From Bugula neritina (Eukaryota > Animalia > Bryozoa): a stretch of 64,000 nt of DNA. This document shows, piece by piece, positions 1 through 64,000 of this stretch; the stretch's first letter is position 1, and every line of letters starts with the position of its first letter. The notes beneath the pieces were generated by a model. It saw only the letters and a list, made by a program, of their open reading frames with translations, was not told where the DNA came from and ran no database searches. Where the stretch lies: the NCBI GenBank assembly GCA_964035545.1, contig OZ037765.1:24675504-24739503 (forward strand), written 5' to 3'. A program made the position numbers and the translations under genes.

Positions 1-3000
1 ACAAATATTTTTACTTATAAGGAATTTGCTTTTAAATGAAATGCATTTCGTTTATTCATGATGAAATATGGCCGTATGTTTTTAACTCACTGTTTATCCC
101 CTCTTCTAATAATAGAGTGGAATATAACTGTATTTTCTGTTTACAAAAGACTTGAAAGGGCAGTTTTTATAGCTAAGTTTGCTGTTAATTCTGGATTCTA
201 CAAATTACATGTATGTAAAAGCAGTATTAAAAATCAGTGCTACTCTGGTTGTTGAAATAAGAGTAGCAACTTATAGCTCATCCTTCTGCAACTTTGAGTT
301 GAGCTGGAATCTAATCAACATAATATTATTAATATAATGCCATTGATTGATCAGCGAATATTTGCCTCACAGTACAGCTTATATCATTGTATGAGTTTGA
401 ACTATTATATTCTTGTTGAACTGAATATATTATGCAATTATGATACACTGTTGGGCCATCAGCATGCTAATGAAATAAAAAAGGTCAAAAATCAGAAGGA
501 GTTTAACTTTTTCTTGTAAGCTCCTGTTGAAAATATGTGTAATGAAATTTCAAACTTTTCAAGTAAGGTTTGGTACAAATTTATCAAAATATTTCCTTTA
601 AAAAATTATTCGTAATAATCTAAATCTTACAAATTACTATCAGTCTGTCCACAGTCTTTGTTTTAACTGACTTAAAATCAAGTCAAATAGATTGAAATAA
701 ACCTAGACTATTGGCCTAAATTCCCAAATAGAAAAATGATTAAACTACCAACCCTGTTGTACAAAATAACTGTACAATTCTACACCAAGTTTTTCCTACA
801 CAAGCTTTTATTCCATATTAACTAATCACTATAAATAGTAGCTAAAGATAGTTATATACAGATCCCTGCCTTTTTATTGGTACAAAAAGCCTAATTTTTA
901 AACTATTTTAAAAAAGAAAAGTTTTATATTTTGTTGAGATGCAGCTAATGAAGATTATTTCTTAGAATAATATCGTTAAAAGATATGTAACAGGCAAATT
1001 TACACATAATCAAATTCGACAAGAAAACTGCTGTCAAGATTGATAAGTTGACATACACAAGCATCTGCAGTTCATTCCCATCATAATGTACTAAATGTTA
1101 ATTCCATCAAAGCTCTACACCACTAAATCAATATAGACCTACACTGTAGAACAAGTACTGCTTCAAGTGTTAGCTTTATCATGTGAAAGAAATATAAAGC
1201 AAATAATCTGTACATCATCCATCCATGTCAGCCTAAACTTAGTTATCTTCATTTCTTATACTGCAGGCAGTTCAAATATATGGTTAATTGCAAGAGTAGA
1301 GCATGAAATGAGCTTATAATAATATATTCAACAAGTTTTCACTGGCAAACTTGATCTATATAGACTTGTTTTGTGTAGTAATTCTTTTTTGGTATCTTTG
1401 AACTTAATTTTATTGAAATACCTAAACTTTTGTCTTCCATCTCAGCTGATAAATTGTTTCTAAGAAAATAAAATTACACATTGCAAGCCATTATTACGCA
1501 ACGTAGCAATTATACTAAACTGCATACTACCTTGCAACTGGTTGCAGGTTTTCAAAGTAAATAGTTCGCTTGCAGTCGATGCCCTGTGAATAAATTGCTG
1601 AACTGTTAAAACCAACATGCTACTTATTAAAGACTCTATTAGCGCATATCTCTACACAGCCCATGTAGAAAAAAGTATTTATGCCACATTTTAGTGTAAT
1701 AAAGCAATATAAAAAATGTTGATAATGAAAAATAGAAATCCCATGGTTTTGTTAGCGTTAATGATTTATATAAGTTAAGTTTTTTCCCACATCTAACTGT
1801 GGTCGTTTCTGAAATTTTTCAAACTTACTGTGTCAAGCTGTTGCTGAAACTACAAGTTATTGCATTGGGTATAACATATTGCTTACCTCTACAATACGAA
1901 GTACCACTGACCTTGTGACACATGTATGTTTTACTGTAGCCTTCCCATTGCCATGTTCTGACCACAATGACATCATATGTAGACTACACTGTGTGTGTCA
2001 TTGGCCAGCTGTCAACACTGCTTACATCACAATTATGCCTTAGCTGCCTGTATATATAATATAAATGCTAAATGGGTTCTAACAAACCTATAGTTTCATG
2101 AGAATATTCAAAAATAATTAAGTTTATAAATTTTATGGTAGCGTCTGATTTTCTGGAACTTTATAAAGCTACCAAAAAACCTGCATGAAGCAGTTTCAAG
2201 ACAAGCCAAATAACTAAAATCTGCTTTATACTTTCTTAGCAATATGAACCCTGTTATTATACAGCCTGCAGTTATCAACAGACTCGTTATATAAAACTCT
2301 TACTATTAAAAAAGTTTTTTTGATGAATGTGATTAGTATATATGTCATATAAATTGCAGGGATCTTAGCTTTTTACTATAGTTATATTATTTATATTATT
2401 TACTTAATTTTATACATATCTATACAATAAGCTTACTTACATAAACAACATCCGGCATAATATTATTAAACTTACTTTTATTTGATACTGAAAACACTAC
2501 GTTGTCTGCTGCCGTTGTTTTAAAACTATTTGATAAAAGCAGCAGTTCTTAACTCACCTTTAATTTTAACAGCAGTGTAGTCTAGCCGTTCTCTCTCAAA
2601 GCGAGGCTAGTGCTAGCAGCTGTAATGGTAGTGATGCTTAGTACAGTACGTATTGCTCCTCTTAACTCAACGACCTAAAGCCCTACACAACATCAATATT
2701 CTGATACATTAGCATTCAAGTTAATTGAAGAGAACCGTATAGTTAGTACAACTATTGATGAGGATTCTAATGTATAATGATATAATGCTGTACCACTTAC
2801 TGCAGCTCATAGCTCTATGTTACATTCAACTATAATGCAGATAACGAAGTTCCACACTCAGCATGGCAAGTATATAACGTTAGAAACAGCATAATGATTA
2901 TACAGCAATGCACACTGCAGCATATTAACACCAAGCTGTTCAGGCCTATATTATGAGCATATATAATATCAAGCAAACATAATCTTAATGCAACGAATGA

Positions 3001-4557
3001 TAAACCCTGCTAGTGCATCTGCTGGGGTCAGGTTTCATAAGTCACCTGACTTCCATATATAGAGAGCACTGACAGTAAAGGTAATAACAGTATCGCTAGG
3101 TTATATACCTGTGTGTATAATTGAGTATACTTGCCTAGTTTACATACCATATAATGGTGAGGATAAATTACGTTGCTATCTCACTTTATAAGAAAATTAC
3201 AGGAATATATTTTAAAGCAATACCAATATAACATTCAAATCTGTAGTAGCAGGCAGCATGGATGCAATTTTTGGAGTGAAAACCAGTTTTTTATTCTAAC
3301 GAAATAATTCCTTAATCAGTGAAAAAAAGTGTGGTACATATTAGTGCTTTTTAAAAAACATAAGGCTTTACATGCAACAAGGTTTTAAAGGAAGCAGCTT
3401 CAAATAAGATAAAAAAGCAGTTGAAATATTAAGTTTTTAATGTTGCAAACAAGAGACAAACTTGATACAAGAACTTTATTTGTCTGTTTTCTTTACCAAG
3501 TGCTGTACTCCCATATCCACCTATTAACTAATTTTCAGTTTGGTCCATAAATACTTTAATATAAATCCTTATCTACATGACAAGCTTTAAATAATTACAA
3601 TTTTTTAATAGGACAACTTGATTATAATGCAATAAAGCGTAATTAAATGTAAAATAATGTTTCAAGATATGAAGGCCTTAGGGTACAGTAGTTATAGTGA
3701 CATATGGTAGTGCCTATTCTGGGGGAGGAGGGGTTGTGTCATGGGTAGCAAGAGATTCACTCCATAGATTAGGCAACTTTAACCCTCAATAGGGACCAGT
3801 CTCTTACAGCTACAGTGTGGTACTAACAGCTTTATAGCAAAGCGCTGCTTATAGACAAGTATTTAATTATTTAGCAACTTTGCTAATGCTTTTGGATCTG
3901 AACAACAAAATACAATACTTCAAAGTGATACTCCTCACAATATTCTTTATTATACTATTGTTTTACTTTTATTGTAGTACATCAGACTCATTCAAGTGTG
4001 GCTTTATAACATGTCTATTGGTTTCAGCAAACTTCAAAGGTTTTAACACTTACATTGCACCAGGCCTAAGCAGCATTTGACTGCATGCAATTTTTTGCAT
4101 CTTTTTAGCAAAATGCAACACATGCTTGTGTTACATGAATTAAATAGCACTCCTGTGAAGTATTTTGGTATGAATATTTGTTTTAGAATTAAAAAAAATG
4201 TTAGCAATATTTAAATATTGGGCTAATCTTGATTTTAATTAGATGACTAAAGTCAAAATTTGAAAATGACTTCTTGGTAATGTCAGCATAATTCTTTATT
4301 TTCAGAGCATATTTTTTTTCTTCTATTAATAAACCCTGATATTGTGAACTTGTATGCAATTCACAGGTTAGTTAGTTATATAACTGTTGACACTCAATTC
4401 ACAAGTGCTTACAGAATGATGATTGAGTAGTAAACGTAGTCACATCTAGTTACGCACACTTTTTCTACCGGTTCCCACTTATAAAGCTTTACCCACCGGA
4501 GGTTTACGTATGCAAGCTGCTCAGTTGGTTCACTTAGATTTGTGACTTTCAGAAAAC

Positions 4558-4986
4558 GGTTTCATCCCACTTAAGCGCTTCCCAGTTAGACGCTATTTTT
4601 TATTTTGGTACCATAACATTGATTGCTAAATAGCTAATATGCCAATAGCTATAATAGCTGATATAAAGTATCTGGAATAATAGCCCACTTTTTATGGATT
4701 TTGTTGGGCAAAAACAGTGTTACATTAATAATGGACATTACTTTTAATGAATACTTATTACCAAAATATTTTTTCACATAACAGGAAGTTAATAGAATAT
4801 GCGAAATTAATGAGTTAATCCAGATCAAAGGAATTTATTTATGTGCTAAATAACAAACAATTGATCCAACGTTATTTAAATATACATATATTTCAATAAT
4901 ATTCAAATAAATTGCACATAAAATATATATTGTATCAAAATAAATAAATAGCGTGTAACTGGAAAGCGTCTATGCGGGATGACATC
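4558..4986. mobile_element. Mutator-like MITE, 429 bp
   Basis: Exact 9-bp direct repeat TCAGAAAAC at 4549-4557 and 4987-4995. ~55-bp imperfect TIRs (GGTTTCATCCCACTTAAGCGCTTCCCAGTTAGACGCTATT... versus its reverse complement ending ...GGGATGACATC). Confidence 0.75.
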
Positions 4987-6699
4987 TCAGAAAACACCAT
5001 TGTCTAAAAAAATGAAAAGGAATCGGATAAAGATTTATATGAACTGTAAAGAGATGAGTGTCATAAGAAGATTTGGTTACTGATGCTGGTGCTTACAAAA
5101 AACTGCATGACTCATTCTCAAACAAGTTGTAAACTTGCTAACTAGAGTTAAAGTTTATTTACTTTGTTAAATAGAAGATCAAATTTTCTCCATATTGCAG
5201 ATTAAAACTTATTTAAAAATAAAATGTACATAACTTATACAGCGTACAGTGCAACTTTTTATAGTTGACAAGCACAATCTTGCTAAATACTTTTTATAGT
5301 CAACCACTTGAAGGTAAAAACATAGAAATTGTGAAAATACTCATTTACTTTTTTTAATATTTCCATTTTGGTAGCAGTCATGCCTGTTTCGTACTAATCC
5401 CAATGATTGGATTGCTAATCTTATAATTGTTTTCAGAAAATACAGCCTGCGAATGATATTTTGTACCTTTCAATATGGGCAGCAACATAAAACCTCATTA
5501 TTTTGAAGACACAAGACACGACTTGCTAAAACCAGACTTCGTTCAGCTCTTTCTAGATTGCAAATAAGTTTTTAGGATTTTGGAATAATAATAATTGAAA
5601 CTTTAAAAAATGGTCTAGAAACTGCAGATTTAGATGAGTTCACAATTAATGAAAATTTACAAAACATTTCGACGAGTGTCTACCATATTGTGCAGAGTTT
5701 TTGCATCACATGTATTATCTCAAAGCAAATTTAATAGAAATGATAGAACGTACATAATATTACTATAAAGATAGTGCAAGCTGAAAGAATCATGCATAGT
5801 GCAATAAATTATTGCATGCATAACACATGCATGCAGTTAAACTATAATGTAAGTTACAGTTTACCACCCAACCTTATTGCTAATTAAATTACTTGAACTA
5901 TATTGGCAGACAGCTATGTTGCAACTAAGGAATAATAGTCATTAGTGGATTATATAGGCATGCATTATGAAGCATAATTGCATTATAATACTTCAGGCTA
6001 TACAGTGCTGTTCATACAAGTACTAGTTCTTTTGCTTAGCCTCTGTGCAGGGAGTTTTCCCCTCTTCCCAGTATAACTTGTTTAGTCTGAATTTGAGTTC
6101 AGTAGAGGTCATAGGTGACATTAGTTAACGGCATATAATTGCATATAGGATACACATTTAAAAAAAGTTGGTATTATATAGAAAGCAAGCTAGTTATTAA
6201 TATAAAGTTATTATTATAAATAAATATTCTTTCCATGTGATATATTTTGCTTAATTATATCGGCATGACAATGCAGATTAAGTCAACTGGCTAACAAAAA
6301 CTTTTAAAAAATAAACTATCGCTTTCAAAGCACCAAATTCATATAACTCATCATCAAAGCAGTTGTTATGTTTTCATAGTCAATAGAATATTAATTTGTT
6401 ACCAGGGAACTGGAGCAGCAGAAATCTATTTTTAGTGAGATTTGCCATGAGATTGTCATGACAGTGCCATTTCGCAAACATCATCATGACAGACTATCTA
6501 CTCAATCTACATTGTACTCATTACTCAAGTCTAACCTTTTATGTTGTTGAAGTCTGCAATAAAGCATCAGTCATTTCAGTAGAGCAATGCTTGTCTATAG
6601 ATGTTGCATGTCATATTATACAAATACAGCTGCAGAACGCTATAATACAAGAATGTATGATTGGTTGGTATAAACTATATACTGTGCTGATGATAATTC

Positions 6700-7170
6700 T
6701 CCAATGACCAAGTAATACCCATGTGTAAACATCTTACACTAAATAAAGTGTAACAGTAAGCTTTTCTTTTACATAGATATTCAGGTTAGGCATATGGCTG
6801 ATACACACTTTTATGATATTAGTTGTTTTGTAATAATAAATGGGAAGCTTTGTTGTAGTTGAAAATTTCAAGCCAGAAATCAAAATAAAGATAAACCTAA
6901 ATGTTGGTAAATCTTTTGTATTACATACCTGTAATTCAATGTTTAAAAAATGTTCTTTTAATCTTTTAATGTTGTACATCAACGAACTTTTGATTTGTTA
7001 TGTGAGCTATTGTACATACATGCATAATGCATACATATACGTGTGCGTGCGTGCGCACGTGTGTGTGTGTGTAAGTACTTTTTTCTATGCTGATGAGGGG
7101 ACAAATCCCGAAACAGCTGCTGTCCACAGATAGAGATGTATATATAGCCTATATCCTACATATGAATCAT
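6700..7170 (+). mobile_element. Possible decayed Penelope-like element end (pseudo-LTR) carrying the hammerhead
   Basis: Frameshifted WEALL*L..FKPEIK at ~6841-6885 resembles the C-terminal E-x-L-x-I...KP-x-I/LN tail of PLE GIY-YIG domains. It is followed by T-rich/GT-repeat DNA and the hammerhead, which is the usual PLE order. Confidence 0.4.
7084..7130 (+). ncRNA. Minimal type I hammerhead ribozyme motif
   Basis: CUGAUGA 7090-7096; stem II GGGG/UCCC; GAAA 7110-7113; stem III ACAG/CUGU; GUC cleavage triplet 7122-7124; stem I UCUAUG/CACAGA (5 of 6 pairs). Confidence 0.75.
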
Positions 7171-8317
7171 ATGTTAAACTAACAAATTACATGATTGTTT
7201 TATATGTTGTTTTTCAGCAGAGAATGCAACTTGCAGCAGTAAGTCTAGAAGAAGGAAAAAAACTTCTAAACTAATGAACAATAGTGAAAAAACACCAATC
7301 AAACAAAGGTGTGTTGTGTATAAACTGATTTACCAATGCCAAAAATTATAATATAAGAATGCGATTATATATATAGCAAGCTAAAAATTATTTTACACAG
7401 TGCAAATAGACATTTTAAAATGATCAAAGTTTTACCAGAGCTATTTTTAAGAAAAAGACTTTTATAAGAATAATCTTTGAAAATTTACAAAAATACATCT
7501 CAATCCATAAAAAAGAACTGATTTGGGAATTGTTTGCTCAATAAAAGAAATTAATGTCTGTTTAGACTTTAGAGAATAATATTTATTAGGCAGATGTGTT
7601 GATATAAGCTTGGGCATTGTTAAAGGACTGGAGCCTTTAGCATTGCATAATGCTTGAATTAATAGTTGTGGTATTAAATTGCTAAAATACAATAGAAAGA
7701 TAAAATGGGCATTTTTTTCAACATGACAAATTCAATAATAATTTTGCAGACGACTTCCAATTACTAAAGATTTTGTAAAGTCATGTGAGGCTCAAATAGA
7801 GTTTAACGAATTTGTGACAGTCTGCTAAGTAGAAGTTAAAAGCCTGCACAGAGAAACAAACTGGTATAAAAAGTTATACAAATCTCATCAATAAACCAAC
7901 ATGTACTAAATATCAATGTTGAGTACAAAAGACACATGCTGTTAAAAAATATTCGTCTTGTATTAATCTGGTGATGAGGTGCCAAACCAAAACCCCTGCT
8001 CAACTGATTACCAACTCTTTAGGCTATGAAACCTGGCTGGTTATTACCTCTGCTGATCACAAAGATCAAAACAATAGCCTTAAAAACGAACAGATAATAA
8101 CTATACAGTTAGCGTACAATTATTAACCAGTTATATATGCTAGTAGTCTTAATTTAATTGTATATTTAAAACCATAACAAAATCATTTATTCTGAACTTT
8201 TCAAATGCTTTATTGGTGGCAAAATATTATAGCATATTACAAACACAGCAAATCTTCAAGTGTGAATGTGTAGGAATACAGCCTAATTGGGTGTATAATC
8301 AAAGTGACTGATTAATA

Positions 8318-11300
8318 TTAACCGAAAACAACTCTGCCATCTGGGTGAAACTCTGGAGAGTTAGCATCGCTAAGCTCCTCCCAACCATTAGTTTTTATAA
8401 GCTGTTTGAACCATTTGGCTGAATCCTTCGTCTCTCGCGGTCTGCCAGGATCACCAAAGTCTACGTAGTGGAGGCCAAACTTCTCACTGTAACCTTGGCG
8501 CCATTCAAAATTATCCAGGAGTGACCAAGCGGTGTAGCCTTTTACATTACACCCATCGTCGATAGCTATAATTCAGAAAAAAAACATTGTAGATACTTGC
8601 ATGCACATGCTTACCAACTGCTAACATTAGAGACATAAACAACTAATCTATTTATTACAGGCTAAATCAAGGGCCTCTGCTAGACCACCCACAGTTAGTG
8701 CTTTGCCATAACGCTGAACGTTGGCAATATATAGACTTATTTTGACTGGCCACTACAACTTTGTAGCAACTATCACAACTCAACCTGCTCAATAGACCCA
8801 TTTTATCAAGCTGGGAGATGACTCAGATAAGAAAAGACAGCATCCTCTGAAAAACTGACATGTGGAATCTAATACCGGCACCAACATTGCCAGATGAGCG
8901 AAGTCTACAGTCTAGCACACAGTAAAAAGTTAACTCCAAAACAATAGAACATTATGATGAAGAAAGAACTGAATTGACTAGTTGAGTGTAAACAACTAGT
9001 CAACCAAGTTTAAGGTTGTCATCTCGTGCATAAAGCTTAAAATAACATATTGTAAACATAAAAAAACAATATTAAAATTATTCAATTATACCAAGACAAT
9101 ATAATATACCTTTGAGGACATTATTAATATAGCCATTATAAAAATCAATTCGGAAATTATCATTAAGAGTGCCATTCTTGTCGGAAACTCCATTTTCTGT
9201 GACATAAAGGTCAGGGTTATTATATTCATACTTTATCCAATTCAACAAGCTCCTTAGACCCCAAGGTACAACTTTCAACCAGGAAGACCCTGAGCTACAA
9301 TAGTAAAACACCACTTTCATTCAATAGTTGAAAATTTTCTTAAACATAATAATTCAAGTTTGCTTTAGACACACCAAAATTATCATAAACAAGTTCCATT
9401 TATTTAAAAACTTACCAAGGATATATTTGGGAACACCTTGGTATAAAACAGGTGGCGATATGACAACTCATTTAATGTAAAGTAAATATTGACATGTTGG
9501 TTAGTAGGAAAAAGATTACCACCAGCTGTGGTAAATCGTGCTGATAAAAGTAAATTAGAAATACAGTCACCAGAGTGAGGCTCGTGACATACTTTGGCCA
9601 AGCTGGGTCAGCAGTTACATCAATATCCTGATCTTTATCGTACGACACATATGAGCTATCCTCCTTGTCAGCAACGTATTGGGTGGTATAGTGATTCAAT
9701 CCAAAGAAATCATAAGTCCCTAAAAACATAGAACAAAAACATCTATATAAAGAAAGCAGTTACTTAAATATTTAATACACAGGAAAAAAAATTTCTAATT
9801 TAATTTTTCAAAATTGCATTCTGCTCTCCGAAGGTACTATGCCTTAAAACTATGAGCATTAGTATTCTAGATGGCATTTTCTTACTTAATGACTTAAATT
9901 TTGAAACAAGTTTTTAAAAGGTATTTGCTCCAACAGATTTACCACAAAGTTGACTGATTCAGCTTATATCACATTTTGTATCTATTTGCAGATCCAATAA
10001 GTAAACAACTATTGCAAACTAATTTTTCTTCAGAAATTTAATTGATGGATAACCAATTTTGGTATAAGTTCTAAAATGACTTAATGTAGTTTTTTTACTA
10101 ATAAAGCTTTAGAAAATTTATATAATATAAATTATATTGTTTTGTAAACCAGTGAAAATAATGCCAGCTTTTTAGTAGAACTTTTTAGTTGTTTAAAAAG
10201 TGCAACATTTCTGATGAGGTGCAATACCCATAGAAAGAAGTTTAATAATCAAGAGTTACCTTTAATCATGCATTTTTCTGCCTCAGTGAATTGAGGCAAT
10301 CTGGAAACTGGAAGACCTTGAGCTTTGCTTTTTTTAGCAACAAACTCTTTCATCACTTTTGGGTAATCTCCATTTTTATAGATAGGATGAGCAAACCAAC
10401 CGAGCTTGAACTGCTCAGCTCTCTCGGCAGCAGCTCTGTCAGCGCTTGAGTTGGTTTTTGGTTCCTTCCAGTCAGCATCAAGAGTTATAGATATTTTCCC
10501 TTAAAAATTACACGTGGGCCAATATAATCACATAATAACATAACATTCAAAGATAAAACCATTATAAGAAAATTAGGAAAATTATACAATTCAACATGAA
10601 ATACAACTCAAGTAAAAGAGTAATTTAGGGAATGTTGACATATAGTTTTATATTTAAGTTTGTTTACTACAGCAAGTACTTCTAGTTCAACAAACTTTTG
10701 GAATAAACAGAATAAACTAGCTTGTTTATAGCACACAGATTATTTGATGTAGGGGAAAGATAATTATTTTTTACAAACTACCATATTCTAAACTGAATAG
10801 TAATAATATGCATTCCACTATTTTGATACACGTCAGGTACCTCGCTGAGATTCTCTGTATTTTTCGTCATAGGTATGCCAGGCTTTAGCATGAGATCTAA
10901 TAATATTGTGAGCACAAATGTAGGGGTCAACTCCGGGCTTCTCATACTTCCCTGGTGCATGCACTGCAATTCCATACCCAAGCCAGCATGTTACAAAAGG
11001 CTCATTAAATGTCAACCACAATTTTACCTGTGAAAAAATTAATTGCGTGTTAACAGCTACATATACCTATTAGATATTGATGCTAAATAATAAATTGATA
11101 GAGTTTGCAATGGAAAAGTAGTAAACCTACATCATCACCCAGCTCCTTGAAAACTCTGTCAGCATAATCTCTGTAGTGCTCTATGACGGTGTCATTAAGC
11201 CAACCTCCAACATCCTCTAGCTGCTGTGGAAGGTCCCAGTGATACAGAGTTGCCATTGGTATGATACTATTGTTCTTCAACTCGGCCACAAGATTCTTAT

Positions 11301-12043
11301 AATACTGCATACCGGCAGCATTATACGAATCAACTTTACCAGTTGGAAATATTCTAGTCCACGCAATAGAAAACCTGTAGTGGGTCACCTAAAAGCCATC
11401 CAAGTCATGATATACAAACATAAATATGCTAAAAATATACCATATTTTGAGTAACTGCTTGATAGAGGGACACCCTGTTTACAAAGTAACACTACATACT
11501 CCCATCTCTTTCATCAGCTGCACGTCTTCTTTATATTTATTATAACTATCACAAGCAACATCTCCAGTATCTTGGTTGTAAATCACTCCGTCATGAGAAA
11601 ACTTGTCCCATATGCTTTCTCCTTTACCTAGATACAGTTTTACACCACATTGTTTTGATGGAAAGCATGCAACAAAAAGTGCACTTTCGTACTACCGTAA
11701 ATTTTGTACTACATGAAAAAAATAGTAATAATACACCTTATTTAAGATTAGCATCAGCAATTAAGCTTTGTGCTAGGGTATAGCACAAAGCTTAATTGCT
11801 GATGCTAACCTTTCGACCACTACTTAATACATACTATCATAAAACCGTGAGATTATCATTTAGGATCAACATTAACATACCACTGACGTTCCAAGCTCCT
11901 TCTATTTGATATGAGGCAGTAGCTGTCCCCCACATAAAGTTTGGTGGAAACTTTTTATGGAGAAAAGGATCATCTTTATGATGAACTGCAGAACACAAAT
12001 TGCTAACAGCAAAAAGTAGCAGTAGCTGCAGAACAGCTGCCAT
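8318..12043 (-). CDS. Glycoside hydrolase family 1 beta-glucosidase (lactase-phlorizin/GBA3-like, single GH1 domain, signal peptide), 8 exons
   Basis: Exons 12043-11881, 11627-11500, 11388-11131, 11027-10841, 10499-10260, 9719-9593, 9294-9110, 8565-8318, all GT-AG and phase-compatible. Motifs [44 protein letters not shown] (acid/base), YVTENG (nucleophile), WSLLDNFEW. Hydrophobic N-terminus [19 protein letters not shown]; ends GRVVFG*. Confidence 0.95.
11748..11808. repeat. Perfect 28-bp inverted repeat with 5-nt loop in GH1 intron 1
   Basis: TTAGCATCAGCAATTAAGCTTTGTGCTA-GGGTA-TAGCACAAAGCTTAATTGCTGATGCTAA. Confidence 0.95.
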
Positions 12044-12618
12044 TGTAAAGGTATGAAGTGAAGTGAGAAGATTAACAAGGACTGCACAGTTTTCTACTTA
12101 GCTGGACCAATAAAAATCGACCAATGGTGATACCGAGATAAATTGTTAGTTTGTAAGTAAGCATAAGGCACAGTTTCATACGCTTTGTAGAAGATAAAAT
12201 AACTTGAACAATATTAAACCAGTATTATATTCAACTATTGCAATAAGTAATTGTTGCAATTTGCTTTTTCTGAACAGAAGAATAATTAATTGTACACATT
12301 TACTGATGGAGAATTTAATAGAAAAATGAGCTTCCAAAAATAAATAGATAACTTTGGCTAGTAATTGGAATACATGTTTTGTAACTTGTTTATGTAGCAA
12401 AGATATTTTAGCATTTGCATAGTCATTAGGGAAGTTACTATCCGAGAATATTTCATAAAATCTAACGTGATTTAATTGAATAAAAGCTAGGTCATTTTTT
12501 TAAATTTATTTCTATAAATAAAAAAAGTATTATACGCTATTATTCAGTCAGTATTGGAATAAAAAAAACTTATTGATTGATGTTTAATAGAAGCAAAACC
12601 TCAAAAATGTCAATTTTA

Positions 12619-15600
12619 CTATACTCTTCGACGCTTCGATGCAACTGAAGGAGTTTCTGAGATTTGAGCAGAGGCTCTGGTTCTTTTAGACGGACGTTTA
12701 GGTGTATTGTCCTCAGAAAGCTGTTTAGTAGCAAGTTTTCCTTTATTTTTATTGACTGGCAACTCTGCTGAGGGCTGATCAAGTTCTAATGAATCTGCTA
12801 TGGACTGCTTATGGTCAGACTCTGAGTCTAAATCGGATATTGTCTCTGGGAATTCTTGCTCTGGTAAGCAAAAATCGGTGACCTCATTTGGAAAAGGTAT
12901 TGATTCAAACTCATCTAAAGCATCAACATCGTAGAGAGATTCCAGATATGACCATACATCCCGTATGGTGACCAACTTACTGAGAGAGTTCTTTAGCTGA
13001 TCCACAATCTTCACGATCGCAAAATGTTTATTTACACCTACTGGTTTATTATATCTGATAGCGTTTAAACATCGTAGGCATCCAGGTTATTTTGATAAAA
13101 TCAATTACTGTTAGTTGAAAGATCATACTTTTTTAGTTACATTCACAAAATATATAAAAAAAATCTCAACTCAATATACCAGAAAAAATGAATTAAAATA
13201 TATGTGTTAATAGCACTGATATTGACGTGACCGTGGCACATGAAAAATCTGAAAGAAGAGTTGTCTTCTTTTTTTCTATATTAATATATAGAGCTTGTCG
13301 TGAAAATAAAGATTTTAAAAAAAAATATTGTGACCCTCTGGTAACTTCCAGAATTTAGAAAATTGGCTCATATATTTCCTTTCATGTGGACAACAGCTCA
13401 CTTTTTTTTAAATTTATTTTGAAGCTCTTTTCGTAAAAAATATTTAAAAGTAAAAAATCCAAACTTTTTACAAATTGGTTCGGGCTTGATGTGAAAGGCA
13501 TTTAGACGAAGATGTCAAGGTCACCATTAATAAATTAATTTTATCACAATACTGCACGGAAAGTTAATGAAGTGAGCTGAAAATTAGGTTGCTAGCATAT
13601 TGATATACATTATATTGATTGTTGCAGTATTATTTTTTAAATTTGTTTTATCAGTTATGTTTAACTTCTTCATAGAGCTGCTGTTAGACTAAGAGTAAGA
13701 CATAATATTAGCAACAATGATAATAATATTAAATTCACGAAGAAGTATCACTATCACTATGTACTTACTCTATGAGTATGACTATGACTATCAGTATCAC
13801 TATGAGTGTCGTAATCGTATAAATTAATTATGAGTATGAGTATCACTATGACATTAACTCAATCAGTGATTGACTAATACTGTGAATATGACTATGCATA
13901 ACTCAATGAGAATATCAATATGAAGATGGCTTCTAATTCTTGTAACTTTTGACTATGACGATGCTGATAGTGATAGTGATAATCACTGCCAGCCCAAGTC
14001 TCATACTCATAGTGATACTATTACTATTGTTTATTAGTATTAATAATTAGTATTACTATTAGTACAACTACTAGTATTACTCATAGTTCTGTTAATGATA
14101 GTTTTAGAAGTTCTACTTCTACTTTTATAGTACGCTAGATTGTATATGTTGAACTCTACTCATTTTTTTACTACTAATGCTAATACTAATAGTAATAGTA
14201 ATAATGATTATAGTTGTAATAATGATAGTAATACTAATGGTAATAATAACTATTTAAATTTGATAATTTATGTTTTACAACAGCATTATCACTTATCAAT
14301 TACATTGGTTCATAATATGCTTATTTTAATTTTGCTTTGTGTGTTTTGTCATGTTATAAAATTAAGTTCGTATGGTCATTTAATGAACTAGAGAACTAGC
14401 CAAATGTTATGTAACAGTTGCAATAATTTACTATAAACTCAGTGAAATTTAAAACCTAATTGATATTACTATGACATTGATTGTACAGAGGTAGCTAAAA
14501 TATACATTAAATTACCAATAATTTTAACTCGCCAATACACTATGAGTAGAACAATCAAATGCAATGATAGAAAATTAATTAGTCACAGCAGCCCGTTGCT
14601 TGAAGAACATCGAGCTACAGGTCTAAAATTATGTAGTTTTGCGATCCATTACATAACAAAATAATTTTTTTCAAACTGGTTTAATACTTTTATTATGAAC
14701 ATGCTTATCAAAGTAACATGTTTGTAATGTATATTCTATTAAAAAGCAATCACATCAGGTTTTCAATTTGTATGTTGTACAATGTTTATTATGGTGACAA
14801 GTTACTAAATCATATGGTTCAGCTTTGTAAAGTAAAGCTGATAAAATAAATACAAGTATGTGATTGTTTTACTGCTATATATTAAATTTAAATAAGTTGA
14901 ATAATATCCTAGTGCAGTGAATTAGATATTTTTTAGCTTTGGTACACCTGTTTGTTATAGGCTAACATTCCACCAATAGAAGAATGGTGCAAGTAGAAGA
15001 AATTTCAGGCGCAGAAAGCTGGGGAGCAGTCAGAATGCTGCCAGAGTTGTGAAGAGGCACTTAAAAAATCTGAATTTCAATAATGACATGACATTCGTAA
15101 CATATCACCCTGGTGTATTTGAACTGACATGGCCAGCAGAGTTCTCGAAGTCACATTCAACAGCTATTTACATCATCATGGTTAGCTTAAATTTAATTCC
15201 TTTATCAGTCTCTAATATATAGTTTGATATCTGCTGTAAATTCGCTTAAGGAGCATACACATAACCAAAACTGAGTTACACTATAGTATTTGTTCTTGAA
15301 TATATTTACCAAGATAAGTAGATAATTTGCTAATTCATTAACAGTAAAATTATAATGATACAACAATTTTTCTTTTAGATGATTCAATCAATAACACAAG
15401 ACACTACAACATGGTTTTGCAGTTATAGAGTATTAATTTTCTGGCTCTTTCCAAATCTTCATAGAAGGCAAAGAAAACCACCGTCAGCTTGCCTTTATAA
15501 CTGAGTGCAAGCTTCTTCCACCTACAGATGATGATAAACAATTTGCTGATGTGGAACTTTCTAATTTTGTTTACAATGAAGATAGATTATAGGACATTAT

Positions 15601-18421
15601 TCTTTATGTAAAGATTGTCAAGTTTTGTTATAATTAAGAACAGTTTTAGTTTCAATAAATCAGTTCAACATTACGGACATCATTGCACAAACATTTTAAT
15701 CTTTACTACCTACAAAGGTATCTGATGGACTACTTGAAAATACAAAACTATACTCCAGATACACAATGAACTGACCAGCAAAGTTAAAATGAGTTGGAGA
15801 TGTAGAACATAATATTTTGTTCAAGGCTTTTCCCTGCTGTTGGAACCTTCTACTTCAGAACACTGAATTGAACAAACATATGTAGATATATAAAACTTTG
15901 CAAACAATAATAATGTGAAATTAGTTGCTAAGTATCACATTGCTAATAAATACAGCGTTGTGTAATGTTTTATTTAATTTTTTTTGAGCCATTTGATCTA
16001 TAGGCCCGCATAGTAATTACTATATTATAACTAATAAATGGCAGACACATTATGTCAGACCAGTCTCCATTTAAATAGAATAGTGTAGGCTATCAAATTT
16101 GTAGAAGTAAAAAACTTTCTTATTGAGTAAAATACTTACCTTTTTTTTCATGATGCCTCTACTGCTAAAAAGAGAAGTTTTTATCAATACAGCTCCATCA
16201 ATCTGTATCCCGATGAAGCTAGTAGTTTAGGAACATTTGTGGCGGGGAGTGTAGGCTGAGCTGCAGTATAGGAAGAACCCCAACATATGTAATCTATTCA
16301 GCACATTATATGTATTGTAGAAATTTATTCAAAAAAGAATTTAGAAAATGCTTTATGAAGCATGAACAAAGTAAAAATTAATGCTGGTGAAAGTAATATT
16401 ATTACACCCATTAGAGTTACTAGCAGCTATAGCATTAAAATTTGTATTTTTATAAAATGTGTCTAATTTATGCTACAAAGTTATTACTGCCAAAGGTTAC
16501 AAAATTTACCAGTCGCATTCATGCAGCTGATGGAGAATAACTAACCTTCACATGCAATAAATACAATTAGTAGCTCAATCTAAAACTAATGTTATGAGTA
16601 TAAGTTATAGTTATTCTAAGGAATAATTGCAAAAAAAGTTACTTGGAGGAATTTAACTCTTATTATAATGTAATTATCTTCCAAGATATATTACAACATC
16701 ACTACTTGGATGCATACAATGTCATATTTATATTGGCATCAACATAATTTTCAATAATTTCCAATCTATTAACTTGAGCATTATGATTGTGATTATTTTT
16801 TAAATAAGGCGATGATTAGGCACTGTTGGTATTTTGGTTCAATTTATTTATAACTGTAACAGGCAGAGTTGTAAATATAATGGATATATCAAAATTCCAA
16901 TGGGTATAGTACTCTAACACAACATTGATACTAATAATTGTAGTCACTTACTCTTAGAGTTAGTGAATGATGATACAGTCATAACAATTTGAATATCAAT
17001 CAGCATTAGAGATAGACTGACTGCTTTATAATATTATAGTTATTATGTCAAATTGAATTTATTCACTATAACTAAAAAAATTATGATTATAATTATAAAT
17101 TAAAATAATTTAAATATTATATAATATATTGATAATTATTGGAATCATAATTATATTTATTGTTATGATCATTATGATTATAATTATTTAATATTATCTT
17201 TATGTTTGTATTTAAAGTTGTTCCTTAAATCTAAAGTTGTTTAAGTTTTATAAATTTATTATAATTATATTACTGTATAAGTATTGCTATTAGTATTAGT
17301 ATAATTAAATTATTATAATTTATATTTTATTATTTATATTTATTTTACTTTTTATTTTAAGACCAACAGTTCAAATTAATACTTGTGTCGTTTGCTTTAT
17401 ATTATAACTTACAAGTATAACTATTAACATAATAATATTAGATTTGCTATTAGTATTACTATGAATATAAATATTTATGTTAATATAGCTATCGGTATAA
17501 CTTATACTTATAGTTATAACTAATATTACAAGTATTACTGTTAGTATTACTGTATTAGTTTCGAAACTGATCCTGCTCCGTAACATTTACATACTGATAC
17601 TGTCATATGATTATCATTATGACTAATAAGTAATAATGGTATTAATAAATATAACCATTGAATATTATTAATAATAGTTCACCAATACTAATAGGCGATA
17701 GTCATAGACTTAGAGTGAGAGTCATAGACATAGACTAGTGATACTCATACTGATAGTCATAGTGATAGTCATAGTGATACTCATACTGTGATTCACTGAT
17801 TCAATTACAAATTTTAAAACTTGGTTTCACGTAAACAACTACTAACCTATACTTCATCACAAAACGGTTGAAAATCATCATTTACTGCATATTTAAGAGT
17901 AATTTTCTGGTAGTGTGGTCGACATGATAATTGAAATTAAAATAGGAAAAATAATTATTTTGTGATTTACAGCAAGTTACAAACTAGCGAAATGGAATAG
18001 TCTATTTGAAAACAGTCAAATTAGTTACCTTTCTTGATGTTGCGTAGCTAACGTTAGTTATTAGTAGCCGCCCGAAGAGTAACATTCATGTGATTTGAGC
18101 TACGAATAACGAGAATCTGTGACAAACCCGCTTCTTAATAACTTTACGCGAAATAAACTCACGCTACAATAGGGCTATTTTGCCATCCCCACGTCAGAAT
18201 AGGACACGGAGGGCAAGCTCGCGGGCAAGTCTGGGCAAGTCTAAGACACCTAATATGACCACTTTTACTTGCATTTTTGTAGTGTTTTCGTATAAGAAAT
18301 TGGATAAAATGCTGATAAAACAGTTGAAAAGCATGCAAACTTTTGCTCAAATGTAATAAATAACCTGGATGCTTACGGCCTTTAATAATTTGGTTTCATC
18401 TTGTATACTCCACTCGGCCAT
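12619..18421 (-). CDS. MRGBP: MRG/MORF4L-binding protein (Eaf7 family, NuA4/TIP60 subunit), interrupted by a transposon
   Basis: 5' part 18421-18382 (MAEWSIQDETKLL) plus 3' part 13064-12619 (NAIRYNKPVGVNKHFAIVKI...VWSYLESLYDVDALDEFESIPFPN...KRRRV*) join in frame across one TTAA to give 161 aa. W-S-x-x-x-E-x-x-L, KPVGVNKHF and W-x-x-L-x-x-L-YD-x-x-AL are Eaf7/MRGBP hallmarks. A 5'UTR acceptor lies at ~18448. Confidence 0.88.
13735..14250. repeat. Period-3/6 low-complexity tract (ACTATG/AGTATG/ACTATC/AATAGT-type)
   Basis: For example ACTATCACTATG...ATGAGTATGACTATGACTATCAGTATCACTATGAGT. Similar tracts occur at 16950-17800, 18750-19250, 23600-24450 and 24960-25620. Confidence 0.8.
14961..15592 (+). 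pseudogene. KolX / P2X7 C-terminal ballast-like Cys-rich protein remnant inside the transposon
   Basis: Two exon-like blocks (~14961-15180 and 15379-15592) translate, through stops and frameshifts, as EEWCK*KKFQ...SECCQSCEE...YHPG...VLEVTFNSYLHHH / WFCSYRVLIFWLFPNLHRRQRKPPSACLYN*VQ..PP. This matches the family pattern WC-x-C-x-x-C...CC...HPG...YR-x-x-x-x-W...R-x-x-x-P-x-C...FP. Confidence 0.75.
18211..18242. promoter_or_regulatory. p53-family consensus response element (three RRRCWWGYYY half-sites) in the transposon subterminal region
   Basis: GGGCAAGCTC (18211-18220), a 2-bp gap, then GGGCAAGTCT GGGCAAGTCT (18223-18242) with no spacer. Confidence 0.55.
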
Positions 18422-20339
18422 ATTCAAAGAGCCGCGTTGCTGCCAACCTAAAAATACACATTAGCAACTGTAACAAGTACATATAGACATATATACAATG
18501 CTGGAAAATATTAATAATGAAATTTTTTTGATGAATTATCAAGTATTAAGGATAAAGCAAGTTAAGAGTCACAAATCAAAAAATTAGGTATGTAAAAAAA
18601 ACGAACAATTCATTAAGCAAATAAAAAAGTCCCAAGAAAGAAGATAATCATAAGAAAACTAAAATGAAGGCAATGGAACAAATAGGCAGATATGAATTTG
18701 ACACAACTGCTAAAACTAGAAGTACTCAAGATTAAAAACCTTGGAGACTAATACTAATACTAATAGTAATAGTAATACTAATACGACTAGTAATAGTATT
18801 AGTAGCAGCATCAATATCACATCAATAAACATAATTAAACATCAATATGACTTATACTTATAGTTATACTTATTCACTCATTACTTATGAGTTATGACTT
18901 AATCTTATAGTTATTACTTATACTTACTAAAAATTAAAACAAACTACACAATATTAAATTCAATATACACATTATCATTATGATTACTAGAGAGTAGAGT
19001 TGTGTTCTTAACTAGCATGTCAAGGTTTTACTAGCATAGTAAACAAACTTCCAACAATATTATTTGGTGTAATTCTCAATTTGATTGTTCAATCATAATC
19101 ATAATCATAATGAATATGATAATCATAATATAAGTATAACTAATAAACTATAACTATAACTATAACTATAAGTATAAGTATAAGTATTAGTATAACTATA
19201 ACTATAAGTATAGGTATTAAAGTAATAACATTAACTACAACTACAAGAATTAAATTATTTAAAGCTCACAAACGCTTCTAATTTCGTATAATGAAAATTA
19301 CTCTTAAAATTATAGAATCCTGAATTAAAGTGAAGTAATAAGTATTTATGTTTTTAATTAAGTTTACCATTCAATTGCTCCTAAATTGATATGATTTAGA
19401 AAAAAAGAAATAACTTTGTTGGAAACGTTAAGCTAATTAGGCGCTACTGAAAGTCGTAAGAAAAGACAACTCGAAATAAGAAAATGAGAATAACATTTTA
19501 GTGGCCAAACACAACTGTTTTGCCACCAATGTATATTGTTCAACGCATTGAACTATAACACTTCTAGTTTCATTTCAGTGGTTCAAAGCAACACAAAACA
19601 ACGTAAACTTGCAACCATCATTAGATGGCTATGAAAAATCCAAAAAGGTTCACTAAACTTGGTTATGTCTTTCACCTAAATACCAACATTTTATGGATGT
19701 TGTCGATTATTGCCAAATGAAGGTAATTAATTAGTTTAACGCTTCATTAAATTATAGCTCTTGTATAACGTAGGATAAATGTAGAATTGTCTTCATTAAT
19801 TTGAGATATTAGTATGCCTTTATATTTACTTACACAACTAGTTGCAAGTGATACTACACAATTAAATAAACCAGTCAATAAAAAATTTCATGCTAGTATA
19901 TGTAAACTTGTACAGCCTATAGCCCTATACTGTGTCAAAAGACAATTAAAGTAACTAGTATTGCATTAAAGTACTTGCAAACATACTATTTAAACCAAAA
20001 TGTAAAACAGAAACAACAGGCAAAATATTACTTAGATGATTAGCGGTGGCTTGTGAGTAGCTTTCACAATTCAGATGATGCGTATGATTACTTGTATGAA
20101 CCTAACATGAATAAAAATTTACAGTGAATACAAAAGTTGCATCATAATTTGTTTCCAGTGTCCTATAAAAGTTTTCAATCTTGTAGAAGACAATATTGTT
20201 CCTCACCATGGCAGGATCCAGAGTATTTATTTTTATTAAATAATTACAATATATTGATCCAAAAAAGTGCAGCAAATGCTTTGCCCACAACTTTTTTTCA
20301 TGGTAGTATCTAGCCAAATAGGCAACAATTTTAGTTTCA

Positions 20340-23300
20340 CTAATATCTAGGACAACTATAGTCTACAAGTTTAGCCCATGAGTCCAGTCCACCAATGACA
20401 TCAACAATGCTCACAGGTGTGTCTGCCAAAACATCTTTGATATACTTGACTGCAAGTTGAGAATCATTTCCATGATGACAGATACAAACAATAGTGTCTG
20501 CATTCGATTGAAGAGACGTGATTCCACTATTATCTCCACCATCTATGCTATAAGCGTTTTGGCTAATTTTAGCTAAGAGTTCATCTTTAGTAATTTTTTC
20601 AAGAGAGTTCAGTGGAATATCTAAAAAAAAAAGGAAATCAATAAAACTGAAACTTGTCAGTATATTTCATAAGAATATATAATATACTCATGTCATATGT
20701 GTAGAGTGTATGTAGAGATGGTAAAAACAATCCCACTTGAATTGCGTTATTAGTCTTAGGACACTTCACCATGTAACCTTAATCTACATAAAGTGCATGT
20801 GTCTGTAAAATAAATTTTGAATACAGTTGCATAGTTGTTGTTAAGTTAGTTTGCATACATACTAATAGAGTGTGAAATCTTGCAGATGTCAAACTCGTGG
20901 CATGGTCTGACATCCAGTAGCAAGTGTCTTTTACTTTTATCTCGATAGTGATTTTTAAAGTATGTAGGTGATATTCTAGACATTCCAATACCCTGAAAAA
21001 CAATAAGGTTTAGAAGGCTTAGTTTATAGACACACATGTATCCAAACTGTAATTATGGTCATGACAAGGCTGAAATAAGTGAAACATAATTCAAAGTTAT
21101 TAAGACCCAACTTATTAAAGAATTTTCTTGGAAATTTATTAGTTTCAATGCCCAAAATGGGAATAACCAACTAGTTCGAATAAATACACATTGGGCCATG
21201 GATTCTTACAGAAAAATAGGAACTCTGCCAAAAGAAGGAAGCAATTTTACTAACATAAACGCATGACTTACTTTGTCAAATGACAGCTTATCATCTGCAG
21301 AGTTTACACCACAAAACTCCAAGTAATCCACCAACTCTGTTACACTAGGAGTGTCACCACAAACCACACACGAAGGCTGGCGGGGCCGAAGTTTAACCAC
21401 CCTCGTTGTAAATGACAAGCCATCATATAAAAACAGTCTGCCAGCTAAAGAACCTATAGTAAAGATAAGGTAACAATAGCTGTACCATAAAAATGTTCAT
21501 ATTTCAACCGAAATAAATTGAAGACAGATATAATCACTAAAGAAGCTAGTTTGTTAAGCAATGTACCAATGGTGTAAGTATCGAATGAGACTTTAGAGTT
21601 ACCCTTCCGTGACATTTAATCGCACTGCTAATGTGGGCAGGTTGACTCACTGACATGCCTGTTCGCTGGCTGATTGAAGTAAGGCTGTTCAATGGTGAAA
21701 GTATATTTAGAATACATAAGTTACAAGCATTTAAAATAACTTTGCTGCTTTCTATAAATAAAATTAAATTAAAGTATTTTTCGTTTAACTTTGCCATATT
21801 TAACAAGAGGTCAAAAACACTGCATGGATAATTTAAGTCTGAGAAATCAAATCAAACAGAAACTCAATCTGGATCAATTTAATATAAAATTTCAACGCGC
21901 GACTGAAGATCAAGAGAGGATAACTCTAATAAATATTATGATATAAATTTAGTCTTAGCATATCAGCTTATTGGTACTTTGGGCTCAATAGCATTTTAGA
22001 AAATTGAATACACCAACACCAAGTGCCTGTAAACTAGCATTTGATTACACACTTTAACGAAAAGTTATCTTTAACAAATTTATTTTGGGTTCGTAAATGA
22101 GCCTCTGTAGCTCAAATAGAATTTTAGTCAAAAATTGTGAGAACATAATTTTTAATTTAAAAGATAAGAATCTCTCAAAATCCTCACAAAGTGAAAATAT
22201 TTAGTTCTTTATAAATCCATTTGACTAAAACTGCATAAATTTAGCACACCTTGCATGCCACTAAGCACTTTTATTGCTTCTTGGGCTTGCATAGTGCCTA
22301 TAATGCCAGGTATGACGCCCAGAACTCCACTCTCAGAGCACGAGGACACAGTGTTGGCAGCGGGTGGTACAGGATACAAGCATCTGTAGCAGGGACCTCC
22401 TTCATGGTTATACACAGTTAACTGACCCTCAAACTTCAACGCCGCACCTGATATTAAAGGCTATAATGAATGGGCAAAGTTTAAATACATATATAGATAT
22501 GCACACATGCTCAAATACAAGTACATTTGTTTTCATACTTACGGAAAGGAAAAATACTCATACATAAGCAAAGGAATTCACAAAATTATAAACAAGTGTT
22601 TAAATTTTCCAACAAGCTGTAAGTATTAGCATATAAAAGCGAGAACAACATATTATATTCACAGTAAAGTAACATTCTATAGCACAAAAATGAAAACTTG
22701 TTAAAATACAAGACATTTTTAAATATTTACTTTTGCTTAGGTTAAATAATAGTTAGAGCAAATAGGTCGTAAAATCTTTACCCACCTTTTTCAATATGAC
22801 ACATGCATCATTAAGGAGATACCTCGTTGCCACGTTATCTGTACAGTCTAACACAGCATCGTACTGCGATATGATACTAAGAGCATTTGTACTGTTAATA
22901 GCTACATGATGCTCTTGATATGTCGGTAGGGAGTTTACACCAGAACAAGCTGCTGACGCAGATTTGCATTTAGGCACACCTGTTCCAGATTCTTTATGCA
23001 GAATCTGTCTGTGTAAGTTACTAACTTCAACCACGTCATGGTCCAGCAAACCTAAACAATTACAAACTGAAAGCAAACAAACTAATACTGACTCATAGTT
23101 GTAGCAGCCACATGTTTTTGAGTTGAAGCTTATAAGCAGACTCATCACCAGAACTACCATAAGACTTGCTGGTAAACCAGAACATAGTTTTCACAGGGAA
23201 ATGTTTGCTATGAAAGATATTTTATACTTCAATCCTACTTTGAACAAACTGAGTGTTAGAGTGAGAATATTTTAAAAAAACCCATATCGAACCAATAACT

Positions 23301-23558
23301 ACAAATTAAAAAGTGTTTAAGCAAATTCACTCCTTATCTAATTGCTTCACTACTCACTGAACTACGTCACTACTCACCAAGAGTTCCTATTCCTGCAGCA
23401 GACAAGTACACAGCAGCTGGACACCCCAAGCCGCCACACCCGACAATCAGAGCTTTACTTGATTTGAGTTGTTGCTGGCATCTAACTCCAAATTCTGAGA
23501 GTATAAGTTGCCTACCATATCGTCCAACCTCATCATTAGTAAGATTGTGAACAGACAT
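20340..23558 (-). CDS. MOCS3: Adenylyltransferase and sulfurtransferase MOCS3/Uba4 (ThiF/MoeB + rhodanese), 6 coding exons
   Basis: Exons 23558-23378, 23051-22786, 22460-22250, 21453-21272, 20992-20863, 20620-20340. Motifs [77 protein letters not shown]. An upstream exon is possible because an acceptor lies just before the ATG. Confidence 0.95.
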
Positions 23559-23599
23559 TACTGAAAACGTAATCAGTTTGAGTTTATTATAATGAACAT

Positions 23600-24450
23600 A
23601 ATTCCAAACTAAAATTATAAAAATTATCATTATTATAATAATAATTATAATCATAATCGTGATTAATGATTAAATTATTGACAACCAATAATTAATATAT
23701 TAATATGGATATGCAGCTATTTACTGTACTATTTTACTTTTAGTCTAAGTTAAGATCATAATGATAATGATAACCCAAACATTATATTTGACAACACTTA
23801 CACTGGCATTACTATTGTCTATTAGTATTACTGAGTAGTAAAGTAGAACTAAAGTCAGTTGATTGCTTGATATTAACACCTGATAAACTTCAACTTAGAG
23901 CTAATAATATTAGTTTTAGATTTAGTTTTTCTATTATTATTAGGCATTGCCATTACTATTAGGCTTAGCCAATTTTCATTGATTATCAAAGTTAATCAGT
24001 TAATGTAATACTTAAACTTTAAAGTTACCTAATACAAATAGTTATACTCAGTCTCACTGACTGTCACTGTATTACTATTAGTATACTCATACAGCCATAG
24101 TCATAGAATGGTTATGCCTATGGTAATTACTAAATCTAATGACCAAGTCTAATGACTATGACTAGGAGTATGAGTAATGAACTACTCTGAGTCTGAGACA
24201 AAGTTTCACAGTAAGGGTAACACTAACTTTGAGAATTATTGTCAGTTTAAAGTGAAATCTATCACCTGAGCCGTCACCTGTCTAATGACTATGACTATGA
24301 GTAATAACTATAAGTATAAGTATAAATAATCATAATATTAATGGACAGTCAGTGTCACAATGACTATGAGTTCTCACTTTCAGTATTACTATCACTATCA
24401 GTATGACGATCACAACGGGCAATGGCTCTGTAACTGTAAGCTAAGACTCA
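23600..24450. repeat. Period-3/6 low-complexity tract upstream of the MOCS3 ATG exon
   Basis: For example AATGACTATGACTATGAGTAATAACTATAAGTATAAGTATA and AGTATTACTATCACTATCAGTATGACG. Confidence 0.75.
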
Positions 24451-24599
24451 GACTGTTTCAGCACCAGAAAAAGCTGAAGCATCTAGGCCTCTAGATTTAA
24501 ACTTCAGCGTGAGTGTCTACTTCGAGGTCTCTGTAAAATAATAACTATCTGGTTTAGACTTTGACTTTAACGAGGAGTTAAAGCCTAAAGACTAGAGTT

Positions 24600-24824
24600 A
24601 TCTGAAAAAGAGTAAATATTACTCCGGAGTTATCTAGCTAGCAAACCATGAGTATTCAGTGAAAATATCGGCATAGCGGGACACCAATCGAGCAAAAATT
24701 GGATTGCATTTTAGCTCACAACAGCTGCAGCGTGTGTATTTCCGTAAAGTTGACACACATCTCGGCCTTTGCACAACCACCGACTGCACAGTCTTCGAAT
24801 TTTTGCAGAGTTACAGTTTCAGCG
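24600..24824. promoter_or_regulatory. Probable bidirectional promoter between MOCS3 and ADH5
   Basis: Divergent genes with ATGs ~1.27 kb apart. Locally GC/CpG-richer patch with opposed CCAAT (24684-24688) and ATTGG (24698-24702) boxes. Confidence 0.5.
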
Positions 24825-29372
<4,548 letters not shown>

Positions 29373-29722
29373 TGGACTCATGGTGAAGTCTAATGTAATT
29401 TGCTGGGTTGGACCAAAAAGTTGAGTGACTACTTTTGACATTTGCAATCGGCTGTTTTTTTGCTTTTAAATCATAGTTTTGTAATTTCTTCTCTGTATTT
29501 CTTTATTGATAATACATTGACATTTTTATGTAATTTTCTGCTTTTCATAATGAAAATACGTTGAATACATCAATAAAAATTTTTCTGCTAACCAATATTT
29601 CTACCAAAACACTATGCACCTTGCATTTTCACAAGATTTGTCAAAGAAACGACATACAATTAAAAGACACAATGAATATAAGTGAATAATTAGTGCACTT
29701 AGTAAATTCAGTTAAAACACTT

Positions 29723-32700
29723 TTAGTTTTCAATATTTGTTTCACCTGTAGTGCCCAACATGTTCATCAATTCTTCTGAAAGTTCTTCCACATCTGGCAG
29801 TGAAGAATCTGCAATAGTATTTTGTATCCGCATAAGTTGGCTGACAACAGACTCTCAAAATATTTCTGTGAACTTTTAGCAATCAAAGTAAATATTGATG
29901 GTGTCATTTTGCAATTCCTATTTGTATTGTCTCACACATCATAGTTGCTAGTGCATGTCAGTCTAGCACGTCCCTATTGTGGTGCAGGTTTGGCAGGTAC
30001 AAGGAATTAGCATATTATAACAATTCACAATCTAAGTAAGATTATCACCTTCAATGTAGGACTTCTTAAGATAACTCAGAAGCACATCAACTCTCACAGG
30101 AAATTGCCCGATATTATCAGCACTGTCCTCATCCTCGCTGTCATCTGAGATCAATGTCTCATCCATACTGCCGGTATCTGAAGAGTCGTCTCCATATTTT
30201 GACAGCCCTGAAAACAGCAAGTGAACTGTTGAGTTTACCCAGTAGTCCCTGTGGTGTAATGGTTAGCGGGCCTGCTTGCAAGCCGGAGGTCTTTGGGTTC
30301 AAAAGTTTTATAACAAGCTCTTGAAAAATAATTTTTTTGGCTGAAGGAATAGTTAGATGAAACAAAACATAACCTACTTATAGGGCATATGCTCCATTCA
30401 ATACCAACAATTGTATTAATAATTGATAATGGTAAATTTAACTTACTAGGAGTACTAACACTGGCAGTAATAACACTAGTAGTGCTAACCTCTACACAAC
30501 AATAATAGTCATCAACTTTGACCAATCATAGAGGCCTAAGCACTCTTGTATGGCATACAGATTGCACCAAGTAACTTTCATATATTGTTTGATGAGAAAT
30601 TGTGCTGAAGCTGTGTTCAGTCATGCATAAAATGAGGTTTAAAGGTAGCTGGATAAAAAAATAGCTCACAAAATTGAAAAATAGGAAATGTTAGATAGCA
30701 GTTCCAAAAATGAAGCCTACATTTCATCAGCAGTAATAAAGATTACATAGTCACTATATATAGAGCATTTTAAGCTACGCTAACCTGGTCATTATAATGT
30801 AGTATGTTCTTACCTGTCCAAGATTTGAAGCGGCCCAGCATAAAGTTGATGATCTCATACTCATTTCTTTGGTTGGCAACATCATTTTTTAATGTGGTGA
30901 AGCTTTCAATCACAATGGAAAGTAGCATATTTAGCAGAATGAACATGTTGACCACCATAAAGAGTATGAAGAATATTGGAGAGAGGAAATTACTCCTGGT
31001 CATCTTTTGAAAATCAAATCTTCCCAGCATCATTGCAAAACATGTTTCCAGTGATCTTATGAACGTGACAAATTGATACATATCTTGCATTAATATAATG
31101 TTGAAGAACTGAACAAAAGAAAAGAAAACAATCATAAATATTATTGAGAATGTTGCCAGCTTCCGTCCACAGTGTTTCAGTGTTCTAGCAAGCAGCGAAA
31201 TCTTCTTATTGAACCGCAACACCTTGATCAGCTTAATTATGACAAAAAAGATAAGCATGGCTACCGATTGTCCATATAGTTCGCAGTAATAGGAGACACT
31301 TTCAAACTTCATGTAAGTGTTTCCTTTTGTCTCCTTGAACCTCTTGGTCAATTTGTCTACCTGGACATACTGGTTGACGAAAAGGATGGCTCCGAGAAAG
31401 GCCAAGAGAATAATTACTAAAAATATAATACAAGTAAAAGTCTAGCATAAATGCAAACTTTCCTAGTCCACATATAATACACAGGATCTTACAAATAGTT
31501 ATTAAAACTACAGTATTAATATGTTTTAATGCAGTATGTTTTATGGAACAATAATGGCACACCTCATAGAAAGCAGTGACTATACTTGTCTTCTTGTGGA
31601 TGCACAGTTAGGGTAACCTAAATATAGTCTTAATGTAACTAAAAGTTTATTAACAACGTACCCCATTCATGATAATTCCAATATTCTTTAAAATACACTC
31701 TTCCTTGTCTTTTAATGCTTTTACACTCGATGACAAGAAATCCAATAATAAACACTCCAAACATTGCGTGACAACTAATTTGAAAAGTGGCCTCTGCTCC
31801 CACATACTGCAACAGCCTCATTGGAAGGAACCTGAAAGTATAAAAACTTAGTGGAATATTGTTAAATAATAATAGTAGCTAGACTAATCATGAATACAAT
31901 ATGAGCATAAATATAGCAATTTAATTTGGTCGTACATTAAACTTTGCTGAATTTTTGTGTGCTGCACATACAATTATAATTTTCACAGATGGTGCCGAGT
32001 TCATTTTAATATCAACACAAGACTTTACCACTTATAATGAAATCAACCGTTTTTCACGGTTGTTTTCATTATTTAAACAGTAAAAACAATCGCAGTATAG
32101 TAACTTTGAGTTACTAATGCCAATTTTCACGAGCCCAAATTCTAACTATGGATGCAACACTCTCCAGAGAGCAAATTTGCAAGTACTGTGATTGTAACTG
32201 GTTAGATGTTGAAATAATTTTATTTTCTTAATTCATTTTAGCAAATTTTAAAATATACCTATATTATAGATTCAAATACTTTTAATAAAATAATTATCGC
32301 CTGTACCATGCATAAATCATTAATAGCAGCATACATGCTTTTACCCGACATCTCATCATAAAGTGCTATTCAGAGGTAAATCCTGTGCATCCACACGCAC
32401 AGAACAACAGCGATGAAACGTTACAAAGGTTACAAGATATTTTACCTCCATCTGGGATTAAAACTTCCAGAATTTGGCATCTCGAGTAATAAAGTGCTGA
32501 TACAGAACAAGTTCATGCCTACATTGTAAACTGTGAACTCAATAAAGATGGCTCTAGTGTATCTGTCTATCCATGTATTCTGCTCCAGCACTTTAGATCT
32601 CTCAATCAGTGACTCAGCATCTTCTCTTAGGTCAAAGACGTATCCGCCACCACTATACATGCTAATCTCTCCTAAACACATTTATTGAATGTTAGTTTGC

Positions 32701-35700
32701 ATTAACATTACGCTATGCATTTTAGCTAAAATAAGTATAAACTTTTAAAAATATTCATTAATTTGTGCAGACAATTCAAGCACAACAATTTATGCATGTA
32801 AAGAAGTCTATGATTTCAACTAAGAGTCTCTTTGTGATTGGCACTGGCTAGAGTTATATTATTCAGACACGCAAATAAAATAAAACTTTTAAGTAATTTA
32901 TACTGCATCTGATAAAATTTGTTACAAGTAATTTTTTAAACATCACCAAGATTGAGTTTGAAAAGCTGGTAAAAATGTATGCAAATAAAGATTCTTAGGT
33001 GTTATTAAGAGTGCAAATACTGCGTTACACCAGCAGTAATGGCTCATCAACTTACATTTCTAAAATTCAAATGCATGTTTACCAGCATAAGGTTAAGGAA
33101 ATAGCTTTAATGTGCTCATAAAAGCGCATTTTTGTTGCAATGCAAACATACGAAATACAAAAACAATGTGACCAGCAAGAAGCATTGGGAGTACAACTCT
33201 AGATATGTCATTAATGCTGCTCTATAGTCTATAGTTAGTATGATATAATATACTACCAGCACCACTACTGTGTGAAAGCTGTAGTAATAAAAGTATAACT
33301 GTTCATTATTCAAATACTACCAGGGAAGGGCAGACCATCCAACTCTTTAGCAGTCCGATAAATAAACTCTTCAAAGTTGGCAGAGTCCACACCCTTCTTC
33401 ATCCATCCTGGGCCAAAATCTCTCCTTTCATCTTCCAGAGTGCTGTACTTATTCAAGCATTTGCTTATAATGCCAGTAAGCTGTTGAGCAACACCACATG
33501 TATCTGCAAGTCACCAATTAGAAGACACTATTTCACACTCAAAGAGGTTGATATGCCTTATTCTATGTATCACGGAATAAATTACGTGCAACTCCTAATC
33601 ACATGTGTACCACAGTACATACATGAAATATACTAAATGAGCATTTGTGTTGTTTACTGGATTTATTACTTTTAACTTGTGGTTAATCGCTTATGTGAAT
33701 ATAATGATATAATATAACATAGTAGTAGTGGCAGTAGTATTTATGTTGCAAAATTAAAGGCTGTATTTTTTCAAATTCGTGCGTGTGCGTGTGTGTGCGA
33801 TGCGAGCAATAGAATAATAAAATACTTTAACTCATTACTTTTCATACTACAGCTTTGGTATTATTTCATTTATGTTTTTTGAATGAAATTTAAATTGTAC
33901 ATACTTGGTGGAATTCTTAGCTGCCTGATAACAGCATAGCCCATAATCCTAGAAGTTTTGTCACCAAGAAATCCTCTTAGATTCACAGGAGGCTGGTTAT
34001 TGTACCACGGAGCTGCTCTTAGTTCTGGTATCAAAGTCTCTCTTGTCCAATACCAGAAGTTACTTACATTACGAATCTATAAATAGATGCTACACTTTAC
34101 ATTAACTAGTAGGATGAGAGACTACCAACATAATATATCGCACAAGCACTTGATAAAGTACAGTAACAAATTTTCGTTGCTGAAATACTTGAATTTGCTG
34201 AATTAACATTTCAACACTAGTTATTGATTAGGTATATTTAAATTTATTACAGCAAGTTCATTTCTGTGTAAAATATACAAAACCAGCGTTAAATTTACAC
34301 CTGTAATATAATACATCAGTGAGCAAAGAGTAAAAGAAATGTACTACGTGATGGGCTACCTTGGAATAATCTTGAAAGAATTTATCTCCTTTTTTAATGA
34401 ACATGTCCTCCATGTGTTTCTTGAACCGGTAAGACTGAACATTCTGAGTGCTGGAGCTGAGGACAGCCAGGATTGAGAGAAACAAGCAGTAGATAATCAT
34501 CTGAAAGTCAACATCAGCACATAGTATAATAGCACATAGTGTAATAGCACATAGTGTAATAGCACATAGTGTAATAGTACATAGTATAATAATACATAGT
34601 ATAATAGTACATAGTATAATGATACATAGTATAATAGTATGGTACATAGTATAATAGCACATGTATAGTATAATAGCACATAGTAAAATAGTACACAGTA
34701 TAATAGTACACAGTATAATAGTACATAGTATAATATTACATAGATAGTACATAGTATAATAATACATAGTATAATAGTACATAGTATAATAGTACATAGT
34801 ATAATAGTACATAGTATAATAGTACATAGTATAATAGTACATAGTATAATAGCACATAGTATAATGATACATAGATAGTACATAGTATAATAATACATAG
34901 TATAATAGTACATAGTATAATAGTACATAGTATAATAGTACATAGTATAATAGTACATAGTATAATAATACATAGTATAATAGTATAATAGTACATAGTA
35001 TAATAGTACATAGTATAATAGCACATAGTATAATAGCACATAGTATAATAGTACATAGTATAATAGCACATAGTATAACAGCACATAGTATAATAGTACA
35101 TAGTATAATAGCACATAGTATAATAGTACATAGTATAATAGCACATAGTATAATAGCACATAGTATAATAATACATAGTATAATAATACGTAGTATAATA
35201 GTACATACATTAGATAGTACAAGTCTATTTATTTTGATAGAATTGAATATTCTGCTTTGCGGTTAATTTTTTTGAGTTGACATTTTTTAAAAATCACATA
35301 ACTACATATGAAATATAAATCTGTATAAAAGTAGGTTGAATAACATTTGACATGATTTATTCTTCAATTGTTCAAAAGAGTGTTTTACCATTCCTGTCAT
35401 ACTTAGAAAAATATTGAAGTCGTGACTTAAAAAGTCATAAATCTTATACACAAAGAGTAATATTTTATATGCTTCATATACTTATAAAAGATTCATCTGC
35501 AAGCTTTGTCACGTAGTGAAAATATGTGTGCTGATGGGAATTTCGAAAATGGCTGCTACATCAAATGCTTTAGCTCTATTAGTTAGTAACTGTAACGGAA
35601 AAGTAGCAGCTTGATCACATCTCAGCACCATATGAGCAACTAATATCAAGACCTTTAGTTTCTTTGAACATTCAGTTATAAAATGCGGTATAAAGCAAAC

Positions 35701-38700
35701 AACCATCAGAAATTTAGTGTATATCTGGCATCATCCATGAGTGTGGTAAGGTTTAGATGTCTTGGCTTTTGCATGGTGAATTTAGTAGATGCAGTTATTC
35801 AATTAATTGGCATAAATGATGACAAAACTTCATTGAGACTTGCCTCTCTAATTACTTTATGCATATTCATCTCTTTCAACCGCCTTTTCCTTATAGCAGC
35901 CAGCATTTTCTCATTGGGTGGTCTAATTGTAAAAGGCTCAAATGATCTTACAGCATGATGACCTAAAATTACAGGAACAATTATGGTATTAACCTTTGAC
36001 CCTAAGCACTTCCATAGGGTCCACCTATGAGGTGAGCTAATAGAAAATAGGGTGTTGCTTTGGGTTTAGCTTGTGCACCAATAACTGTGCATTCGAAAAT
36101 ATTTTACCAAGTACATGTCTCTATCCCTTGTAGAACAATTGGAAAGTAGCCAAAACTAAGAAGTATAATTTCCTTATTCTTAGGTGAAAGAGCAATACAA
36201 ACAAATACTAAATTTTCATCTTTGCCCGAAAAAGGTAACAAATAAGCTATTTATTCATAATGATATCACTTGTAGATGCATAATCACATTGCCAAAAGAG
36301 AAGACAACTTTGTATAGGACATGTATGATATAAAATTTTAGCCACAATAAAAGTATATACTTGTGTGGCTATCAGAACCAAAGTATTGTTCGTCATAGCT
36401 CAACACCAGGTCCTCTTCATCGTTCAGTTGTTCTTCCTCGGAGTGTGGAGTTTTTATGAGCAGAGAGAAGATAACTGCCATTATGATGACCTGTGCACAT
36501 TAAATATAGGTGGTGATGCTTATATAAATCTATATAGTTTACAATCTGTACACCTGTGCACTGCTTGACAGATTTTTACAGCTTCAGTTAGATAGCTTTT
36601 TAGAACATGATATAAACCATAAATATATTCCTGAAACTTTTTAAATTTGTGTCAACAAATAGTAACTCTTTCAACACCTACAGCCTGCATCTGATCTGCA
36701 CTCAAAGTAATAATAAGTAGAATGTACTCAAGTTAGGATCATAGTAAACAAAAATTGATGAAAAATTATTCTGGTAACATGAATTAATCATCATCTCTTT
36801 TCTAACATTTACCATAACAAAATTTAAGGAAATCACACTGGGCATCTTACAGTATAATATGCTAATGTCTAATTGCAAACACTTTTTTGTTCAAGCTATT
36901 AGGTAATGTTTGCTAAAAGTTTCTGCAGACTACATTGGATATATTTATGGAATTTGTTGGAAGCTAGCCAAAAGCATTTATGTGATAAATGTTTGCAATA
37001 CGTTACACAGTATAGAGCTGTTACTCACATGATGGATGAGTATATAATATATACAGATTACTATTACTTTACCTTAATCGGCTGAGTTATAAAGACACTA
37101 GATAGGAATGCTATAACCATTGAAGTAAGCCACTTAGACGTCTTTTCATTACCAAACTCCAGACTGTAGAGGAACACAAACACTGCACAAGTTATGACTG
37201 ACAGCCACAGCAGTATCCATGCTAGTCCTCTGCATGTATAAAACACATAAATATTAAATAATAACTATATTTAAGGAAAATATTATTCGTAAATTAGAGA
37301 AAATATTATTTAGTGATAAACAAATAAGTGATAAGCAAATAGCATTGTGAGGAAATTATCACGTTGGATTGTATTCTTAAGTTTTTTGCAACCTGCAAGG
37401 AACCAACTGAAAAGTATTTTTTCTTTGGTTTGTTTAAAAAAATACGCTTTGCAAGTTTATTTATTTGGGACATTTATCTACTTTTGTAAAATTTAGAGTA
37501 ATTATTCAATAAAAAAGTATATAGGAAAGAGTTGCACGATTAATCTTTCATAAACAAAAAACTTAATTAAATCGTAGGAGTATATTGGTGGATGTCCAGA
37601 CAGTTTAAAACTTTAAATACCAAAAGCAGTTTTCTTTATGGTATACAGTTCGCAAGCATCTTAATAAGAAATATTGCATCTGTTTGCATGTTTTTATTTG
37701 TATGTATTTATATGAATTAACATGTATTTAAGAATTACCTGCACCACCAAGGTAAAGTGATGGGTTTCCTATAGTTGCTGGAATTCTTCTCAAAATGCTT
37801 GCTAAATGTTTCTCTTGAAGCATCAACATTTTGGTGCAAGTTTGAAAATCCAGTGCCCTAATATGCATATAATATATAATATACAATACATAATGCATAA
37901 TATATAATACACAATATAGAATACATATGCATATAATAGAAAACAATTACAATGCATAAAATATAATACATATCATATTAATATATAACATATAAGATAA
38001 AAAATTTGAAACAAATCAAACTGATTCGATGTTTTGTATTAGCAAATATTTAAAGCACAGTCAAAGGAGAAACGATATATTAAAAAACTTTGATTTATAT
38101 TGTATTCTATAAAATAGAATAACTTATAGTTGAGTATAGATACCTGAAAGTATGGGTGGGATATGTTGGAGTACCTAGCTTCATTCAACGCAATGGCCAG
38201 GTTTAGAGGGGAATGCCTTTTTCTCCTATGGCGAGATTTTCTAAACATCTGTATTACGGCCAGAGACACAAAAAATACTATGAAGTTGGAGTAGAAACCA
38301 ATTGCAATCTGAAATCAAAATTATAAACAAAATTAAAATATAAAAATAAATCTGTGTTTTAAATAATATGACACGTAAGTGATAATGCGACGCTATATGC
38401 AGTCATTATCTAAGCAGTGTAACAAAGAAATAGTCCCTCTGCAAAAATGTTATGACATATTAAGAATGTATTTATATGTAAATTGACCAATTGCAGAAAC
38501 TATGAGTTAGCCTTTTTGGCTGTCACCTCTACATACAGACACAAGCTAAAGCAGGTTTCAAAAAACCTTTTGTAAAATTTAAATTGTAGTTATTCTCCGC
38601 AGAACAAAAAGTGCAAAAATTAAAAAGATGATCCACAATAAAAAACTAAACAATGCATTTACTAACAAGAGTATAAAATAAAAGTATTTTAAACATGTCA

Positions 38701-41700
38701 GGTAAATAAGAAGATAAACAGATGAACACCAACAGCCAGTACCTGCTGAACGCTGAGAGTAAAAGGACCCATCTGTAAACCAGCGAGGCTAGTTTCATCT
38801 TTCTCATAAAACATAGCGCTGGTGATCATACTGAGCATGAGCAGCAGCAAGCAGCAGGACACTCTCTGTAGTCTTGTGAATCTGCTGCACACAGGTCGAG
38901 TGAATATCTAAACATACATCATATTCCTATGAAGTTTGTCATTCTTAGAACAGTAATTAAGACCGCTTGCAATATGCACAGTTTTTGAACAATGTAAAAG
39001 TTATCTATAATATAGAATGTGAATTAGTTAATTTATATGAACATATAATTATGAGTTGGCAGAAATACGTCTCAGTTTACTTCATTGGGTAAAGCTGGGT
39101 ACTTGTAGGTTACATGGGTGCACAGATTATTCATATTCATAATAGAAAGCAACTTTTTATCTTTATTTACACCAACTTTTTATATCTCCATTTATGTGGA
39201 CTTGCTGACCACCACATGCATTGTATATAATATACATGTAACATTTATTTACAGTCAGCATTGTTAACAAATAATAAACACTGCATCAACTTAGTTTTAA
39301 AAAAAAAGTAAACATCAAGGTGGTGATACCACGCTACATAAATACAACACAATGTTATGTCCATTAACACAAAACACAAGCTGCTGGTTGATTAAATATC
39401 AAACTTGGGACCCTCACCGAAATCCAAAGATGATCATCTGCCAAGTCCTTCTTTGTCCTTTCAGTGAAAAGATGAGAAAAATTCAGCAAATCTGAATCTC
39501 CAGAGACAGGAAACACCTTGTCAATCTAACAACATGAAAATGCACTTTTATATTTGCAAGTCTTAGCTACATGCCAATTTTTAAAAATGGTAATAAAATT
39601 TCTTTTTAAAAAATTGCTTAATTGATGAAAATTCACATAAACCATAAGCAGTTAGCTACAGAGGGAGCAGCCGTGGTCTAGGGGTTAGAGCGCTTGCCTA
39701 GTAAGCACGAAGTCATGGGTTCGAGCCCCAACAAAGGCCATTGGTGATGTTAGGAAAAGCAGCTAGTCATAACTGCTCTTGTGCTCCATCTAAATAAGTC
39801 CTCAGCCCAATTTAACAAAAATCCCTTCCATCAGGGGTCTTCTCACAGGGATAGTGACTATACACCTTCGTGAGTTATAAGCGCTTAGCTAAGCCTATAT
39901 CTTCAAATTTAAACTCAGCAATTTTTCAGTAACAGCCTGCTTCCTGCTAAGCAATAGACTAGCAATTGTTTTGAGGTATTTTAATTTTTTCATATTCATG
40001 TACTTTGTTGATATATAAACAAATAATTTCCTATGACTTACTTCTCCATCTTCTTCCTCTACAGCTAACCATCTATTAGCAACAAAAGGATATTTGATTT
40101 TGGTTTGAAGGTCGACTATTATGATATAGTTGAGAAACCAAGAACCATGTTCACTTGGCCCGCTGTTATCATGCCACACTCTAACATATTGGAGAGGCCC
40201 CATTGGATGAGGCACTGCCATCAGAAACGAATCAGTTTGGCCTCGTTTCAAGATTTCTTGACCGTAGCCATTCAGTGGTCTGACGCATGTTTCATCCCAC
40301 TCACCGGACACCACCAAACATACCTGCCAAAATCACCATTTATAGGTCAGTGTACTACTATGGCAAAATCATTATTAATGATTCTATAGACTAAAAGAAC
40401 TTCCAATTCTTGTACACTGCATTTGGTTTATAAACTGAAACAGCAAATGAAACATCACATATTGTATGTCCGTTAAATGTGGAATGATAAAATCACCTTA
40501 GACTTAGTTCCAGCACCAGAACGGGAGCCTGTTGTAACTCTCACTTCATAGAGATATTTATCTAAAGGATCATTGCTATCCATTGGTATACAGCCCACCC
40601 TTGTCAAATCTTTTCTATCAGCATGTCTAGCCCAAACAGCTAATAACGTGTAGAGCACTGAAATAATAAAATACAGTCTATATAACGGTAGTCATGCATT
40701 CATCGTATTAATATACATAGTTTACATTTCGTTGTGTCTGAACTTTATAGACAATAAATAAAAAACACATCAGTGATGCCATTAAGTAAACCTTGGCAAG
40801 AACCTATAAAGCTAAATTGGTAAAATGGCCAAACAATTTTATCGTGCTAAAGAAATTGTAGCGAAAAGCTCATTTTGTAATGATTACTAGTGACCTAACG
40901 GGTTTGGACCAGCATCACCCACTAAGCAAGCTTATAAATTTACTTTTTATATCAACAATTAGCTCACAATAATATTAATGATCACAAAGGATAATATGAA
41001 ATAATGTTTTTGAAAATAATTTGTTGTAAAAAACATGTAACCTGCAATAATGCTGAGTGTAATGAATATAACTGGATTCTTGGTGGGGTCAACTTCCAAC
41101 TCAGCAAAGTCAATAGTATTTGGAGCAACTAAAAATCCACTGGCAAAGGTAGACAAATGATTGCAGAAACACTCTACAGCCTTTTCTGATGACTTGTTGC
41201 CCACCTGTTAAAAATATAGTTGCACTGATATAAACTTTCTACTCTATAAAGGAAGTAAGATTGACGAAAGTAGCTATTTGCTTAATCTTATACAGACATA
41301 ACATTATTTTCAAAGCATTGGAATAAAAGTAAACTTAAGTCTTGTTCTTCATTGGGAAAGAAGACTTTTACACCAAAACATTGCAGTTGTAATCATAGCA
41401 GTTCGTGAACACAACTTTTAGCAATTCTACCGCTATAAGGAAAATTTACATACTTGCTTTGTTATGACACATTAGACAAGTCTAATTAACAATCACAGAC
41501 ACAACTGTTGCAGAGACAGAGTAACTTGCATTCTTGAAAATACACAGGTTGCTGATTGTGGGATAAATGCATAAAATATTTATTTAAATTTCAGTCTGAA
41601 ATTTATTCCCTAGAAAATAGCTGCATCCAATGTGGGAAATTTTCAGTAAAAATAACCAAATTTTCCTTTGAATTTTCTACCTCGCTTTAATTTTGCAGTG

Positions 41701-44700
41701 ACCAAATGATTCATTTAAAAACTATGTCTCAGTTTATTGGTTTATTTTCATTACTGGCTCCAAATGTATCTGCCAACTTACTGAGCCACAGTGGATAACC
41801 TTCATATTTCATGACTTAGAATGAGCAATACTATAACTAGTGGTGTTGGTAACTATTAGGAAGAAATATGAAATATTGAAGCAAATGCACATAATATAAT
41901 GAGGTACTTACAATGCAACCTTTAGATGACATCGAGTTTGTCTGTTCATCATAGAAATAACACCCAACAGTGTTGGCACTGAAGCTATATTCAAAGGTAG
42001 CATTTGGTACCAACACTTCTTGATAATTAGAAATGCCTTTTACGGTAGCTATTCCAACTGATAGAGGTGCAAAACTAATGTAGAAGTTACCAATTCGGCC
42101 TTGCACTATGCTTTGGTCTATTATTACCATTAGCCTTTTCTCTGCATTACAAATAAAATAAATTTTAACATAATATATTAAACAAGTTAAACCATAATTT
42201 GCGATATAGATGAGTTACTTGTAAATTGTAAAACAGTTATATTATAGCTTCATGAAATTAATTGTTATGAAGATTCAAATAGCAGGTCTCTAGTTGTACA
42301 ACAAACGTGCAGGTTTGCAGGTTTGGTGCTTAATATTTCAGATTAATTTCTGGCCAACTCAACTTATGCTCTAGAAAAAAAGACAAACAATCAAATATCA
42401 GAAAGAAAGTAAAGCCATTACGGACATATGCAGCAGAGCCATTAATAAAGTTTTCAAGGAACATTCAATCATAACTATTCTTGTGGCACACTAATGTCTT
42501 CAAGATAGCATAGCGCAGTCGACATAGGTATGTGATTATAAACAGCTGTAGATTTTTACAACAAAAAAACAACTTGAAACATTGCAATTTGTTTAAATCG
42601 AGTTATTAAAGTATTAAGCAAAACAGCGGAAATAGAGGTTAAAACAAAAGATTTTATAATTGTAATAAGTTGAAATGATTATAGTGTTAATACCTAAGCC
42701 AGTAGAATAAACAGAGTAACTCTCTTTAATCCCATCACATGGTAGTAGGTTTTGTTCAAAGCAAGGAGAGCTGCACTCGGTATCATTAGTCAGGCCGAGC
42801 TGCTCTACATCCCTCAAGCAATAACATTTTCCCACCGATGGGATCCCAGCAAAGCTAAACCCTGTCACGATTATCAACGACCATGACTAATGTACTAAGT
42901 TGCAGTTAAAAGTAACAAATGGCTTATTTTATAAACAAAGTTTAGGTAAGTATAGTGTAAATTGTAATGAGTTGATTTACACAGAAACATGAAACCCAAT
43001 GCTAATGAAAGTTCAGAAGAATTGTAGGAAAAGCACAAGCACCTTGAGCAGAGCAGGTATCAATGCATGTGTCTAATGATCCAGTAGTTGGTATAGTAAA
43101 CATATAGTCTTCTTTTAAAGCTTCTGTGTCCACATTTTTAAAGCACCCATAATATTCTCCTCTTTCCAGGTTTCCTGCATTAAAAATTAGCTTTGACAAA
43201 AGTGATGACAAAAATAAACAATGCTGGTTAGTGGATATTATTATTATGCAAGTGAAAGATGCTTTGGCACGAATAAATTTTACCTGTAACTTTGATGAGA
43301 AACATCTTATCATAAGTGTTTGAGGCTAAGTCTGGTTTCCTATCGTATCTTACAAAGACTAGTAGATGCTCATAGTTGGTAACATTAGCAAACTCTATGA
43401 ATAAAGACACATCCATAGCCTGCACAGATATGATCTCAGTTACCAAAACATGTATTCTCGAGTCATTCACCATTCTTCTGGTAAACTGAACGGCAAAATC
43501 TTCTGGTAGTCTTGAATTAGGGATCATGAAACGTATCTAAAAGATAATAAAACTGGAAACTTAGATATTGGCCCCAATAAAAAAAAACTTTATTGCATGC
43601 AAGATAGTGCAACAAATTTAAGCTCCCAAATACTTTTATTTTTGTGAAAGCAAAAATGTTACAAAGAAAAACAAAATAATTAAAAATTAAGCACTGCTAA
43701 AATTACTAGAAAACTGAGTTTTAGTGCCAGACTAACTTTTGGCAGAACATTTGCTAGTTATAATCAACTTAATACAAGACTTTTTATTAGAAAGAAAACC
43801 ATAGATGTCATACTGGTGATAAAGTGTCAGTTATAGTCAACTTGGTTCCCTCATCATCAAAATAATCCAGTGTAATGGAAGCGGAATACTTAGAGACAGA
43901 CGAGTCATACAACTGGCTAGGATCTTTGAAGTCCTGCACCTTCGACTTGTAGAGAAACGGATTTCGAACCAACGCAACATTCTTCAAAATACATGAATAA
44001 ATGTTGCGAACAAACACATAAAGCATATAATAAAACTAAAATTAAAATTTATAGCCTGGGTTCTGTCATAACCTTGAAATGTATGAAACAGTTATTTATC
44101 TGTCACGCAGAGGGTACAGCTGCAAATAAAAATATTTTGTAGAGAGCAAAGTTCAATGGTAGCACTTCATGGGCTAGACACAGACTGATATTATTCATTG
44201 ATAAATTATGCTCTATGCATGTAGTGACATTATATTCTATCTCTTTTTATAAGAATTCTAGTCCCTAACTCGTCTCACAACTAGACATTTAAAAATTATT
44301 TCTCAATACTGAGATGCAGCCTATGTAGGATAGCAGCGAGTCTCTAACCAGGACCAAGAAGTACCACTATACCCATACTTTAAACGTTTCTTTCGTCACG
44401 GCTAAACAACATTACCTACAAAAACTTATTCTACATACAGGAATTGAAGCTAATGTTGCAGCTAAGTCTACATTAACTCAAGAGAAAGTTGTTAGAAGCA
44501 GCACCAAGTTGGTGGTCACTGAGTGCAGTAGTTTGGAGTTGGGAGTTAAGCATGCCAATCCAAACTCTCATCTCCAAACTCTCGACCTTCACTGCACTTA
44601 ATGACCACCAACTTGGTGCTGCCTCTAGCAACTTTCAACCCAAAAGCTATACACAGAGCAATAATAGACAACAAACAGCATATAGAGAAAAGCAACTCAT

Positions 44701-47700
44701 ATCAACTTTTGATGTAACACTTGCACTTTTTTAAAGTTGGTACCTAAATACAGCTTACTATATTTATATATGTAGTTGGCAAAATTTTTTATCACATGGT
44801 GACATATATGCATTTAACCTAAAACTAAACTAAAAAAATTATCTCATCAATTTCTAGTATATAATATTTTAGTTTGATGCAACTTACAAACAAGGAAACA
44901 ATCTTTTCTTGAGAATCGTCTTTTATGCAGTTTTGGGGCTGCAGATTACAGAATGAAGGAAGTTCAGCACTAATTATACCAGAACTCAGGGTTTTATTGG
45001 TAAGTCGACTAGGAATTTCTTTTGATAAAAAGACTTGAATATCATTTCTAATAATCTCAATCGGCAAATCTCCTGGAACCATATTATTTAAAACAGCTTT
45101 GGATATCTTTTCAGCATTAGCCAAGCCTTCGCGAACCACTTTGTGAGACTAAAACAACAATTAAACAACAAGTTTACTACATTTAGCAAGAAATAACAGT
45201 TATAAAAATGTCAATTATATATTATATGTAAGTAAGGTAAGCAACTTTTTTGCACGAGGGCCAATTAAGCATTAAAGAATTAAGAGGGACACTGAAAAAT
45301 GGGCAAAGGGCCACAGGTGGCCCTGGGGCCCCCAGTTGTCCACCCCTGCAAAAGAGGTCACTCACCGATTGTTTTTGAAGCTTTGAATTTGTAAAACTCT
45401 GAAGATTGTCTAAGGTTTGATGAACTGCGTCTCCTGTGTCTAGCCACGGTTCTTTACTTTCTAAATTTGTGTCATAATCCCACACAACCCTCGACTGTTC
45501 AAAATCGATTGATATTGGATTTAGTAGCTGGGAAACTGAGCCCTTCAAACATACATGTAAGGCTGGGTGTTTAATTATCAAATACATATAACAATTTAGA
45601 GCACATGGTTCATCTAGCCCAGTGGTTCAACTTGCCCCACTCTCCTTTATTTCATAAAAGTGTCAGGGTTTGTAAGATTTGAAGCACTCACTTGAAATGC
45701 ATTTTCAATACTGTAAAAGATATTAGTTGCCACGTGTACTAATTCCTTTTGAGTAGTATCTACAGTTCTTTCCATCAATTGGTCCACCAGCCGGCCTGTT
45801 ATCTCAATGCTCGTCTCCTGCGCTCTTCTGTCCAACTCTGGGTAGACTACAGTCACAGCATCTAAAGCCGTTGCGACGAGAGATAATGACTCTATACTTC
45901 CTGTACCCACATTGCTCAGCGCTGTTATCATGGTAGTCTTTACCTAAAAATTATTAAACCAGTCAATACCTCAATGCCTTTGTCACAGATTTAATAATAA
46001 AATAATGAAGATAAAAATGGAAGACTTTCAGTAAATATTTAAAAAAGTATGTAAGATTATAATGAATCATGCTCATTGTACACAGGACATGTTCACTAGT
46101 TGAATAATACAGGCAGAGAGAAATAAATCAGCATATATTTATATGAGGACTGTTCAAACTAAGATATGCAAGCCACAAATTATCACTTAAAAGCAAAGAG
46201 AAAGTAAATAAAACAGAACTTAGCAAATACATTTGGCAACTAACAAAAACATCAAACACACTATAAGCTGGAAAATATTAAAGAAAGCTAAACCATACAA
46301 TACCATTACCAATACCATACCATTAACTTATGCCTATGGGAATGTTTCTTTTATTTTATACAAGCCTAACATGTGCACGTTAAACAAACGAAACGAACAT
46401 TTATCAACCTGTCGACACTCAAAAAAAATATTTTATTGTGCAACCATAAAACATTAGCCATTTAGCTGAAAGCTGTTCATAGCTATTTCTGCTACAATAC
46501 AACACATGATTATACTACAAAGTAAATATTAGAAAATGAAATAATTTATTTTAGAGTTTAAAAGTTTGAGTCCTCTTCCTTCATGAAAGCACATATATAA
46601 ACTCACTTTTGAAACTTCATTTCTAAATGCATCATATTTTCTCCATGCCTCTTGGAATGAACCATTTCCAGTAACATTGAAAGACTTTCTCATCACTTCC
46701 TTATCATAGCTATTCCAATCAGTTTGAACCAGCCCAGCAGATTTGAAGTCAGTTGCAAGTGTGGACTCTTCAGCCAGTGCTGCAACATTGTACAGTTCAT
46801 ATCACGGTTTTTGACGAAGAGAAAATTGTAAGCTTATAATGGAAGCAAAATGCATATATTTACTGTAGCATATAAATTGAACCATTTGAACAATTTTGTA
46901 TCATGTAAATGATACATTGAAACAATGATCTTAAATTTCATGTTAAATATTTGCAAACTTCCATTAATAACAACGTAACAAAATTAAAACAAAACATTAG
47001 AAAGATACAAAAATCTATGATGTGATTTTGCTTATCAACAGTATTTTGCAAGATTGTTCTAAACTCTTTTATTTTGCTAACTTTGCAAAATATTAAAACC
47101 AAACTCTTTATTTGAAATAACTGTTAAATTTTTCTAATAGAAATATAGATGTATAAGTTATGCTTTAATTCGGAAGCTTTATAACTGTTAAAGTTTCTAA
47201 CAAACCAACTATTTTATAAAACACGACTCAACATACATTCAGTCACAAGGGAACTCAACTCCCCAAACATGGCTGCTCTCCTTAAAATTTCTTTGCTAAC
47301 TTCTTTAATTTCGCCACCTTGCAGTACAATGTCCATATTATGAGTATCATTAAATAGACTGTGCGCACCATTGTACAAGTGCCACATTGAACTTCGCTCA
47401 ACCTGCAGAAGAGATATACTCTATAATCTATATGCTCTATCAACAAGCAGACCTTTAATATATTATACTTTAATACTACAGACTACAGCTCAACCTTAGC
47501 TTCTAAGAGTAGATTACTAGATGCAGCACAAAATTTGGGTTCACTGAGTAGTGTTTGTATGCATATTAGTGTCTGAACAGTCAAACTCCACACTCAGCGA
47601 CCCCAAACCTTGTGCGACATAAAGCATTTCTTTTCAAAAGCAAAGTAATTATTACCACCACAGCTTAAAGCTAGCCAGCTTTATTAAACATTAATGCAAC

Positions 47701-50700
47701 TAAAGTATTTGTTCACGTTTACATGGATACTTAGCATACAGCAAACTTGGGTAAAAGGAAGAAGGTACTTGGAGCTTACTCTAACTTTCCCGAGTGACCA
47801 GCTAGCGTAGGAGTTGTCATAGTCTACAACTCTTACGTTCACAGATATATAGAAGTTTTCATGCAGGTGTCCATTGGGAAGATAAATCTGAGTGTTGCTC
47901 AAGTGACTGCTATAGTAGACAAGAGCTGTTGAGTTACCATGTGACTCTGTAAAGTAGTGAAAGTATGAGATAAATGGGTCTTAAGAACAAAGTGAAGTAA
48001 AATTTTACTCTTTATTGTTAAACATAGAAAACAGTATAGAATACAATAAGCACTATGGTTGACCTGTATGTCTATATTAGATATTTATACTTAAAATACC
48101 CTCTTTTTATTACTAACATAAAATTAAATACTGCAGCTGACAATTCAAAGCTATTATTTGCTACATGTTGTGGCATTGAATATATTTTGCTTTAGAATAA
48201 TTATGTTAAATGGACACATACCATATATTTCATATTTCTGTATTCCATTATCATCTCGCCAGTCTTCACAAGTCACATAAAAAGGCATCTCTGCTGAGGA
48301 CACATATTTTGGAGAAATGAAACAAGTTCCGCCAAAAGGAAGTTTGTTAACAAATGCATTGAGAGAAGCAAAACCAGTCTGTGCTGAGGAAGTGCCGAAC
48401 TTAACCTCAAATGACAAGCTGAACTGAAACTGAGTGACTTGAGGATAATCAAGAAATAGCGCTTCAGACACGCCAATACCTTGTGAGTTCTCACCTAAAA
48501 AGGTTAAGGCAGACATTGTAAGAAGTATTTGTTATTTCATAAAACTGAAATGTACAATAGTGTGTAACTTGAAAGTTTAAACAAATGTAAAAATTTCCAC
48601 TCCAAGCGAATAAATGCTACTTTTGAGTTTCAAGCTTTTAAGTTGGCTAGTGCAAAATAAATGCAGTAATGCGCATGAAAACAAACTTCTGGAAAAGTAT
48701 ATTTTATCATTTAAACTTTACAAATGTAATTTATTTTGCATTAAACTCACAATGTGCTTTGCTTTTGTTGTGATATAAACTTCAAACTTTTAAGAATTTA
48801 CTGCTATACTATATGCTTTATTTTGTTCAATATAATACATTACTCAAGTAGCTTAATATTAACTACAACCACAACCAGTTTATGCATCTTTCACCAAACT
48901 ATAACACTGCAAATTTGGATTCACTGAACAATGAGAAACTCATATATTCTGTTGAGGATCAGTACATATACTGAGTAGAGGTCATAGATGCTACTTCACG
49001 ACAACCAACGGTTTGAGTAATTTCTAGAAAAACTTTTTAAATACGAAAGAAATGGAAATATCCAAAAGGTGCTCTGGAAACCTCAGGAATTCAGAAGGCA
49101 TGGCAGCTGATATGTAGATATTAATTTTTAGCAATTTTGCAGAAAAAATATTTTTCAGCTGCAGCTATACCAAAAAAGATCATATATGTATAGCTACAGC
49201 TGTTTGAAGTAAGATATAAAGTAGACTAAACAGATGGAAAATGTAGTAGGAAGTTATGAAAAGAGATAATAGGAGAAGCTTCTAACCAAGTATGGCGGAT
49301 ACATTATTATACATTGACATCTATAACTAGTAGTTTACAACATATCATATCTAGACTTACCATAGACACCTATGATTATCAGAGAGGTCAAATTTATAGG
49401 AAATAAGATATAGTTGAATACAATCCTAGAAATAATAATATATGTAAGCATGATAAAAGTTAACCAAATGTATTGAGATGCTAGCAAAATTAATTTGCCA
49501 GTAAAGATGTTTACAGTGATAAATTATACTATAAGCATGCTGTGAAAATAAAGTATACAGTTTAACTATTTTTGTATATAGTATATGGTTTATTAATGTG
49601 ACGTATTTTTAAATATTTCGAATTCAGAATAGACACAGCGATTACATAGATGACTAGTGATTTTTAGTTTACACCTGCTTTAAGTGTCCATATAACTGCA
49701 TAACTTCCAGTATAAATTGTAAAACTGACCTTTAATATATCTATTCTGGTCTGGAATGTTTCTCCAAAACTTGAACTCATCAAAATATAAAATATCCCAG
49801 TGATATTTGGGAAAAGTGCAGATGAAGTCTAAACAGAGAGCAAACAAAGCAAGCTGATTGGTTGGGTTAATCTGCTGTCCACCAGTCACTTGCTTGCATA
49901 GGCCTCCTTCTGCACACCTGTCAGTATAATATACTACACCTGTCAGTATGATATACTACACCTGTCAGTATGATATACTACACCTGTCAGTATAATATAC
50001 TACACCTGTCAGTATAATATACTACACCTGTCAGCATAATATACTACACCTGTCAGTATAATATAATATACCTGTCAGTATAATATACTACACCTGTCAG
50101 TATGATATACTACACCTGTCAGTATGATATACTACACCTGTCAGTATAATATACTACACCTGTCAGTATAATATACTACACCTGTCAGCATAATATACTA
50201 CACCTGTCAGTATAATATACTACACCTGTCAGTATAATATATTACACCTGTCAGTATAATATACTACACCTGTCAGCATAATATATTACACCTGTCAGTA
50301 TGATATACTACACCTGTCAGTATAATATAATATATATGCACTATGCATGCTTGTCAAACCACAAAATAATTGGATTAATAGTGATGATGGAGACTATTAT
50401 TATGTTCTACTCTATGTACATAGTAGCTACTGCTGCTGCACTAAAATATTTTGTGCAGCAGCATGATTCTCAAACCAGTGTATAGAAAGCAGATTTCAAA
50501 TAAAAAACTGCACGATTTCAAACGAAATGTCTTTTTGTCAAAGCATAAATGCTTGCAGGCCTACAGACTATAAGCAAGTCTTTAAATTACATTGGTTGTG
50601 TATCAAGTCTATAAATATAATTCAAATCTTCAACTCCATATGCTTTATTTCAAACATGATGAAGTTTCTACCTGATTGAAATGACGGGTAACTTTGATTC

Positions 50701-53700
50701 GTCTACTACTTTGACTTGCAGATAATTGGAACCTTTACGGAGATCTGCACTTGTCACTATGACAACGAACTCATAGACCATGCCAGGCAGCATCAATGAG
50801 GAGTTGATATTAATTGTCCCGGTATGCAAGTCCAGTCTGCCAGCGCCTGTGTGAACGTTGCAGTGTACAAGCAGGATGTTTACAACAGTAATATTTGAGC
50901 TAGACTTTTTCTGATAACGACTTTTTTTTAAATTTTAAGCAGGTTTGACTTATTTAAATTATTGTGATGAGGAGAAAATAAGCATAAAGCTTCTTGCGAA
51001 AAATTGATCTGTTTTCACATTGCTACAGGTTGTATGAATATTTAAGATATATGAGCATATGATGCACATTACCTTCCCCAAAGCAGCCACCGGCATCAAA
51101 TTTAGCCTTCTTAGCATCCTTTTCTTTCAATAGAGGAAAACGTAGAAACTCTCCGGTTATTGGGTTCACAGGAATTTGCTCCCCTTCTCTCCGACAGAAC
51201 CATTCAAACGAAATTAAATGCTGCACAATAAAAATAAATATTTTTATCACAGCATAATACAAAAATGACATTTCTATATGCAATTTTTTTCTATAATTTA
51301 TGACACTGCTGAATGAAATTAATTAGCTTACTTAAAATGGGATTAAATAATAAAAACGGTGCTTCACTGTGTTAATGCATGCATGTGTAACAGATTAGTT
51401 AAAAAACAAAAGCATTCCATGTTTCCTTGCTCTTGCAAAAAGTAGACAGAGAAAGAATATTATTAAAGATTGCAAAAGAAAACCACCATTAGTTACATGG
51501 AAGTTCATCAGCATGGCAACCAAGGCATTGAAGTTGTCTTACCGCTGGTTCATTAGCTGGCAAGTCAGGATCCACAGTGTATTTGTCAGCTTCTAAGGAA
51601 ATTACTTGATTGCTGCCTCTTTTAATCATGGATAATCCGCCAAACACCATTCGAGTTACCAAGTTTGATCTAAATTGTATTAAAACACACCATAAGTAGA
51701 TTCATATACATAATTGTAATCTTTGAACTTCCAAAATAGTTCTTCCTATATTATTATAACTTGTATTAGTGTCTTAGTGTTTATAGCAACAAAAATGCAG
51801 GATGGCAATTCTAAAACTTGAAATGTTTTTCTTAGAAGTTCATATGCAATCGATTTTGTTGTGAGTCTCAATTTACATATGCGCTAGTTTAGTTAAGATT
51901 ATATTGTGTAGCTGGTACTTTTGTCATTGCAGATCTTGACTGTTTTAAAAATCTATAAAAAGTATAAACTCAAAAAAAACCTCTGAAATTTCTCTACAAC
52001 TACTGGGAAGCTTGTAATAGATATGTAGAAGCTTACACTTTATAGCTTATATTTAAGTATTCATCGTTTCTAATTAAGCACTTTTATTTTTAAATATTTT
52101 TTCAACAGTTGGGTCAACCTCCTTTTCACATTGTATAGTGTAAAACTTTTGCCCCCACTGGGATTTGAACCCAAAACCTCCGACTTGCATGCAGACGCGC
52201 TAACCATTACACCACACGGACTACTGGGTAAACTCAACACTACATATTGTTTAATCCTATAGTGCACAGTGCACACAACTTTATAACAAATAAAATAAGC
52301 AAACTTTTTAGGAGTTATAATGACTTCAAAGTATTTATCTTATGAACCTGTTTTTTATTTTCAGCAGCATCATTCTAACTCATTGCTATCAGAACCAGCC
52401 ATTTTGCTGCATAGATATTTATTACAGCACATAACCTTTTAAGAATAGAAGCAACATAAACCCAGGTTGAAATGATAACACACCTTATTATTTGGATAAA
52501 TGTAGATACACTAGCATAGAAAGGCACACCGTCTACGCCTTGACTCATGGAGACCGAATACTCGAGTTCGTAGTACCCGAGATCGAGGAAAAGGTGAGGA
52601 AGCACCAACTGAGCTGTCACTCGGGTAGCAATGCTGCTTAATTCTATCTCTTTTACTCGATATCCAAAATCGGCATTTATGCTATAAATCTGAAAAGCAT
52701 TCAGATTTGAATAATTGATTACGGAACACATATCTAAAACAGTTTATATCATGTGATGCTCGGGGCATAGCGAAAAATGTGCATTTTTTAGAGAAGAAAA
52801 TCTTGCAATCCAATAAAGAATAAAAATACTAAATTATTGGTAAATAATAGATCACTAATAAAATATTAAATTAAAAACATCAACCTGTAAAAGATTTTAA
52901 TAATTTGATTCTCTACACAATGTTTAACCATCTTACTTCATGTAGGATAGCAGATAAGTTTCTGTTACTATATATGTGAACCAACCTTCCACCTTTTAGA
53001 GTTCATTAACGTATCACTGCAAACTAGAACTGTGTAAGCATACGTGGTTGACAAAACAGATTTATATCGCGGCTCAGCATCCAGAAAACTGCTTCTTTGA
53101 TTTTCTAAATACAAAACACGAAGAAGTTTAGTTTAGTAGTAAGTAACCACTTTAAAACTAAAAGTAGAACGAATGATAAGGACCAGAAATATGCTGAGCA
53201 TGGGAGATGATACCTATATAAAGTTCTGGTTGGTGACAGTGTCTTTTTGATACTGCAATAGATTTCGTGAAAGACATCTTCTCCGTAAATGGATTCTTCA
53301 AGGTCACTGAGAGGTCATAAGCTCCTTCCTCTAAGTAGGTGTGGTTTAGCATAAGAGGAATTGACAGTGGGTGTAACTTAGCACCAGGTTCTCCGCAAGA
53401 AGCATTAGTATTCATATGAGAACTAAAATATTACTGCAATTTATACTGTTTACTCCACGAAATTAGAACACAATATTTGTAAAACAACTTGACTAGATAT
53501 AAGGAAATTGACAAAACAAGGTAAAGGATATCTGCTATCTGACACACATCGGGGTTGAAAGCCTACCGTATATAAAACAAGCTGGAAGTGTTTATTGATA
53601 ATTAGGAAGACTCAACACATTCATTTTGAAAAATAAATTGCCACCACTGGGATTTGAATGCTAATCATTACACCACTGGGGACTACTGGGTAATCTCATC

Positions 53701-56700
53701 ACTACAGATTTAAACCAAGAACAACATCATTCAAAATTAAATAAATTTTTTCAACAGAAATTTAGAATAATTTTCAGATAACTTCAACTAATCCTTCACA
53801 CCTGAAGTAAGCAAGAGGGGAGCCGTCACCAAAGTCAACAGTCATGCAGCAATCTACACACTCTGAGTCTAGAGAGATAGAAAACAGCTTGGGTTTGCCA
53901 GGTATGGTGGTACTAGAGGTGGATAGAGTGGAGGGGGATAAGTCTGCAGTGTGCTGGATGGTGAACAGAGCTGACACTAACTCATGGCTCAAGTCATTCT
54001 CAACTCGGACTGTCACATTATAATCACCTGCCTGAAGTACAGAGGAGACATCAAAATAATATTATATTATATATATAAAATTATGTATATACTATAATAT
54101 TATATATAACTGTATCCAACACCCAAATTTAGTGCTATTATTCAACTTGCTATGCTAAAATGATAAAAAAAATAGTAAAAAGGTAAAGTAAATAAGAATT
54201 ATATTATATTGAATTATATTAACTAATATAATAAGGTATCAATATGCTGTTAATAGCCAACAAAAAATCATGAAAATGCATGAAAAACATCTCTTGACCA
54301 TAATTTCTTTTTTACTCCATAAATTTTTAAAAAAGAAACGAAATGTTTTTGCCATTGAATTTTGCTCTAGTTTATTGAATTTCAATTCTCGAACTGTACG
54401 AAATGATTGATGGAATAAATATATAATAGGCATATATACTTTAATAATATTAACTTAATATATATGCTCCAGAATTTTCTAGTTAATTAACTACAAATTT
54501 TAAATTGATGAAAATTGTGGTTTTATTTTTTGCTATGGAAAAAAATGAAAGCATAGATATGTATTATAGCTGAGTGAAAAAATTATTAGTGATTTCAATA
54601 GCTGATGTTTTGCCCAATGAAACTATTTAGTTTTCAAAAAAATAAAATAACACTTTTTTCTTACTTCTGACATTGAAACTATGATAGGAGATTCATCATA
54701 TGTAGAGACGTTAACCATGCCACTGCTCAGGTTTTCTGTGTATACTTCATACCAAGCTGGTGACCCTAAAAGTAAATTGTTGATTTAATAAGTCAGAAAT
54801 TTCAAACATAGTTATAATGCCGCTGTATTCTAAACACAAAGTACTTTTGCTCCTAAATAGAGTCTGAGTAATTTTATAGTAAGCGGTAGCCAACTTTTAC
54901 ACAAGTATGATTAGAAATTCCTGAGCTTAAAAGAACCATTAATATACCTTTAGATTTTCGAATATCATAAATTATGGGGCGATTCATAGGCAGAGTATAG
55001 GTGTGAGCCCGAACTCCAAACCTCGGGCTAGCATTTTGAGGAGTAAGAGGTTGCCAAAGTACACTCATAGAGACGTTCTCTATAAGCTCTACACTATTCA
55101 TCTACAACAAAAATTTATTACAATAGAAATATAGCTTTACATGCATACATATCAACGCCCACCACCACATATATGAACATAAATACAATAATTGCCAAAA
55201 ATGCATCAATAACGGTTGCATAAAAACACAAATTATATTATGTAACTTTGGTTAGGTTTCCTAAACTTGCTGAACTTAACCAGGCAATAATGATAACAAA
55301 TTTTGCTCTTGTATTTATTATTAGGAAGCACAAAGTAAATTTAAGAATTTGATATACCTGCAGCGGAAAAAACACATTTGATGCTAAATTATTTAGCTTC
55401 ACAGAGCCCAAGTATACTCCAGGCTGTGCAAAATCAAAGGAATACGTCACAGAGTTGTTATCAAGTGGTAGTAGCTGTTCCTCTACGAAGTGGCCATCAC
55501 CGTAATCAACCATTATCGATAGTGTTGTGGGGTAATCAATAAGAATGCCATTATACAGCACTTCCACTATTAGAGTATCTGCATTAAAAACAAGCTGCTC
55601 AATGAAACATCCTAACAAGTAATTGACCTGCAAGAAATCCTTTAAAAGCATCAGTAAAAGAAAACTTTGGTATGGTGGATTCCTACATCTAAGAGCTTAT
55701 TTTAAAATCATAGGGAGATCTGAGTTAGTTTTGATAATTCTTAATTCGAGATAACTTTATGTCTAGACTGTATTGCCTTTATTTGGAACATTTACCATAG
55801 AAAGTTACTATAGCCATTGGTAGAGGTCATTGAAGCAAACATATGTATGCAGTTATTAATAAATAACTTAATCATTGTATGGTTACTGTTTTACCATGTT
55901 TCCTTTTACCAAAACAGAACAGAGTGACATGATCCACATCACTGAAATGAGGAAAATAAAAAAATATTTACTTTCTATTAAGATTCATCATCACTATTAA
56001 TTATAAGTTTTATTTGCTTTACGGACTTGATATAGCAATTTTGAATTAACTAATAAGCATTTATTTCCTTGGTCATGCAGAGAGAGCACAACTATAAATT
56101 AAGTCAATTGGGCCACAAAAAATATAAATTATAGTATAGATGTGGCTTGCATGGTTATAAATATAATGATGAGTTTATATGCATAAGAAAGAGAGTGTAA
56201 ATAGGAGGGAGATGCAGTAGGGTATAATGTAGCTAAGGAGAGACTATGAATACATAAATTAAGAATTTTTTAAAGTGTAAGAGTGTGTGCCCAACCCAGA
56301 AGCCAGGATTGTGGAGCACCACCAGCCCCATACCCTCTTTGAGAGGCCTTATCCCCCCTCTCAGAGCAAAACTAACCAAAACACATTAGTGCACTAACCC
56401 ACAGGCTGTTCGGGTAGACAACTACTCAATAAGTCAACAAACAAATGCAGACTATCAAATACTGATGTAACAAACAAACATACCTGGGAATTTAATAGGA
56501 GCGTTAGTGATAACTGTAAACATTCCTTCTCTAACAGGTTTCTGTACCCATATATCATAGGTCATTGTGATAGCTCCCATTAGATTGGCTGCTAGAACAG
56601 TTATTGTGTAGTTCCCAACAACAGTGTAAGTATGAAACTGAACTGACTTCAATATTTCTAAAATCATATAAAATACAAAATGTATTGTAAATGGACCAGT

Positions 56701-59700
56701 AAAACATAAAAGAGATATTCAGGTAAATAACTCTGGATCATAATTGTTTCATTTCTGCTGTTGAAGTTTAGTTGTCCAAGGAGACTCAGGGGCGTAATAA
56801 GCATAATTGTTAAACAACTTATAGAAATTAACAAATTAATAACATAAAAACTGTAACAAGACATTTGAGTGTCTATAACAGGTCACAAATTTTTAGCTCA
56901 TTGATATACATTTGCCTATAAATTACCACTTTCAAGCAAAAAAGATATTTTAACCCACACTTCAAAAAGATAAACATTTACACATACATATATAGAACAG
57001 TTGAGAGATTATGTTTTTAGACAGCATTAAAACTACATTATTTAATGGACTACATTCATGAGATTTGTGGAAAGACTTCTATATTTCGATTCTTCTACAT
57101 CATACAAAAAATGCCTGGCAAAAATTTTCACATAAAAATTAAGCTACTAAGATATGCCATACATTTTATTAAAGGGAACTCCAACTTCAGTTAATAGTAA
57201 ATCTTGATAATATGAAACAAGTTATTAATATACGAGTGAATATTCAACTGTACCTAATGAAGTAAGACAACTTCAAAATTTAATTAAACAACAAATATAA
57301 TTTTACCCTGTTGCGTTAATTTTACTGGTAAGCTTGCATCTCCGTATATATAAGTCACATTTACATCATCACCTTTCAACATTGACACAGATATATTGAT
57401 TGGTTCATTTACTACGGCATGGCTGGGTATGACCTACAAAACATAAGTGCTTATTCTAATTTGAGAGTAACTGGCAAAGCAAAAATCTTAACATACTAGG
57501 AAGCAGGGTTGGGGTCAATTACATATGAATGTAATTAATTACAATTACAATTACCCCAACCCGACTAGGAGGCATGTTTTACAAAAAAAGATAAGCGTTT
57601 TAATGGGTCTCAACATAAACAAACAAAGTCTAACACACAATCTATTACTAAACATTCATCACCAAATTTTGTAAACTTTTATCTAACTTACTTTTGCAAC
57701 ATATAACAAAGTTTTTTTTACAGTCAATGCCTTCTCTAGCTAACCTGTAGTGATAAATCAACGATTGGCCACATCATTTCCTTGACAGCATTAAGTACAA
57801 CATGCTGCCCAATGGGATTGGTTAAAATAGTTGTGACGTTGACAGTCTTAACCTCTTCATAGTCATAGACATATTCCACTCCGAATTGAGCTGATGAAAT
57901 TTTCATCTGGTTGCCATCTCCACCATATATTAACATAGTTATCTGATAAATTAAAAAATATGTCTTGTTACAGTTATAATCAAACAACATGCAGCCAAAA
58001 TTTATGAAAAAGCATCAACCATAAATTTGAAAAGCGAAAAAACTTGAAAAAAAAACTTGAAACTTAGTTTCAAGTTACTTCCTTCTAAGACTTGAAAAAA
58101 ACTCTGTAAAATTTCCCTATTAACTTGAAAAATCAGAGTTTTCAAAACATTACACAACAAAATTTTGTATTAGATATATTTTAACTGGATTAACCAAAAA
58201 TATCAAATACCAAAGTTAATTATTACACAATTAAATTTGTATATGAAATTAATTTTCCAACCACTCATTAAATCAATCAATGCAACAACATTAAAAATTG
58301 CTTGAGGCCAATATACTCATTTTGATATCACTGAAAGGGGCAGAATTTGCTTAAGCCACTAAATTCTCTCAACCTAGTTTTGTTGGATCAGCTTGTTAGA
58401 AACATAATAACTAATGTTTGCACCCTTACATGATTGGGAATATGGTGTGATGAAACACCAGGTGTGCCATCAACTACTTTGTACCCGACACCAAAAGCTC
58501 CAACTCCGTTAAAATAGAAGTTGCTAGAGACAAGGTCAACGTGGGCAGGCATTGGAGTTACAATTATGAGAGCTATTGAGAAAGATGAAGTCTCCCTACA
58601 ACAGTGAAGTGGATGTATAGAAACAGATAAGAAATAAACATTGCTTTGCATAGAGTACATTAATGCCTTTGAGCTGAGATGTAAATGAAGCCTGTATATA
58701 TCAGATTAAATCTAATGCAATGTTCATATGTCAGTGTGAGATAACAACATGAAAATTCTATAAAAATATTGAGTACTGTTTAATGAACAGTCTTTCGCGA
58801 TATCACAAATATATATAATATCAATTGCATTGCAGTCTTTGATGTGGCAGCACAAGATATTAAGACTTTGAGTAAATAAAATTACCCCAAAGGAGATGAA
58901 ACAGTGATAGTGACATTGTAATCTCCACCAGTAGAGTAGACGTGATTTAGATTCGCAGGTAACACACTGGTCTCCACATCTCCTTCTCCCCAGTCTAAGG
59001 AAGCAGTTACGTTGCTTCCAGATGTTACATTCACATTTATGTCGAAACCGGTACTAATAGCATCTTCAAACTGTAACTGAGTAACTTTTAATGTTTTGAG
59101 ATTATCAAGAGCTCCAAAAGGTGTAATGACCTTCACTCCTTGTATGGGGTCTAGAACGTGAACAGTCCGTGAGGCTGTGGCTGAAGCACTCGGTGACATA
59201 GCAGCAAAGTTAAAATCATAAACTCCTTCACTTAGTGGGGGTACAACCACATTAAATAAACCAGTAGAACTGTCGAATTTTGCAAACATCGGAGGAAAAT
59301 TTTCGACCTGAAGCGACACATTAGAGTAGAGGTGCGCTGGTAAGCTGAATTCTATTGTCGATGCTGAGCCAGAAGGCAATACTAAAAATAAGAACAAACA
59401 ACAGGTTTAGCATTTTGAAACTTATTTAGAAAAAGGCAGCTTTTTAAACACCCTTTAAAGAAAACCCAAAATTATGTTTAACATTTTGTAAACTAACTAT
59501 CAAAACATAATGTACAGAAATATGAATGATGCTTTTACAAACAAAACTGTGAAATAATCAGTTTGCAGTGAACTTACCAACTGTAGACAGATTGAGGAGA
59601 TCATGTAAGCTTATTGCAGTAATTGTTTCAGTCTTACTAGACGAACCATAGTCATTGGTACAATTAACACTTAGCCACAGCCTGTCTGATGTATCTAAAA

Positions 59701-62700
59701 CCATAAAATGTAGTTTCACTGAGCAAAGTATATTAAAAGAACATACTTGCTAATGTTGGTCTAATGCCATGTTGAAATACCTCAACACAATTATTAAAAT
59801 ACTGATCAGTTTCATACCAAAAGCAGCAATTATTACCACGCTGTAAATATACTACAACAGAGCTTTTATTTACACGCAGCATAATATATAAAATGGTCAT
59901 TACTGAACACGGTGCATTAAAAATCTGAGGTGACCTTTAACCTGTATTGATGTCTACCTGAGATGGTGATAGAGGAGGTGCCATTACAGCCATAAGCACA
60001 TTCATTGAAGAAAAAAGGTTGAGCCACATGATTGGTCAGTTCTACGTCACAGCTAGTATTGCAGCAACTTTTGACACTAAAAGTGACTTCCAAGACATCT
60101 CCAACAGTAACATTATCAGCAGACAACTGCAAAATGCAAGATATGCTTTACAAAACTAGAAAAGTTTTCCAGTTTAAGGATATGCTTGCTATAAGCTTTC
60201 TAATGGAGAACACAGGCTTTTCTCACGTTTTCCATTACCGCACCTATCTCACAGAAAGAGGGAGGGTTGAAGCTTAGGCTATACAAGTTCTGCTCATTAA
60301 ATATTGGAGTAAGAATCAAAAACTCATTCTCAGATGTTGATATTATTTAAACTTTTCAGTAAAGATTTTTGACAGTAACATGTTGATGAATTAAAACGAG
60401 CTAATAGGAAGCAAAGCAAATCTAATAGTTTCAACATCAATAAAGACAAGAACAACTTTTTACCAAACTTACCAGTAAAATATGTACTACAGGAGACGCA
60501 TGTAGAGAAAGTACACCTTGGTAATGAGATAGTAGCTCCACTACCCGGTGAGTCAGCTTATCATAAACCATTACTGAAACCTTTAAAAACATAAAATGTA
60601 GGTACAATTTTATTTTATAAGCAATTACAAGTTAGTTAACTTTACACAAAATGAACTGAAACTCCAAATCAAATGCCAGCCATCATCCTTTAACTGATAA
60701 AGTTCAAATAATCTTCGTATCAGTTTAAAACAAAATAAAAAAAGGCGAAAGTGCAAGAATACCATTTGACTTGTATGTGTACTACTAGAAGTAAGTGCAT
60801 TGAAATACATGTCAAAATTTCTGCAATAGATTATACTAATAACTAACACAGCATGTAGAGTGTGGAACACACTACCACATCTTACATACATTATTATTGC
60901 CAATTTGGTGTAGAGGATTTTGTTGCACGGTGCAGATGGTAGGAGACGATATGATAGCTTGGATTATGTTTATCTTGCCATCATGTTCCGGAAACTCCCA
61001 CTGCGTTATCCGACCACTACCTGATATCCTATAGCTCAGAATATACCCCGGCTCAACTCTAATTGCTTCTTCAAGACTTACAACCTTAGTGAACACCAAA
61101 CAGCTGAGGACTGGTGAAGCAAAAAATATAGTCATGGTGTAAACCATTTATTGCTATAATCTGCATCCAGAAACGAATGCCAATAGAGAAGTAGCCATTG
61201 ATTATTCGCGTACACCAGTGCAACAACTTCTACACATATTTCAAACTAACAATTCGATTTAATTATAGAAGAAATCAAACTGGAGAATAGAAACATATAA
61301 ATAGATAATTTAATGAATTTATAAATCAACTCACTTGTGGCCCCGTAACCAAATTAACAGTAGTGGTGTTCACCATCTCCATTGCTATAGTGTTGTTAGC
61401 TCTGTCAGTAAAGGTGGTGTTACAGCATCTACCTTGCAGAAGACACAGCATATCTTCGGCATGTAAAGTACAATCTTTGTACTTATTCTCACACGTAGAG
61501 CTGCCGCATTCATTGGTAGACCAACAATAGTCAGCACAAGTGGGTTTCCAAATCTGTAAATAAAGTAGCAATTAATAATTTAGGAAATTTTGCACTATCT
61601 CAAAAGTATGCATGTAAAACTGATTTACATAAACCTGTATAGTGACATTACAGCTTACTGTGGTACAGTATTTATTCAACCATCTATGCAATGAATAAAG
61701 GTTTATAATTTTCAGCACTTTCTTAAAAAGTGATAGTTTTAGTTTTAAGAAAATCATATGATATTTTTTATAGTACAACTGTTCAAATACTGTGGCCAAA
61801 AGTTAAAGAAACATATGGATTAATTTGCGGATTTGTGAGAATAAAATTTAAACTGTTGCTGTACATTAACCTGGCACAAAACATTCTCAGTTAATATATG
61901 ATGACATATAAAAAATTCATTCACAGAAGAATATAATTATAAAGCGTTATAGCTGAAATAATGATTTCTCAGAGGTACCTGAAAGTCAATCTTTCCAGCA
62001 AATGCTCCATGCACGAAATATGCATTTACATATGAAAGGTCTTCAACTTCATATAAAACTGTGCTATCTGGTCCAATGTTATGACAGTCTAGGTTTGGTG
62101 CCTTGCATCCAGTAGGTTTTTGTAGTCTGCTGTCTATGTAGTGAGCACCTACACAAAACAGACATATATAGGCTATGCTACACTCGTAACCAACAGAAAT
62201 TAAATGCACTTACTTGCATGACAAGCAAACACAAAAAAGTTCAATTTCCATTCAATTTCAAATAATCTCAAGAAATTTAAATAAGTATTCAAGATGGTGC
62301 AGTAATGGAGGATTTGAGAAAGTAAGTATCTTAGATAAAAATGTAGCAAACAGAGTTATGTTTCCCTGAGAATATCATCACTTAACCAAGTTATCAAACG
62401 AAACCAGCAGTTGTGAGATGAACAGCATAAAAAGTCCCAAAAAAATCCATCACCATTTTAATTATGCATATTCAAATAATACAGGACAGATCACATTTCA
62501 TTTACTGAAAAGATTAGGAAAAAATTCAGGTTTGACTAAACTTTGAAATTTGATTAAAAAAATAATAAGCACTTAGACACACTACTTTAACAGGAGCAAG
62601 TTTTGGTTCTTGTTTACCAAATGAAGATTCACTGCAAATATTATGCACAACAACTATAAGCCTAGGGCCACACTGTGCGTATTTTCGCATGCGAAAATTG

Positions 62701-64000
62701 AAATCACAAGTAGCAAAGGTGTCCACTGTGCGCGTTGAGAAAACATTCGCACTTGTCGCTCTGCATTTTCAACGCAAGTGCGAATCGTCTCTGTCGTCGT
62801 CACCTAATTGGCTGGTAGTTATTCAGCGAGCCCAATTTCTTTATTTTAGTGCTGAATTCCGGTAAATTTCGTTTTATTGAAAGCGAGTGCGATTTAAAAA
62901 TGAAAGCTTTATTTATCACGCATCACTGACGCTACAGTGGACGCCTTTGCTACTCGTGGTTTCAATTTTCGCATGCAAAAATACGCACCGTGTGGCCCTA
63001 GGCTAAGTGTTTCAAAATAGTCATTATAACAAAGAAGATCACTAATTGCAATAATTAGCAATTCACCTATAAGCCAGAAAATATTATTTGTATTTTGCAG
63101 CAATACCTAAACATATTTCAACCGTTACTTTTACTCCCATAGCCATATGAATGATAAAATCTCAACAGTTTAGGGTAAAATGATTGCTTAATAATTATAA
63201 ATAAAAGTTATCATGATAACCATGCTCTAATACAAAAAAATGCATGTTTTCACCAAGGTTTAAAAATTTAGGTTGTATGAGAAGGCAACTATCAACCTTA
63301 GCCCTACTATTCTATTCTTTTCTTTTATACAGTATCCACATATTCCTTCATACCAGTTTTCTAGTTTACCTTACTGCCATACATACTGATATGCTTCAAC
63401 TAACTTTTCTTTAACTATACAAATTCTTACAGACAAAAGGTATAAGAAATCAATTCAATCATGGTAAAAGTTTACCTTCAATATGCCAAGCATCACCAGT
63501 GGAAGATGTCACATGAACTGAAGTTCCAGAATAAATCGTGATGTCACACAGCAGGGGCTGAGAAATTTCTACACTTGTGTTACCACAATCTAGAGTAGCA
63601 TTATGGTCCAACATTTCTCCCTCAACAGTAACAAATGCCCACGTATTCAGTCCCTGTAAAACGGAATAATAAAACAACGTTTTTACATGTATTTATATAC
63701 AGCTAAAAAATTTAATACAATCGCATAAATTATATTCTACTCAAAAGACCTGTTGCCTACACAGTGTAAAGATATTAAATTCAACAGTTTAAAAGCAAAG
63801 ACGACAAAATACAAAGTATTTATTTTGTCTAAACAAAAACTAATAATATTCACACAGCTGCTTTAATATTTTCAAGCAAAAAAAACAGCGGACTCAATGT
63901 TATTATAACATGTAAAAAGTAACCTGGCCAGTTTGTAAATCTGTCACAACACCGTGTATGATATGCTCAGTAGGAGAAATGAGATTGACTGAGATACTAG
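29723..64000 (-). CDS. Polycystin-1 family protein (PKD1-like; PKD repeats, REJ, GAIN/GPS with inserted WSC, PLAT, multi-pass channel domain); 5' end outside window
   Basis: More than 40 exons. PKD-domain motifs (LDWGEG...NHVYSTGGDYNVTITVS ~59000; VDYGDG ~55500; VDFGDGS ~53830). REJ motifs (LEADKYTVDPD ~51580; NKLPFGGTCFISP...CEDWRD ~48300). GPS CFCNHLSTFASG (~41150). PLAT (YEVRVTTG; VRVWHDNSG; FVANRWLAVEEEDG, 40050-40560). SRFTRLQRVSCC (~38860). YSGGGY and WIDRYTRAIFIEFTVYN (~32550-32660). Channel helices 30813-31416. The 3' end is either the stop at 30032 or an extra exon ~29808-29723. Confidence 0.92.
30228..30310 (+). mobile_element. tRNA(Ala-TGC)-derived SINE-like repeat, family A, copy 1 (internally deleted)
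   Basis: GTTGAGTTTACCCAGTAGTCCCTGTGGTGTAATGGTTAGC...CTTGCAA...GGGTTCAAA; A box present and B box truncated; homologous to the copies at 52120-52243 and 53637-53705. Confidence 0.7.
34516..35206. repeat. 15-bp minisatellite (AGTACATAGTATAAT)n, ~46 units
   Basis: Direct reading; variants AGCACAT/AATACAT. It generates the spurious Tyr-rich ORFs in the track. Confidence 0.97.
39663..39895 (+). mobile_element. tRNA-derived SINE, family B
   Basis: A box GTGGTCTAGGGG and B box GGGTTCGAGCCC, followed by a GC-richer non-tRNA body in an AT-rich intron. Confidence 0.65.
44484..44636. mobile_element. Small fold-back MITE (~46-bp arms)
   Basis: GAAAGTTGTTAGAAGCAGCACCAAGTTGGTGGTCACTGAGTGCAGT ... ACTGCACTTAATGACCACCAACTTGGTGCTGCCTCTAGCAACTTTC. 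Flanks AACTCAAGA/AACCCAAAA may be a decayed 9-bp TSD. Confidence 0.7.
45232..45348. mobile_element. Decayed hAT-like MITE
   Basis: Right end ...GGGGCCCCCAGTTGTCCACCCCTG (reverse complement CAGGGGTGGACAAC, typical of hAT MITE termini). The left end is degenerate (..GCAACTTTTTTGCACGAGGGCC). Confidence 0.45.
46090..46457 (+). mobile_element. Penelope-like retroelement fragment (GIY-YIG endonuclease C-terminus), antisense in a polycystin intron
   Basis: Frameshifted TELSKYIWQL..NIKHTISWKILKKAKPYNTIT...NLCLWE..FILYKPNMCTLNKRNEHLSTCRH, the characteristic tail of PLE ORFs. Confidence 0.75.
47526..47615. repeat. Short imperfect inverted repeat (24-bp arms), probable MITE remnant
   Basis: GCACAAAATTTGGGTTCACTGAGT ... 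ACTCAGCGACCCCAAACCTTGTGC. Confidence 0.55.
49914..50326. repeat. 22-bp minisatellite (ACACCTGTCAGTATAATATACT)n, ~19 units, overlapping a splice acceptor
   Basis: Direct reading; the last unit on the minus strand supplies CAG|G at 49918/49917. Confidence 0.97.
52120..52243 (-). mobile_element. tRNA-derived SINE-like repeat, family A, copy 2
   Basis: Minus strand GTTGAGTTTACCCAGTAGTCCGTGTGGTGTAATGGTTAGCGCGTCTGCATGCAAGTCGGAGGTTTTGGGTTCAAATCCCAGTGGGGGC; A and B boxes present, acceptor stem poorly paired. Confidence 0.75.
53637..53705 (-). mobile_element. tRNA-derived SINE-like repeat, family A, copy 3 (anticodon arm deleted)
   Basis: Minus strand GATGAGATTACCCAGTAGTCCCCAGTGGTGTAATGATTAGC-ATTCAAATCCCAGTGGTGGC. 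Confidence 0.7.
57504..57564. mobile_element. 61-bp hAT-type MITE (internal deletion derivative)
   Basis: CAGGGTTGGGGTCAATTAC...AATTACCCCAACCCGA flanked by 8-bp CTAGGAAG / CTAGGAGG. Confidence 0.7.
62660..63003. mobile_element. PIF/Harbinger (Tourist-like) MITE, 344 bp
   Basis: ~70-bp TIRs GCCTAGGGCCACACTGTGCGTATTTTCGCATGCGAAAATTGAAATCACAAGTAGCAAAGGTGTCCACTGT; TAA on both flanks (62657-62659, 63004-63006). Confidence 0.8.

What the first reader, a model, noticed from the sequence alone, without database searches (positions are those of the whole stretch)
12619..18421. MRGBP is split at codon 14 by a 5.3-kb TTAA-targeting element; only precise removal restores the gene
Seen: minus strand ATG...AAA TTA TTAA[AGGCCGTAAGCATCCAGGTTATTT ... 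AAATAACCTGGATGCCTACGATGT]TTAA ACGCTATCAGATAT... Removing the element and one TTAA gives KLL-N-AIRYNKPVGVNKHF and a stop-free 161-aa Eaf7/MRGBP. The 5' TIR contains a good donor (GCC|GTAAGC), but the nearest AG acceptors (ATCAG|, CCAG|, GTAG|, AACAG| inside the element) lead straight to stops. The first phase-0 AG (GTG AAG|) would delete the conserved KPVGVNKHF motif, and the 3' half has no Met for restart. The paradox is that the element looks old (4/24 TIR mismatches, three at the extreme end; cargo gene full of stops) while both host halves are undamaged. Inference: (a) a recent null allele made by a trans-mobilised non-autonomous copy; (b) removal from the RNA as a TIR-paired non-canonical intron, for example GCC|GT...AC|GCT, which is in frame; or (c) precise somatic DNA excision. 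Options (b) or (c) would be a new gene-reconstitution mechanism in an animal.
Basis: partly seen in the sequence, partly recalled or inferred. Interest (0 to 1): 0.9.

Follow-up and report, generated by a model that had tools for sequence, protein, structure and literature searches.

The report
Young transposon insertion in bryozoan MRGBP
A very recently mobile DNA transposon, present in about 105 copies, has landed in a chromatin gene on the one haplotype that was assembled for this bryozoan colony; other samples carry the gene intact, so this is most likely an ordinary insertion mutation and not a new way of rebuilding genes.

Summary
The structure is real: a 5,313-bp TTAA-flanked element (window 13069-18381) splits single-exon MRGBP/Eaf7 at codon 13/14, and removing it with one TTAA gives a stop-free 161-aa frame. 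The paradox is not real. The element is very young: two other copies are identical over all 5,313 bp, and about 105 copies share the same asymmetric ends, so the TIR 'mismatches' are a family trait, not decay. No cargo gene could be shown. The genome matches the Darwin Tree of Life Bugula neritina assembly, which is one haplotype. Another B. neritina assembly and a metagenome contig hold the empty site in DNA (intact 486-bp gene, one TTAA), although on a haplotype about 8% diverged. No precise removal register has legal splice dinucleotides. Best reading: a recent insertion allele of a non-autonomous, Kolobok-like transposon, probably heterozygous. The scan's notes held no earlier record of this element.

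The parts
18448..18449 (-). Likely splice acceptor AG of a 5' UTR intron, 26 nt before the ATG (inferred from sequence; conserved in L022 and L023)
18382..18421 (-). MRGBP 5' half: ATG at 18421, 13 codons plus one base, ending in the left TTAA
18382..18385 (.). Left target-site duplication TTAA
18358..18381 (-). Left terminal inverted repeat, 24 bp, begins AGG; holds donor-like GT at 18376 and 18364
13069..18381 (-). Non-autonomous TTAA DNA transposon, 5,313 bp, about 105 copies, no transposase and no recognisable gene; AT-rich hexamer microsatellite tracts near both ends
13069..13092 (+). Right terminal inverted repeat, 24 bp, begins ACA on the + strand; differs from the left one at 4 positions in this subfamily
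13065..13068 (.). Right target-site duplication TTAA
12619..13064 (-). MRGBP 3' half to the stop codon; Pfam Eaf7 (PF07904); 99% identical in protein to B. neritina MRGBP P0001

Best explanation
A non-autonomous cut-and-paste DNA transposon of a currently or very recently active family was mobilised in trans, inserted at the TTAA spanning codons 13-14 of the single coding exon of MRGBP, and duplicated it (shown). The insertion is so recent that neither gene half has had time to decay (shown by copy identity). The allele is a null or near-null: read-through stops 24 codons in, and only internally deleted products can come from canonical splicing (shown in silico). The colony most likely gets MRGBP from an empty second haplotype that the haploid assembly does not display (inferred). 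The mobilising transposase is unidentified; a Kolobok-type enzyme is the most likely (inferred from TTAA, an AGG end and imperfect TIRs).
For: Copies: 2 identical over 5,313 bp, 1 with one substitution, at least 23 full length at 93-100%; 95% upper bound on divergence from an identical copy 0.06%. About 105 paired ends, TTAA in nearly all; 19 of 20 fetched copies have TTAA on both sides. Empty site in DNA: GCA_010799875.2 contig (L022, same ThiF - MRGBP - GH1 order) and a Logan contig (L023), both with an unbroken 486-bp gene and one TTAA. Orthologues in Watersipora and other samples are also unbroken single-exon ORFs. Gene halves versus L022: 6 synonymous and 3 nonsynonymous changes, pN/pS 0.14. 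The genome matches tzBugNeri2.1 (216.00 Mb, 320 scaffolds plus mitochondrion, longest 35.64 Mb), stated to be one haplotype with a second deposited apart (PMC11480708). 17 runs in 5 studies hold 0.26 of the words of 12400-13068, close to the 0.296 that the empty L022 haplotype shares. Other copies sit mostly outside long frames; 1 of 19 interrupts an rve integrase frame.
Against: The empty haplotype differs by 7.8% over 14 kb and may belong to a sibling cryptic species, so polymorphism within one population is not directly shown. The 0.66 share of run X1 fits a heterozygous source (about 0.63 expected if contigs keep one allele per bubble) but also equals the share of words lying wholly in the coding part (0.657), so it is weak. 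No autonomous partner with these ends was found.
Confidence: 0.87

Rival explanations
1. The colony is homozygous for the insertion and lives with a null or a weak allele; any product comes from ordinary splicing to cryptic AGs or through small exons inside the element, giving a deleted or lengthened N terminus.
For: Only one locus in the assembly. In-frame GT-AG options exist: 18413 to 13055 (147 aa, keeps KPVG, loses most of the first helix), 18376 to 13009 (144 aa, loses KPVG), and three internal-exon paths. MRGBP is an accessory TINTIN-type subunit (PMC7047200); yeast eaf7 deletion is viable (own knowledge).
Against: The gene was under purifying selection (pN/pS 0.14) and is kept in all bryozoan samples found. 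An insertion this young is rarely homozygous in a wild colony (inference). The donors are weak and the products lose conserved residues.
Confidence: 0.07
2. The element is removed from the RNA as a non-canonical, TIR-paired intron (GT at 18376 to AC at 13063), giving a 162-aa protein with KA in place of N.
For: The junction is in frame and stop-free; the donor GTAAGC is good; the 24-bp TIRs could pair and bring the ends together.
Against: All six precise registers have illegal ends (TT..GT, TA..TT, AA..TT, AA..TA, AG..AA, GG..AA). GT-AC is not a normal U2 or U12 pair, and no pyrimidine tract precedes that AC (sequence; own knowledge of splicing). The AC lies in host sequence, so it is not a family feature, and copies are not concentrated in exons. 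The paradox that motivated it is gone.
Confidence: 0.02
3. The gene is restored by regular, programmed precise excision in somatic cells, as with ciliate IESs.
For: Precise excision would restore the frame. TTAA elements of the piggyBac kind excise precisely (10.1101/015289), and intact piggyBac and Kolobok-type transposases exist in this genome.
Against: The assembly comes from an adult colony, mostly soma, and holds the filled site here and at about 105 other places. The ends are not piggyBac-like, and KolobokP excision is reported as imprecise (PMC9587614). Occasional somatic excision (about 1e-3 to 1e-4 per cell for Tc1, PMC12632400) is ordinary and would not supply a tissue.
Confidence: 0.01
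4. Assembly artefact: a repeat copy was misplaced into the gene.
For: Three identical copies could confuse an assembler.
Against: Exact TTAA duplication at both ends with unique flanks that join perfectly to the empty allele; HiFi reads at 132-fold coverage normally span 5.3 kb (PMC11480708; read length from own knowledge).
Confidence: 0.02

Closest known systems
Kolobok superfamily, non-autonomous members (Xenopus T2-MITE / XKol; PMC9587614, PMC6004289)
   Same: Strict TTAA target duplication; one end begins AGG, as in the T2 terminal motif; short TIRs whose left and right versions differ in a family-fixed way, as in the XKol table of PMC6004289; young Kolobok-type transposases are present in the same genome.
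   Different: The other end begins AC, so the element reads AG...GT and fails the RR...YY signature at one end; no transposase or KolX; 5.3 kb, far longer than a MITE; no similarity to the Kolobok-type loci fetched, whose one visible end is TTAA then GGCTGG.
piggyBac non-autonomous elements
   Same: TTAA target duplication; precise excision would restore the gene.
   Different: Ends are not the pyrimidine-first (CC/CAC type) ends of piggyBac (own knowledge; contrast stated in PMC9587614); no piggyBac transposase piece in the element. Ends of the genome's own piggyBac copies could not be read.
Introners (transposon-derived spliceosomal introns; PMC9860276)
   Same: A non-autonomous DNA transposon with TIRs and TSD inside a coding exon, with a donor-like site near its end.
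   Different: No usable AG at the 3' junction in phase with that donor; family median lengths of Introners are 30-654 nt against 5.3 kb here; copies are mostly outside coding frames.
Ciliate internal eliminated sequences (PMC3464196, abstract)
   Same: A transposon-like insert in a coding sequence that only precise DNA removal would repair.
   Different: IESs are absent from the somatic genome and flanked by TA; here the insert stands in DNA of an adult colony and no germline/soma genome split is known in bryozoans (own knowledge).

Membership tests
MRGBP/Eaf7 | Eaf7 domain (PF07904) and orthology | tested here: met
   E 1.1e-12 above the curated cut-off; 99% to B. neritina MRGBP, same gene order
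Kolobok | TTAA-specific 4-bp TSD | tested here: met
   19 of 20 copies with TTAA on both sides; about 105 ends
Kolobok | Termini 5'-RR and YY-3' | tested here: not met
   AG at one end, AC at the other, in all 20 copies; met at one end only
Kolobok | Own DDD/E transposase with C/DxxH, or shared ends with an autonomous Kolobok | tested here: inconclusive
   None in the element or its longer copies; no match to 16 PF20700 loci, of which only one end of one family was visible
Kolobok (Kol0) | KolX accessory gene | tested here: inconclusive
   No Pfam or homologue hit in 36 frames of 14250-17100; no KolX profile was available for a direct test
piggyBac | TTAA TSD | tested here: met
piggyBac | Pyrimidine-first termini | tested here: not met
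   Both ends begin with A
piggyBac | Precise excision | not testable with these tools
Introner | Splice sites (GT/GC/GA donor, AG acceptor) at or near both ends that keep the frame | tested here: not met
   No legal pair within the junctions; nearest canonical options delete 14-18 residues net
Introner | Shown to be spliced out of mRNA | not testable with these tools
Introner | Many copies lying as introns in genes | tested here: not met
   Of 19 other copies one splits an integrase frame, one a 119-aa frame without Pfam hit, the rest no frame over 74 aa
Ciliate-type IES | Absent from somatic DNA | tested here: not met
   Present in an assembly from an adult colony at about 105 sites

The most novel reading that the evidence does not exclude
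This colony is homozygous for the insertion and still makes full-length MRGBP, because the element is taken out of the RNA at a GT-AC junction guided by its paired ends, or is excised precisely from DNA in most somatic cells. Not excluded only because no reads could be laid.
Probability: 0.03. Interest if true: 0.8.

Novelty: new member of a known kind. Interest (0 to 1): 0.12.

Why it matters
As found, it matters little: a fresh transposon insertion seen on one haplotype is common in wild invertebrate genomes. Two modest points remain. It marks an apparently undescribed, very young family of 5-kb non-autonomous TTAA transposons whose two ends differ in a fixed way (AGG versus ACA), which could help show what a Kolobok-like transposase needs at each end. 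It is also a caution for annotation: fixed TIR asymmetry is not a sign of age, and a gene broken in a haploid assembly is not a gene lost. The allele would be a natural reporter of excision precision if anyone works on this family.

Tried and rejected
The joined gene model was built only inside local scripts for comparison with L022/L023; it was never sent to a search, and the halves were searched apart by reference. Cargo gene: 36 frames against Pfam gave only E 0.01-0.02 noise; one frame had no homologue; another hit a bacterial repeat protein with zero matched stretches and no tblastn match, rejected as an artefact. A second MRGBP copy in the assembly: none. JGI/ENA metagenome scan gave only other bryozoan-like orthologues at 53-58%. 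The P0001 cluster has one member, so no intact protein of the window's haplotype is on record there. Sola3 (TTAA, GAG ends; own knowledge) was considered and set aside because the ends differ; a paper search found nothing.
Full report
Observation. On the minus strand the gene starts at 18421, runs 13 codons and one base to a TTAA at 18385-18382, is interrupted by 5,313 bp (18381-13069), and resumes after a second TTAA (13068-13065) to a stop at 12619. Removing the insert with one TTAA gives a stop-free 161-aa frame; reading into the insert stops after 24 codons; the two 24-bp ends are inverted repeats with mismatches at positions 2, 3, 4 and 9. The 3' half is Pfam Eaf7, and each half occurs once in the assembly.

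The element is young, not old. A search of the genome with the insert returned at least 23 full-length copies at 93-100%; those on C6 and C7 are identical over every base and one on C4 differs by one substitution and a 3-bp indel. Zero differences in 5,313 bp bound the divergence at about 0.06%. The terminal asymmetry is the same in all 20 copies fetched, and the two end motifs with their TTAA occur 106 and 105 times in the genome against 0 for the reversed controls. The mismatches are therefore a property of the family. Family-fixed differences between left and right TIRs are also seen in Xenopus Kolobok elements (PMC6004289, Table 5). The supposed decayed cargo gene could not be shown: no domain or homologue was found and codon changes between copies in the six best frames tested are near neutral. 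With a young element, two intact gene halves need no special explanation.

The empty site exists as DNA. The nearest protein is B. neritina MRGBP, 161 aa. It is encoded without a break on a 267-kb contig of assembly GCA_010799875.2, between the same ThiF and glycoside hydrolase genes, and on a Logan contig of another run. Both show a single TTAA at the junction, match the window on both sides and contain nothing of the element. The coding halves differ from them at 9 bases, 6 synonymous (pN/pS 0.14). Watersipora and other bryozoan-like orthologues are likewise unbroken single-exon genes. A limit: that haplotype differs from the window by 7.8% over 14 kb, and B. neritina is a complex of cryptic species (PMC11480708), so it may be a sibling lineage and not an allele of the same population.

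The assembly shows one haplotype. Size, scaffold count and longest scaffold identify the genome as tzBugNeri2.1, described as one haplotype with the second deposited separately. The lack of a second MRGBP in G000 therefore says nothing about the colony's other chromosome. Of 20 public runs, 17 in five studies, three of them from another sample of the same study as X1, hold 0.26 of the words of 12400-13068, near the 0.296 shared with the empty haplotype; this suggests that the empty-type haplotype is the common one. Run X1 holds 0.66, which fits a heterozygous source colony but has another possible reading (the coding part alone is 0.657 of the words), so I give it little weight. I worked beside those places afterwards, and the joined model was not used in any search. 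Zygosity is thus inferred.

Splicing and excision. The junction has a 5-bp direct repeat, so exact removal has six registers; none has GT-AG, GC-AG or AT-AC ends. Canonical options give 143-148-aa products missing conserved N-terminal residues, and three internal-exon paths would alter the first helix; these would be leaky, ordinary cryptic splicing. The family does not behave like Introners (PMC9860276): it is far longer, and of 19 other insertions only one clearly splits a coding frame, an rve integrase. Precise excision is the rule for piggyBac (10.1101/015289) but was reported as imprecise for KolobokP (PMC9587614); sporadic somatic excision, as for Tc1 (PMC12632400), is possible and ordinary. 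A programmed version is contradicted by the filled site in DNA of an adult colony.

What kind of element. It works like a non-autonomous TTAA-targeting cut-and-paste transposon. Length classes of about 4.8, 5.0, 5.3 and 7.0 kb arise from internal deletions and nested inserts; none carries its own transposase. The genome has intact Kolobok-type (PF20700) and piggyBac transposases, but the one Kolobok-type end that could be read is different. TTAA, one AGG end and imperfect TIRs point to Kolobok; the other end begins AC and fails the RR...YY signature, so I call it Kolobok-like and do not file it as a member.

Verdict. A real but ordinary event: a very recent insertion allele, probably heterozygous, of an apparently undescribed non-autonomous transposon family. 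Interest 0.12. The gene-reconstitution reading keeps about 3% until the alternate haplotype or the HiFi reads are checked.

Noticed in passing
window 4460-24925 versus L022: The window's haplotype differs from the other B. neritina assembly by 7.8% over 14 kb, and most public runs resemble the other one; the sequenced colony may carry a divergent or cryptic-species haplotype here, possibly as a hybrid.
   Followed up: partly
L025, L026, L027 (about 1900-3670): Three 7.0-kb copies of the element carry the same nested 1.8-kb Tc1-like relic (HTH hits, broken transposase), so the family went on transposing with a passenger.
   Followed up: partly
L012:966-1499 and beyond the element: Another copy splits a 355-aa frame with an rve integrase domain, resembling a Maverick/Polinton-type integrase (resemblance from own knowledge, not tested).
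   Followed up: partly
G000:C8:9944241-9954736: Two copies of the element lie head to tail and share one TTAA at 9949487-9949490.
   Followed up: no
L034-L040, L042: A young autonomous Kolobok-type family: about 673-aa PF20700 transposase, eight copies at over 99% identity, one end TTAA then GGCWGG; the other end lay outside the loci.
   Followed up: partly
window 11744-11812: A 32-bp near-perfect palindrome in the first intron of the glycoside hydrolase gene; L022 and L023 have only one arm, so it looks like a local inverted duplication.
   Followed up: partly
L002:1232-1495 and 6816-6905: An identical copy of the element interrupts a 119-aa stop-free frame with no Pfam hit; probably chance.
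   Followed up: partly
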